The notes below the pieces were generated by a model. It saw nothing but the letters and a program-made list of their open reading frames with translations, did no database searches and was not told the origin of the DNA. From Anthoceros angustus (taxonomy: Eukaryota > Plantae > Anthocerotophyta), in assembly GCA_010909165.1 (NCBI GenBank), contig VJWM01000019.1:620001-684000 (forward strand): a stretch of 64,000 bases of DNA. The letters are read 5' to 3'. A program made the translations under genes and the position numbers. This document shows, one piece after another, positions 1 through 64,000 of the stretch (positions are counted from its first letter, which is position 1; every line of letters starts with the position of its first letter).

Positions 1-2513
1 CGGTGTACTCGATGTGCATCTCTGACTACGATTTCTCTCTTCTCGAGGCGGGACATGATCTTGGTGCTGCTGTGGCAGTCATTGCACATGCGCAAGTTCT
101 TGGTGACCACCAAAGTGGTGCCATCTGGGGTGTTGAGAAGGCCATATGCCAATGCCAATTTCTCAGCATGCCCGCACAGGGCATCCTCCTTCTCCTGCTC
201 AGACACTGCCTTCAGCACCAATTGTGTTTGTGGTACATGGCCTCCTTCCTCCTTCAACCTCGTACTCACGCTCCTGAGCTTCGGGGAGATGTCCGTCCTC
301 TCTTCCCCTACTGTGAACTCGTGCACCTCCTTCTCCACTTCGATGCATGCCTTTGCAGCCTTCTTCACAGCACCTGCTGACTTCCTCCAGCTTTCCACCC
401 TGTCCACGTCGTCCCACCTGCCTGCATCCGCGTATATGTTCCCCAGCAGGACGTATGAAGTTGAATTCTCAGGTTCCAGTTCCACGAGATGGTCGAAAGA
501 TCGTCTTCCCCGCTCTACATCACCGTGAGTCTTGCAAGCTGTGAGCAAGGCTGTCCAGCCCACGACGTCGTTGGTGAATGACGTTGTTCGCAACAAATGT
601 TCGGCCTCGTCCAGTTTGCCAGACCGGCCTAGAAGATCAACCATGCAACTGTGGTGGTAGTCGGTCGGTACGATCCCGTAGTCCTCCACCATCATCCTAA
701 AATACCGCTGGCCTTCCTGCACCAGGCCTGCATGGCTGCATGCCACAATGAGACATACAAATGTCATCTCATCAGGCTTAACTCCTTGCTGCAGCATATC
801 TTCAAAGCACCGGACCGCCATGTGACCCTCACCATGTTCAGCATATCCCTTCAGCATCGCTGTCCATGTCACCAAGTTTCTTGAGGGCAATCCGTCAAAG
901 ACTTTGCGGGCATCTTCTAGACTCCCACACTTCGAGTACATGCCAACCAAGCAGCTGCCAATGACTGGGTTAGCCTCAAGGCCTCTGTCCCGACACAGAG
1001 AATGAAGCTCCATCCCTTGCTGCAGCGCGCCCACACTGGCACATGCTTGCAAGAGACAAGAAACCGTAACATGATTAGCAGCAGGCAGGAAAGCCTCCTC
1101 CTTCTGCATACTCGCATACAAAGCCAGGGCTTGTTGCCCAAGCCCCTGCTGAGCATATCCTGCAATCATGGCATTCCATGTCACAACATCTCTTCTGGGC
1201 AAAGCATCAAACACTTCCCGAGCATCCTCCAAGCTGCCGCATTTCGCGTACATATTCACCAGGCTGTTACCAATGCCTGCATCACCTTCCAACCGTCTTT
1301 CCCGAATCTGCCAGTGAAGCTCTCTGCCCTGCTGCAGCGCTCTCTCCCCCACACTGGCACAGGCTTGAAGGAGACACACGAAAGTAACACGATTGGCTGA
1401 AGGCATGCCGTCCTCTTTCTGCATCCTCGCGTACAATACCAGAGCTTCTTCCCCAAGCCCCTGCTGACTATATCCTGCGATCATGGCAGTCCAAGTCACC
1501 ACGTCCTTCCTGGGCAAGCTGTCAAACACTTTCCGAGCACCATCCAAGCTGCCGCACTTAGCATACATATTCACCAAGCTGTTCCCAACGAAAACATCCG
1601 CCTTGACAGCACTCGCTTGAATGTCAGCATGCACCTCCTTGCCCGAAACCAGGTCCTCTGCAACGGCACAAGCCTGAAGGGCTGCCACGAAGATGTGATT
1701 ATCCGGCTCCACGCCGAACTGTCTCATCTGCCTGTAAAAGCTGATGGCCTGTGCAGGCTGTCCCTGCCGAGCATGCGCCAAAATGATGGAAGACCACATG
1801 TGGATGCTGGGCGTTGGCACCTGACCAAACACCTGCACTGCATCCTCCAATTTGCCAAGAGAGGCATACATACCAATGACATGATTCACCAAAAACGCGT
1901 TGGAACCCAACCCCCGTGTCGCAGCAAGAGAATGCACGCGCCTACCACATTCCAGGTCCTTCTCTTCTGCGCACCTCTTCAGCAAACGGTGAAAGAGAAT
2001 GCCGCTGATCCGACATCCCCGCTGCACCAGTTGCTCCAACGCTTCAACAGCCTCGCTGAGCTCTGCGTCCTCGCAGCGTCTGCTCAACATCTCGCCCACC
2101 CAATTCTCCTCCTGCCCATTTCCAGCCGCTGCAGCGGAAGCCCCCATTCGGACATCCCAGCTGGCCAGCTGCGAATCCACCCATACAGGCTTGTGGTAAT
2201 TGTCGAGCCATAGGGGCTCCTGGGAGGTCTTGTGTCTGAAGTCAGGATGCCGGGAGCCTCTCTTTCCCGCTCTGTAGTCCCACCAGTCCGACGGATTCGA
2301 GAAGAAATGTTGCCACAGAAGCTCCTGCCGCTCTCTCTGCGTCACTCCTTGTGTGGAAGAGATGCCGGCAACGGACGCTGGGACTGGGAATGCATCCAAA
2401 TGCCCCGTTACACCACCTGGGCCGCTGCGGAAAAGGCATCCTGGCTTGCCTGGCAACCTGCAGGAGAGGGCATCCGGGAAAAGGCTCACACCCATCGCCA
2501 GCTGCATTCCCAT
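1..2513 (-). CDS. PLS-class pentatricopeptide repeat protein with E and DYW (KP-type) deaminase domain; 3' end outside the window
   Basis: One minus-strand frame from ATG 2513 to the window edge; both ends fall in the same frame. PLS repeats (VFVGNSLVNMYAKCGSLDGARKVFDSLPRKDVVTWTAMIAGYSQQG), E domain (SYVLLGNIYADAGRWDDV), then KKAAKACIEVEKEVHEF...CGHAEKLALAYGLLNTPDGTTLVVTKNLRMCNDCHSSTKIMSRLEKREIVVRDAHRVHR. Missing from the ORF track because it has no stop codon in the window. Confidence 0.95.
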   Translation of the reverse strand, partial: MGMQLAMGVSLFPDALSCRLPGKPGCLFRSGPGGVTGHLDAFPVPASVAGISSTQGVTQRERQELLWQHFFSNPSDWWDYRAGKRGSRHPDFRHKTSQEPLWLDNYHKPVWVDSQLASWDVRMGASAAAAGNGQEENWVGEMLSRRCEDAELSEAVEALEQLVQRGCRISGILFHRLLKRCAEEKDLECGRRVHSLAATRGLGSNAFLVNHVIGMYASLGKLEDAVQVFGQVPTPSIHMWSSIILAHARQGQPAQAISFYRQMRQFGVEPDNHIFVAALQACAVAEDLVSGKEVHADIQASAVKADVFVGNSLVNMYAKCGSLDGARKVFDSLPRKDVVTWTAMIAGYSQQGLGEEALVLYARMQKEDGMPSANRVTFVCLLQACASVGERALQQGRELHWQIRERRLEGDAGIGNSLVNMYAKCGSLEDAREVFDALPRRDVVTWNAMIAGYAQQGLGQQALALYASMQKEEAFLPAANHVTVSCLLQACASVGALQQGMELHSLCRDRGLEANPVIGSCLVGMYSKCGSLEDARKVFDGLPSRNLVTWTAMLKGYAEHGEGHMAVRCFEDMLQQGVKPDEMTFVCLIVACSHAGLVQEGQRYFRMMVEDYGIVPTDYHHSCMVDLLGRSGKLDEAEHLLRTTSFTNDVVGWTALLTACKTHGDVERGRRSFDHLVELEPENSTSYVLLGNIYADAGRWDDVDRVESWRKSAGAVKKAAKACIEVEKEVHEFTVGEERTDISPKLRSVSTRLKEEGGHVPQTQLVLKAVSEQEKEDALCGHAEKLALAYGLLNTPDGTTLVVTKNLRMCNDCHSSTKIMSRLEKREIVVRDAHRVH

Positions 2514-2790
2514 CTCCTCCTCCGCGATTGTCACCTCCGACTCGGCTGGTCCATCAGCATTTTGCGCCCGAATGTGCGATTGAATCGTCTGTCAAAGCCA
2601 TCGCGTTCTCTCAGTCGTATAAAAACTCAATCAGCGGGAAAGCGTTCACAAAATTACGACCGAAGCTAGCTGTAGTCTAATATAGTTTCTGAGACGGTTC
2701 ACCTACAGTCTGCGAATCTCTACGATGTTTTCTAACCGATGAAACTAGCTTTCTTGACTGGAAGAATTAACAGGTAGCCAATACAACTTG

Positions 2791-3831
2791 TCAAACTTGG
2801 GCGAACTTCTCGACGTAGGAACCGGCAAGACCTGAAGTGCCGAGCACTCCAATCTGCAATTTAGAGCTCTGGCATCAGCGAAAGAGTGCTTTATGTAGGA
2901 AATCATTCACGAGCCAAAACTTTGATTCATTAGAAAATTACCTCTCCCCACTCAGCTTCCAAGCCGTTGCAGCGCTGCTTAACTTGAAGCATGAGGCTTC
3001 CAAGATCCAACTCCACCTTCTTCTTCAAGTAGCCCTCGGTTCCTTCATCAATGGAGTCCAAATAAGCGGAGTATCGGGCAAATGCAGACTTCAAAGCCTT
3101 CACGATTGGTTCTGGAATTTCTGCAACATCCTGTGTACAACAGCTTGATTGAGGACAAGAGGAGCACAGAAACTGCACTACACCACACTACCGCTTTCCA
3201 AATGCAGATTTCATACCTCACCACCGAATTTTCCCCCACTGAGCTCGTCCAGCTCCATCCTTAAGTGAATCAGTTTTGCTCCAAACTGCTCCACCGCTTG
3301 AGCCGACTGCCAAGAGGTGAGGAGGACTTCATCCCGATGATTAGCCAGGGTCGACTCCACGATCTTCTTCGTGCCATCGTCAATTTTCGCCCAGTTGTTC
3401 ACGTAGAGCGTTGCCAGGGCCTTCTTCACTTGCGGATCGGAGACCGGAGGAAGCTCTCGTGCGCCACCGCTCATGTGCCGCAAGTGAGGGATGCGAACAA
3501 ATCCAGAAATCTGGCCTGCATTTGCGTTCTCTGCACCAAAGCATCCATCCCGAATTTAAATGTCAGCATGACAACACGAGGTCTCCTACTTCACACATGT
3601 GGCTCGGCTCCATCATCCCGCCAAATCACCATCCTTCCACAAGACTCGGGCATCCCGAGTGACACAACGTTCAGCCAGTAGGAGTCGAGGTGGGAGGCAA
3701 TTACCTCCAAATTGAGAGGTAGGCGCAGAGGCAAAGGTCCTGAGAACCTGGGGACTGAAGCTGATGTCGTCTCCCCTGAACCTGCGGGCAGCGCAGGCCG
3801 CGAGACGCCGGGCCACAACCCTGCTTGCCAT
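2791..3831 (-). CDS. SDH5: Mitochondrial succinate dehydrogenase subunit 5 (plant-specific), multi-exon
   Basis: Arg-rich presequence MASRVVARRLAAC; exons AQAVEQFGAKLIHLRMELDELSG and YLKKKVELDLGSLMLQVKQRCNGLEAEWGE; last exon IGVLGTSGLAGSYVEKFAQV* matches the SDH5 C-terminus (LGTSGLSGSYVE). Confidence 0.9.
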
Positions 3832-4221
3832 AGCTGGCTAGGATAATACAAGTCGCTCCAACTAAAACTTAACCTAATTGCAGATCTTCCAGAAGATGGA
3901 CACGAAACGGGTAATCGGGACGCTCGCACTGTGGGCTGGGTCGAGGCCACTCCGATGATGGAGAAGGCAGCCATAGCTGCCAGATATTTTACTTTTGAGA
4001 GAGGGGAGAGACCGCACCGCAGGGAGCGGCGGGACAACAAGTCTCGGAAGATCGCAAGGACGCTGGGCCGGAAGCTATGAGATATGCATTCCTGAGATAC
4101 GCACTGTCAGGCATAGATTTGTAGCATCCCACCGGACGGCAGGATGAACTTGTGTCGTCTCTCATGGTGAGCGACGAGGTTCTAGGGGTTCTGTGAACTC
4201 GGGAAAGGACGGGGCTGCTGC

Positions 4222-6070
4222 ATGATGGCGGCAGTGGCAGTATCCGGAGCCGTTGTTTGCGTAGCCAAGCCGGGATTGGGCTACGAGACCCTGAGGCGGG
4301 GGAGTTCCTGCAAAGAAAGCGCAACAGGGACCGCCTCGCCCTCTCGCATTGCGGATAGAGGAGATGGAATCAGGCTTAGGACTGCAGGTGATAGGAGGGC
4401 CAGTTGCTGTAGGAGGTTTAGCAAGGTAAGGGCCTTGGTTGATGCTGGAGCGCAGCAGAGCACGAGCGATGGTGGCTTCGCCGAGGACAACAAGTCGATA
4501 TCGGACTTCCTACGGTTTTGTGACAATGGCGACCAGGGGTCCGAGCTTCAAACTGCCATTATAACTTACACCAAGCCATTTCCATGGCGAATTTTCCAGA
4601 GACAGCAGGTGTGGCTTGGCCCTAGTGTGGTGTGTTGAGTGAGCTGTGGGGTACCTTCTTTGGACGGTTGCAATTCCGAAGAGGTGATTTGTGGACACTC
4701 TATTGATGTTCTTGTTTTTGATGCCGATGGCAGGTTGACCTGGTATCAGCTGTCCATATTGCTGATAAGCCGTGCGTATCTCTGATCTACATGTTCATGG
4801 CTTTGCTCATGTTTTGGTTCACTGAGCGCACTGATCCATGTTCTGGTCTGAGCAACTGTTGCTTATCTTTGCAGTTATTTTGATCAGCTCCAGGATGAGC
4901 TGGGAACTTACGACCGAGTTTTGTTTGAGATGGTGGCTGACAAATCCTCGGAGCAGAGAAGCAGGACGATGAGGTCCCGGTGGAGGCCCCCAAAGCCAGG
5001 CATTAAGAGATCAGGCTTTAGCGTTATAGGGGCTATTCAACAGGGAATTGCCTATGTGCTTGGTTTGGACTTCCAATTAGAGTGTATGGACTACCGGAGG
5101 GACAACTGGTACCATGCTGATATGGACTATGAAACCTTTCAAGGCCTGCAGGTAGCACATGACTCTTACTTGTTTTTTTCTGCAGCCTTGATTGTGGTGG
5201 TGGTATGCATTTCCCAGGAGAAACGTCTGACATACTCTTGTAATGCTGGCAGAAAGAGCGAGGGGAGACATTTCTATCGTTTGCAAGAGACATGAGCTTG
5301 GCATCCACCAAAGCCATCATGAGTGCCACTCTCCCATCATACTTGGATCCGTTTCGAGCCAAGCTGCTGTGGGTGTCCCGTGTAATGCCAATGCCGCTTG
5401 TCGGACTGTTCGTCATCGAGGGTGTTTGTGCCCCCTCCGGAGCACCTCTAAACAAGTCCCCAGAGATGAAGGCCTTGTTAGACTTGGATCTGGCAGTGGC
5501 TCTGAAAGTCTTTCTTGCAAAGCGCATCAGCATAGAGTAAGCACTCCTTCCACCCACTATCGCTAATGTGTGAACCATAACAGTCTCCTGTCTTCTCAAC
5601 AACCTTTCTCCAATGGCAGCCTGGCAGATGGCACAACATCGTTAATGGAAAGGTCTGTGATCATCGGCGAGCGCAACAAAATAGCCATGCAGGAGCTGCA
5701 AGAAGCCCTTCGAGCAGGGTGCCAAAAAATTGCCGTCTTCTACGGCAGTGGTCACCTCCCAGACATGGACCAACGCCTGAGAAAGGACTTCGGGCTGGAA
5801 GCCAGCGATATCCGCTGGAGGACAGCTTGGTCCATGAAGACCCGCATCAAAGCAACCAAGCCCGGCAGCTTTTCGACGGCCCTCAAAGTACTCCAAGAAG
5901 CTTCTGGCTGGCCACTGGACAGATACCAAACTCTGGGCGTTATCCTGTTCTCGGCCATACTGGCCGTGGACTTGTGGTTCTGGGAGATTTTCCTAGGAGC
6001 CATGAACGAATATGTGGAAAGCGTCGTTTCCGCAATTGTACAGTTCCTTGATACAGGTTGGACGCTGTAG
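4222..6070 (+). CDS. Conserved plastid-targeted protein of unknown function (resembles Arabidopsis At5g19540 family), multi-exon
   Basis: Transit-peptide-like N-terminus. Exons ELQTAIITYTKPFPW, LDFQLECMDYRRDNWYHADMDYETF, AKLLWVSRVMPMPLVGLF and SVIIGERNKIAMQELQEALRAGCQKIAVFYGSGHLPDM; C-terminal hydrophobic helix; stop at 6070. Confidence 0.8.
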
Positions 6071-6169
6071 TCGGGACAACATTTGTCTGTTGTATATATG
6101 AATGACGCAATCGGAGGAATGCGCAGTTTCCACTAACTTAACTGTTCCGAAACTCAATCTGATATGGAA

Positions 6170-6340
6170 GCAAAACTGCTTGAGGTTCCCGGAACTCGAG
6201 ATAGATAGAAAGTGCGATGAGTAGACAGACAGGGCATAATTGTAATGAGGGGAAAGGGGAACCCAAAGTAGGCAAAACTGCTTGAGGTTCCCGGAGTGCG
6301 ATGAATAGACAGACAGGGTACAACTGACAGGGCATAGTTG
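6170..6340. repeat. Imperfect local duplication, two copies about 100 bp apart
   Basis: GCAAAACTGCTTGAGGTTCCCGGA at about 6170 and 6272, each followed by GTGCGATGA(G/A)TAGACAGACAGGG. Confidence 0.75.
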
Positions 6341-6445
6341 TAGATTGAGAAAAGGAATACTCAGGAGTGTGCATTTCACGAGGAGAGAAGGAAAACTCGG
6401 ATGAGGAAACTTCGAACTAATGCAACAAACTTATTACAGTGTGAT

Positions 6446-6517
6446 AGGTCCCACCGAGATTTGAACTCGGGCTACTGGATTCAGAGTCCAGTGTCCTAAC
6501 CACTAGACTATGGGACC
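6446..6517 (-). tRNA. trnQ-CUG: tRNA-Gln, anticodon CTG
   Basis: Reverse complement GGTCCCATAGTCTAGTGGTTAGGACACTGGACTCTGAATCCAGTAGCCCGAGTTCAAATCTCGGTGGGACCT. Acceptor stem GGTCCCA/TGGGACC, anticodon stem CTGGA/TCCAG with loop CT-CTG-AA, and T-loop TTCAAAT. Confidence 0.96.
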
Positions 6518-7007
6518 ATATTTGACAATTGTCATCTTTATTATAAATTTACTTTCTATATTACCTGTTTTTTTTTATAATCACTCTAAACGACACACCG
6601 CAAAACAACTAATTATTCGAACGTAATTTCTTTGTTCCCGCGGTGCGTGGAGCAATCGGATCCGGCATCAGACTGCATGAATGAGTCGGAGTGGCGAGGG
6701 AAGGATTGGATCCCGTGAGCTCGGCTTGGAGCGTGAATACCTTGGGCCTGGTAATTCCTGCGACACCGCTGGCCATTGGATCGTCGCCTGCAAGCCAACT
6801 CCAGCTCCAGCTCGCGAATGCTTGCTTCTTCGATTCTGTTTCACAAGCTGAAGTGAGGTCGAGGTCGAGGACGGGCGGGAGGCGGGGGACGGGGGCGCGC
6901 CAGCAGCAGGGACAGCAGGGCCGGCTGCAGGGGCGTGCCATCCGGGGTTCCCCAGGCTTCGGGGAGCCGGCCTGGATTGAGCACCAAGAAAGGTGCCAGT
7001 TAGGTTG

Positions 7008-9770
7008 ATGCGGGAGAGAGCTGCGCCCGGATGCGCCACAATGACCAAAGACTTGAGCTCAGCGATGTCCAATATGTAAGTTGCGCCTAGGGCCGGGCCG
7101 GGACGGGACGGGCCCGGGCTCTGGCAAGGCAGCTTGGCACGCCAAGCCGAGGCACCAATTTTTAGAATTGAGGCCCAGTTCACTTTGGCAGTAGTTTGAT
7201 GTGCGTCAGTCGTTCGCCTTTCAATTCGTTCACCTTTGCGTGACGTGCCGCTGCCTGTCTCCCGCGCCATGGACAGGTACATCACCGTGAATTTGCAGGA
7301 CATCCGGAAGGAGATGCAATGCCCAATTTGTCTCGGTATGCATCTCTCCCGTCCACATTTATATTTTGTTGTGCTTCCGGGCCGAGGATCACTCCGCATT
7401 CAGCTCGGGAAATTCGTTGCCGGGGGCAACGGTCAGGCAGCAGGGGATGTGCTGGTTTTTGTGAACGTGCGGATCGCGGAAAATCTAGAGGGGACGGCAT
7501 TCCGTGCTCATGGATCAGATACGTGTGCATGGGAACGGGATTGATACTGTGGCTGTGGTGATGAATTCTCGGTGGCAGGGATTATCCGCAAGACAAGGAC
7601 CGTCATGGAGTGTCTGCACCGGTTCTGCAGGGAGTGTATTGATAAGTCCATGCGCTTGGGGTAAGTGATTGTAAAATCTCGGTTCCAGATGGGGATGGAG
7701 CTCACTGGAGCGACAGTGTCGCATCGTCTTCTTGCGTGACTCGTTTCTCGCGATTTTTTTCTGTATCTCAGCTAGGATGGAGGCATTGTTTGTGGTGAAC
7801 ACTGTCATGCTTTGCTGCCGTTGGACGAAAATTTGTTCGGGAAACCCTGGCTCGGCTTTTGTCGTCTAGTCTGCTGTCGGATCGTATCGTGTGCAGGCTT
7901 TCTTACTGCCGCGGTGGAATTATCGCAGGAACAATGAATGTCCCTCATGTCGGACTCATTGCGCCAGTCGCAGGTCTCTTCGAGATGATCCCAATTTTGA
8001 TGCACTTATAGCGGCCATCTATCCGGACATTGACAAGTACGAGGAACAGGTGAAATGGGGGTTTTGTTTGAGCTGTAGGATGGAGGGATGTGACGCTTCT
8101 AAGTTGCAAATGGGGCTAAGGTGGTCAGCCTCGGGTTGCGGTTTGCTGTTGTAGACTAGCGTGCTGTTGTTGGAGGTTGAAGCCTTGCTCCTAGTCATGC
8201 TGTGCTTGCTTCTTGAAGTGCTGGATGATGAACCTACTTGGAAAAGGGTCTGCACCAAGAAGAAGTTTATTGCCTGCTCGTGCAATGCGGCGACTTGCTT
8301 GCTGAATTCAATTCATTCTTGGTGAATCAGGAGGCTTTTCTTCTCGACGAGGAGAGACGGAAGAACGAGCAGGTACGCGTTCTCGGGTTTACTTTGACCT
8401 AACTCGTTAATCCACGAAGATGCTTTCCATCAGAGGCTAATCAAGGACGATGATCATGGATGATTTCAACAGATTCAGGCTAGCATAGCAGACACTTTCC
8501 GTCGACAGAACCAGGCAGTTGTTAGGAGGCGGAGTTCATCAAGCAAAGCAACTGCAGCAGCCATTGTAAGAAAAGCTCATAGCTTTCGTGGGGTGCAAGC
8601 AAGCCGAAGCAGAGGTAGGGGAAGAGGAAGAGGCCGATCCACATATTCCTCCCGTTCACGGTATGTGGAGGATGATGATGATGACGATGACGATGAGGAT
8701 GAAGATGATGACGATGAGCAGGATGAAGATGAGTATCAGGAAGCAGAGGAAGAAGATCATGGTGAAAGCTCTGAAGAGGAATCCTTCAGGCTTCCTGAGA
8801 GAAAACGACGAAGGCCGAGGGTGTCTGTGTCATCTGATAACAGTGAGCAAGATAGGGGTGCCCATCAAAGTCAGAACGCTGCCAACCACAGTGAGGGGAT
8901 GCCCACCAGTGTAGAAAATGCTGCTCAAAAGGTTTATGATGGAGCAGTAAGAGCTGAAGAGGATGTTGTAACGTGGGCAGTGGCTGGTGCACGCAGTCAA
9001 TCACGCCATGGGAATGGTGTCCCAGATCAAAATCTAAACAGGCATCACCGGCTGCAAATATCTGCTCTATGGAAAAGCGTGGAATCAAATGCAGTCAAGG
9101 AGAGGGCTTCTGAGGTATCGCCTTTGACCCCCTCCCTGGTACCTCCTTGTCTAGCAGTTACCTTCAGAATCCCAGTTTGCATTGTTCATGATGCTTTCGG
9201 ATGCATGCAGCTCCATATCTTCATCAACTTGCAACCTCTGAAGAATGAAGCGAGTGAAGAAAACTTGCCTGGTTTAGAACGTCCTCACATAAGCTGTCCA
9301 CCCAAGATGACGGTTCACCAGGTTCTTCAGGTACACTACAACTTCCTGGAGCTGTTTGGGAGTCCTCAGCTCGTATGGAGATGCTGACTTCCTGTCTGCT
9401 CTACAGCTCCTTGATTTAAGATTGTCCCCAAGACCCAAGGGGGAACTGGAGGTTTTGGTGGCGAAAGCTCATCAGTGTGATGGTGGTCCTCCTGATTCCA
9501 AGACGTCACATCAGCAGCAGCAAATGAGGATACCAACCGATCCAGATTATGAAGTTTTGAATCCATCCATCCCTCTAAAGCAAGTCTTTTCAGATAGTAC
9601 GGGGGGCAATTGCCTGGTAAGCCTGCCTCTACATGACCTTCAAAAGTTTTCGAATTCAGCGTTATTAAATAGTCATCTTGTTCTTGTTATATTTCTGAGA
9701 ACTGGCTGCTGCAATTGTACTGGCTCTCTTGCAGGCACTCTTGTATAGACTGAAAACCTGTGGACCGTGA
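7008..9770 (+). CDS. RING1: RING1-like E3 ubiquitin ligase (Polycomb PRC1 RING1a/b family), multi-exon; start uncertain (7008, 7041 or 7269)
   Basis: MQCPICLG|[27 protein letters not shown]|[40 protein letters not shown]; RG-rich and acidic central region; RAWUL-like C-terminus ending [12 protein letters not shown] phase-2 intron 7076-7276 would join an upstream ATG in frame. Confidence 0.92.
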
Positions 9771-10129
9771 GCGAACTTGTCGCCGGAGCACTCTTTAGCA
9801 GGCACTCTAAAGCATGCATCGTCGTTAGCAGGCACTCTTTAGCATGCATCTTCTGCTCGAAACTTGTTTTTTTGTCCCAAAGCCTTCGGTACCTTCTTTT
9901 TTGTCCAGAAATAGTTGCGCTTCTCTTTGTATAAGTAGGGGTTCGATGAATCTTGTTTCCGATGAATCTTGTTTCTAGATAGAATCTTTCTTTATATTTA
10001 CTCCTAGAATTTCTGACTTACAATACAAGTCAGATGATGTACCTGCACCTTCTATGAAAATTAAGACATATAGCTTATAAAACCTAAGAACATATTATGG
10101 TCAGGTAGGGAGGATTGAAGAAGAGAAGT

Positions 10130-10205
10130 GGACTAGTAGCTTAGTTGGATAGAGCTTTTGTGTTTCAATAGCACACATAGTCGGCAAGAGTTCGAATACT
10201 CGGAG
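10130..10205 (+). other. Degenerate tRNA-like / SINE-head-like sequence
   Basis: A-box-like TAGCTTAGTTGG, stem-loop TGTGT-TTCAATA-GCACA and B-box-like GAGTTCGAATAC. The acceptor stem does not pair. Confidence 0.45.
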
Positions 10206-10479
10206 GCGATCATTGTGAAGAAAAGTGTGGAATACTCGGAGGCGATCATTGTGAAGAAAAGTGTGGAATACTCGGAGGCGATCATTGTGAAGAAAAGTGT
10301 GAATACTCGGAGGCGATCATTGTGAAGAAAAGTGTGGAATACTCGGAGGCGATCATTGTGAAGAAAAGTGTGGAATACTCGGAGGCGATCATTGTGAAGA
10401 AAAGTGTGGAATACTCGGAGGCGATCATTGTGAAGAAAAGTGTGGAATACTCGGAGGCGATCATTGTGAAGAAAAGTGT
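10194..10479. repeat. 36-bp tandem repeat, 8 copies
   Basis: Unit GAATACTCGGAGGCGATCATTGTGAAGAAAAGTGTG, near-perfect (third copy lacks one G), with no spacers. Confidence 0.95.
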
Positions 10480-11689
10480 TTTTGACTATCTACGGACATT
10501 ACATGAAATATTGGTCCTAGAAATCAAAAGATTTTCGAAAAACATAATAGGAAGTATTGATACTCAATAATGAAATAAACTCTCATGATTTAATCTTATT
10601 AATAATATTATTCTCATAATCACTTTAAATTTGAGAATGATTTTTAAAAAATAAAATGCGCAAATTCAGTTTATTTGGAAAAGAATAAATCAATTCAATT
10701 AGTGCTCCATCAAATGAATCGCTGATTATGGATAATAGTGTATTGTCGATAGCTTGAAATAGCTTTTAAAACTAAAAGTTTTCTTCAAATAATATTGCCT
10801 TTAAACCTAAAAGTTTTTTTAAAAAAAGTGATACAAAGTGTTTATCCTCAAAATAATAAGTGGATTTGAATCGTATTATATATGCATAAATGAGAGTGAT
10901 CCCAAAACTAATGGTATTAAAAAATGCATTTTACAAAACACAAAACGAAGCTTTGATCCTTAAAACAATAGGCGGGATTTAGTCTTAGTATATATGCACA
11001 AGTGAAAATGGTCATGATGTAACTACCCCACCAAATTCACTACAAAAACACAGATCCTCAAAACTACATATAATACAACAGCGAGTGTTCTTCCTCAAAA
11101 CTTTAAGTGATCATAAGTTTGGAGTCTTACTACATATGCACAAGTATTCATTCTCATAACATTAGGTGATCATGAGTTTGAGGTTTGAGTCTAATTACAT
11201 ACATATATACAAGTCTTCCTCCTCAAATTATTGGGTAATTATAAATTTAAGTCTGATTATATATGCACAAATAAAGAGGTTTTGGAAAGTTAAATTCAGT
11301 TTTAGTCCATTGATCATTTAGATTTGTATACCTATTCGTTTGTAGAAGCTATAATATATAAAAGAATCTAAAGACTGGTCTCAAGCTTTATAAGAATATA
11401 TTAAATTTAATAAAAACCTATTATTGACAGTAATCTCAGTTCCAGGTCTCTCTCTCTCTTTGAATCTCTCTCTAAATTGAGATCCTAATTTGATGTAAAA
11501 ATACTAAAACTTAGGAAACAAAATCAAACTAGGTACTAGTATCAGCCTGGTCCTTCTGAAGAAGAGCTTGCCGAGCCCTAGCTCTTTACATAAAGAAGAA
11601 TTCAGCAGGAGGGTAGAATGCAGCTGACACAAAGAGCAATATTTTTATTCTTGATCAACTCCCACGACTGGCAGAGGTAGTGGCACTGC

Positions 11690-12922
11690 AGCTGAAGTTG
11701 CACCACAGGAAATGTCAGCCCGGCAGCGCTGGCAGTTGGACTCCAGCTCTAGATCTGCAAGCAACGCAGGCAGCTGCGCTTTCACTAGTCTCGTATCTCT
11801 CAACGTTTTGGTCAAAACGTTCGCCTTTGTCCTGCTTTTCCCATGAGGTGTCCTGGATAGAGATGTGGTCCAGGCTGGTGTTGGTGGACAGGGATTGGCT
11901 CAGGTCTTCAAACATCTCGTCGTCCAGTCCATCCCAACCATCCAACACCAGCCTCTTGATGCAACAGTTGTGCCTCAACCCCTGGAACAACAATCCTTCC
12001 CTCCTTGTGGCTTTCCATCTGCATCAAGCCAGACATGCGTGTGGATCGATTAAATGCAGCAGCGTCACATGGACTGTCAGACTCACCGTGCGATTCCGAG
12101 GAAGAGGACACACAGTGGCTCTTGTCTAGGGAGTCAAGAGAGGTATCAACACGGCTGCCTATTCAGGATTCTTATCCCGGTCATACTCGATATCAGGCCT
12201 TGTGAGCGTGGTGCTGCGAGCCACAACAGGCAGCCATGTTGATTCCTCTCTTGACTGCCTTGATGATCCACATCCCGAACGGCCCCAAGGTCGCAGTGTA
12301 GGCGAGTGGGTGAGGATGCCGACTACGTGCTGCTCCACGGCAGTCCCTATCTTGCCGTTGCTGTCGGGAAACAAGAGCTGAGAGCCGAGCCCGTGTTGTT
12401 TCGTGGATATGACCTAGTCCTTCCACACTCAGTCCGAATCCCCGCATATCCAGCTCCTTCGAGCTGCGACTGCGTAGCAGCATGGCATCAGCGAGTGCAA
12501 TGTGCACGGTTCCGTCGTCCGCAATCCCTTGAACCAGTACAAGAACAGGCTTTCCAGAGCTGGATTGCACTTTTACCCCTTCAGCAGCGCCCTTGCCTCC
12601 ACGCCCCTTGAGGGTGCCGTCACCCTCTACAACGTACATCCCATACTCGCCCTCGGTATTCAGATCGATAGTCCTCAGGCTCTGGCAGTTGCCGATGGCG
12701 GTCATGATGCACAAGCGCAGCTCTCGCCTGGACTCGACCAGTGTGTCATTTCCCCCGTCCGTGAAGTAGGGTCCCCAGGAACCCTAAGGAGGAGTAAGAG
12801 CCTACAAGCTCGACGAGTGGGACTCTAGGCTATGGAGGAGGGAAACCAGCGCGGGAGGAAGAAGACGAGGCGGCTCCAAGGTACGCATCCATGGTACCCC
12901 AAGCTACATCCTCATCCGCCAT
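11690..12922 (-). pseudogene. Degenerate ribonuclease-inhibitor-like LRR gene (TORNADO1-like LRR region possible)
   Basis: LRR-like pieces in shifting frames: AIGNCQSLRTIDLN, ALLKG*KCNPALESLFLYWFKGL, SSKELDMRGFGLSVEGL, LFQGLRHNCCIKRLVLDGW and LSQSLSTNTSLDHISIQ; in-frame stops and frameshifts. Confidence 0.55.
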
Positions 12923-14123
12923 AGCCCAAACTTCAAAACGTCGTCCTAGCTTCTCCGCGGCTGCCAACAAGCCACCAGGCTTTCTACAGGCAAAGCGCAC
13001 CACAGCAGAACAGAACCCAAGGCGTGGCCCGTCTATGCTCCTCCTCATCCAGATCATGAATTCTGGCAAGTTGCAAGAAAACTCGTGCATCCCATTCCAC
13101 ACTGCTGGCCAACGCGGACAAGCATGCAGTGGAGCAACGTGGACACGCCAGCAAGGTGCATGTAGCTATTTATTACCAGTCTACAGTCCGACGAGGAAAC
13201 CCAGCACACAGCGTGTCCTGCCTCCCCTGACATGTCATGCACTCTGACGATGTATGCTACGAGTGCTGAATGGAGCCCAGCAGAGGGCAAGAAATCGACA
13301 TGGTTGGGTAGCCTGACCTTTCCATCTCCCAATTGCAAGAAAACAAAAGCTTTCCAGCCCTCTTTCCTGGTCCCAAGGCTTCCATGTTTAGCACATGCTT
13401 TGAGAGGAGGCACACAAATGTCACAAACGTTCTGTGATCCCCTGAAGTAACAGCCATCTTGTTGGATGGTTGCAGAAACATACAGGGCCTTTCACCCCGC
13501 AAGCATCACCTTCCACATCACCACGTTTCATCTGGCCGTGTTGTTGTGGTCCAGGCATCATCCAAGCTCACATCTTGCATAATCACCTCACATCCGAGTC
13601 CTGTCCTCCTCTGCTAGCACATGCTTTGAGGAGGCACACAAACGTGACACAGGCCTGGCAGAGTGATTCCCCCTCTTGCATACTTACATAGGCCGCAGAT
13701 CGTTCATGTTTCATGTATAAACTTAAAACTATGTTAAGTTTTCTGTTTGAAGTTCATAGTTTTAGTTTATAGCGCTCGTAAAGAACAACGTGTAGCAACA
13801 GCAGTGAGGTAGATAGATAGACTATCGTACATCCTAATTATACGTACATACCTAGTCGGGTGGTACGGAGCTTTTAGCAAGTGTGTTACGCTTCTTCTGG
13901 CTGTGTGAATGGCGCTAAGTGGCGTTGGCGTGGGAGGCTTTTGATGGGACACCAGAGTTTTGGAGGCTGGCTGGGAATGTAGTTTAGAGGACGATGATGT
14001 TGTGGGTATTGGGTTTAAGGAGGAGCGTGGAGCTCCAGGCAGACGCCCAAGGCAGGGCGCGAGGCTGACAGACAGGGGAAGGGGGGCCACTGCCGCAGCA
14101 GGTAGGTGCAGGGAAGTTGCGGG

Positions 14124-17100
14124 ATGGAATCCTCGCTGCTGGCCTCCCCAGCAGCTGTGGGCAGCAGGGGGGCTCCCTCCGCCTGCTGCTCCAGCAGTAG
14201 GGACGCCTTGTCGGGCTCGGGAGTCCGGTTGAAGGCCACCTCCAGCTCCTGCCACTCCGCCAAGCATTGGAGCGGCCACCACCGGGCCAGCCTGCACCGC
14301 GGGGTCACCGGAATTTGGGCTTCTCGGCAGGAGGCCTGTTGGGCCGCTTGGATCTGCCCCTGCCTCTGGGCGATGCCGATGACGCCGACTGGCGGGACAG
14401 GGAATTCAGGCTGCAGCCGGCCGCCTCGGACGCGCCCCGGAGGCGGGAGTCCCGGCCCAGGAAGGCCCAGCGGGCGGCGGCCTCGGTCTCGTCCGAGAGC
14501 TCTGGTGTAAGGACCGGCACGGAGGGGGAGAATTTGTCCCTCCCGTTGAATGCGGACTTGGCGACCATCGCTGTCGGCGGGGGAGCATTGCTGGTGGCTG
14601 TGGTCGGTAAGTGCGGATGTGGGTTGCGTTCGGAAGGATTGCTGGGTGCGGGAGGTGAAAGTGGGTGACGGATTGCCTGTTCCGCAGTGGCGGTTAAGCT
14701 GGCGGGGAAATTGAAGGCGCTCATTCCCATGATGAAGATTTCTGGGTCCGAGATACCCGGCGCCGAGAAGAAATTTTCGTGGGAGTCCATGTCCCGGCTG
14801 AACGAGTTTGCTAAGGAATTGCGGACGTTTCGGGTTGTGGACATGACAGGTGAGCGCTGACCGGTGGCGTGTGCTGGACAGGGTCTGCCCAAGACTCTTG
14901 CTTCTAGGGTTGTGGTTGGGTAGCTCAATTTACTCACCGAGCTGGGCTATGAATGCAGGACGGAAGTTTGGTGACGAGGGGTTTATCTTTGTGGCAGAAA
15001 GTTTGGCTTTTAACGAGGTGGGTTGTTGCTGCCAAGGTCTTGGACGGTCTGTTGTTCACATTTTGATTATTCATGTGCGTCCTATGAAGTGTGATGGCCC
15101 CGTTGTGTCAGACTGTGGAGTCAATCGACTTCTCGGCTAACAACATCACGGCATTGGGGATAAAAGCTCTTTCACAAGTGCTGCCTACCAACAGTTTTCT
15201 GAAGACGTTGAATTTATCAGGGAACAACATTGGTGATGAAGGAGCAAAGGTGTGGTCCGTTTGTCAGACTACCCTCTGTTTTCTGGTTAATCTGATGGCT
15301 TTTGACGATGAGATAAGGTGGGGTTGGGGAGAGGGGGTACACCAGGCTGACCTGAGTCTTGTGCTGGCATAGGAACTCGCAGTTGTTCTGGAGAAAAATT
15401 TTGGTATTGAGAAGTTGATTCTGAACAGCATTAATGTGGGTGATGAGGTAAGCTGATGTCCCTTTATGGATGCTCATGTTTCAGTTGCACATGTCTCGTG
15501 TGTTTCGGTGGAGTCCATTAGTTCGTCTGCTCACTTATTTGGTGCAGGGAGCTAGAGCAATTGCAGAGATGCTCAAGAAGAATAAGAAAATCTCGCATTT
15601 AGAGCTGAACAACAACATCATTGACTACTCTGTAAGAATGCACAACCTTGAAACAGCCCCTCTTTTGGCTCTGCTTGGTGCAGTTGAGGTGAAGTCATCT
15701 CTAGTGTTGTTCTGACATGTTTTATGGCTTTCTTTGCAGGGATTTGCTGCTCTGGCTGAAGCCCTCCAATCTACAACAACACTGAAAATTATACATTTGA
15801 AGTAAGCATCTGCATCAGTGGCTGTGTCTTGGAAGGGTGTCACATTCCATACGTGAAAATCATTTTGCTTGTCGCAGGGGAAACTATGCAGGTCCGCTGG
15901 GTGCTTCTGCATTTGCCAAAGGGTTGGAGGTCAATAAGTCCCTTTATGTGAGCTCACACTTTGACTCCTGGAGGAACTAGGTTATGCAACTTTCTTGTCT
16001 CCTCCAAATTTTGTCCCCTTTTGAAGTAACTAGGAAGCATGACTGCAGGAGCTTCACATCCATGGCAATGATATTGGAAATGAAGGTGCCAGGACTCTAA
16101 TGCAGGGCCTGATGTCTCACAAAGGTCAGACATGTTCCTGTCTCGGACTTGCTGCCTTTCCTCAACGGGCTATTTGCACTATATCAATCTGTTCAATTGA
16201 TGACTTAAATGTCGGGTCTCCTTCAGGCAAGCTGTTGTCTTTGGACATTGGAAACAACAGCATTGGAGGAAAGGGAGCTTTCCACTTGGCTGAGTATATC
16301 AAAAAGACAAAAAGCTTGCAGTGGTTGAATGCGTACATGAACGACATGGGAGATGAGGTTTGTAAAGCAGCCGATGATTTATGTCCACTATCTCTTTCCA
16401 CCAATGAGAGGAAGTCTGAATGTCCATTTCTTAAAAGGGTTTCTAGGTTTCGGTTTCTCATGGGTCTGTATTGTGCTCTTTCAGGGGGCTGAGAGGATTG
16501 CAGAGGCTTTGAAGCGGAACAAGAGTGTTAATTCTATTGATCTGGTAAGATTCAAACCTATTCGCGACCGTATGGCAAACCATGCCTCTCTTAAAAAGTC
16601 TGACAGCCAAATGCTGCTCATGTTGTAGGGAGGAAATAATATTACCGCATTGGGTACTGGGCACATTGCCAGTGCATTGAAGGAAAACTCCACAATAACA
16701 AGTGTAAGATTTCTCATCGGTTCCACAATTCGTGCTGGTGTTGTCCGGGTGTGGATCTGTGACTACATCGGATGCCATGAACTGCAGTTGGACTTCAGTT
16801 ACAACCCTATTGGACCGGATGGTGCCAAGGTGCTGTCCGACGTCCTGAAATTCCACGGGAAGATTGAGATCCTGAAGCTCGGCTGGTGTCAGGTGTGTGC
16901 ATCTGGTCTCTGATGGGCTGTTTAATCCTCTCTGCTTGTATGCGGCTTTTCCACATGCCCTTCCTGATATGTTGCTTGTGTTAGATCGGAGTGAAGGGAA
17001 CGGAGTACTTTTGCGACGCTTTGCAATTCAATTCCACAATTGCAACTTTGGATCTTCGGGCTAATGGGTTGGGTGACGATGTGAGTCTTGCCTCAACATT

Positions 17101-17646
17101 AGCCTCTTACTCCATCTCGTGTTCCCATCACACACGAGGGTTGGCACAGCGGCCGCAAGGAAGTGACTCCTTGATGTCCAATGGTTGGTGCAGGGTGCAG
17201 CTGCTTTTGCCCGGAGCCTGAGAGTCGTGAACGAAACCCTCACCTCCATCGATCTGGGGTTCAACGAAATCAGAGTGAGTGGGCCTTTTGTCCAATTTTA
17301 AAATGTTCTGGGACCCATTGTCGAAAAGCTCGTCCTCAGAGCTCTCAACCACTCCATTCCTATGCATTCAGGATAAGGGAGCGTTTGCCCTCGCCCAAGC
17401 TTTGAAAGCGAACGGAGAGGCAGCCGTCACCACCTTGAACCTCACAAGCAATTTCTTCACCAAGTACGGCAAAGTAAGTGAAGTCCTACACATGTCCGGC
17501 TGTCCCCTCGTCCTTCAAGCTGCAGCCGTTAAACAACCCAGAACCTCATGTGAGCTCGTGCTGGTTGTTGTCAGGTGGCCCTAACAGAAGCCAAGGACCT
17601 AGTCAGCGAAATGAACGACGGCAAGGAGGTGAACATATACTTCTGA
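14124..17646 (+). CDS. EMB2004: Plastid RNI-like leucine-rich-repeat protein (Arabidopsis At1g10510/EMB2004 family), many exons; 5' structure uncertain
   Basis: SRLNEFAKELRTFRVVDMT|GRKFGDEGFIFVAESLAFNE, LKTLNLSGNNIGDEGAK, LSLDIGNNSIGGKGAFHLAEYIKKTKSLQWLNAYMNDMGDE and VNETLTSIDLGFNEIR; ends KEVNIYF*. Confidence 0.88.
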
Positions 17647-19642
17647 ATGGCAGGGCCAGCTGACGAAACCACCTTGAGGGGAGAGCAACCAGATCTGCTG
17701 TACATTACCGGAAGTCAGTCTTGAGGAGAAGGTGGTCAGTTTTGCCGTAGATAGCAGCAAGCTCTGGGAATCGTGATCTTACCCATCACATCAGACACTA
17801 GTTCATAGCCCGCTAGGCTGTATCACCCTGGCTTAGGTCTTACCAAGGGGAGCATTCATCTCCGGAAAGCCAGAGCTTGCTACCATATATCATAGCCATC
17901 GGTAAAATGAGCAACAGCTACAGGCTTCCAAATCATGGCGCACATCACCCTGTCCCTGCTTGTACATTCCGGATCCGTGCTTGCTGAGGATCACGACAGA
18001 AGTGTTGGTAGACACGGACAAGGCCCCGAGACGCCCGTGCAGGTTGTCATCCCTCGGAGTACTGGTTACACACATGATTGCCAGTCTCGCTCATTCCGGC
18101 GCTGGGATGAATTGACGAGCCGGGAGCCAGCGTCGTGGCAGATACTGTTTGGCTCAACTAACACCAGCACAACGCCAGCGCTCCCTAGTGGCCTCCGCCA
18201 TGCCCGTCCTCGGCGCTAAACCAGGAATGAACTCACACAAATAATCGTACCAAATCAAACACATAATAATAGTAATGCCCATCAACAGGAGGCAAGAGAC
18301 GAATCAGACGATGCAGCTCCATCGCTAGCTGTCGGTGGCGGATGTGTGTTGCACACAACAGAACAGAACAGAACAGAACAGATGTAGTCTAATGGGGGAT
18401 GTAATATTTTGTGGGTTGTTCTCCTCCTTCCAAGATAACGCAACGTCGGCGTTGGACAGCAAACCCAAAAAACGTGTTTGTCGACAAAAGAAAACCTGCT
18501 CTGCCTCCGTTAGCTTGGCAGACAAGAAGTCGCTTCCCGACGTGGCAAGACTTGCAAGGAAGACTGGCAGCCGATTGACGGGAAAAAAAAATCCTTGTGC
18601 AGGCCGAACAGAGAGAAAATGAAGGCCTACTGTTGGCCGCGCAGGAAGAGGAACGTCTTTCTAAAAGAGGGATACAGGTTGGACAGGGGAAACGGAGCGA
18701 AAAAGGGCGGAAACTGAGAGAAACGAGCAGGTCCCGCCTGCGTGCCTGCCCAGTGCCCAGCCTGGGCTGCAGGCAGGCTGCTGCTGTGCTGGGCGTGCAC
18801 GCGTCTCCGTTAGTTCGTCCGTCGTTCCTCGAACGAGCTACGCCAGCCAAGGAACGAACGCGCGCCTTCTCTTCTCTTCGCTTCGCTTTGCTTTGCTCTG
18901 CTTAGCGTTGCTTAGCATCTACTCCACATTCACCGCCCGCGCCGTCCCGGCTTTGCACGCCTGCCTTCCCATTTCCCTCGCCGCCGTCGTGTTACCGCCC
19001 CTTCTCCCACTGCTGTGCGCTGTACCCGGTCCAGCCGTGTGAAACCACCGACTTCCGCTGTCGCGGAAGCAGGCCCGGCGGGGGAGCGTACGGGGAGGAA
19101 GCTGGACGACGAAGAAGAAGGGAGCTGCTGTTGCGTCGCCCACAAGCATTTGGTGGGTTGGGGCCAGTTCGCGCGTTCGTGACTCGGTTCCCCAGCTTTC
19201 GGTGTTGGGTATATATGTGGCTTGTGTGGAAGGACTTGGGTGCTGGCAAAGGCATGAATTCTGAGCTCGGGCTGCTACGCGGGAGCTGAGGCGGGAGGCT
19301 GGAGTTGGGTAGCTGATCCGGTGCTGGCATTGAGCTGGGAGCTTGGTGGGTTATTCCCGTGGTGGGCTGGTTCCGGAGAGGCCTGGCAGGTGTGGGGAAG
19401 CGGCATTTCGGAGCGCCCTAGATTGGTTGTGGGATTGGATGTGGGGGGGATTCGGCTGGGACACAGATCCGCCAGGAAGCCGACTCCAATTTCGCAGCGC
19501 CGGTCCGGGTGATCTGGGAGGCGTTTGGGATTGAGGGGTAGATTTTGGAATCGGAGTGGATGGTAGTGGAGGGGTGGCAGCGCATGTGTGAAGGTTGTGA
19601 AAGGAGTTTGGGAAGTTGTGGAGTCAGACGTGAGGGGAAAGC

Positions 19643-22422
<2,780 letters not shown>

Positions 22423-24672
22423 GACCACAGTTATGACAGTATGTGTATGCAACAGAGCTCCAAGAGTGGTTGCGGGAAAAGAGACTTCAGAACAAGACGG
22501 GAGACCAGCCTAAGGGCAATGGTGGTTGCACGAAGGAGAGCACAGAACAGGACCGGCTGGCAGCTTAAGCAATTCGGAGTGGTGGATGGCTACGAACTCC
22601 TTATCCTTGTGTAAACTATGAGACCTGGGACAGAGTCTAGTGTGATGCTCAGATGTCACCAGGACTTTGGCCTTGATTAAGGGATGCGAGGAATTCAATT
22701 TCACTCTCTGCTCTACCAAATAGAAGCAGTTGCCGTGAAGCACCTGGAAGAATGCCAGCAGGTGACAAGCGCAGGGATTTGAATCCACATCAGGTGTTGC
22801 TGCCATGCTATTTTGCAACTCCGTGGTTCACTCTCCTCCTCGGCAGTCCAAGTATGTCGATGTATACTGAGTTTGAATCTAAATGGCCTAGTGTGAAATG
22901 GCCAACCATTGGAAGGTCAAGAAATGGCTCCCTGCCGTCGAATGCGCTGGAACACACTAGTTGCAGTGCCCATGACAAGTGAGGCGATTTGATACAGAAG
23001 TGTTGGCTTGTCGACGGTTCACAACTGACTCAAGTATTGCCAAGCAGCAGGCAAGCTAGTTTTAGTGTCTTTCCGGGATGTTCTCACGTTTGAAGAGTTG
23101 TTGCTGGTGCGGACAGGCTGTCTTAGAATACCAGATCTGATTTTGGCAGTATGTAGTGGCTGTTTTTCGAAGATGAAATGTATAATCTGGATTGCATCTA
23201 TGTACTCGGTATACAATGTTGAACCAGGTTGTCAGTACAACAAGAAACGCCATTGTCTGCTAATCTACTCATCGTCTACAATCGGCTGCGACCAGTTGAA
23301 GTTTTCTATGTTGGACCAGCAGCTGCCATTCGGGTTGAGCCTTGAATGGGGATGGAACAAGGGGATTAGACCTAGGATGGAGATTGAGCCCTTGTTCGAT
23401 GGCCACTTTGACTTATGACGTCAATATCTTTCACCATGTTGTTCCCCTGCTGTGAAAAAGCAATTTCTCCCCAATCAGATAGGCCTCCATGAATCACCTG
23501 GTGGTCGAGCAAATCGTCCGCTAGGCTTGGGCTGGTTCCTCGGGACGAGGCCTTCCCATCGATACCTGACGGCCATTAAGGCTGAGGGTACGGCCTACGT
23601 CATCACGGGGGACAACGTCACCCGTCACGGGGTTGTGGCCACTTGGCACGCCATTGCCGTATGTACGTCCACGAAGAAATTCATTTTACCAAGTATGGTT
23701 GATCCAGTGAAAAGGATGGTTTTAATAGATTAAAAGGATTGGATAATGCGATACATATATGGTTTTTTAATTTTGAGCCAAACGCGTGGCGACAGGTCAG
23801 TGAGTCGGTGCATGGCCTTGTCCTCCTCTGATGCGCTGGGTGAAGTATATAATATGGCCTTGCCCTTATCTGGTGATATAGAATGCTCTGAGTGATGTGT
23901 TCCTGCACGGGATGAGTTGTGTGATGAATGAGCTACCCTCGGGGCTGTTGTGGTGAGGTGGGGTTGGATTGATTACTTCAAGGCCGATCAGGAATCGGCT
24001 TTGCAGCCCCTCGAAGTTGTGTGGACTGAGCGCATCGTGAACGGGTGGGGTTACCAGCAGAGGCTCTGATGCTGAGGCGTCGTAGGTGAGTCAGGGTCCG
24101 CAAGCGACCTGAGACTGGTGCGCACGGCGCGGTGGCGGACTCCTGGTTCACCTACGCCGCGTCTGCGTCAAATCATGTGCGCAACAGTCTGTATGCCAGG
24201 CTCGAGAATTCCCCCTGAAGATGTTGTCTACAGCGCACGCAAGCGCTTCATCGTGAGCTGGAAGAATGACGTGGAGGTCTCGTGGAAGGTGTGCTACCAT
24301 GTCCGCTCTCATTTCGGTATCTGCAACTTGTGGCGATTTGGTAGGGCCTGGCAGTGCTGTCTTCTTCGTAAACTGAAACGACTGGTCTTAGGTCTTGCAT
24401 GTCTTTAATTGCCGATGCTTTAAATGGTCTTCAAGGCGAGTCTACTTGGTATTGCCTCGGCCACAGTGACTGCTCCGGTTTCCTCACAAGACAGATGCCT
24501 GTTTCAGAGAAGCAGAAAGGCGTCTGTGACCTCTCTCTGATATGGTCAGAGTCAAGGAAGTGCAGCGAACTTGTGCAGTTTTGTGCTGTGGTGAGATGAG
24601 GCTCTCTGCGGGGGCGAATTCCCCGAGCTCCACTCCCGTGTCCTCTCGAAGGAGGAGCATGTAACTCTCATA

Positions 24673-25753
24673 CTATCTTATCCCATGAGGTTTCTTACTT
24701 GTGTTCCAGGTGACTTGTTGTGTGAAATGTTGGTGAAGCAGAAGTATATCTGAGAACACAAGTATAGAAAAACTTGTCAGAGCCCTATCAACTTCTTTGA
24801 TGCAGAGCAGGCCGCAGACTCTCCAGGCCGCAAACTTTTGTCGCTGCAAACTTTCCAAGCAGCAAGCTATGCAAACCACAAACTTAGAAAGCTCAACTTG
24901 GGGACAAGTGATGCATAATCCTAGCTGCAGATGAACATGTGAGGATGTGGTTAGATTGGTTTTCGAAAGCCGATATCGCTCAACGTGCTTTGTCCACAGC
25001 TTGAAACGACGTTGGAAACAGTGATGAGGCCAGTACTGCATTGGAGGGTTACCACGTCTTGCATGTGTTGTGATACTACCACCTGTGCGGTCACTGGTGC
25101 TGGAACATGAAGTCAAGTGGGGTCGCAGCTTGCAAGCCACCAGTAGGGAAAGCACTTTTCCAACGTCCTGAGAAAGGTGAACGTGGTGAACGGTGAAGGA
25201 GATTTCCCTCTCACCCATGTCTTCCCGGCAGACTTGCGGGATGGTAGGACGATGGGATGGCACAAGCAACCTGGGACGGTAGTATGCGCTTCTAGCCCTC
25301 GAGATTTGCCATCTCCAGGGTCGTTCCCGCAGACATGAAATCCTAAAATGAGGGGCCTCCATAGCTTACATACAACGCACCGGAAACCGGAAGCAGCGGT
25401 TGGCACGGGTGTTTCGGGACGCGTGCCGCCATGGCCGTTGTCCGCAGAGCTCTCTCATCCATATTTGGCAGAGCTCGCTTGCTGGTCCTTGAACGTGCCT
25501 AGCTCTCTCTACTGACAACCGTCAAGAACTACAAAATGTCTCTGCTTTTGCGCAAGAAAGGAGTCACCTGCACACTTTGCAAAGACAGTTGACGAGATCC
25601 GTCCCTCCAGGCGAGGATCAGATCCGTCCACCTCATATTCAAACTTCCATTTGCGGGGACTAGCCCCCTTTGAGGGCCTTTTAGTGGGTCCTTCCCCACT
25701 CCCTCGGTGCAGATGGGACTTCCCATCTCAGCACATCTGTAACGTCTCCGCAT
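24673..25753 (-). pseudogene. Possible degenerate F-box/LRR-like remnant (second copy about 30892-31945)
   Basis: F-box-like FRCVVCKLWRPLI near 25345-25388; LRR-like CGLHSLLLGKFAATKVCGLESL. Paralogous peptides WTDLILAWRDGSRQL and WMNLVLPWRKGTSQM occur in the two copies; many stops. Confidence 0.3.
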
Positions 25754-25933
25754 TCCCTTCCATCCAAGTCGTGTTCATTCGCTCCTCAACCCTGCGTGTT
25801 CTCACCGTAACCAGCTCCCACGTCGTGGTATTTGGAAGCAGTTAGTCGGACGAGAAGGACAGTCGTTGGTGAGCACAAGGTTGGTCCTTGGCCAGCCGAC
25901 ATGGCAGCGACACCGGTGCATCAAAAGAGCTCT

Positions 25934-26536
25934 ATGGCCAGAACGGCGGTATCGATCCGCATGCACCCGCTACTAACTGTGACGTCCTTGCTTGTGGCAC
26001 TGACAATCGCAGAGGCGGGCAAGCTTAAGGGACAGACTCTCACCATCGGAGTGTACACGCATCTGATCACGAGCAGTCCCAATCGGACGGAGCCGCTGGT
26101 AGTGGCGGGTGTGAACGGCGTGCTGGGCACACAGTCCTTCGGCGCCGTCAACCCGGTAGACGATGCCTTGAGGGTCGGCTTCTCCGAGAGCTCCGTACTG
26201 CTGGGGCAAGTCAGGGGCTTGGGTGTCAATTCCCATGCCTTCTCCGGCTTTCTCACCTTCTCCATCACCTACCGCAATGTGACGGGCCAAATCCAGGTGC
26301 ATGGCACCGATTTCGCTCCTGCCCCGACGCCGTTCCAGTTTTCCGTGGTGGGCGGCACCGGCGATTTTGCGCTGGCCAGGGGCCTGGCCTACTTTCGGCT
26401 TGGTCCCAGCTTCACGGACGCCGCGGGCGTGGATCGGCGCGTGAACCAGTGGAACATCACGCTTTACCAGGACTCGATCGGGCCCAAGCTGAAGTATCTG
26501 CACTCGCAGCTGTCGCCCGACCTAGCTTGGTGGTAA
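25934..26536 (+). CDS. Dirigent-like protein, secreted, intronless (alternative starts 25901 and 25961)
   Basis: Signal peptide LLTVTSLLVALTIAEA; dirigent motifs FGAVNPVDDALRVG, GQVRGL and FSVVGGTGDFALARG; N-glycosylation sequons NRT, NVT and NIT. Confidence 0.88.
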   Translation: MARTAVSIRMHPLLTVTSLLVALTIAEAGKLKGQTLTIGVYTHLITSSPNRTEPLVVAGVNGVLGTQSFGAVNPVDDALRVGFSESSVLLGQVRGLGVNSHAFSGFLTFSITYRNVTGQIQVHGTDFAPAPTPFQFSVVGGTGDFALARGLAYFRLGPSFTDAAGVDRRVNQWNITLYQDSIGPKLKYLHSQLSPDLAWW

Positions 26537-26870
26537 CGTAGCTATCTGTAGGCCCGCGGAGGTTTTGGAACCGGGGATGTAGTTCATCGGATGGTTGCAT
26601 TGCATTCCCGATTCTCGTGAGGAATTGGATGCACTGCAACCAATCCTTACGAGAAGAGCATTACGTAAGTAGAGTGCCAGACCATTGTGGGCCAATCTTG
26701 GCAGGTATGCTGCAGCATTTGTTGTCAAGCTTCACTGCCTCCGATGGGAAGCACATGTAAATTTTGCGTCCCACGTTGCTCAACTTTCCATCAGCATCCA
26801 ACAGTTGAACAGGGTGCGCAAATCTGCAACGGTAGGCAATGCGGGCTGTTGTCTGCGCGAACCAGGAGAT

Positions 26871-26950
26871 CCGCCAGGCATCTCTAGTGGTAATGCCGGT
26901 AAGTGTCTTGCCGCCAGGCATCTCTAGTGGTAATGCCGGTAAGTGTCTTG
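26871..26950. repeat. 40-bp perfect direct repeat x2
   Basis: CCGCCAGGCATCTCTAGTGGTAATGCCGGTAAGTGTCTTG at 26871 and 26911. Confidence 0.9.
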
Positions 26951-27579
26951 CTCATATATAGAGTCTTGCAGCAGTTATCCTTCGTCCGACATCGACAGCA
27001 AGTGAGGCATCCTCCTTTTACCTCGGTATTATGTAGGCCATTTGTTCTTCCATATGACATCGTCGACGCAGTAGGTTACTTTAGGGATGGAGCTTAGTCG
27101 CTCCTTTTAAGACTCGCGGCTCTCGGTCTACCTTTGATGTCCTGGGCTGGATCGTTTAGTCAACATAGTATATATTACAGAGAATCTTGGAAAGATGTTG
27201 TGTGTAGTGTAGAGGAGGGAACCTTTTTTCTCTCCTAATTTCCTTGAGGCATACTAGGGAAATGCTTTCTGCGAATGCTCGGCAGGATTTTCCTCCTTTC
27301 TCGACGTTTATCTCCGATGGTTTCAGGGGGTTGCAGGCGTTGTTGCTTGAGAAGCAGCTTGGCTAGGCTTTCCAGTTTGTCCTCTTGGACCCTCTATCCC
27401 TAGGTCCACGAGAGCTCGGCTTCGCTCTTGTTCTGGTAAGGGCGCAGATGCTTGGCTTCTGGCTCATCCATGTATACGGGGTTTTGTCATCGCACCAGCC
27501 ACCTCCACCACGGCGATGCGATTCCGTCTTGGCCTGCTTCAACCTGTAGCATCTTCCCTTCTTACCTGCGAATGCGGCT

Positions 27580-29238
27580 CTGCCCTCGATGACTCATGAT
27601 ATAGAATATCCCTAATATGAGCTGTAAAATCATTCACTTGAATTTGAATAGTGCCCTTACCCACAGCCATGTGAGGAGAGTCATCTCCCATGAGTACGGG
27701 CAGGGGTACCTCAAATGGGAGTAGTCTAAGAACCATTCTTTGTGTGGCGTCATGTGTTCAGTTGCTCCCGAGTCAAGCAGCCAATGATCTGGGAGGATTG
27801 AACTTCCAGCCAAGGCAGAGACAGCGGAAAATGGGTAAGCATTTTTGGAAGTGGTAGCGACAGCAGATGTGCTAGAGGTACTTCCTGGGGGGTTGTAAAT
27901 TCCAGCGGCTTTGTCACGCTATTTCTTTCTGCAGTCCGGGGCTATGTGCCCTTTCTTGGAGCAATAGTGACAAATTTTGTCCCTGTGATTAGGGTCTGAA
28001 GGTGGTGGTCGGCTAGGTCCTGGAGCAGATCCGGAATTCTTAGATCCAGATTTTTAATCTAGGGGTCCTGCGTCCACCTGCAAAGAGAGCTAAAGGAGGA
28101 GAGTTGTCTCTTGCAATCAAGACATCTTCATTGCGAATTTTGATCAGAAGACTTGGTAAAGTCAGTGGTTTTTGTTTGGTAGCCTGGTTAGCTTGTGTAG
28201 ACACAAATGACCTCCAGGATTTTGGGAGAGCCATCAGCAATTGTGTAACCTGCTGTTCCTCCTTTAGGTCAAGTCCTGTGGAGATGGCCTCATCCAGCGT
28301 CTTTTCCCAAGTTTCCATGAAATTTGAGACCCGAGCTCCGTCCTTGAGTTTGATGGAGGCTAGCTTTTGAGCAGCGAGGAGTTGTGAGGGTAAGCTTACC
28401 TCCTGCAATGATGTTGCAAGCTTGTCCCACAGGGATTTAACATCGGGTTGTCGCCTGACGGTGGGTAGGATTCTGTCTCCTATGTGCAAGATGAGCTCCG
28501 CGTGGGCAGAGGCATCCTTGACGATCCAAGCGGGTTCGTCTGCATGACCCTTGGCTGGTCTGGCTTCCGAGCCGTCCACCACAGGCCATAGCGTCAATGT
28601 TTTGAGGAGAGATTCTACCCTTATGGACCATGTCGCATAGTTCTGGTGAGTCAATTTTTCTATCTGATAATGTCTTGCTTGTGTGGGAGAAAGGGCACTA
28701 GAGCTAGCCATCTTGCTGCTTGGGAATATCAAAGGCCTAAACTACTTAAATATGATAGCTTGGATGATAGCATCTAAGTAGTTAATGTGCCTTCTCAATT
28801 CTGTTGTTTGTTTATGACTACTTATTGCAGCTTGTTCTAACTTCTGCATGGTATGTCTCATTTCCTTGCATTGATGGCAAGAAGAACGAGGTGTAACTAT
28901 GACCTGTTGCTGTAAGCAGATTCTCTGCAATTTTAGTCTGTTAACCTGTGCTATGAGGTTATGTTGTCTTTGTCTACAGAAGTGATTATAGCAAGCCATC
29001 GTAGGCTACCGGAGTCATGGATCATATCCAAGCTCTGATACCATGTCTCAAATTGAGAATGGAGAGATTGTAATTCAGGTTCTGTGCATTGTGTATCACG
29101 AAAATTGTACAGGGTTATGCTGTGAGAGCATATGAGAGATCAAGTCTCGAAGAGACACGACTGTTCACGAACGGGCATGACTACTGAGGTCCTAATCCCA
29201 CGGTCAGCTTATCTGTATGTGTTCATACATGCTCACAC
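27580..29238 (-). mobile_element. Truncated Ty1/copia LTR retrotransposon (partial 5' LTR, PBS, gag, zinc knuckle, protease)
   Basis: LTR end CA abuts the tRNA-iMet PBS TGGTATCAGAGC (about 29032-29043). gag IEKLTHQNYATWSIRVESLL...QLLMALPKSWRSF; knuckle CHYCSKKGHIAPDC; protease WLLDSGATEHMT. Frameshifts and stops; no integrase or RT. Confidence 0.9.
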
Positions 29239-29448
29239 TTCTTCCCACACCACGCCAATGTGGACAGGCTTTGGGATGTCTGGCAGGTGGGTATCTGTGT
29301 GGGATTTGCCTTCTTCTGCTTCCTTTCCTCCAAAGTTCATTTGCTTTCTTGGGTTCACAGCGTGTAGTGTGCGTTGTCGATTGTTGCGGTAGCAGAGGCG
29401 GGAGCAACTACGACGATGACGACTTTATGAATGCTAAGTTTTACTCTA
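29239..29448 (+). pseudogene. Intron-containing fragment of the polyphenol oxidase gene
   Basis: Near-identical to about 36422-36635 (FFPHHANVDRLWDVWQ + intron + GSNYDDDDFMNA). Confidence 0.9.
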
Positions 29449-30080
29449 TTCCTTTGAGCTGACTTAGACGCTTGTGCACTGCAGGCTTTTTTGGGTGCAA
29501 GCCTTGTATGTGTGTGACTGTTTTCATGGAAGCCCTTCTCTGTTGGTCCTTATGGAACAAGCTTGTTTCGGGGTAGTTAGTGCTATGTGAAACTGCACCC
29601 CCATAGACAGCAAGCCTATGAAACGTTGCAGCCCTGTATGCAGCCACTGCAGCCTTGCATGTAAGGGCAAACCCACTTAGCCGCGCCGGAAACACAGATG
29701 ATGACTGCAGCGCAAATGCAATTGCAAACAATAAGCGCAGCGCTAACGCAATCGCTGACAACCCTAAAAAAATGTGGATATCGCGTGACCAGAGATGGAA
29801 TATTGCGTGCTGTAATACGCAAATGATCTAAACGCAACCCTAAACCCGAGAGAAGAAAAATTTATGTGTATTGTAAAATCTTTTCGTGCATCATGGGATA
29901 GGTTGATGACATCGGGATACCGGGGGCGCAGCCCCGACCAATGTGGTCATGCGTGACATACGGAGATAGTTCCCCTCTATGGGGCGGGACTATTTGTTTC
30001 TGTTTCACAACCTTAAAAAAATGTGGATGCCGCGTGACCGGTATTCCATATCGGATAATGCCATATATGGTATTTAACCT

Positions 30081-32555
30081 TCAGCCAAACGCGTGGCCGG
30101 TGAGTTGGTGCATGGCCTTGTCCTCCATTGGAGGGTGGCTGAGGGAAGAGTATTGTGACGAGTGATCCACTCCAGGAGCTGTTCTCGCTGCGCGGGTGTG
30201 GGGCGCCCTCGTGATCACTTCAAGATTCGCTTGGCGGCCGTTTGAAGATGTGTGGAGTCGTGAACTGAGCGCATCACGAGTCGGTCGGGTTCATAGCAAA
30301 GGCTCTGATGCTGAGGCGTCGTAGGTGAGTCAGGGTCCGCAAGCAAACTGAGATTGGTGCGCAGTGGCGGATTCCTGGTTCACCTACGCCGCTTCCGCAT
30401 CAAATCGTGTGCGCAACATCTATATGCCATGCTCCGAATTCTCCCTGAAGACGCTGTCTACAACGCACACAAGCGCTTCTCAGTGAGGTGGAAGAATCAA
30501 GTGGATGTTTTGTGGAAGGTGTCCTACCAATGTTCTCTCTCATTCCGTTATCTGCAACCTGTGGCCTTCATTTGGTAGGCTGGCAGTGCTGTCTCCTTCG
30601 AAACCTGAAACGAGTGGTCTAAGGTCTTGCAAGTCTCTAATTGCCGATGCTCTGTGTGGTCCTCAATGCGAGTCCTCTGCGACTGCCCCGGTTCTCTCAC
30701 AAGGTAGGTGCCTGTTACGGTGAAGCAGAGAGGCGTCTGTGATCTCTCTTTGATATGGTCGAGGTTAGGGAAGTGCAGCGAACTTGAAGGCAGTTCTGCG
30801 CTGGAAGACCATTGTCGGATATCGGTTCCTAATTTCATGACATACGTAGGTGGCTCCTATAGTTTTGTGCTGTGGTGAAACGATGCTGCTTTCAGATTGG
30901 GAGAGCGCACTCCAAAAACTCCTCACTGATGGAGTGTAGTAGTAGGAGGAAGTATGTCTCATGGTGTGTGATTCCCATGAGAGTTTTTACTTGTGTTCCG
31001 GGTGACTTGTCGTGTGAACTGTCTGTGAAGCTGAAATATATCCGAGAAACACATACGGTGAAAACATCTGATTTAAAACACTTTGTCATAGCCCCAGCAA
31101 CTGCTTCTTACCTGAGTCAGAGCAGGCTGCAGACTTTCCACGCTGCAAACTTTGCAAGCAGCAAGCTTTCCATGCCACAAACGTTTCAGGCATCAAACTT
31201 GGTGATGCACAAGCCAAGCTGCAGGTGAGCATTTAAGGATCTGCAAAGTCCTGCACCTGGTCTTTCGAAGTGAGCATTTGAGGATCTTCAAGACCGGCTT
31301 TCAAACGCCATATCAATCAATGTAGAGTCCTTGTTCTCCCTCTGTTCACAACTTGAAACGATATTGAAAACAAGTGATGAGGTCACAATCTGAGGGTTAC
31401 CACTTCATGAATGTGTTGTGGTACTACCACTGTGTGGCTGACAGTGCCGGAATGCCACCACCCTGGAGCATTCTCAAAGTCTTCAAAGTCTTGGAGAATG
31501 GTGAACTTGGGAAAAGCTTGGTGGTTCATGAACCGTCCTTTTCATCGCGAACCACAAGACTTCATAAGATAGAGTCTTTATATGTCCTGGCGCATGCGGA
31601 CGAGCTTGCTTTCGTGTAAAGGAAACTTTAAGGAGTGACCGATCTAGACTCGCGCAAGGAATCAGGCCAGTCATGGGCCTCCAGAGTCCACAGCAGCCGG
31701 TGAAGCATTTGAGAAGTTCCTTTCCTCCAGGGGAGGACCAGATTCATCCACATAGATATGCTCATTTTCTTCCGCATTGTATAGATACCGTCCTCAACCT
31801 TGTGTTCCCTCGATAGTCTGCTCACACACTTCTCTCCTCGCAGTATTTGGAAGTAGCAGGTCGGACGAGAAGGACAGTGATTAGTGAGCACAGAAGGATG
31901 CTCCTTGGCCAGCCGACATAAGTAGCAGCGACGCCGGTGAAGCAAAAGAGCTCCATGGCCAAAACGGCGATGTCAATCCGCATGCATCCACTACGAACTG
32001 TGACGTACTTGCTTGTGGCACTGACATTTGCAGAGGCCAAGGGACGCATTCTCAACATCGGAGTGTACACGCACCAGATCGTCAACGGTCCCAATCAAAC
32101 CGAGTCGCTGGTAGTGGCGGGTGTGAACGGCGTGCTGGGCACACAGTCCTTCGGCGCCATCAACGTGATAGACGATCCCTTGAGGCTCGGCCTCGCAGAG
32201 AGCTCCTTACTGCTGGGGCGCGTCAGGGGCTTGATTGTCAATTCCCATGCCTTCACCGCCGATCTCACCTTCTCCATCAGCTATGGCAACGTGACGGGCC
32301 ACATCCAGGTGCATGGCACCGATGTGGTTGATCCCCCGACGCCGTCCCAATTTTCTGTTGTGGGCGGCACCGAAGATTTTGCGCTGGCCAGGGGCGTGGC
32401 CTACTGGCTGTTGGGTTCCATCTCCACGGACGCCGTGGGCCTGGAGCGGCGCGTGAGCCAGTGGAACATCACGCTTTACCAGGATCCGCTCGGGCCTAAG
32501 CTGAAGCAGCTGCACGCGCAGCTGTCGCCCGACCTGGCTTGGTGGTAACATAGCT
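30081..32555. repeat. Segmental duplication, copy B (paralogous to about 23777-26545)
   Basis: Same collinear blocks as copy A, ending just after the second dirigent gene. Confidence 0.9.
31955..32548 (+). CDS. Dirigent-like protein, secreted, intronless (paralog of 25934-26536)
   Basis: LRTVTYLLVALTFAEAK signal; FGAINVIDDPLRLG and FSVVGGTEDFALARG; same C-terminus ..LSPDLAWW*. Confidence 0.88.
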   Translation: MAKTAMSIRMHPLRTVTYLLVALTFAEAKGRILNIGVYTHQIVNGPNQTESLVVAGVNGVLGTQSFGAINVIDDPLRLGLAESSLLLGRVRGLIVNSHAFTADLTFSISYGNVTGHIQVHGTDVVDPPTPSQFSVVGGTEDFALARGVAYWLLGSISTDAVGLERRVSQWNITLYQDPLGPKLKQLHAQLSPDLAWW

Positions 32556-33478
32556 AGCTAGCCATAGGCAGAGTTCTTTTTGAACACTACCTAGTGGAAT
32601 GCAAGACCATTCTATAGATATCACGGATATGTTTTATATATTAATATTAATTTTTATAGGTTTAAAATATTTAGAAATATGGAATATAATCCATAACAAA
32701 TGAAGTTTAGCATCAAGGGAGGGATGAGGTCAGCCAGGTGTCAATGATTGGTATTATATTTATGTCTAATCTAAATCTATATAAAGTGTTTTATGTGTGG
32801 TATTAGTATACATATACTTTGAAAGCTCCCTTGTGTTTTATATCTTATATTTTTGCTTTTGGCCTCTTGTTTTTGGCCTCTCCTTTTGTATGGGCATACC
32901 AAAGAATCTTGAATAGGGTCATGTGGAAGTTATAATTAGCTCAAGTGCTGATGCGAGAGATGTATGAAGGTGGTGGTATTAAAGCAGTATTCTTTTGTTC
33001 CACAAAAACAAAAAGACTGTCTAGTTAAAGGTAAACAAGTACCTTGTAAATGCCTTGAGTTAGATTGTTGTCATGCCTTGTGACACTAATCTAAGCGTTT
33101 GGGTCTAGTGATGGATTAATGTTAATTAATCTAATTACTTATCTTTACATAAAAATTAATAAAAATTAATGTAAATTTGTTTATATTAATTAAGATAAGA
33201 TTAGTATTAAATAAAAATTATTAGTGATAGCTAAGTGGATAAGCATTAGGAATACGTGTTAAGATATTTCTTGCATATTATAGTGGAGGATATTTTTAGC
33301 ATATGTTCATGCCAAAAGGATATCTTAGGAATATGCTGATGCCACGGACTAGAATATGCAGATCCTTCATGGAGGACAAGTTCAAATAGTAGTTTGTGTT
33401 GCATATATGCAAGTAAAAGAGTGTTGTGAAGAGGCCATGACTACGAGAGTGATGTGTGAGGAATTTGTTGTTCTCTCA

Positions 33479-33938
33479 CGGAGAGTGGTTGTGCCACAAA
33501 GTGGGAGCTACTTTTTCCTATTCTTATTGCTTTGCATCTATATTGGCATAGATTTGTGGAATATATTATAGCGGACACTATGGTATGATATAAGGGAGAG
33601 TGGTTGTGTCACAAAGTGAGAGCTACTTTTTCCTATTCTTATTGCTTTGTGCCAGAAAGTGGGAGCTACTTTTTCCTATTCTTATTGCTTTGTGCCACAA
33701 AGTGGGAGCTACTTTTTCCTATTCTTATTGCTTTGCATCTATATTGGCATAGATTTGTGGAATATATTATAGCGGACACTATGGTATGATATAAGCAAAC
33801 ACTATGGTATGCTATAAGGGAGAGTGGTTGTGCCACAAAGTGGGAGCTACTTTTTCCTATTCTTATTGCTTTGCATCTATATTGGCATAGATTTGTGGAA
33901 TATATTATAGCGGACACTATGGTATGATATAAGCAAAC
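33479..33938. repeat. Complex AT-rich tandem repeat (about 115-bp unit x3 plus partial internal duplications)
   Basis: Recurrent GGGAGAGTGGTTGTGCCACAAAGTGGGAGCTACTTTTTCCTATTCTTATTGCTTTGCATCTATATTGGCATAGATTTGTGGAATATATTATAGCGGACACTATGGTATGATATAAG. Confidence 0.88.
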
Positions 33939-35314
33939 ATCAGTGATTTGTCGAGTTAATAGTATTGAATCATCCCATCTCGCCTCCACTAAGAACTTTC
34001 CACTAGCCCCCAGCATGTGAACAAGGTGTACAACACTATCATGATAGATAATGCAGCCAGTTCTTATACAAATAGTTTACTGTTATATCTCATATATGGA
34101 GAATTATTATGTATCATACCTTGCTAAGATGGATTTCATGATACGGAATTTGCAGGTGTGGTACTTGATGATCAGGGAATAATTATTTTGGAGCAGTCTA
34201 TACAGCGGATATTTTAAAAACATTAATGCTGCTTTAGATTTATAATTTGTTTTCTATTTTCTCTGAAGACCCGTATGTCTACGTGCGTATTAGGTGTACC
34301 AAAGGCTGACAAATGAGGGAGATGTTCCAGTCCGGACCTCGGTTGTTGGGTTGTTGCGGAGAGGAAGAGAGAGCGTGGATTGGCGGTGAGCTGGCGGCCA
34401 CCAGGTTTGCCGCGCTGCTCACGGACTTGAGGTGTGCCCCCCAATGAGGCGTGACAGGGATTTGAAGCGGGATGCCTGGAAAGAAGGTTCCTTGCACATC
34501 GCCGTCACAAGGCTGCCGTCCACGCTACTGAACAAACCACTGCAGCCTTTCAGCCTTTCGTACATGGTCCAAAACACATGCCTGGTCGGAATGAGGGCCC
34601 AGCTTTTGAACACGAGTGCAATTGTCGAAGATGTAAGGCTGGCCTGCACAAATGCCCTCGCCGTCGGTACCCCAAGGCCATGATCCACTCCAACCTCCAT
34701 CAACATGCCCCATGCCCAAAGGCTCGTCTCTGTTGTGCTGCTTCCTCACCGTGCAGACCCGTTCTCGAAATCGTGCATACCAACCTGACCATGTATGTAC
34801 AAACTCTGGAATATTGTAGTGATATGTTGTTGGGTTGCCACTGCGGCCGTTCATCCCTCAACGTCGATACCAAAGTCCATCCCTTTGGTATCGATGTGTA
34901 GGCCAGGGGCTGCGCGCTTTCTACTGCAAAAGCAGTGTCGTGTACGTTACCAGCTCCCTACAGTCACGAGCCGGGTGACCGCTTCAATGGGATGACGCCC
35001 ATGTGTGCATACATGGTCGCCGGAGTCCTGGACCGTCCGGCAAGGAACAGAGTGCAAGGCCGTCTCGTGTTCTGTACCCGCTGCTGCATTCTGGAAGATG
35101 GGGGTGAATTATTGACCAGTACGAGGACTCGGAGCACCACTTGCACTACCCAACAATTCTCTATGCGGTTAGGTGAGTAAGACGACCAAAGTGAACTCTT
35201 GACAACATTTGACATCGTCAAATTTCCATCCCAAAAAGAGCAGGTTCAAGAGCGTCCAGCACAAATGCAATGCACTCGCAAGGGCCCTCTGCAGCCCGCG
35301 CGCACCGATCCAGC

Positions 35315-36855
35315 ATGGAGCGGCAGGCGGAGAGGCTGTTGCTGGCAATGCTCGTGTGTGCTGCCCTTGCCCTTGTGGCGGAAGCAGTGCCCATGGAAGC
35401 CGATTTCTGGGACTGCAATCCCAGGCCAGACCCCGTGGGAGTGCTGGTAACTCTCACGCCCAATTGCTGCTCTCTGGAGGCCTTGATGCGCAAGCCCAAG
35501 CCCATCTTCAAGAGCTGGAAGGAGTATGTGGAGCAGACCGGGCTGGACAAGCTGCCTGTGAGGGTGCGGCCTGCCGCCCATTTGATCGCCGACAACGCCA
35601 CCTACCTCCGCCAGCTGGACCTGGCCTTCCAGCGCTTCAAGGCGCTTCCCGACTCTGATCCCCGATCCGTTTTCCAGCAGATGAACTTCCACTGCATGTA
35701 TGGCTACCCCGGCGTGATTCACCGGACGGGGAATCCCAGCAGTATCTATCGCACGCACGGCAACTGGCTCTTCTTCCCCTTCCATCGCTGGTGAGCTTCT
35801 TCCCTGGGTCTGCATTCAGTGTGTGGAATTGCATTGCATTCCATTGCTTGGAGCATCATTGCATAGCGTGCTGCAAATGCAATTCTTCTGCAACATTCGC
35901 TGGTCGGGATTGGGTGGGACAGGTATACCTTCTTCTTCGAGAGGACGCTGGCCAAGCTGGTGGGAGACGACTCCCTCATGCTGCCGTTCTGGAACTGGGA
36001 CAACCAGAGTCCCGACTACAAGCATCTGCCCAACACGGTTCCCTTCTACTTCCGCGATCCTGACAAGTATCCCGGGCTCTACCACAAGTACCGCGACCCG
36101 AGGCACCGGCCGGGAGCGGAGCCGGCGGTGATCAATCTGGACTATTGGACGGTTGTGGAGGGCTACGCTCCGGTGACGCCGCAGGAGGTGGCTCAGGCTC
36201 GGGCGGACAACAACGCCATCATGCGCTACCTGCTGGACAGCACAGCCAACGGGGAGAAAGCACCGTTTCTGTCGGACCCGATGAAGCTCGGGAGAGAGAG
36301 GATGGACAACGATGGCTTTTTCGAGAAGAGGGCGCACATGGCGGTGCATTTCTGGCTGGGAGACGCGGCCTACGCTTTTGCGGACATGGGAGTGATCTAC
36401 CACGCTGTCAGGGACCCGCTCTTCTTCCCGCACCACGCCAATGTGGACAGGCTTTGGGATGTCTGGCAGGTGGGTACCGGTGTGGGATTTGCCTTCTTCT
36501 GCTTCCTTTCCTCCAAAGTTCATTTGCTTTCTTGGGTTCACGGAACAGTGTGTGCGTCGTGCGATTGCTGCAGGCGCAGGAGGGCAGGAGCAACTACGAC
36601 GATGACGACTTTATGAATGCTGAGTTTTACTTCTACGATGAGAATGCTGAGATCGTGAAGGTTACTGTGGCTGACTGTCTCAACACCGACCTCCTCAGAT
36701 ACGCACACCAGGACGTGGAGAATCCCTGGCTCACCTACGACGCCTCTGCTGCTGCTCAAGCTAACCCTGTGAAGGGCATTTCCAAGCATGAGCCTCCTTC
36801 GATATTTCAGACAATGGGTGGGTGGGATGTTGATCAGCGACTCACCAGCGTATAG
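35315..36855 (+). CDS. PPO: Polyphenol oxidase (type-3 copper), 3 exons, signal peptide, lacking the C-terminal KFDV domain
   Basis: Signal LLLAMLVCAALALVAEA; disulfide motif CNPRP..PNCC; CuA HCMYG...THGNWLFFPFHRW; LPFWNWD; CuB RAHMAVH...DPLFFPHHANVDRLW; DWL-type region FYFYDENAEIVKVTVADCLNTDLLRY. Introns follow 35790 and 36469. Confidence 0.93.
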
Positions 36856-37172
36856 GGAGTGATGTCCGCACTCCTACTTTTGCCAAGATCCACACTTGCC
36901 ATGTGTATTTTTCCTCTGATGGTGCCACCTGTTTGAATTGAAAAGGAGCTTCTGGACGTTAAACCTCCCTTGGTTCACACCGGAAGTGGTCCCCTGGCTG
37001 TTCCACAACCATCGGCAGATGCCCTATTGACGAGTGGCATTGGACAAGAAGAGGCTAATCTCGAGAAAGTATTCACATGGTCACTGACAACACATTCCAC
37101 ACAGTGCAATCCTGAAGACAAGGAACTTGGAGAAAACGTGGAGGAGGAAAGCTTTTCAGCTTGTCAGAGCGT

Positions 37173-37256
37173 GATGACACAACACATATAGCTATGCTTT
37201 TCTGTTTTCTCATTGATGACACAACACATATAGCTATGCTTTTCTGTTTTCTCATT
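37173..37256. repeat. 42-bp perfect tandem duplication
   Basis: GATGACACAACACATATAGCTATGCTTTTCTGTTTTCTCATT x2. Confidence 0.9.
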
Positions 37257-37630
37257 GATGTGCCATTCTGTTTCAGATTTTTTCAATTGATACATGTAGG
37301 TGGACAGGGAGTAGGGGAGACACCCCATCCCTGTTGAATTTGTTCCAAGGGCGACCTTGAGACGATTACTTGTAGAGTGGCGATGTGAGTGGAGTTGTGT
37401 GGAGTTGAGAGCCCGAGGGGCGCTTAATTATGGAGTGGAAATGTGGAGTTGAGAACTCCACAGGTTTGGTGTCTCAAAAGTTCCCTCGTACCCAACATGT
37501 GCAATTTTGTTTTCTCCAACTCAAAGCCTTACCAACCATCACAATTCATCAAAGGGCAACAAGCGGTGACGGTTGATAAACCCTAAACCCTCAACCCACA
37601 ACTCCCATCAGCAACTGCGGGAGATCAGTC

Positions 37631-38274
37631 TCATGCCTGGATCTTGCTCTGGTAAAGCTTGTGGAAGGCCTCGATCACTTCCAAATGCCAAACAGCCTCT
37701 CTGTCTGGTGACGGGCTCAAGTCCACAATCTTGTGCACCTGCAGGGGCACTACGCATGAGTGAACTTGAGGGGCAATTGCCAAAACCAACAGACAGGACG
37801 CGGCCTACCTTGAGAGCAGGCATGCGGGCATCAGCCGGAATATAAGCGCCAATCACCAACACATACATTCCTGCAACGGCGCACCAATACTGTGAGACGC
37901 GTGCAAGGACAGTGCGATTGAGCAGGCAGCAGGCGTGCAGGCGCGGGAGTCAATCCAACCGGGCTTCCAGTCCTGGTACTCTGCGTTCTCCGTCAGGATG
38001 AGCTCAATCAAACCGCTTCCGTCGTCCAGCACAAACCGGCCCTGCTCTGGCGGTCCAGCCACCAAAACGCCCTAAAATTCTGCAAGCACATCAGACCGGA
38101 GACACGTTCCCAGTACAAGTGCGGGGACATACAACACGGCAAATGCAGGACCACCTGAACCCAAGCTCGCTGAAATCGGAGAGCACCCAGACCGTAGGCT
38201 GACGCGGAAGGAACCAGTGCCGCTGCCTTCAGCTGGGCCACTAGCACCTTCAAACACTGCAGACTGTAGTCCAT
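37631..38274 (-). CDS. RMI2: RecQ-mediated genome instability protein 2 (OB fold), 4 exons
   Basis: MDYSLQCLKVLVAQL..LRFQRAWVQ|GVLV..FVLDDGSGLIEL..WKPG|MYVLVIGAY..PALK|VHKIVDLSPSPDREAVWHLEVIEAFHKLYQSKIQA*. Confidence 0.92.
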
Positions 38275-38296
38275 GTTTTCCCCGTCACAAATTCAG

Positions 38297-38480
38297 ATGC
38301 TTGTCACTCGTAAGACCAAATTATGTTGGTAACGGATTTTTCTGTCGCGGGTTTGTTGCAACACTTCATGTTCACAGGTTCATTTATGGATGCTTGTCAC
38401 TCAAAAGACCAGATTACAGACGTAGGTAAGCAAAACTTCTGTCGGGGATTTGTTGCAGTGCTTCTTGTTCACAAGTTCAT
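38297..38480. repeat. Diverged tandem duplication of about 92 bp upstream of RMI2
   Basis: GATGCTTGTCACTC..AAGACCA..TTTGTTGCA..TGTTCACA.GTTCATT.ATGG occurs twice. Confidence 0.7.
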
Positions 38481-39184
38481 TCATGGCTTCAATATCATGG
38501 GCCTCTGTATGAAAATGGGAGCTCCAGCAAGTTTTCCCAAAGTTTCCTGCCTGTCTAATGTATACATGAGCAGACACGACTGACGTGGCTGAAGATGTTC
38601 AGTTTAACAAAGTGGAGAAAGACCATGGTGAGAATTTAGAAACAACAGCACGAGCAAGAGCAAGAGCAAGAGTGTGCAAGATGTAACCTAGCAGAGCCGT
38701 ACAAGAAATCAGGGCTGTCAGGACTCGAGGGGCCTGTAGATGAGACCGAGCCACGCACAGGGTGTCAACTTGCAGCTAAGGACCCTGGTTGAGTGCCAAA
38801 GTGGTTCCCCTGCTCCTTGCGTATACATAGAACAGTTTACCATCTTCAAGTCGCCACACATCAGGCATATACACTGAGGTCGCTGCTTGAAGCAGAGATC
38901 CTGATACTGAGTGAGGAGCTGTCGTGTGCCCTCTTCACGGTCATTGGTGTCAGACGGCCACAGGCCATTGGCTAAAATTTAGGGAAGGAAATTGAAAGGC
39001 CCAAATATCTTTGTCCACCACTTCACGGGAGTGGATGGAGATTGCTTCAGAGCAATAAGGGGACCAGGGCTGCCCAGCTGAGCTGGCAACCTTAAATATC
39101 ACATCAATCCAACAACAATCTCTACGCTTTGCAACTACTTTGGAGACCACCAGGAGTGCGCCAAAACACAAAGTTGCAGCTGCT

Positions 39185-39357
39185 GATGCATCAGGAACTC
39201 TGGACTGTCAAACTGATGCCTGCAGGATCTTGCTCTGCTAAAACCTTGGAAGGCCTCCACTTTCAAACCCTAACAGCATCAGGTGATCGGCTTGCACGAC
39301 CATGTGCAGATGCTGCACGAGTGAACTTGCCCGGCACTTGCCAAAAACAACCGACAG
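39185..39357 (-). pseudogene. Diverged duplicate of the RMI2 last exon and part of its last intron
   Basis: Collinear with about 37610-37797 (GGATCTTGCTCTG.TAAA..TGGAAGGCCTC..ACTT.CAAA...GAGTGAACTTG..TTGCCAAAA.CAAC.GACAG). Confidence 0.7.
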
Positions 39358-41094
39358 TAGTTTTACTCAAACTTAAAAAGAAAAGATGTTGCCATAAAAC
39401 TACCTTTAAGTTTTCGAAAGCTTTCTGCGTTTTTGTGAACCTAGTTTAAAAGAAACCCTAGTTTTAAGAAAAAACCTATTATATTGATTGTAGATATGCT
39501 GGTTTAAAAGAAACTATAGGTTTAGAAAAAGATATAGACTGTAGATGTATTGGTTTCGAACCCATCTTGGAACTTCGTCTCGAACTAGGTCATCATCAAG
39601 CCTTCTAGTTGAAAAGTAATATTTACGATGTCAATTAAGATCACAAAGTAGAGTGTTATGTAAGACAAGCATAGTTTTTTACTTTGGCTTTGAAAAAGTA
39701 CTTCCCTAGACTTTCATATATTTTTTATGTTATAAAATGACGCTGGGTTCAAGGAATTATAACCTAGCTCTATCTTCTTCTAAAGATTTATTTTCTATAT
39801 TTTTAATTTAATGATATTAATCCAGTAAAAATCCTCCCATATCATTATTATATGTTTTAAAAGAAGAATATTTTTAAAAATGATATGATCGAGTTTAAAC
39901 CCATAAGGTTTAAACTCGATGAGTGCCTGAAGGAGTATATATAGTGGTGTCCAAGAGTATATATGAGGGTCTGGGGTGTGAAAATATTCATAGTTGATAT
40001 TTGGGTGGCTTCATTCATACAAGACATATCTTCAAGGTATTTTACTTGAGCTTCTCTAGTTCATTTGTAATCATTTTATTTCCTTCTCTTTTGAGTTGTT
40101 TATTATGTTTTCTTGAGCTACAAGCTTCTCTTGACTAGAATAAACGCGGAGGTGCCTCTGCGAGTGAATTTCTCCTGACTAGTACATTTTGGAATTGTTT
40201 TTCCGTGAAATCATTTTGGAATTGTTGTTGTGCCTTCCATACCATATGATGCCATAGCATATCATATTCTAGTTCTAGTATAAGCAGGAACATGTTGATT
40301 TTAGAGTGTGATCAACACAAATGTCTGAATACATTTTCATGCATTGAGTACTAATGTATAGATTTGTTACCTTGTAGGTAAAGACCTGCAGACTTACATA
40401 CCTTTTTTGATCCATATAGTCCCGTATGGATCAAAAAGGGTTTTGCATATGGGTGCTATTATTTATCCTTGCCCTTGGAGGATTGAAAGATTGCGGAATA
40501 TTGGCAGAATTATACCCTCCGATATTATGTGCTCATGAAGACATTTCTCTTTCAAGTAATGGCATGCATATTGTTGTTCCATTAACTTATGCACCAACAA
40601 GTGTAGACAACTTGCTTGAAGATGAAGATTTGATGAGAGTTCATCTTGATTCTACACCACCTAGTTGCAATGGTGCATGTTTTGATTGTAATGATCAGTG
40701 TGCACTAGTTCAAGTTGCTTTATGTGGAGTTGATATCTATCCTTACTTACCATTATTTTGGAGATGTCAATGTGGCAATAAGTTATATATGCCTCATAGA
40801 AGTCATTGGAACAATATAGTTCCTAGGTATGGTTTAAGTCCGAAGAATACTTAGATGCAATAATGTAGACATGATTTAATAAAGTAATATATTGCACCTT
40901 AGCAAAAAAATCAATGGTATGTATTATCATTTTAAATATTATTCTCGTGAAATTGTTATGTGTTGATTTGTAATCGTTTTTGTTAGACTGTGGAATTACA
41001 CAATGCAACTCCATACCAGGCATAGATTATGTTTTCAAATGAGTGACATGCCTATTCATGCACCGGCAAGAAATATAATAAAATCATTTCAGCC

Positions 41095-41480
41095 ATGTGC
41101 ATCACAATAGCCATTTCCATTTCGAAGCAATGTGCATCACAACAGCCATGTCCATTTCGAAGCAATATGCATCCCAAAAGCCAATTTCTAGTTGGAAGCA
41201 TGTGCATCACAACAGCCAATTTTCATCAGAAAGTATGTGCATCACAACAGCCATGTCCATTTCGAAGCAATATGCATCCCAAAAGCCAATTTCTAGTTGG
41301 AAGCATGTACATCACAACAGCCAATTTTCATCTGAAAGTATGTGCATCACAACAGCCATTTCCATTTCGAAGCTATGTGCATCGGCAAGAAGCAATGACA
41401 CCATTTAGATAGAATAGCCATTTCGACAGCTATGTGCATCACAATAGCCATTTCAATTTCGACGGTGGTATGTGCAACAC
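41095..41480. repeat. About 35-bp monomer array with a 105-bp higher-order unit
   Basis: About 9 copies of ATGTGCATCACAACAGCC-like cores; the spurious ORFs show a 35-aa (105-bp) period. Confidence 0.85.
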
Positions 41481-41589
41481 AATAGACAAACGAGGGCTTT
41501 TTCTACGAGAGTCGCACTCAAAACTTCTCTCTGTTCATGCAAAGCTCTTGGGCATCTGAGCTACCTATTATAGCTAATGAATACTACAT

Positions 41590-42640
41590 CGATATCAAAC
41601 AGAACCCATCAAAGAACTCATTGCACACTTCTGAATTGCCAATTTGAGGCATCTTCCCCGTCAGAGTTGAGAACCATCAAAGGACTCATTCCACACTTTT
41701 GAAATGCCATTTGAGGCATCTTCCCTGTCAGAGCTGAGAACCATCAAAGGACTCGATTCACACTTCTGAACTACAATTTGAGGCATCTTCCCCGTCAGAG
41801 CTGAGAACCATCAAAGGACTCATTCCACACTTCTGAAATGCCATTTGAGGCATCTTCCCTGTTAGAGCTGAGAACCATCAAAGGACTCGATTCACACTCA
41901 TGAACTACAATTTGAGGCATCTTCCCCGTCAAAGCTGAAAACCATCAAAGGACTCGATTCACACTTCTGAAACTACAATTTGAGGCATCTTCCCCATCAA
42001 ATATGAGAACCCATCAAAGGACTCATTCCACACTTTTGTCCTGCCTCAAGACTCGATTCACACTTCTGAACTACAATTTTGAGGCATCTTCCTCGTCAAA
42101 TCTGAGAATCCATCAAAGGACTCATTCCACACTTTTGTCCTGCCATTTGAGGCATCTTCCTTGTAGGAGAGAACCCATCAAAGGCCTCATGCCACACTTT
42201 TGTGCATTTGAGGCATCTTCCCGCCGAGCCGAGAACCATCAAAGGACTCATTCCACTCAAATGCCATTTGAGGCATCTTCCTGAGTGAGAACCATCAAAG
42301 GACTCGATTCACACTCATGAACTACAATTTGAGGCATCTTCCCCGTCAAAGCTGAAAACCATCAAAGGACTCGATTCACACTTCTGAAACTACAATTTGA
42401 GGCATCTTCCCCATCAAATATGAGAACCCATCAAAGGACTCATTCCACACTTTTGTCCTGCCTCAAGACTCGATTCACACTTCTGAACTACAATTTTGAG
42501 GCATCTTCCTCACAATCGAGAATCCATCAAAGGACTCATTCCACACTTTTGTCCTGCCATTTGAGGCATCTTCCTTGTAGGAGAGAACCCATCAAAGGCC
42601 TCATGCCACACTTTTGTGCATTTGAGGCATCTTCCCCGTC
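41590..42640. repeat. About 60-bp minisatellite/satellite array with a 417-bp higher-order duplication
   Basis: 15 copies of TTTGAGGCATCTTCC alternating with GAACCATCAAAGGACTC; about 41869-42221 recurs almost exactly at about 42286-42636. Confidence 0.92.
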
Positions 42641-42773
42641 TTCCTTTGTGCACAACCTTGTATACTCTTGATGAGTGAGTATATTGGTTTGATTCTCTCA
42701 AGATCAAATGTTCGTGTTCCTACAACTCTAGACTAGATAGTGCTGCAAAATACTCACATCTTGTCTCTGGCTT

Positions 42774-42910
42774 CACATGGACTAAGGAAGCATTCGACCA
42801 TCCATCACCTCATAAAACATTTAGGATGTGCACATACTCTTGGCTCCACATGGACCAGGGAAGCATTCGACCATCTATCACCTCATAAAACATTTAGGAT
42901 GTGCACATAG
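42774..42910. repeat. About 70-bp tandem duplication
   Basis: CACATGGAC.A.GGAAGCATTCGACCATC.ATCACCTCATAAAACATTTAGGATGTGCACATA x2. Confidence 0.85.
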
Positions 42911-43206
42911 TCTAAACTAGATATGAACGCGCATAGCCCTTGTGGTGGAGATCCACTTGGAGGAGGAAGCTTAAGCTGAAGTCATGTGATACAAGACGCG
43001 TGATATACTTTATTCAAATACTACCTGCACATTTTCTGAAGTCTCATTGGGCCCCTTGAAGTCCTCGCGGAACCTTCGTTCTTGATTTGTGGAAGTGGTG
43101 AGTGAGTTGGTTGCTGAGGGGATCTTGTTTACTAGTTTCTGCACACAGCCATAACGTCGGGCCCATCTTCCCGTCCATCATGGTATATGGAGAGTCGAGC
43201 ATATTG

Positions 43207-43274
43207 GCAGCTTCATTGTTTTCGCATGGGATGTCCTGCGGCAGCTTCATTGTTTTCGCATGGGATGTCCTGCG
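43207..43274. repeat. 34-bp perfect tandem duplication
   Basis: GCAGCTTCATTGTTTTCGCATGGGATGTCCTGCG x2. Confidence 0.9.
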
Positions 43275-45149
43275 GCTGAGAGCGATGAGAAGCTAGCAGG
43301 CTAGCGGGTGGTTCGCACTTTCACATGCGTGAGGGAGGAACACGAACGTCGCAGATCCGGATGCAACCATGCCTCCTTCTTTTTCATAGCATAGCATTGT
43401 GAAAAATGAAGGGCTTGTGTGACGCATTGCCCGCCCAGCAAAACCGGGTAGGAAGTCGGTCAAAATGAATTCCTTACAGCCAGACCCCTGGTTTTGACCG
43501 GCTAGTTGGTGGGGGACCCGGACAGCTCTTGGCCCACACACGGGACAGCAAAGCAGTCTTCGCCACACCATCCATACCTTCGTGGGAGTCTCCTTCTCCA
43601 AAGGCCTTTCTTGTTGAGTCTCCTTCTCCCTTTGTCTGCTCGCTTCCTGCCGACACGACAATCTAGACGTGTGATTTGCATGGCGACAGTCACAAACAAG
43701 GAAGGTTGCAGAAAGCAGATGGAGGGCAGGCTCGATCTGTCCCGCACCCCGCTGCTGGCAGGCCCTATCTGACGAGGGGGCCAATCCGGTGGCAGCATGA
43801 AGCGCATCCAATGTGCAGGATGTGGACCCCGGTGGGTCTGGGTCTGGGTCTGGGCCTGGCCGCCTGGAAGAGCCAAGTTGCCAAGCCTCGAGTTCATCCA
43901 CTAAAGTGTTAAGAACTCCTCCGCACACCATGAATTGTAGATGTATCGAGACTGGACGGGAGTAGAGTCATCTAGTGTAGATGCATACATCTCTGGTCCG
44001 CCGTTCGCACCACAGAAATGCCAAGAAGCCGCATCTTCCAAGCTTTCACGCGCCTCGAACGCATCAAAGACGTTGTTGCCTGGACGAGCCACATCCCCTC
44101 AGGGCAGACGCAACAGGCCAGACCTGATCGTCCGTCCTCTTCGGCGCTGGCCCTGGCGCCGTGCACGGTGCACGGTGCGCCACATGCTCGTCATTAGCCC
44201 GCCGTTTCCCGTTATCCCGTACACACACAAAAGGGTTCCGTCGGCGGTACGGGATTTCCTAAGAAAGAGAAAGGGAGGTAGAGAGATGATGTATGTATCA
44301 TGGAGTTCAGTCTTACTTGCTGTTGGCTTGCCGACCGGATAAGAGGAGGGAATCCTGGTGCCGGCTCTTATTTATTCTGAAAAGTATCTCACGTGGTATA
44401 GCCCTCCTGAGGCGAAAGCGGCAAATAAGCAGTAGGTAGCGTATCGCCAGTTGCGCCACCATGCGACCCCTTCCTCGCCTCCTTCCTGATGAATCCCGCC
44501 TGGACTGCGCAGGCACCAGCGCAGGGAGCGCTCCTTTTTCCCGTCTTCGGAATCGGGATGGCAGCTGACACCTGCCGGGAGATTCGGCATGAGTCGCTGA
44601 ATCGCCGGCTTGCGCTCTCGCGTTGTGCTGGGCGCACGGGCCGCCCATTTTCTGCGCTGCCCAACGTCTCCATTTTCGCCGTCTGCGGCCCAGCCTGCAG
44701 GATCGCTGCTGCTGCCTTGGATGCGGGGAGTTGGGCGGCCGCATTCCCGGGCTCGGAGGGAGATCGCGCGCCATGGGTGGTTGTGGGTTGGTAGGTAGGC
44801 TGGGATGAAGGGGACTGCCACCAGGTGGGCGGAATGTGCGAGGATCCGGGCCAAGTGGAAGAGATCGGGCGGGTGAGGGGACTCTGGGAGGCATGATTCG
44901 GAGCTCGGTGTGGAGAGCTGGATGTGAGACCGGGAGTTGGGTGCGGGGGGCTTGCAGGAGGTAGAGTATCGGGAGCTACGATGCTGGAGGGATTGTCATT
45001 GTGCAGCTGGTTTGGGGGTGGGCGGAGGGATTGGTGCTTGGGTTGGCGTGCTGAATTCTGGTGCCTGGGCTGCCATGGGATTGGAAACCAGGTGTGGTGC
45101 TGGTGGTGAGATCAGTGTAGAGAGCGGGAGGAAGGAGGCAGGGGCCAGG

Positions 45150-48100
45150 ATGAAGACCGTGGTGGTGGCAGGGACCAGCAGTGGGGTTGGGAAGACCACT
45201 ATTGCGGTGGGGCTCATGGCCGCGTTTACACGGAGGGGGTTGCGGGTGCAACCGTTCAAAGTTGGACCAGGTGGGTGTTTTGATGCCCGGGGGGATTGGA
45301 GAGGTATTTTGGGCAATTTTGGGCACCAGGATCCGGCTCTCTCTTTTGCAGAGGTAGAAGACGAAAAGGAAAAACTCGTACAGTGACAAGTAGGGGGCAT
45401 GAGGTGTTACTGGTTGAAAGGTCTGGTAGTGGGCTGTGCATTTGGTCTTTACCGACTGTGGCCCTTGCAGATTTCTTGGATCCCATGCACCACAAGGCAG
45501 CGACTGGCCGAGAATCTTTCAATCTTGATGGTTGGATGCTCAGCAGGTGTGGCGATTGACTCACCGTGATATGAAGAGGAAGTGTTGACCAGCTTACGCT
45601 CCAGTACTGAAGCTGAATCTCCATTTTCGTCTGCAGGGAAGTGAATCTGGCCTGTTTCATGCGCTATGAAGACATCACTGACATTGCCATAGTGGAGGGA
45701 GTGATGGGTCTCTATGATGGGCGGGATGGGAAGTCTGAAGTTGGGAGCACTGCGGAGATGGCCAAGCTGTTGGGGGCACCGGTGGTGCTCGTGCTCGACT
45801 GTTGGGCTCTTGCGCGAAGTGCTGCTGCTATGATCCGGGGTTACACATCTTTTGATAAAGACCTTACATTTGCTGGTGTGATATTTAACAAGGTTGACTT
45901 TGCTCTGTCTCTTTCTTTGCCATTGATGTCTCTGTGTGCTACTTTATGGATGGTCCCCTGGTTGAGGTTCTCGTTCAGTTTGTGGGACTAATTTCTGCCC
46001 TTGCTGGCTATTCTCAATTTCTTCGTTTCAGGTTGGAGGGTCTAGGCATACTGCTTGGTTATCGGAAGCCGTGCAGACAACTGAGCACGAAGTTAAGATA
46101 TTGGGTGGGGTACCAAAGGCTTCAGACATTGAAATTCCCGAAAGACATCTTGGGCTACATATGCCAGAGGACAGCGATTTACCTCAAAATTACATTGATA
46201 AGCTTGCAGATCTGATTGAGCAGAATGTTGATCTTGACGCCATCTTAAAGGCTGCAGAAATTGGTTCTCCAGTTGATGGTAGAGAAGATGTGAACGGCAG
46301 ATCAGGACATTTCATTATAGCACCTAACCTACCCAAACAAGTGAGAGTTGGGGTGGCACAGGACGCTGCCTTCTGTTTCTACTACCATGAGAACTTAGCA
46401 CAACTGCAAGGTAAGCATATCTCTGGGCAACACGTCTTGAAGGACTAACCTACAAGAGTACAGCTGTGTAGTCATTCCACTGAAGAAACAAGTTGATGTC
46501 TTGTAGATGCTGGGGCGGAGCTGGTCTTCTTTTCGCCCCTGAAGGATTTATTGCCACCTAGCCTTGATGCCATATATTTTGGAGGGGGATATCCTGAGCT
46601 ACACGGCAAGCAGCTTTCTGCCAACAAGCCCATGCTGTATGCAGTGAAGGCTTTTGCTGATGCAGGGGGTGTTGTCTATGGTGAATGTGGTGGTCTAATG
46701 TACTTGTCACAGGGAATTGAGGTCAGATATAGGTTTTAGAGCATGTTATTTCATTAGTTTTCGAAGTGAGTCTTCTAGAATGCAGGCTATGATTATCCAG
46801 CACCTTATTTGTTCCTATTGTCCATATTTCAGGGACGAGATGGAGAGCGCCACATGATGTGTGGTGTATTTCCATTTTGGACCAGAATGCAGACTTCAAT
46901 GCACATGGGATATGTGACGGTACTCATCTGAACATCTGTATGCGATGGCAAGTGACCTTTGGGCATTTTTTTAGTATGAAGTGAAATATTTTGCCCTCTA
47001 TGAAGGAAAAATTTGCATCATGTTGCATCAAAATCAAGATTTCACTGGCATCATCACCTGATAATTGAGCGGTGACATGATGTTTATGGCAACAGGTCAG
47101 GCCTCTAGACAGCTCTGTTATCTTTCCAGCTGATGTTGGGCAAATTCGGGGGCAAATGTACCACTTCAGTGAAATTGTTGACACCGATGGCAGCAGCATG
47201 GACAATTGTGCCAAAGGGTAAGACAGGTGGGAGTTATTAGCAACTTTTGTCTGGTCCAATAACTAATATCTTTTGGCGCTGAGATGGTATTGTTTCCTTC
47301 AAGCAGATTTACTGTTCGATTTGAATATGCAAAGGCAGTTGAAGAGCTTGAAGGATATATGCGTGGGAATGCTGTGGCCACGTATGTGCATCTGCATTTT
47401 GGCAGCAATCCTGCCGTAGCGCATTCATTCATACAATGCTGCAGGTTAGGATCTGCCCCTTACTTCCAATCACTGCTTGCATTTTTCAAGATTGTGGGCC
47501 AGTCTCACCTCTCCCACTGCTGCATGCCTACTCCTTAGTAGCCTTTTGTGTGAACTATTTTGAATTGACTTGCCGAGTTGATGTTATAATCCATGACAAC
47601 GTTCATGCCTATTCTCAGGATGGATCCAACCAGAGCAGCAGCTGTGGCAGCAGCCTCAGCATCAGCAGTCGCTGATGCAGGTCCTGCAGCGGCTGCAGCA
47701 GCGGGTGCAGCAGCAGCAGCAGCAGTGGCTGACGCCCTTTGGGAATCTCGGCCATTTAACAACCCTGAAGTGGCGATGTATGTAGAAGCAGACTGTCGGA
47801 GTCCAGGTTCAATGTTCTCAGAAGAGTTTGCTGCAGGTCTGGTGGAGAATGTATCGAATGAGGCAATTACACCAACACCTAACATCTTTAATTTGAGGTC
47901 CAAGAGTTTGTCAGAGGAGCAGGTATCAAAGCTTAGGCAATCAGAAATTATAATCAGACGTTGGGGGTCTTTTGACCTGGGTAGAAATGGAAGGATAGCT
48001 GACCCAAGAAAGGTTTCTGGTCAGATTGCTAAATCAGAGTCAGAGTTTTCTCTAACAGGGCCCCTTGAGAGTAGAAATGGCCGCCATGTAGCCCGAACAT

Positions 48101-49952
48101 TGAGTTTTAGTGACAGTAGCAGCAATGATAGTCTAGAAAGTAATGGTGCAGGACCCTTGAGCAGAGGAATTTCTGTAAATCCAGCTAGAGATGGTAGTGA
48201 TTTAAGTGAAGATAGGTGTCGAGATGTTGGGAGCATGCACAGCGCGAGCTTAGTAGATGGGGTTCAACAGCAAAGGCCTTCAACTTCTGGCACTGGAACC
48301 AGTCCCATTATTTGTAACGGCACAGGACACAAGGACGCTTTGGCTACATATTTTCTAGGTGGACTGTGCGGAGGCTCATCTAGTAAGGCAGGTGCTCCTA
48401 AAAGAATTTTGTCGCTGCTACCGTCAGCAACTGAGATTCTTATGACTTTAGGTATGTCATCTGGTCCTTTGGTTTGGCTTAAAGTCTGTAGGAGTCCTTT
48501 TTCCTTCCACCAAATCTTATTGCTGAGGCGTCCCTGAGTAACCAGGTTTTGATCCCTGTCTCTACAGGTGCAGGTGACCGATTGTTAGGTGTAACGGATC
48601 TGTGTGATAAACCAGCTGGAGTTTGTCTTGACCGGCATATTGTAAGTAGGACAGACGATTCTCAAGTTTTTCTTATCAGGGCTGGGTGCACAACTTCAAG
48701 TCTTAATTCATTCAGTTGCCTTTGTAGGTTTGTAGGAGCAAAATTGACACAACAAAGATGTCCAGCAAAGAGGTGGAGGCAGCCGTAAGTGTTAGCTTTG
48801 TCCTGGTACACATGTTTGTGTCTCCAGCTGCATGCCAATTTGGGCCTCCTCGGTTTGTGGCAGTCATGTCGTACTGTTTCTTATGCAGATGAAGGCTTTT
48901 ATGGCAGAGAAAACGAGCCCTTTCACACTTGACGAGGCCTGGATTGCGAGCACCAAACCAGATCTGGTTCTTACCCAGGTTAGATGACACTTCAATGTGA
49001 GTAGATAGCGGGTCAACGTAATAACATTATTGTCTTAAACATGCCACGGCTTGTTAATGCAGGATACCTGTGAGCAGTGTGACATTGACAGTAGTGAAGT
49101 TGCCACGGTTCTTGCTCGAGCAGGCCTCGTCAATGGGGAGAATACCACTGTGATTGTGCTGCGACCATACACGGTGGGTGCTCAATTACAGGTTTTTTTT
49201 TTTTTTTAATAAATTTTCTGAGCTTAGTCTGTTTCAAGTTAGGACGGGTTCTGAGAATGGTTGCAACCTCTTGATTGCAGGTTGCCGAGGTGCTTGCAAC
49301 AGTCCTGCAGATAGGTGGGGCTGTTGGCCTCTATGCTGAGGCCTCTTTGCAAGTGAAAGAGTTACGAGCACGACTTCGAAGAGTTGCAACTGCAGTGGCG
49401 AGGCGCGAAAGGCCAAGCGTCATGCTGCTGCAAGGCTTGGATCCTTTTGTCCTTGGTGGTCATTGGGTACCAGACATGGAGAACCTAGCTGGAGGACAAG
49501 ACGATCTTCAGAGGATAGGCTGTGATGCAGAAAGGTTATATTGGCCTCGTGTTGTATCCTACGCACCTGAGGTTCTCATCTTGGCTCCATGCTCTTCCAG
49601 TCTGGAACGGACGCTGTCTGAGGTACTCATTGATGGATGTGGAATTATCCCAAAGGCTTTCGTAAACAGTCCTCTGACGTGTACTGTACTGCAGGTGTCA
49701 ATTGTTGCCAGGCAACCTGGATTTTGGACCATTCCAGCTGTGGAATCGAGACGGGTGTACATCTGCGAGCACTCTTATTTCAGCCGTCCAAGTGCATCAA
49801 TTGTGGATGGAATCGAACTTCTGGCCCACATTCTGCACCCTGAAGCCGGCATCCCCTTGAAGTTGCAAGATGCAGCTTTGCAGTTATCCCTTAAAAAGGG
49901 ACAGAAGTGCAAGCCTTATGATTTGGCAAAGCACTTCACACCACTGGAGTGA
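45150..49952 (+). CDS. cbiA: Fusion of cobyrinate a,c-diamide synthase (CbiA/CobB) and a type-III periplasmic-binding (BtuF-like cobalamin/Fe) domain, multi-exon
   Basis: N-terminal part: [12 protein letters not shown]-loop, FKVGP|[60 protein letters not shown] and YVHLHF. C-terminal part: [20 protein letters not shown]|[14 protein letters not shown] and [21 protein letters not shown]. The intron 47445-47618 joins the two halves in frame (AG|G ATG). Confidence 0.9.
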
Positions 49953-50195
49953 AGGTGGTTCGTCCTTAAGCACCTGGTGCCAAGGAGCACATGTAACATA
50001 GGTGAATCTTGAGCCGTTCAGCTGAGGATATGGCTGGTCTAGACATCTTTCTGTTGTAAATCCTTGCTTAGAAAGCGTGAGCGGCAGCTTCATAGTCCCG
50101 TACTGTACAGTAGGGCTGCACACTTACTTCCCTTGCTATGTGGGCAGAGCACGTTGTGTAAAGCTGTAAAGAAATTACAGATGCCGGAAGCCTAA

Positions 50196-51503
50196 TCAAT
50201 CGGTAGAAAGCACAGCGCAGTCAGGGGATGGCTCTATTTCGTCCGCTGGCTGCCACCATTCCAGAATGTTCCAGAGAAAGTAGTCGATAATCACCATGAT
50301 ACAGAAAAGCTTGCCGGCCCAGGGTCCACAAGCATAGAATCTGCTGAGACGTTGCAGGAGGTCATTTGTGCGCGTCTGCAAGGCTTGATCATATACTTGC
50401 TCAGTTCTTCTTGCAACATCTGTCCAGCTGTATAGGTCTCGTATTCTGCTATGCATACGATGTGGATCAATCCGAGGAAGAACCTCAATCGCCTTGCTAA
50501 TGGCCTCCACAATGGCCTCGGAGGCAGGCTCTGCCAGCACAATCATATCGGGTGGCAAAACCTCTGGAACACCGCCAACCCGCGTGCTAACAGTGAGGAG
50601 TCCACAGCTGGCTGCCTCCAATAAGGCGATGCAGAAAGCCTCAGTAAGAGAGCAGTTCAAAAAGATGTGGCCTTGAACAAGTACTGAACGCACATCAGCA
50701 TGTGGCACAGCTCCGAGCATCTTCACCCGGTCCTGAATCTCATGCTTCTCCCGCATCTCCTCCAAGCTCACACCTTTAGGTCCATCCCCTCCTACGATGA
50801 ACTCAACACCCGGAAACATGCGGCAAATAGTCGGGATTACTTGGACCAATAGATCTGCTCCCTTGCGATACACCAGCCTGCTCACCACAACAATAACAAT
50901 CTTGTCCGTCGGTCTCCGGCTCACATCAGGCCGGAACACTGCAGTGTCCACTGCACTGGGAATGACGAAAACGTTCCCAGGAGGAATCCCTGATCGCAAC
51001 ACAGTGTTCTCCTTGCTGGTGTGAGAAACGCAAATAGCATGATCCACATCCGCCAAGGTGAATTGCAGAACCTTGTTCATGTGGATGCTTCCAGCGCCTG
51101 CAAACCCATCCAAAGAGTGGTCTGTGAACACCACCTGCAAGCCCATAGTGCGGGCGTGCAAGATTGCTTCATGGCATAGTGTCGAGAAGGCCTGGTGGCC
51201 GTGCACAATTCCAATGCGCTCCCGCAGAATAATGTCCCTGATGACGGGGAAGCTGCCATATATGGTGGGGAAGGTGGCCTGCAGCAGATAGGGCAATCGG
51301 GGAATGTAATAAACCTTGAGCCCGTTGGTCATGTAGCGAACACCGCTGCGCTTGGCATAAGCATGTGTGGCCACCACCACCTTGTGCCCTCGCTGCAGCA
51401 GCAGCTGGGACAGGTAGTAGATGTGATTCTCTACGCCCCCGAAGCTAGGGTAGAAGAAATCCGACACCATCAACACCCGGTGCTTCTGCTGGGGAGGATC
51501 CAT
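50196..51503 (-). CDS. PIGA: GPI N-acetylglucosaminyltransferase catalytic subunit A (PIG-A/GPI3/SETH2), single exon
   Basis: 435-aa ORF: MVSDFFYPSFGGVENHIY, VFTDHSL, SRLVYRKGADLL and FLNCSLTEAFCIALLEAASCGL, with a C-terminal TM helix. Confidence 0.96.
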   Translation of the reverse strand: MDPPQQKHRVLMVSDFFYPSFGGVENHIYYLSQLLLQRGHKVVVATHAYAKRSGVRYMTNGLKVYYIPRLPYLLQATFPTIYGSFPVIRDIILRERIGIVHGHQAFSTLCHEAILHARTMGLQVVFTDHSLDGFAGAGSIHMNKVLQFTLADVDHAICVSHTSKENTVLRSGIPPGNVFVIPSAVDTAVFRPDVSRRPTDKIVIVVVSRLVYRKGADLLVQVIPTICRMFPGVEFIVGGDGPKGVSLEEMREKHEIQDRVKMLGAVPHADVRSVLVQGHIFLNCSLTEAFCIALLEAASCGLLTVSTRVGGVPEVLPPDMIVLAEPASEAIVEAISKAIEVLPRIDPHRMHSRIRDLYSWTDVARRTEQVYDQALQTRTNDLLQRLSRFYACGPWAGKLFCIMVIIDYFLWNILEWWQPADEIEPSPDCAVLSTD

Positions 51504-51802
51504 TGCGAGGGTTAGGGTTGCGTCTGGAAAGTTCCTAGAGGCGAAGCTTGTTGAAAGTGAGAAACATGCTCGATGCGGGACATTTGTATTGACAAACCAC
51601 TGTTCCTTTCAGCTAAAAAGGTAGTGATCAAAATCACATTTAAATTGTACACCATCCGTTTGGAGTTAGACCCATGCACACAAGGATGGAATGTGGGGTG
51701 CAGCAGCCTCAACCACGAACGTGGCATCCACTTCCGCAGTCCGAGTACACCAGCACTACCCTAAATACACAATGCAGACTGGCGTAAGCCATGTCATCAG
51801 CC

Positions 51803-53064
51803 TCAATAATCTTTCTTCTTAGACCGACGTTTCTTCTCTGTGCTTCTCTCCTCGTCAACGGAGTTTTTGATCTACACACAAAGTTATGAAGCAAGGTTAG
51901 CCAAATCCGCACTTCATAATTCTGGAAGTTCCGACACGCAGGAACAATTTCAACACCTGTGACCAGAAGCATCTCACTCCTTACCATGATGTGAAGAATG
52001 CGGATGAATATGGCGGCGAAGTCCAGATACAAATCCAAGGCATGCGTCACATAATCAAGATCTCCGTGGTCTGCCCTCTCAATGATCATCTGAGTGTCGA
52101 ACAAAATATAACCGACGAACAACAGGAGTCCTCCATAGAGCTGCACGGACAAAGACAACACTCAGAACGTTCCCAAAACCCTGCATGGCCCGCACAAACA
52201 AAAGGGATTGAAACGTTCAGTCCAGTTGCCATCAGGAACGTGAGGAGGGAGGGTTACCTGGATGTTGAAGTTCAAGATTGAAGCCCCAAAAAAGTATGCA
52301 CAGACATGCAGCAAGAGCATGGTGCTCATGGCAGACGACAGGACACCCCCAAGGAATAAAAATTCACGACGCCTGGCCAACAGAGCCGAGCCAGTGAAAC
52401 AACCAAAAACCACCACAGTTCCCAAGAACGCTGTGATCACAAGACTGCACTCACAGACGAAGCCCACCGATTAGAAACAGCCCATGCATGGCAATAAGGT
52501 CAACCAAGGGTAACTCATGTCTTCAAACCCTTTCCTACCTCGGATTGATTTCTGTAGCAAGCTCAATCAACGGCCCGAACGAGGCTCCCTGAAGAAAAGA
52601 AATTGCTCCCAAGAGTTTCCACCTCGTGCTCTGCAAGGCATCGCAGTTTATTAGCCCTTTAGACCAAAGGATCCATCCTGAAACAAGATAGCCTGAAGAG
52701 CAACCCATGCCTGAGCATACCTTGTTAGAGCTGTAAGCCGGCAACGCCGCGAGCCATATGACACAACCGAACAAACCAATGGTGGTGAGATACCCTCCGA
52801 AGTTCCAGAACAGATGAGCAGAGCATCCCAACACAGAAATCAGAACCGACGCGGTGAGCGTGGCGTAAACCTGCAACACAAACACCCCTGTCAAAACACC
52901 GAGCTCAGCCAGAAATCCCTCCGCTCAGAGGAGTCCAAGCACAGAGGGCTTACCCGCTGCAGGTGCGATTGGACGACGGGTGAGATCCCCCGGAAGTTCT
53001 TCAAAGCATCGTAGTTCCAACCCGCAGAGGGCCTCTCCTCGAAGAAGGCTGATGCCGCATCCAT
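51803..53064 (-). CDS. BI-1: Bax inhibitor-1, 6 exons
   Basis: YDALKNFRGISPVVQSHLQR|VYATL, FLQGASFGPLI, FGCFTGSALLARRREFLFLGG and LFDTQMIIERADHGDLDYVTHALDLYLDF; Lys/Arg-rich tail EKKRRSKKKDY*. Confidence 0.93.
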
Positions 53065-53929
53065 ACCTGCTGCAGCGCAAGCCCAAATCCAAGAGATGCC
53101 GAAGACGGTGGTGCAAACCCTACAGCCGCTCAAGAGTCAGGGGGCCACAGGAGAGGATATGCCAATGCCACCACACAGAAAACTCACGACAGCGTCGAAC
53201 TCCCACCACGCACGCAATTTATGTAGCGACCACAGGGGGACGCGGACAAAGGTCGCGGAAGGTCAAGAACCAGTCTAGAAGGTTGTTTGACGTATTCAGT
53301 AAGATGGAACCTCGTGGAACTTACATATTTATACCATACATAGAATGGTACATACGTCAAGGTACGCGGCTAGGTAGGTATTTACATCTCGAAACAGAAA
53401 TTACCTGGTCTGGACGTGTGGACCATTTCTCGAGTTATCGAGACAGGAATTACCTGAGTTGGACCTTTTTCTCGATTTGTGCCAAAAATAGGAATTATGT
53501 CCCTGGTTGCTGCTAGGAGCAAAGCCCTTGTGCTGGTTCCGATTTACGGGCTACTCGGCATCCCAGAAGAGGTCGTGGTCTCCGTTTTTCCTCAGGATTT
53601 GCATTTTTGCCGTGACAAGCGAGGCAAGCAGAACGTCCTTCTTCTATGACCAGTTCAAACGTGAATCAAGCGGAGGCTGCAAGTTTTCCAAGTAAGCTGT
53701 CAACAAGGAAGATTCGATCTCATAAACCGTGAAGATCTTTCCAGAGCGAAGGAAAGGACTTTATTGGACCGTGTAATATTGCTAGGTCAGCAAGATGCTG
53801 ATTCCAGCTTGCTGCCAGTGCCAATGCCAGTGCCAGACTACTTTCTCATGAGTTTTCTCGTTGATGTCTAAAGCTTCCTATATTCTATCATGGCTTCCGG
53901 ACGAAGCCGTCGAGGTGGGTGTCAAGTGG

Positions 53930-54400
53930 GCTTTCATGCGTGGCGCTTCTCCTCCCTTTCCTGGCGGTTGGGCGGAAGGATGGCAGCATGCCTGGTGCGG
54001 CGCTGCATCCAGTCGCTCACAAGGTCTTCGTCCACATCGAATGCAGCCTTGAGCAGTTCCCGGGGCATGTTCCAGAATACGCTGTCTTCTCCAGCCTTAT
54101 GCTTCGGTATGGGCCTGCATGGTCCACCACAGCAGAGCACAGATTGGCACACATATCCCACATTGCAAACAAAGGAAAGACGTGCAAATTAAAGGCCTAG
54201 GACTGGAGTCCGCAATGTCGGAGGTGGTGAGGCCATGAGATGGCATCCTTCGCAGCCTGCTCAATTGGTGGCCGGGTATCCCATGGGGATCATCATCATC
54301 TGGCCCTCTTGGAGCTCCTCGTAGAAGCAGCGTTCACCGCTGAGCTTGAGCACCTGCACGCACAAAGGCCCTTTGCGATGGGAGGTTGAGATCATGGAGG
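53930..54400 (-). pseudogene. Cupin (vicilin/7S-globulin-like) C-terminal fragment
   Basis: VQVLKLSGERCFYEELQEGQMMMIPMGYPAT* and AGEDSVFWNMPRELLKAAFDVDEDLV resemble the cupin-1 C-terminal motifs; stop codon, no 5' part. Confidence 0.65.
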
Positions 54401-54699
54401 CAGAAATGATGGAACTCTGTCTCAACCAAAAAGGGATTGTCTCCACCAAGAAGGTTTCGGTTGAATCCGGCCGAAAAATACCCGAAATCTCACAAACAAA
54501 AACAACACTTCTCTCGTTAATGAAGTTGAGGAGGAGGACAAAGACACCGACAAGATTGCAAATGAACTCGATGAAATTGAGAAGCAGGACAATGACGACG
54601 ACATCAATGCAAAGGAGCTGGAAAACACGGACCCTATGGAGCCAAAAAAATGAAACTCACATGGTACCAAAAAGATGGTCGCCGCTGCCCCCAGCTGCA

Positions 54700-55560
54700 A
54701 ATCACGTGAGGCCAATTGTGGCACAACGTGGTCGTGGATTAAGTCCCCCTGTACCCTATGGAAACGTCTTACCTCGTGTCCGGAAGAAAAACTAGGAACC
54801 ATACCGGCTTGGACGAGAATGTTTGGAGGGCTCGCTCCATAACTCCAACAAAAAGCTCTCTAGTAACACCTTCTTTTCAGCGAGGTTGGACAGTCACGCA
54901 GTTAGCGACAAAAAAACATCACCAGACACCAACACTAGGCCTCAAAGTAGCCCGCCGTCCTTCCATGGAACGACTCGCAGTCAGCACAGTCTGCCGCTAC
55001 TATTGCAGCAAGAGTCAACAAGAATACATGAGACATCAGAGAGCTCCCCATCTTTGCCTAAACTAGAAGCTTAGCTCTCTCCCCTTGATCTCCTCCTCAA
55101 CTAGAAGCTTAGCTCTCTCCCCTTGATCTCCTCCTCAACAAGCACGCTTACACTCTAGGCTCCCAAAGCCTCTACGTACCATAGTCCTATTCTCACAAGA
55201 GTGTAGCTCACAAAGTGCTAGGATCCTTCTAGACATGCTCACGCTCAAGGCTCCCAAAGCCTTAAGGTTCCAAAGTCCTATCTCACGAGTTAGCTCCCAA
55301 CACTAGGATCACAGGATGCTTTTTTTTTCCTCTAGGGCTAGCCTAATCTCCTTTTATAAGGAGGTTTACATCATTCTCAAAAGTAACTGCCTAAAGCAAA
55401 CTTTCTTCCTTAAGCCCTAAGCTAAGTCTTACTACCACACTTACAACTTACTAACTAGATCTAGGGCTGCATGCAAGGCTTCTTACTTCTCTAGACTCCA
55501 ACAAAAAGCTTTCTAAGAGATTTTCAGTTAACAAGCATACCAAAAGGCAAATTTACTCAC
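54700..55560. mobile_element. Possible LTR-like remnant with a 38-bp tandem duplication (55061-55136)
   Basis: AACTAGAAGCTTAGCTCTCTCCCCTTGATCTCCTCCTC x2; CT-rich LTR-like composition with a TATA-like CTTATAAAAGG on the minus strand. No coding domains seen. Confidence 0.35.
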
Positions 55561-55904
55561 TTGTAGATATGGAAGATTTTGTTCATGACTGGCTCAAGAC
55601 TTCTTATTGGAATGAAATTAGGGCAAGTTTCAATTGGCGTATAAGAGCGCCGTACAAGAAAAGACCAACTAAAGCCCAGTCTTCAATAACTTTCGAACTC
55701 ACCAGTAAAAACCAAGTCTCTATCAACTGTAGTTTCAAAGTCTCTATAATTTCATTAAAAAAAGATATCTTAACAATATCCCCTATTTTGATTCTATAAC
55801 TTGGAATTATAATCATTTTTTGGTATTCATGGCTCGTCTTGGTTTGAACGGCAGATCTTCAGTGAGTGTCAAACTGATGTGATAACATACTGTACACCAC
55901 GAAG

Positions 55905-56087
55905 CCGTTCTAATTAGAATAATTTCATGTAACTTATCCACATCGAGATGTTGGCATTGTAGGACCCGTTCTAATTAGAATAATTTCATGTAACTTATCC
56001 ACATCGAGATGTTGGCATTGTAGGACCCGTTCTAATTAGAATAATTTCATGTAACTTATCCACATCGAGATGTTGGCATTGTAGGAC
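55905..56087. repeat. 61-bp perfect tandem repeat x3
   Basis: CCGTTCTAATTAGAATAATTTCATGTAACTTATCCACATCGAGATGTTGGCATTGTAGGAC at 55905, 55966 and 56027. Confidence 0.95.
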
Positions 56088-56443
56088 ATCGGATCGTCAC
56101 AAGAGTAGTTGATAACAATAATTCTAGAAATTATAAATAATAAACAACTCATACTACACTCCAAGATGGATAATGATGATAGTGAGATTTCGATGAAGCG
56201 AGTGGAACATCACAAGAGTATTTGATAGCACTCTCTCTATAAACTAAAGTCGCTGAAGAAAATAGAAGATCACAAAGAACTAATCACACTATTTATAAAA
56301 ATTATATTTCTTCTCAAGTACAAAAAATAGAAGTACAAGAATAGTATTCAGATTTTAAATATTTAATCTAATAAACTAGTGCCTGAGTTAAGTTATCATT
56401 ACAGTTCATACTTCTAAATGTTTGTGCTTAACTAGCACAAGAG

Positions 56444-57340
56444 CTATTTCCAAAGAGTAGCTTGGGTGCCTTTATCCAAGCTGTTCATTATAAGACCTTC
56501 GGCCAAAGACACTCTCACAATGTCCTCGTCATGATCGTAGAAAAAGAAAGCAGCATCCAGAAAGTCTGGCTCATCGTAGTTGTTCCTTGTCCCCATCATC
56601 ATCGTAGAAAAAGAAAGCAGCGTCCAGAAAGTCTGGCTCATCGTAGTTGCTCCTTCCCTCCAGTCCCTGCAACACACACGTCGTCATCCGCCATATATAT
56701 TCAGGAATCGGAACATTTGGTGTAAAGCAAGCAGTGCGTTTGCGCCAAGTGGTATCAAGAAGCGGTGGAAATCGTTCAACGGGAAAGCTAGAAGTCCTTA
56801 CCAGCCACACATTCCACATTCTATCGACGTTTGCGTGATGCACGAAGAAGAGGGGGTCCCTGGGGCTGTGGTGGATCACACCCATGTCGGCATAGTACAT
56901 AGACCTATCTCCCGTCCAGAAATGCACGAGATAGAACGAGATGGCTCGATCATGTCGTTCCAGCCTTGTGGGTGCGGGAGTTCCTCCCCATGGTGAATCG
57001 GGTAGGACAAGAAGGGATGCCTCTCGCCAGCGACTAGTCCTTTCCACAATCAGGTCATGCAAATGCGCGTTGTTCTTAGCGCGTTGTCGCTCCGTCTTCT
57101 CTGGTGTGACCGCAGTATAGTGCCCGTGGAATGCACATCGTCCAGAACGAGGTTGACCACCGCAGGCGGAGCTCCAGGCTGGTGGCGGGCATCCCGATAC
57201 TTGGAGGTGGTGGGAAGGTGCTCTTAATCGGAACTCTGGTTGTCCCCAGTTCCAGAAGGGCAGAGCAAAATTGTCATCTCCCACCAGCTTGGCAAGGATC
57301 CTCTAGTAGAAGAAGGTGAACCTGCGCAGCAGGCTCTCAA
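56444..57340 (-). pseudogene. Polyphenol oxidase pseudogene (exon 2-3 equivalent)
   Basis: FTFFY*RILAKLVGDDNFALPFWNW (premature TAG), frameshifts, ADMGVIHHSPRDPLFFVHHANVDRMW; internal duplication of about 63 bp of NYDEPDFLDAAFFFYD; no CuA exon. Confidence 0.88.
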
Positions 57341-57589
57341 GGTCATCCACATTCCACAGCAGCTCGAAGCCTAACAAGCAAGAACAAGAGCGGCAGCCCA
57401 TTTCCGGTGTTATAAGCTTGCAAACACAAGGATCTGACAGTGCTAGCGGTGAAAGTCCAGCTGTTGTGCACCAGGTAGACCGCGGTTGGTGGTGGTGCTG
57501 CTGCTGCTGCAAGGTTCCCGAGTCGTGGAAGCCTCTCATGGACACCACTGCAGCAGAGGAGCTGGAAACCAGCAGCGGGCGGGCCCATG

Positions 57590-58513
57590 TGCGATTTCAA
57601 CCTCACCAGGCTAACTAAACTAACAACATCCAGCGCTCCGAGACATTTGCGTGCAGAAATCAAGCAACCCACAGTCCCTCCCTACGAGAACCTACCGCTC
57701 TGCTGGTTCGCCTTGATGGCCTTGATGTGGTTGACCCACCACCTACTCCTGAATGATCTGCAATGCATCAACGGAGCCGGAGCAGGAGCAAGAGCAAGAG
57801 CAAGAGCAGGAGAGGAACTGAAGCCGGAGTCGGAGCCTTCGCTTTGGAAGCAGGATGGCTTTCCGGAGCTGGATCACACTGTCCATTAAAGCTGGCTTTT
57901 CCATCCAATCCATCCATCGCTGGTGAGAAAATTTTGTTCTGGCGTACTGATCAATCTCGATTGACGAGCAAATTTGGATTCCAGGGTGCTCGTTCCTTTG
58001 TCTTGATCCAACCGCCACTGCCTGCAGGCCTAGGTTCACTTTCTTCTGCGAGCGTATTTTGGCGAAGCTGGTGGACGATGAAGGCTTGACTTTGCCGTTT
58101 TGGAATTGGCCAGGAATTGGGACAACCAGAGTCCGTTGCACCCGATTCTCCCCAACGTCCTCCCGCACTTCTTCCGAGAACCTGACAAGTATCCCGGACT
58201 TTTCCACGCCCAGCCCCGGCGACACCCCAGGCACATGCCTATAGCGTGCACCCGCTCCATGTCACTCCAGGTGGAACATGATCGCCTTGGCCAAGTTGGC
58301 TTCACTCAAGGTGCATCTTCCTTACACCTTACTATATTTCAATGTGCACACGCAGATGAAGAGGACGAGCTCCGTCACACCAACAGCGCGACGAATTTGC
58401 AACAATTCATTGTGCAAGCAACAGCCAACGGCGATCCAGCCGGCTTCCTGTCCTTTCCAATTCGCTTGGGACAGACAACACTCCAAATATTCCCACAGCA
58501 CTCCCAAGCATAA
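57590..58513 (+). pseudogene. Polyphenol oxidase pseudogene (CuA to mid-gene), oriented away from the previous copy
   Basis: CINGA..(GCAAGA)n insertion..GFPELDHTVH*SWLFHP, intron, FTFFCERILAKLVDDEGLTLPFWNW, WDNQSPLHPILPNVLPHFFREPDKYPGL; stop and frameshifts. Confidence 0.85.
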
Positions 58514-60219
58514 CCAGGATTCGATGCCAGGGGCTGGAGGGAAGGAGGAACTGGAACCATGACCCGGCCTTCCAGACCAAAAAAATATTTGAACACAACG
58601 GAAACTCAAGGGTTCAACAAGAACGTTTGATTCGGCCGTTAGGTTTTACCAAATAAGATAGGCTAGCTTATAAACCGCGGTGATACATTTTCGAGTCTGG
58701 TGCTCTCGTCAATTTGTTGGCACCCCGGGTTCCGCAGGCTTCCACCAGCAGCAATGCTCTTCCCTCTTGTATTTCCGCGTGCACCCGAAACGAGATTTAC
58801 TAGTTTGAGTGCCTTTTGAGCGGATCGACTGCACGGACTGCCTGTCGGTGAGCGTGAGAATGTGAGTACACTGGTGGTACTTGAATTGGTCAGTTGTTTG
58901 GCATCTGAGTTTTAATTCGAAGGTCTGTGAATCTTGGAGTGTTTTGAAAGAGTGCGGACCTCTTGGATGATGTCACCAAGCACATGCACCTTATTCGGAG
59001 GTATAACTAACTTTGGTAACTCTTGATCAGTTTGCAGTGCTCATCGAGATACCTAACCTTGATTATAGTGTCTTGGGACGGAAACCATGGTGGATCACAG
59101 GATGTTTTTCCATATCGTGTGTATCTCGGTATACACAATGCATATGTTCACAATGTTGGGCTGGACTCTGACTCCGGCCGCGATTGAAGAGATTATGTTT
59201 ATATTAACTATAAAATGGATAATTCTGTCGATCATAGAAGAGATCGTATCCGGAGTAATTGAATTGATCATATAGTGGATCATACAGGGAGTAATAATAT
59301 TTAATATAAATGAATTATTTGGTTTATCATACAGTGCATCACGTGGCTTTGTTATGACGAATGTACATGGATATGGCTCGAGGCAGGGTTACGGGTTCGT
59401 CCAATTGCCACTCATGCTGGCCTGGTCCTTTCCGCGGACTTAGCACATACCAGAATCCCTACATCAGAGTGAGAGGATCAATCTTATTGGACGGGAAATC
59501 ATATCTAAGACAATTATAAATGTCAATCATGGCAAATATATAACAAGTGTGTCAACAATTATGTACCACGACATCTTTATGTTCAGGTTTTAGGGTATAT
59601 ACTTTCAAGTGATCTATATATAACTTTTATGGTATATACTTTGAGGTGAAGTGAAGTAAAACATTTATTTCTTTCTCTCTATCAAAACTTCTAATGAGAT
59701 AAACTTTGATACAATTTTGTGTGCATTCTTCATGCAATACACATACTTTGAATTTCAATGAAGCAAGACCTATCTCGTTCCTACCATAGTATCTTACAAA
59801 TAAAAAGAATTTCAATCTCTTTAAGTTTTGGTCTCTCTCGGCGCATATTATGTATAGAGTTAACATTTTTTAACATTTTCTTTACCGTCCAAACAAATAT
59901 AAGGAGCATTTTGAATTCATAAGTAAAGACCAATCTCTTTTAGGATTTAAGATTATAATTTCCTAAAATTTTATTTTATGATGCAAATAAATCTAACGGC
60001 ACTGGTAGCTTTAGTAACTTCTAAATTTACAAGCAAAGACCAGTCTTCATTAATTTCTAAATTCACAATCTAAAACCAATTTCTTTATCTATTGCAGTTT
60101 GAAAGCCTCTATGTTCAAAACTATTACATCATTTTTATAATATAATTATGCATAAATTCACCAGAAAACATGTCGCGACAAGGTTCCAGATACTATACTT
60201 GTAACTATAATCATATTTT

Positions 60220-60612
60220 AGTTTTAATTATCGTCGTAGTTTGTCTTCCTGCTGGTATGAGTGTCTTAGCGATTCTGTGTTGTTGGGGGTGTAGCCGCCC
60301 TTGGAGCTAGTTTATTAGTTGTGATTATCAACGTAGTTTGTCTTTCTGCTACCATGAGTGTCTTTGCAACTCTTCGTTGTTGGGGCTGTAGCCGCCCTTG
60401 GAACAGTTTTTTCAGCTGTAATTATCATCGTAGCACAAGTGTCTTTGTAATTATCATCATAACACATGTGTCTTCACAACTCTGTGTTTCATCCTAAGTT
60501 TGGCACTAATGTCTTGACAACTTTGTGTTTCATCATAATTTGGCACCAGTGTCTTGACAACTCTGTGTATCATCTTAAGTTTGGTAAGAGTGCCTTCACA
60601 ACTCTGTGTTTG
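60220..60612. repeat. Diverged tandem repeats (about 95-bp x2, then about 40-bp x4) in AT-rich, probably TE-derived DNA
   Basis: TTATC.TCGTAGTTTGTCTT..TGCT..ATGAGTGTCTT..GTTGGGG.TGTAGCCGCCCTTGGA twice; then GTGTCTT.ACAACTCTGTGT.TCATC recurring. Confidence 0.7.
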
Positions 60613-61192
60613 TCCCTTGTATAATGTTTATTATTTATAATTTTTTAAAATTCTCTAAAAATATTATTGATATATTGGTTAAAAATTATATTAGTCCTTA
60701 AAAATGACATCTGCACTAGGTTCATTGGAACCCTATGGTCAAGCGTTCTTGAGTTGGGATCAAGCACCCTTGAGTTGGATCACCGCTAGGATGGGCAATT
60801 CATTGCTGATAACCGTTAGGATGGGCACTTCATCCCAAGTCGCCTCTTGTGAAGAAAACTCTGAAAAGCCATACTAAAAATTTAAATTATTAGATTTATT
60901 AGACAAGTCTCTAAGTTAATTTTTCATTACAATGCTAGCACTAGACCTCCAAGGTGCACGCTAGAATAATCTTCATTCCTCAAGTAACCGCTTAGGAGGC
61001 TGCGACATAAATGTAGGATATGTGGCGGAAATCATGTTGGGCTTTAGGAATGGATCGGCTATAACCATTCCAACTGAACCTGTTTGGCAAAGTTTATAAC
61101 ACCATTGCTAGCCAGCAAGACGCTGAATCTAACTGGCTTTATCAAAAACTTCCCGGTTCTCTCTCTCGCTCATATGCTAAGTAGAAACATCC

Positions 61193-63561
61193 CTAATCTA
61201 CTACATGTGGTCTTCTAGTGCTTGAGAAGGTTGTGGAAGAAGCTCTCGAGGTGGAGGTTGAGAGCAAAGCCCCCGTGGGCGTAGCTTTCATCGTGGCTTT
61301 CACTTCGATGTGCTTGGTTCTAGCATCAAAAGTTGCAATCTTAGTTAAGAAGATGCAACTTTGATTGTCGTTGAAGATTGTTGTTGCTTCCTTTTGCTTG
61401 AATACCATCTCCTCTAGCAAGTTACGCAACCATATCGCCTCCATGACTAGAGAGCATGTTGCCATATATTCTGCTTCTGTACAAGATAGAGCTACAGTAG
61501 GTTGTCTCCTAATATTCCAAGAAATGGCTCCCCCATTCAGCATAAACACATATCCAGTTGTAGACTTGCGACTATCAACATCTCCTATCCAGTCTGAATC
61601 ATAATATCATATCACTCGGACTTCTGGCTGATGCTCCTGTTGATACACCAAATTCCAGTGCTTTATACCATTCAAGTACCTCATTATCCTCTTCACAGCT
61701 TGAAATTGCTGCTGTCCAGGGTTAGCCATAAATTGACTTGCAACTCCCACTGCCTCTGCAATGTCAGGCCTTGTCCCTGTAGATAAATAGGTGAGGCATC
61801 CAACAACACACACTAGTAGAGAGTTTTATCTACCTTTTCCTTCTCTTCTTCAGTAGTAGGACTCATCTCCTTTGAGAGCTTCTCATTAAGCACCATTGGT
61901 GTCTTCACAGGCTTGCACTCTTGCATTCCAAAGCGCTTCAAGACATTCTCAACAATTTTCCTTTGGCTCAAAAATCAAGCACAATTCTGATATATCAAGC
62001 ACAATGCTGATACGAGCATAAAGCGATATCTGATTGGTTCGGTGAACCTTCCCAACATGCGCCCTTGGCAATTCTGTTCAATATCAAGCACAATGCTGAT
62101 TGGTTCGGTGAACCTTCCCAACATGCACCCTTAGCATAATCGCGGCTCACCAATCTTCTTCAAATCCAAGCCCCTCAGCATTTGTTGATTGTTATTGTCA
62201 TCATCTTAATGTTGTCCTGCACTCCAGTGTGCCCCAAGCATTGATACCACAAATCTACTGACCCAGTGCTTTTAGGCGAGCTTGACACAAATGTGCAAGC
62301 TTGTTGATCACCTACAGAAGAACACAACTTATTATGATTGGCTTCCCTAACACCTCGAGCTATCACCTTGACATTAAGTGATTCTGGTTGCTCGGGTTGG
62401 ATGTGACATCCCTTTCCCTCGAGTTGAACACAATCTCATTCCCAAGGTCAGTGATTCTTGCTACTGAAAGAAGATTCTTCACAAGAATATGCACATGGTG
62501 CACATCCTTGATTGTACCTTTGGATGGTCCTCCAGAGAGTTGAACCTTGATCACACCTCTTCCTTTGATCTCATGTGCCCTATTGTCTCCAAGCGCTACC
62601 TTATGCCTTGCCAGCATTTCTTCATAGCTTGAGAACTAAGGCCGATTGTAGGTGAAGTATAGAGACGCTCCAGAGTCAAGGTACAAACTCTCATCCTTCT
62701 TTGATGCGCGCTGTCGTACCCTTTTTACGGTTGAGACAGCAAAGAAATATTCTTTCTCCTTACTCACTTGATTGTCTTGTGATTCCTTTTCACTTCTTCT
62801 TCAAGTTAGCCAACCTTGTCCTATAATCCTTGGCATAGTGGTTAGGCTTTTTGTAAGAATGGCAAGTACCCTACATCTTTTTCTTTGCACCTTTGTCCTT
62901 CGATTCTTCTCTACAGTTGGCTTGTGAAGTCTTCCCACGTGTTGTTCCCTTCTTTGGAAAGAGCACCGAGTCTCCATTCTCTTCTTTCTTGAAGGAATTC
63001 TCCTTGTAGGAGCAACCCAACCATCTCATCCAACATTGGTGGTTTATTGCTTGGACGCATCGCTACCGCCGTTCTGAAGGCCAACACAAATTGTTTGTAT
63101 GCGGAAGGTAGGCTACTCAACAACACCATGCTAACCTTTCTTTCAGAAGGTTTAACATCCGCTGCCTTCATTTGATCCACTAAGTTCACAAACTTGTTGA
63201 CATGTTGTTGAATGGTGTCACCCTTGGTCATCTTGAAGTGGGCAAATTATTGCTCCAATAAGATCTCATTCACCAAGCTCTTCTTCTCATATGTGTTGTA
63301 GAGGGTCGTCCACGCCACATTTGAGGTTGCACGCTCACTCAATTGAGAGAGCATGTCATTGGACACATTGAGGAGGATTATCGCCAGCGCTCGTCTATCT
63401 TTCTCGGTATCCGCTTCGGTGGGTATTTCTCCGAGGCCGTTGTCGACGAAATTCCATGGTCCTTAGTCGATGAGAAGCATCTTTAGCTTCAACTTCCACA
63501 ATGAAAAGTTCGTGCCTCCAAACTTCTCCACTAGACGTGTCTCCATGCTTGTTGATGTCAT
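61193..63561 (-). mobile_element. Internally deleted, degenerate Ty1/copia retrotransposon (gag, protease region, RT C-terminus, RNase H)
   Basis: VEKFGGTNFSLWKLKLKMLL and VLLSSLPSAYKQFV (gag); VALGDNRAHEIKGRG; VGCLTYLSTGTRPDIAEAVG..AVKRIMRYL, DSDW.GD..RKSTTGY and [32 protein letters not shown]. Most of integrase and RT is missing; stops. Confidence 0.92.
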
Positions 63562-63715
63562 GCCTAGCTTCCCTTCAATCGATCGTTCAGATTGATCAGA
63601 ACAGAACACCTCACTTAGATGCACTACAAGGACTACTACCAAGACCTTCTTAATTGCACACAAGTTCTCACAAGCACAAGGTTAAGAGCTAGATGCATTT
63701 ATACACAAGATTTCC

Positions 63716-64000
63716 CACTACTACTAGGGAGAGGGGTATTTTACAAAACCCCTTTTGCCAATCTCCCAATCTTTGCAACGTCTAAAAACCTCTGCTGTAA
63801 ATTGGTTTAAGTTTCGCTGATGTGGCAAGTTTTAAGACTCGATTTACAACGGGGGTTTCTAGTTGGATGATGTGGCACTCTTTTGGGTGCTCATTTACAA
63901 CAACAGATTGATGACAGGGCTCCCACGTTGTAGATTACGTTGTAAAAGCTTTTTTTTTCAAAATTTGATCTTTATTTTTCAAAAAATCTTTATTAATAAT
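63716..64000 (+). mobile_element. Probable CACTA (En/Spm) transposon end
   Basis: Begins CACTACTACTAGGG, followed by direct and inverted subterminal motifs TTTACAAC(G) and CGTTGTA(A/G)A. The other end is not in the window. Confidence 0.5.

Follow-up and report, generated by a model that had tools for sequence, protein, structure and literature searches.

The analysed window, a stretch of 64,000 nucleotides from Anthoceros angustus, carries at its beginning one long reading frame on the minus strand, which is open from an in-frame stop codon at 2592-2594 down to window base 3. The first ATG of this frame lies at 2513, further ATGs follow at 2507 and 2495, and 837 codons are present from the first ATG to the window edge. 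About 13 C-terminal codons are missing, a number estimated from close relatives, and the intactness of the reading frame holds up to that edge. The original prediction had quoted a peptide from positions 2157-2324 as an OSB-type PDF motif, and we recovered this peptide, ELLWQHFFSNPSDWWDYRAGKRGSRHPDFRHKTSQEPLWLDNYHKPVWVDSQL followed by ASW, by translating positions 2324 to 2157 on the minus strand; the plus strand at the same positions encodes a different peptide, and the motif occurs once in the whole window. The features of the gene are listed below in their order along the protein.

2592..2594, minus strand: in-frame stop that precedes the first ATG and so bounds the frame on its upstream side
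3..2513, minus strand: PDF-PPR-E-DYW coding sequence, a single exon in the window; 837 codons inside it, while ~13 further codons and the stop lie beyond the window start
2340..2513, minus strand: N-terminal stretch predicted as disordered, residues 1-58, presumed organelle transit peptide (pLDDT and composition)
2148..2339, minus strand: PDF domain, residues 59-122, predicted as helix, three short strands and helix (HMM and fold); encloses 2157-2324
2118..2147, minus strand: start of the linker, residues 123-132, of low confidence; the dip in pLDDT continues to about residue 140
528..2117, minus strand: PLS-type PPR helical array, residues ~133-662 (Pfam; helix pairs from residue 133 on)
360..527, minus strand: E motif, residues 663-718 (Pfam PF20431, E 6.6e-17, profile positions 1-56 of 63)
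3..242, minus strand: DYW deaminase domain with KP-type features, residues 758-837 (Pfam PF14432, E 9.2e-30)

In the usual description a PPR-DYW editor begins with a presequence, which is followed by the PPR array, the E motifs and the DYW domain. In the window protein the array was delineated by the Pfam models PPR (PF01535, 2.5e-63, 10 stretches), PPR_2 (PF13041, 2.9e-62) and PPR_1 (PF12854, 6.3e-34), and the DYW_deaminase match (PF14432), cut by the window start, covers profile positions 1-80 of 93. That the motif precedes the PPR repeats of a DYW editing factor, and shares their frame, was thus borne out by one uninterrupted reading frame together with the Pfam matches to PPR, E_motif and DYW_deaminase. 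Within the first 138 residues, which hold the PDF motif, Pfam returned no match. Residues 1-58 abound in G, S, P and A and contain few acidic residues, and on this composition and their predicted disorder they are presumed to form an organelle transit peptide.

The PDF motif is a segment of about 50-55 residues that defines the plant OSB proteins and takes its name from a conserved Pro-Asp-Phe, with the flanking elements W, WWD.R, K, HK, LW and P.WV. Pfam and NCBIfam contain no model for it, and a word-index search with residues 50-130 gave no match, a blank that reflects the sensitivity limit of that search because exhaustive searching later found relatives. Through a phmmer search with residues 55-125 (71 residues) against 1.84 billion representative proteins, we identified 649 matches at E<=1e-3 and 200 at E<=1e-10, most of them proteins of 250-560 residues with 2-5 PDF matches toward the C-terminus, which is the layout of OSB proteins. 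A profile HMM was trained on OSB-type PDFs only (317 PDF segments from 136 matches without PPR similarity), and it scored the window protein at 85.5 bits (E 1.5e-19 at Z=1.8e9), so that the resemblance predicted by eye was significant when measured with such a model. By BLASTP, the segment is 47% identical over 68 residues to organellar single-stranded DNA binding protein 3 of Euphorbia peplus (E 1e-19), with a second match to the other PDF of the same protein. OSB1 mitochondrial-like of Populus and OSB3 of Chenopodium quinoa were among the matches named as OSBs at source, and the window PDF is 41-47% identical to the PDFs of proteins named OSB1 and OSB3. The invariant or nearly invariant residues of OSB PDFs (W, WWD.R, K, PDF.HK, LW and P.WV) are all present in the window copy. 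With this HMM score and these core residues the segment is a true homologue of the OSB PDFs, and the window stretch encodes a genuine PDF domain.

We next looked at assembled contigs from three organisms. Those of run X1, from the source organism, are identical to the window (0 differences) and without a joint over 339-1166, 1155-1481 and 1550-2853, and they derive from RNA because GT..AG joints are found in neighbouring genes. Contigs of the related organisms X2 and X3 are ~94-95% identical and cover 1622-2512 and 1483-2535, respectively. In all three, the contigs cross the PDF motif and reach into the first part of the PPR array with no joint in between; hence the motif is not spliced out, nor was a transcript seen to begin downstream of 2324, the two outcomes that had been named as fatal to the prediction. 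The sole indel in the X2 and X3 contigs is an in-frame 3-nt deletion of X3 at 2105-2109, around residue 136 in the linker region, and the count of indels inside the PDF in the two related species is 0. The gene upstream is plant SDH5, and the X1 contig that spans the 5' part continues into SDH5 and further into a plus-strand gene; since it merges transcripts, it does not define the 5' end or a single transcript. In X2 and X3 the SDH5 contig and the PPR contig are separate. Small ORFs lie upstream of the frame at ~2601 and ~2560 and may belong to the mRNA. The PDF-PPR-E-DYW gene is therefore transcribed and intact-looking up to the window edge. We rejected the readings that the likeness is due to chance or that an OSB fragment was joined to a PPR gene by an error of assembly or gene model: the HMM E-value and the uninterrupted frame speak against them, RNA contigs of three organisms cross the junction between PDF and PPR array, and the same architecture appears in independent annotations of Adiantum, Ceratopteris, Diphasiastrum, Sphagnum and Calypogeia.

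To place the protein among the editing factors, we compared its deaminase with the described types. DYW:KP domains are distinguished by HAE, Lys88, a Met92 before CxxC and a missing xHP (PMC9478123, PMC11845758), and the PPR proteins of hornworts, lycophytes and ferns that carry them are candidates for U-to-C editing (Gerke 2020, Gutmann 2020, cited in PMC9478123). A C-terminal triplet other than DYW (GRP, DRH and the like) also belongs to the DYW:KP type; in the window protein this position lies beyond the edge. The window domain reads GHAEKLA, TKNLRMCNDCH and VGEERTDISP and lacks xHP, and it thus carries HAE, the Lys88-equivalent and Met before CxxC; an E motif is followed by a DYW deaminase with HxE (HAEK) and CxxC (CNDCH). 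The name-giving Lys-Pro pair, which replaces the Pro-Gly box in DYW:KP proteins, is not there: judged against natural relatives, which read KKPAKACIEV, the window protein has KKAAKACIEV, with P replaced by A, and PG is absent too. The closest relative (P0302) likewise lacks KP and reads KRSAKACIEV. The nearest full-length relatives, known only from run assemblies, are 50-62% identical; their box is KKPAKACIEV or close to it, and their C-termini are GDRH, GGRP or GDAH. By homology and by three of four testable features, the window protein is classed as KP-type. On this sequence evidence it is an editing factor of PPR-E-DYW layout, PLS-class and of the KP type associated with U-to-C editing, and it bears a single PDF domain; what it adds to the PLS array, E motif, deaminase features and KKPA.A.IEV-like box of other DYW:KP proteins, among which its closest relatives end in GDRH or GGRP, is the N-terminal PDF, and where they have KP it reads KA.

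The predicted fold was then considered. A model of the 71-residue segment built from a 40-sequence alignment shows a helix, three short strands and a helix (pLDDT 91.3, pTM 0.76). In a model of the first 330 residues, pLDDT is 33-39 for residues 1-50, 86-95 for the PDF and 60-64 for residues 121-140, after which confident PPR helices follow; the disordered part comprises residues 1-54. Disorder followed by a folded PDF is the pattern expected of a presequence and a domain that is kept on the mature protein. In the ESM Atlas, in a comparison with predicted models on both sides, the PDF model matched a plant SSB-domain cluster (TM 0.87 over 71 residues; PF00436 SSB in 97% of members) and three plant PPR/DYW clusters (TM 0.82-0.87), so the same predicted fold appears in both protein contexts. 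A search of the Atlas by features gave no usable match. Among solved structures, a PDB sequence search with the motif returned a chance match only (E 1.4), Foldseek of the PDF model against the PDB returned nothing at E<=0.001, and VIA-align against 48,161 chains reached a best Z of 3.7, so that no solved structure resembles the model.

That a small, aromatic-rich domain has no solved-structure relative indicating a nucleic-acid-binding fold would agree with a putative protein-protein module, used for oligomerisation or for docking to OSB or to other nucleoid or editosome proteins instead of for binding nucleic acid. AtOSB2 is reported to be a tetramer (PMC6963530). We consider this unlikely, as ssDNA binding is the only biochemistry that has been reported for the motif.

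We further looked at how widely PDF and PPR are paired. Twelve of the best 150 PDF matches were PPR proteins, and 33 of the 120 best full-length homologues carry one to three PDFs, always N-terminal to the PPR array. The named sources are ferns (Adiantum, Ceratopteris and Pteridium), a lycophyte (Diphasiastrum), mosses (Sphagnum compactum, S. magellanicum and S. jensenii) and a liverwort (Calypogeia fissa), and among the best 120 full-length homologues none of those from Cryptomeria and Ginkgo has a PDF. By sequence, the architecture is therefore not unique to the window gene; it is present, unremarked, in public protein sets, where its members are labelled 'hypothetical' or 'pentatricopeptide repeat-containing'. 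Such unnamed proteins (Adiantum KAI5076972.1, Ceratopteris KAH7415342.1, Diphasiastrum KAJ7570437.1, Sphagnum CAM6033764.1 and one of Calypogeia fissa) share with the window protein the order of presequence, one to three PDFs and PPR array, and their PDFs are 50-63% identical to that of the window. The window copy is KP-type, whereas many of them are of the DYW:PG, E-class or PPR-only kind. A PG box and a terminal CSCGDYW or CSCRDYW, which is canonical DYW:PG, are seen in many members from Diphasiastrum and Sphagnum; fern examples end after the E motif (E-class), and in the Calypogeia fissa protein Pfam finds no E or DYW domain. Only one (P0224) of 12 close KP-type relatives tabulated from the best 120 carries a PDF. 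The expectation that the motif goes together with DYW:KP was thus not upheld. As most close KP-type relatives do without it, the PDF is not required for editing as such, and from its occurrence on DYW:PG, E-class and PPR-only proteins across lineages we conclude that the fusion is old and not tied to U-to-C editing.

The distribution also bears on the suggestion that the PDF redirects the deaminase to ssDNA and so brings about editing of organellar DNA. The one point in its favour is the ssDNA preference reported for OSB PDFs (PMC4166229); the same PDF sits on PPR proteins that have no deaminase, and a 500-residue PPR array with an E motif is the standard apparatus for targeting RNA, which together make this suggestion highly improbable.

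The conservation of the N-termini was examined in an alignment of 20 PDF-PPR proteins from hornwort-like, liverwort, moss, lycophyte and fern sources, and 13 of its 18 invariant columns fell inside the PDF, a clustering which points to strong purifying selection. The closeness of the PDF to the N-terminus could mean that it has no role in the mature protein, either removed together with the transit peptide or persisting as a decaying remnant. This is very unlikely, as within the N-terminal 330 residues no part is better conserved across the five plant lineages than the PDF, which moreover is confidently folded in the model whereas the residues 1-54 before it are disordered, and is free of indels in the two related species.

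To gain insight into the history of the pairing, a tree was computed from 87 PDF segments (69 columns). It was poorly resolved, and within it 10 of the 17 PPR-linked PDFs, that of the window included, form one group (SH-aLRT 86). The PPR-linked label is clustered on the tree, with 6 changes vs 15.8 in shuffles, and a tree in which all 17 are constrained to one clade was not rejected (p-AU 0.571) and was 3.9 log-likelihood units better. One ancient fusion may possibly lie behind all PPR-linked PDFs, a single origin that this tree neither shows nor rejects.

Two known modules are here joined in a conserved combination that is undescribed in the literature searched, in agreement with the earlier impression that the architecture was new. 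We found there no paper on the 'PDF motif' together with PPR proteins, though a remark in the original OSB, Gutmann or Gerke papers is possible, and none that combines 'organellar single-stranded' with DYW. OSB and PDF go unmentioned in a 2026 survey, kingdom-wide in scope, of the domain fusions found in editing factors, and a 2026 study of the OSB family would miss PDF-PPR proteins because it required both an OB fold and a PDF.

The comparison with OSB proteins shows how far the likeness extends. The window PDF has their signature (W..FF.NP..WWD.R..K....PDF.HK....LW.....P.WV) and their predicted fold. OSBs have an N-terminal organelle transit peptide, and for the window protein a presequence is plausible. 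However, the central OB-fold or SSB-like domain belongs to the OSBs, and Pfam gives no SSB match on the window protein. A weak SSB match at residues ~70-167, ahead of the PDFs, was found in three proteins (P0047, P0053 and P0012), namely two named OSBs and an OSB-sized protein of Sinapis alba. OSBs carry 1-5 PDFs at the C-terminus, whereas the window protein has a single N-terminal one at residues 59-122 of >837, and its remainder is a PPR-E-DYW editor. As it lacks an OB fold, it is not an OSB. The PDFs themselves differ as well, those linked to PPR arrays usually having a loop before P.WV that is 1-2 residues longer, a more uniform consensus and other consensus shifts.

A PPR array lies on RNA with its N-terminal end facing 5', and the DYW domain is placed at the edited base, at the 3' end of the footprint. 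An N-terminal PDF on a flexible linker would therefore come to lie just 5' of the recognised RNA sequence, where it could hold single-stranded nucleic acid irrespective of sequence, as an anchor that would lend the editor more affinity for its transcript or a longer dwell time on it. We tentatively favour the reading that the PDF is an accessory single-strand nucleic-acid anchor, with a putative binding role, on a transcribed KP-type PPR editor. The strand it holds may be the RNA 5' of the footprint or ssDNA of the nucleoid; RNA is slightly favoured because the local concentration of the tethered strand would be very high and because PPR-linked PDFs differ consistently from OSB PDFs.

The second of these strands leads to a different role for the domain. 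The PDF may bind ssDNA such as that of transcription bubbles, R-loops and replication or recombination intermediates, which is possible though doubtful, and by doing so it might keep the editor on the organelle nucleoid and couple editing to transcription. According to reviews, the AtOSB1 motif alone is enough to bind ssDNA (PMC6963530), and OSB1 and OSB2 prefer ssDNA over dsDNA or RNA (PMC4166229), a preference that favours ssDNA as the partner. The core residues of OSB and PPR-linked PDFs are moreover identical, but the longer loop and the consensus shifts of the latter may have come with a change in specificity. On balance we infer that a tether to nucleoid ssDNA is nearly as likely as an anchor on RNA, and that protein docking, loss on import and DNA editing are less likely.

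The accessory anchor has a possible analogy in the MORF/RIP, ORRM and OZ proteins of seed-plant editosomes, as an extra module that would help a PLS-PPR protein to hold its substrate. These are unrelated to the PDF in sequence and fold, and they are separate polypeptides or other fusions. In its widest form the tether would apply to a large share of the organellar PPR proteins of seedless land plants, C-to-U and U-to-C editors alike, held by their PDFs to nucleoid ssDNA, which seems improbable. If it were true, editing would be built into the transcribing or replicating chromosome and would not act on free RNA, and the disappearance of the fusion from seed plants would go along with the emergence of separate helpers like the MORFs.

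The finding has a bearing on the engineering of editing factors, as designer KP editors for U-to-C editing have been built without a PDF, and the window copy, being transcribed and without a break as far as the window reaches, lends itself well to testing. A conserved, folded domain of a nucleic-acid-binding type before the PPR array is a piece missing from the standard picture of PPR-DYW editors, and its pairing with PPR extends over five lineages of seedless land plants (hornwort-like, liverwort, moss, lycophyte and fern). The PDF could explain how seedless plants handle hundreds to thousands of editing sites, and it could connect editing with the nucleoid.

The PPR gene, whose first ATG lies at 2513, adjoins another minus-strand gene on its upstream side, and two short ORFs lie between the stop codon of this neighbour and the ATG:

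2790-3530, minus strand, SDH5 gene (exons 3216-3530, 2942-3129 and a last exon from 2853; Pfam SDH5_plant and RNA contigs)
~2553-2601, minus strand, upstream ORF reading MALTDDSIAHSGAKC before its stop
~2531-2560, minus strand, upstream ORF reading MLMDQPSRR before its stop

Judged by its Pfam SDH5_plant matches (1.5e-19 and 5.3e-10), the neighbour is the gene for the plant mitochondrial succinate dehydrogenase subunit 5, and its introns of 86-174 nt are borne out by the RNA contigs. The two genes are linked in one RNA contig of the source organism, which reflects either transcriptional read-through or overlapping UTRs, and are found on separate contigs in the two relatives. The short ORFs would be part of the PPR mRNA only if its 5' UTR extended that far; the contigs of the relatives end at 2535 and 2512.

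PDF matches were also detected in several further proteins. In the dinoflagellate Effrenium voratum (Symbiodiniaceae), protein P0002 and its cluster members P0303-P0307 carried nine PDF matches (E 2.6e-70), which could stem from transfer, contamination or a wider distribution of the domain. Protein P0001 of Kingdonia uniflora (1160 aa) had 13 PDF matches, well above the up to five reported for OSB proteins in a 2026 family study. PDF motifs were combined with a kinesin motor in P0060 of Coptis chinensis (1526 aa) and, in P0038 of Striga hermonthica (1063 aa), with an SSB-domain protein named 'interactor of constitutive active ROPs 2'; both may be gene-model fusions of adjacent genes. Among predicted structures in the ESM Atlas, two hypothetical-protein clusters from tailed phages (Uroviricota, 187-199 aa) matched the predicted structure of the window PDF domain at TM 0.63-0.66 over 60-63 residues, the only structural lead outside plants and a weak one, as this TM is low for such a short domain.

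In the leafy liverwort Calypogeia fissa, P0275 (1213 aa) is a PPR protein with a PDF domain at residues 67-132, in which Pfam found neither an E nor a DYW domain. The PDF domain is therefore not restricted to PPR proteins bearing the E or DYW editing domains.

What the first reader, a model, noticed from the sequence alone, without database searches (positions are those of the whole stretch)
45150..49952. Land-plant gene fusing a cobalamin-pathway amidase (CbiA/CobB) to a BtuF-like corrinoid-binding domain
Seen: a spliced gene with many introns and an intact ATPase P-loop (SGVGKTT), DP and EG motifs, glutaminase Cys (GECGG) and His motifs of cobyrinate a,c-diamide synthase. It is joined in frame, through an Ala/Ser-rich linker of roughly 270 aa, to a periplasmic-binding-protein fold ([26 protein letters not shown]). 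Established: de novo B12 synthesis is prokaryotic; CbiA amidates the corrin a and c positions; BtuF-type folds bind corrinoids, and algal CBA1 is BtuF-like. Inference: this may be a domesticated corrinoid capture and remodelling module, perhaps tied to cyanobacterial symbionts or to a retained B12-dependent methionine synthase. It may instead act on another modified tetrapyrrole. In the binding domain the usual THECD motif reads TDLCD, which hints at a changed ligand.
Basis: partly seen in the sequence, partly recalled or inferred. Interest (0 to 1): 0.85.

Follow-up and report, generated by a model that had tools for sequence, protein, structure and literature searches.

The report
Plant CobB amidase fused to BtuF-like domain
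This seed-free land plant has an intact spliced gene joining a vitamin-B12-pathway amidating enzyme to a bacterial-type tetrapyrrole-binding domain; the same fusion is old and widespread in algae and seed-free plants but seems unstudied, so eukaryotes may process corrinoids more than is thought.

Summary
A 15-exon gene with GT-AG introns (45150-49952, + strand) encodes 1052 aa. It has a full CobB/CbiA a,c-diamide synthase, a linker, and a C-terminal class-III binding-protein domain related to BtuF and to haem-binding proteins.

The fusion is not special to this genome. It occurs in liverworts, mosses, lycophytes, a fern, streptophyte and green algae, a haptophyte, oomycetes and a dinoflagellate. 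Each domain forms one eukaryotic clade, so it is vertically inherited and not tied to cyanobacterial symbiosis. I saw no seed-plant copy.

The window's CobB domain keeps 140 of 151 positions that are near-invariant in bacteria, including the P-loop and the glutaminase Cys338. Its binding domain keeps four Cys and a His that are invariant in cytosolic bacterial homologues. Land-plant lineages reported to lack B12-dependent methionine synthase have each lost some of these residues.

In the bacterial subclade nearest the eukaryotes, the homologue often lies beside cobB, btuR, cobU, cobQ or a BtuCD-type importer.

Best reading: a cytosolic corrinoid salvage or repair amidase with a built-in substrate-binding module. 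The substrate is inferred, not shown.

Other notes of this scan on the same genome (unchecked) report MTRR-like and CblD genes. This fusion was not noted before.

The parts
45150..49952 (+). Whole coding region of the CobB-linker-PBP gene. 15 exons: 45150-45270, 45471-45546, 45637-45892, 46032-46410, 46507-46721, 46833-46919, 47096-47217, 47307-47444, 47619-48451, 48568-48641, 48728-48784, 48889-48978, 49063-49173, 49281-49622, 49695-49952.
   Evidence: all introns GT-AG, 3159 nt, 1052 aa, no internal stop; colinear tblastn hits of orthologues P0202, P0208 and P0203.
45150..47444 (+). Exons 1-8: CobB/CbiA-type a,c-diamide synthase domain (aa 1-465), made of a P-loop ATPase part and a GATase_3 part.
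   Evidence: Pfam CbiA and GATase_3; NCBIfam NF002204 per-exon bits 55+103+86+88; 140 of 151 bacterial near-invariant positions kept.
45171..45197 (+). P-loop GTSSGVGKT (aa 8-16).
46686..46688 (+). Codon of Cys338, the glutaminase nucleophile in the GECGG motif.
47445..47618 (+). Intron 8, the only splice needed to join the CobB part to the linker and PBP part. If it were retained, the frame would stop inside the intron.
   Evidence: Orthologous single ORFs and transcripts show the joined form.
47620..47754 (+). Ala-rich segment (aa 466-510), 67-80% identical in all land-plant orthologues. It is predicted as two helices in the Marchantia orthologue.
47956..47979 (+). Conserved linker motif RRWGSFDL (aa 578-585). 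It looks like a basophilic-kinase site, but that is inference only.
48031..48051 (+). Second conserved linker motif KSESEFS (aa 603-609; RSESE[IV]W in the other land plants).
48400..49949 (+). End of exon 9 to exon 15: class-III periplasmic-binding-protein-like domain (aa 726-1050, Peripla_BP_2).
   Evidence: AF2 model of an orthologous domain with pLDDT 95.8; best PDB matches are 4m7o, Vibrio cholerae BtuF 5ysc and the haem-binding proteins PhuT and ShuT.
48603..48605 (+). Cys755 codon, in TDLCD (bacterial THECD).
49069..49080 (+). Cys819-x-x-Cys822, in TQDTCEQC.
49461..49466 (+). His914-Trp915, in GGHWVP.
   Evidence: The same GHW is present in V. cholerae BtuF.
49590..49592 (+). Cys957 codon, in APCSSS (bacterial PCGF).
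49785..49799 (+). RPSAS (aa 998-1002) in place of the near-invariant RPGPR. This change is specific to this lineage.

Best explanation
This is an intact nuclear gene for a cytosolic two-module protein, inherited vertically from algal ancestors. The N-terminal module is a catalytically competent CobB/CbiA-type amidotransferase. It would use ATP to activate the a and c acetate side chains of a corrin-type tetrapyrrole, and ammonia released from glutamine at Cys338 to amidate them. The C-terminal module is a BtuF-like two-lobed binding domain whose cleft is lined by four Cys and a His. I propose that it captures the tetrapyrrole in the cytosol and presents it to the enzyme, or takes the product away.

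The pair descends from a bacterial two-gene unit (cytosolic binding protein plus cobB) that sits next to corrinoid import and salvage genes. In eukaryotes, which cannot make corrins, the most likely job is salvage or repair of imported corrinoids that carry free a/c carboxylates, feeding B12-dependent metabolism.

Shown here: the gene structure, the domain identities, residue conservation, phylogeny and the bacterial synteny. Inferred: the substrate, the hand-over between modules, the cytosolic location (there is no N-terminal extension) and regulation through the conserved linker.
For: Gene and domains. The CobB domain is 46-52% identical to annotated bacterial cobyrinate a,c-diamide synthases. 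The Marchantia orthologue scores 472 bits against the CobB equivalog cut-off of 254. The window keeps 140/151 (93%) of bacterial near-invariant positions, including K15, D41, D44, E86, C338 and H447/H449.

The binding-domain profile's best characterised PDB relative is V. cholerae BtuF (2e-27), followed by haem-binding proteins. The fold is confirmed by an AF2 model and Foldseek.

The same fusion is found in about 20 eukaryotic lineages, as single ORFs and as transcripts. Both domains form one eukaryotic clade (SH-aLRT 97 for CobB; PBP land plants 100).

The nearest bacterial outgroups of the binding domain are P0055, P0037 and P0041 (95*). P0037 lies in the order PBP-FecCD-ABC ATPase-P0037-CobB. 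P0041 lies in the order FecCD-PBP-P0041-BtuR-CobB-CobQ. L068 has PBP-CobU-CobB. In the metagenome set, 6 of 47 loci with enough flank carry cobB within 5 kb downstream, and in three of them it is directly adjacent. My rough guess for a single-copy gene is about 0.1-0.25% by chance.

An independent bacterial CobB-TM-BtuF fusion sits inside a CobU-CobT-CobS-CobC-...-BtuR operon.

Residue pattern: the window and the streptophyte algae keep all ten key residues. Liverworts, mosses, lycophytes and ferns, reported to lack METH (PMC11439496), have each lost at least one. Liverworts lost CxxC and C957. Mosses lost C957. Lycophytes and ferns lost C338 and H401, among others.
Against: No eukaryote is known to make or hold cobyrinic or hydrogenobyrinic acid, and the later steps (CobQ and others) were not seen. 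Finished cobalamin has no free a/c carboxylates, so the proposed substrate (incomplete or deamidated corrinoids) is hypothetical.

The gene persists with an intact glutaminase Cys in Marchantia and in mosses, which are reported to lack METH. The green alga Tetraselmis has lost it. So the link with B12 use is imperfect and rests on few lineages.

Most bacterial homologues of the binding domain are not next to cob genes: 79 of 80 GTDB loci and about 85% of the metagenome loci.

The binding domain is far below the BtuF equivalog cut-off, and structurally it is as close to haem-binding proteins as to BtuF. The four-Cys site could bind a metal or an Fe-S cluster rather than a corrinoid.

AF2 shows no confident docking of the two modules (pTM 0.54). 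In this species RPGPR has diverged to RPSAS. No transcript of this species was available.
Confidence: 0.5

Rival explanations
1. The enzyme amidates an endogenous isobacteriochlorin such as sirohydrochlorin, siroheme or a precorrin-2 derivative, as CfbB does with Ni-sirohydrochlorin. The product would be an undescribed amidated tetrapyrrole in algae and seed-free plants, and the binding domain would hold this haem-like ligand.
For: The substrate would be available inside the cell (general knowledge of siroheme synthesis in plastid-bearing organisms). The CobB family includes CfbB, and the Marchantia orthologue scores 400 bits on the CfbB model. Haem-binding proteins (PhuT, ShuT, BhuT, IsdE) are as close in structure as BtuF. 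This reading would explain persistence in mosses, liverworts, lycophytes and ferns, which lack METH (PMC11439496).
Against: The score is below the CfbB cut-off (400 against 560) but well above the CobB cut-off. The nearest relatives are ordinary bacterial CobB enzymes. The bacterial synteny is with corrinoid genes (btuR, cobU, cobQ, btuCD-like), not with siroheme or F430 genes. No amidated siroheme is known from eukaryotes (my own knowledge).
Confidence: 0.2
2. In land plants the protein has lost or changed its original chemistry. It would survive for a non-catalytic or new role, for example a scaffold or sensor working through the highly conserved Ala-rich helices and a phospho-regulated linker. 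The binding domain would hold a metal or an Fe-S cluster on its four Cys rather than a tetrapyrrole.
For: The Ala-rich segment is the best conserved part in land plants (67-80% identity, against 55-69% for CobB and about 50% for the PBP). The linker motifs RRxGSFDL and RSESE are conserved. Vascular-plant copies have lost the glutaminase Cys and H401, and liverworts have lost three of the four Cys. Most bacterial homologues of the binding domain stand alone with unrelated neighbours. All four Cys and the His sit in loops at the C-terminal ends of beta-strands of both lobes, which is the usual place for a ligand or metal site.
Against: The window's own copy keeps 93% of bacterial CobB near-invariant positions and all catalytic residues, as do Marchantia (93%) and streptophyte algae (93-95%). 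That is hard to explain without retained catalysis. There is no direct evidence for metal or cluster binding.
Confidence: 0.2
3. The fusion is an artefact: either two neighbouring genes (a CobB gene ending in intron 8 and a separate PBP gene starting at the ATG at 47593), or bacterial contamination.
For: An in-frame stop lies inside intron 8, and an ATG-initiated ORF (47593-48537) starts near its end. Chara braunii is annotated with two adjacent models, g32417 and g32415. No RNA data for this species were available.
Against: There are fourteen canonical spliceosomal introns, and a eukaryotic PIG-A gene lies 244 bp downstream. Single uninterrupted ORFs with both domains occur in intron-poor algae and on metagenome contigs (P0018, P0181 and others). 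Transcriptome assemblies show the joined form (Tetraselmis, Pavlova, Chloropicon; the Pteridium transcript spans the end of CobB to the PBP; Logan contigs of about 4 kb encode 1048 aa). The residues right after the junction (CRMDxTKAAAV...) are conserved in all land plants.
Confidence: 0.05

Closest known systems
Bacterial cobyrinate/hydrogenobyrinate a,c-diamide synthase (CbiA/CobB; NCBIfam NF002204, TIGR00379)
   Same: Full-length homology at 46-52% identity. Same CbiA P-loop plus GATase_3 architecture. 93% of near-invariant residues are kept, including the ATP-site Lys and Asp and the glutaminase Cys. The orthologue scores above the curated cut-off.
   Different: It is encoded in a eukaryotic nucleus with 14 introns, in organisms that lack the rest of corrin synthesis. 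It is fused to a conserved Ala-rich helical segment, a disordered linker and a binding-protein domain. H398 of the bacterial GHEFH motif is Gln in nearly all eukaryotic copies. Activity is untested.
CfbB, the Ni-sirohydrochlorin a,c-diamide synthase of coenzyme F430 synthesis (NF033195)
   Same: Same enzyme family and the same a,c-diamide chemistry on a different macrocycle. It shows that the family can accept isobacteriochlorins.
   Different: The score is below the family cut-off (400 against 560). The gene is not from a methanogen and has no F430 context.
BtuF, the periplasmic vitamin B12-binding protein (E. coli 1N2Z/1N4A, V. cholerae 5YSC)
   Same: Same class-III two-lobe fold with a backbone helix. 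It is the best characterised sequence relative at profile level (5ysc, 2e-27). The LxPxxTE, DYP, GHW and RPxPR motifs are shared.
   Different: There is no signal peptide, and the domain is internal and hence cytosolic. It scores about 30 bits against the cut-off of 234 for the BtuF equivalog. It has four invariant Cys that BtuF lacks, and a C-terminal extension shared only with its nearest bacterial relatives. It does not serve an ABC importer as its substrate-binding protein.
Cytosolic four-Cys Peripla_BP_2 proteins of bacteria (about 310 aa; e.g. P0041, P0037, P0055; uncharacterised)
   Same: These are the direct homologues of the window's binding domain (35-44% identity) and have the same Cys/His signature. 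The subclade nearest the eukaryotes is repeatedly adjacent to cobB.
   Different: They are separate proteins, and the gene order is PBP then CobB, the reverse of the eukaryotic fusion. Most members are not linked to cob genes. Their function is unknown.
Periplasmic haem-binding proteins (PhuT, ShuT, BhuT, RhuT, IsdE)
   Same: Structurally as similar as BtuF, and they also bind a tetrapyrrole.
   Different: They are periplasmic transport components. No shared axial-ligand residues were identified here.

Membership tests
CobB/CbiA a,c-diamide synthase (NF002204 / TIGR00379) | N-terminal CbiA-type P-loop ATPase domain with GxGKT and the DxxDP and EG motifs | tested here: met
   Pfam CbiA 5e-13 on exon 1 alone; K15, D41, D44 and E86 kept.
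CobB/CbiA a,c-diamide synthase (NF002204 / TIGR00379) | C-terminal GATase_3 domain with the nucleophile Cys and the conserved His residues | tested here: met
   (GATase_3 7e-16 on exon 5). C338, H401, H447 and H449 kept.
CobB/CbiA a,c-diamide synthase (NF002204 / TIGR00379) | Whole-protein HMM score above the curated cut-off (254 bits) | tested here: met
   The window could only be scored exon by exon: 55.1+103.2+86.3+88.4 = 333 bits, a rough sum. The Marchantia orthologue's domain scores 472 bits and Selaginella's 382 bits.
CobB/CbiA a,c-diamide synthase (NF002204 / TIGR00379) | ATP- and glutamine-dependent amidation of the a and c acetates of cobyrinic or hydrogenobyrinic acid | not testable with these tools
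   Needs an enzyme assay.
CobB/CbiA a,c-diamide synthase (NF002204 / TIGR00379) | Operates within a corrin biosynthesis pathway (other cob/cbi genes in the genome) | not tested
   Only one window of this genome was read. By general knowledge, eukaryotes lack the pathway.
CfbB (Ni-sirohydrochlorin a,c-diamide synthase, NF033195) | HMM score above the curated cut-off (560 bits) | tested here: not met
   400 bits (Marchantia orthologue) and 333 bits (Selaginella). The window's exon sum is about 301 bits.
BtuF vitamin B12 ABC-transporter substrate-binding protein (NF002894) | HMM score above the curated cut-off (234 bits) | tested here: not met
   24-30 bits for orthologous and bacterial homologous domains.
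BtuF vitamin B12 ABC-transporter substrate-binding protein (NF002894) | Secreted or periplasmic, with a signal peptide | tested here: not met
   The domain is C-terminal in a protein that starts at the P-loop. The bacterial homologues start at the first beta-strand.
BtuF vitamin B12 ABC-transporter substrate-binding protein (NF002894) | Class-III (cluster A) two-lobe fold with a single backbone helix | tested here: met
   AF2 pLDDT 95.8; Foldseek probability 1.00 to 5ysc, 1n4a, 2r79 and 4m7o.
BtuF vitamin B12 ABC-transporter substrate-binding protein (NF002894) | Binds cobalamin or another corrinoid in the inter-lobe cleft | not testable with these tools
   Needs a binding assay or a structure. 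Model coordinates could not be inspected.
Pfam Peripla_BP_2 (PF01497) | Score above the gathering threshold (27.5 bits) | tested here: met
   Exon 14 alone scores 27.6 bits. The Marchantia orthologue scores 46.6 and Physcomitrium 35.3.
CBA1 (algal cobalamin acquisition protein 1) | Sequence homology to Chlamydomonas or Phaeodactylum CBA1, with a signal peptide and membrane or secretory location | not tested
   No CBA1 sequence was available to compare. This protein has no signal peptide, so a CBA1-like uptake role is unlikely.

The most novel reading that the evidence does not exclude
Eukaryotes carry out one 'biosynthetic' step of B12 chemistry themselves. A cytosolic CobB fused to a new, Cys-lined BtuF-like corrinoid chaperone re-amidates incomplete or damaged corrinoids. 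This module was present in the ancestor of land plants, stays fully intact only in the B12-using hornwort lineage and in algae, and decays step by step in lineages that gave up B12. The four-Cys cleft would then define a new class of intracellular corrinoid-binding protein, perhaps Co-S ligated or carrying an Fe-S cluster, shared with many bacteria.
Probability: 0.35. Interest if true: 0.85.

Novelty: new variant of a known kind. Interest (0 to 1): 0.66.

Why it matters
B12 is held to be made and tailored only by prokaryotes, and land plants are textbook non-users. A recent survey placed remnants of B12 metabolism in hornworts and liverworts (PMC11439496), but it did not include this gene. Here a catalytically intact corrin a,c-amidase homologue, fused to a tetrapyrrole-binding module, turns out to be conserved from green algae, haptophytes and oomycetes to hornworts, liverworts, mosses, lycophytes and ferns. 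That gives a concrete, testable handle on three questions. Do eukaryotes salvage or repair corrinoids? What does the large family of cytosolic four-Cys BtuF-like proteins of bacteria do? How did B12-related metabolism decay during plant evolution? If the substrate turns out not to be a corrinoid, it would point to an unknown amidated tetrapyrrole in plants and algae.

Tried and rejected
1. Bacterial contamination or two separate genes: rejected, see the fourth rival.

2. A general genomic link between the bacterial four-Cys binding protein and cob genes. Among the 80 best GTDB loci, only 1 had cobB within 10 kb. The recurrent neighbours were unrelated (squalene/phytoene synthase, HAD hydrolase, amine oxidase and others) and mostly reflected Nitrospira synteny. 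The link holds only for a minority, concentrated in the subclade nearest the eukaryotes.

3. PDB sequence search with the CobB domain gave no hit. Single exons gave only noise.

4. Rfam on 42000-52000 found nothing, so there is no riboswitch-like element.

5. The first search for related loci attempt failed because alignment A1 was too diverse.

6. AF2 coordinates are not exposed. The spatial clustering of the four Cys and the His could only be inferred from their positions in loops after beta-strands.

7. The full-length AF2 model of the Marchantia orthologue gave no confident inter-domain packing (pTM 0.54).

8. Seven literature searches found no study of the eukaryotic fusion. The only mention is a CobB-like transcript noted in passing in a haptophyte (PMC4057078).

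9. No orthologue from the window's own species or genus was found in the protein collections. The best match was 68-69% in the CobB domain, to Marchantia. The hornwort assignment therefore rests on tree position and on unchecked notes of other agents.

Full report
**Observation**

I rebuilt the gene by hand from the sequence and checked it by script. It has 15 exons between 45150 and 49952 on the + strand. All 14 introns are GT-AG. The coding sequence is 3159 nt, has no internal stop, and gives 1052 aa.

Single exons already hit Pfam CbiA (5e-13), GATase_3 (7e-16) and Peripla_BP_2 (2e-6). They also hit the NCBIfam CobB equivalog NF002204 (1e-15 to 1e-29 per exon). tblastn with orthologues from Marchantia, Spirogloea and a fern-like transcript gives colinear hits from 45150 to 49943 and nowhere else in the window. 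The next gene is an intronless PIG-A glycosyltransferase on the opposite strand, 244 bp downstream.

**How widespread the fusion is**

- An exhaustive HMMER search with exon 14 found many proteins of 900-1450 aa that carry the binding domain at their C-terminus. BLAST against my model showed that they also carry the CobB domain.
- Named members come from these groups:
  - Liverworts: Riccia and Marchantia.
  - Mosses: Physcomitrium and Ceratodon.
  - Lycophytes: Selaginella and Diphasiastrum.
  - A fern: Pteridium, as a transcript.
  - Streptophyte algae: Spirogloea, Chlorokybus, Mesotaenium and Chara. Chara has two adjacent gene models.
  - Green algae: Chloropicon, an Ostreococcus-like picoalga, Tetraselmis, Monoraphidium and Trebouxia.
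  - The haptophyte Diacronema/Pavlova.
  - The oomycetes Aphanomyces and Saprolegnia, and the dinoflagellate Prorocentrum. In these three the fusion continues into a Kelch propeller and DUF5522.
- Single uninterrupted ORFs on picoalgal contigs and transcriptome assemblies show that the two domains are made as one protein.
- No seed plant appeared in these capped searches.
- The window's protein is 68-69% identical to Marchantia in the CobB domain and about 50% identical to all land-plant copies in the binding domain.

**Phylogeny**

- In a CobB-domain tree, the 17 eukaryotic sequences are separated from the 60 closest bacterial CobBs by one branch (SH-aLRT 97). Streptophytes (99) and land plants (99) form clades. 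The window branches first within the land plants.
- In a binding-domain tree, land plants again form a clade (100), and all eukaryotes sit together.
- This pattern indicates vertical inheritance.
- The branching position fits a hornwort. Unchecked notes of this scan also call the genome a probable hornwort and report MTRR-like and CblD genes in it.

**The CobB module**

- It is 46-52% identical to annotated bacterial cobyrinate a,c-diamide synthases from Acidobacteria, cyanobacteria and Melainabacteria.
- Of 151 columns that are at least 93% invariant in 60 bacterial CobBs, the window keeps 140 (93%). These include the P-loop Lys, D41/D44, E86, the glutaminase Cys338 and H447/H449.
- The Marchantia orthologue scores 472 bits against the CobB cut-off of 254, but only 400 against the CfbB cut-off of 560.
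- By sequence this is a CobB. Its activity is untested.
- The sequence search found no homologue of this domain in the PDB copy.

**The binding module**

- An AF2 model of the orthologous domain from Spirogloea is very confident (pLDDT 95.8). It matches class-III binding proteins; the top hits are 4m7o, V. cholerae and E. coli BtuF, and the haem-binding proteins PhuT, ShuT, BhuT, RhuT and IsdE.
- A profile of the family hits 4m7o (6e-29) and V. cholerae BtuF (2e-27) best.
- It is not a BtuF orthologue: it scores about 30 bits against a cut-off of 234.
- Its true relatives are a large family of bacterial proteins of about 310 aa without signal peptides. At least 600 loci occur in Nitrospirota, Binatia, Acidobacteriota, Chloroflexota and others.
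- This family has four invariant Cys (window C755, C819, C822, C957) and a His-Trp (H914-W915). All lie in loops right after beta-strands of both lobes, where class-III proteins bind their ligands.
- The window has one change of its own: RPSAS instead of the near-invariant RPGPR.

**The linker**

- The first 45 residues after the CobB domain (aa 466-510, [39 protein letters not shown]) are 67-80% identical in all land plants. That is more than either domain.
- They are predicted as two helices of moderate confidence in the Marchantia orthologue.
- Two further motifs, RRxGSFDL and RSESE[IV]W, are conserved in an otherwise disordered stretch. They look like basophilic-kinase sites, which is inference only.
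- AF2 gives no confident packing between the two domains (pTM 0.54).

**Evidence on function from bacteria**

- Across the 80 best GTDB loci, the stand-alone binding protein is almost never near cob genes: 1 of 80, with unrelated neighbours.
- The bacterial proteins nearest to the eukaryotic clade are P0055, P0037 and P0041 (95*). They give a different picture:
  - P0041 lies in FecCD - periplasmic PBP - P0041 - BtuR - CobB - CobQ.
  - P0037 lies in periplasmic BtuF-like PBP - FecCD - ABC ATPase - P0037 - CobB.
  - L068 has PBP - CobU - CobB.
- In a metagenome scan seeded with these three proteins, 6 of 47 loci with at least 1.5 kb of downstream flank carry cobB within 5 kb. Three of these (L100, L102 and L106, one lineage at about 91% identity) have it directly adjacent. 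Two shorter contigs (L107 and L151) also show cobB directly adjacent. L100 looks like a free-standing two-gene unit.
- By pairwise identity, the linked loci represent at least six distinct lineages.
- An independent fusion, CobB - membrane segment - canonical BtuF, sits inside a CobU-CobT-CobS-CobC-...-BtuR operon.
- The association is therefore recurrent and far above my rough chance estimate, but it holds for a minority of the family.

**Pattern in plants**

A published survey found METH, MTRR and CblC/D only in hornworts among land plants. It found CblB and CblJ in liverworts, and it reports none of these proteins from mosses or vascular plants (PMC11439496). It did not include this gene. 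I scored ten key residues: five in CobB and five in the binding domain.

| Lineage | Residues lost |
|---|---|
| Window; streptophyte algae Spirogloea and Chlorokybus | none |
| Marchantia | CxxC and C957 |
| Riccia | CxxC, C957 and C338 |
| Mosses | C957 |
| Selaginella and Diphasiastrum | C338, H401, H914 and others |
| Ferns | C338 and/or H401, and CxxC |

This fits stepwise decay after B12 use was lost. The sample is small and the lineages are related, and the alga Tetraselmis has also lost C338. Marchantia and the mosses still keep 90-93% of the CobB invariants. The gene is thus not simply a relic where METH is absent.

**Interpretation**

The most coherent reading is a cytosolic corrinoid-processing enzyme. 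A binding module receives an imported corrinoid; in bacteria this happens next to a BtuCD-type importer. The CobB module then amidates free a/c acetates with ATP and glutamine.

Eukaryotes lack the rest of the pathway, so the substrate would have to be an incomplete or deamidated corrinoid. That is a salvage or repair role, and it is inference.

Cys ligation of corrin cobalt has precedents in BtuM and in the MMACHC-MMADHC complex (PMC6072759 and PMC12501144, seen). The Cys-lined cleft is therefore compatible with corrinoid binding, but a metal or Fe-S site is equally possible.

The rivals are an endogenous isobacteriochlorin substrate, a changed or non-catalytic role in land plants, and an annotation artefact. 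The last is largely excluded.

**Novelty**

[quoted passage not shown] One transcriptome paper mentions a CobB-like sequence in a haptophyte (PMC4057078). I found no paper that describes the fusion, its distribution, the four-Cys binding family or the conserved linker. It is a new variant of known kinds, not a new category.

Noticed in passing
window 50196-51503 (-): An intronless 435-aa PIG-A (GPI GlcNAc-transferase) gene lies tail-to-tail with the CobB-PBP gene. The stop codons are only 244 bp apart (Pfam PIGA 3.5e-41).
   Followed up: partly
window 47620-47754 (aa 466-510): The 'low-complexity' Ala-rich stretch is the most conserved part of the protein in land plants (67-80% identity from hornwort-like to fern). 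It is predicted as two helices. Its function is unknown: membrane association, oligomerisation or packing on CobB are all possible.
   Followed up: partly
L082 3302-5584 (protein P0230): A bacterial metagenome contig encodes one ORF with CobB, a hydrophobic segment (LIPLVALIALLPISAAA) and a canonical BtuF-like domain, inside a CobU-CobT-CobS-CobC-...-BtuR operon. This would tether a cytoplasmic amidase to a periplasmic B12-binding protein.
   Followed up: partly
L100 2223-4579; L102; L106; L151; L083 5360-6489: Recurrent bacterial two-gene unit: a cytosolic four-Cys Peripla_BP_2 protein directly followed by cobB. In L083 it lies downstream of a complete BtuFCD-like importer. The four-Cys family (at least 600 loci in many phyla) seems to be uncharacterised.
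   Followed up: partly
P0213 (Aphanomyces), P0216/P0219 (Saprolegnia), P0215 (Prorocentrum): In oomycetes and a dinoflagellate the CobB-PBP fusion is extended at the C-terminus by a Kelch beta-propeller and a DUF5522 domain.
   Followed up: no
window 41095-41412: Tandem repeats of about 100 nt give repeated peptide units (…CASQQPCPFRSNMHPKSQFLVGSMCITTANFH…) in two frames. This is probably a minisatellite in intergenic DNA.
   Followed up: no
window 44500-45100: The stretch just upstream of the start codon is very GC-rich (65%) with strong positive GC skew. An in-frame upstream ATG at 45075 would add 25 aa, but orthologues start at the P-loop as in the chosen model.
   Followed up: partly
other pieces of the same genome (scan notes s1-278036, s1-305996): Unchecked notes report two more binding-protein-like genes in this genome: one fused to a glutaminase-less asparagine-synthetase-like enzyme, and one that is GPI-anchored and BtuF/CBA1-like. 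Together with this gene they suggest several tetrapyrrole- or chelate-binding modules in this plant.
   Followed up: no
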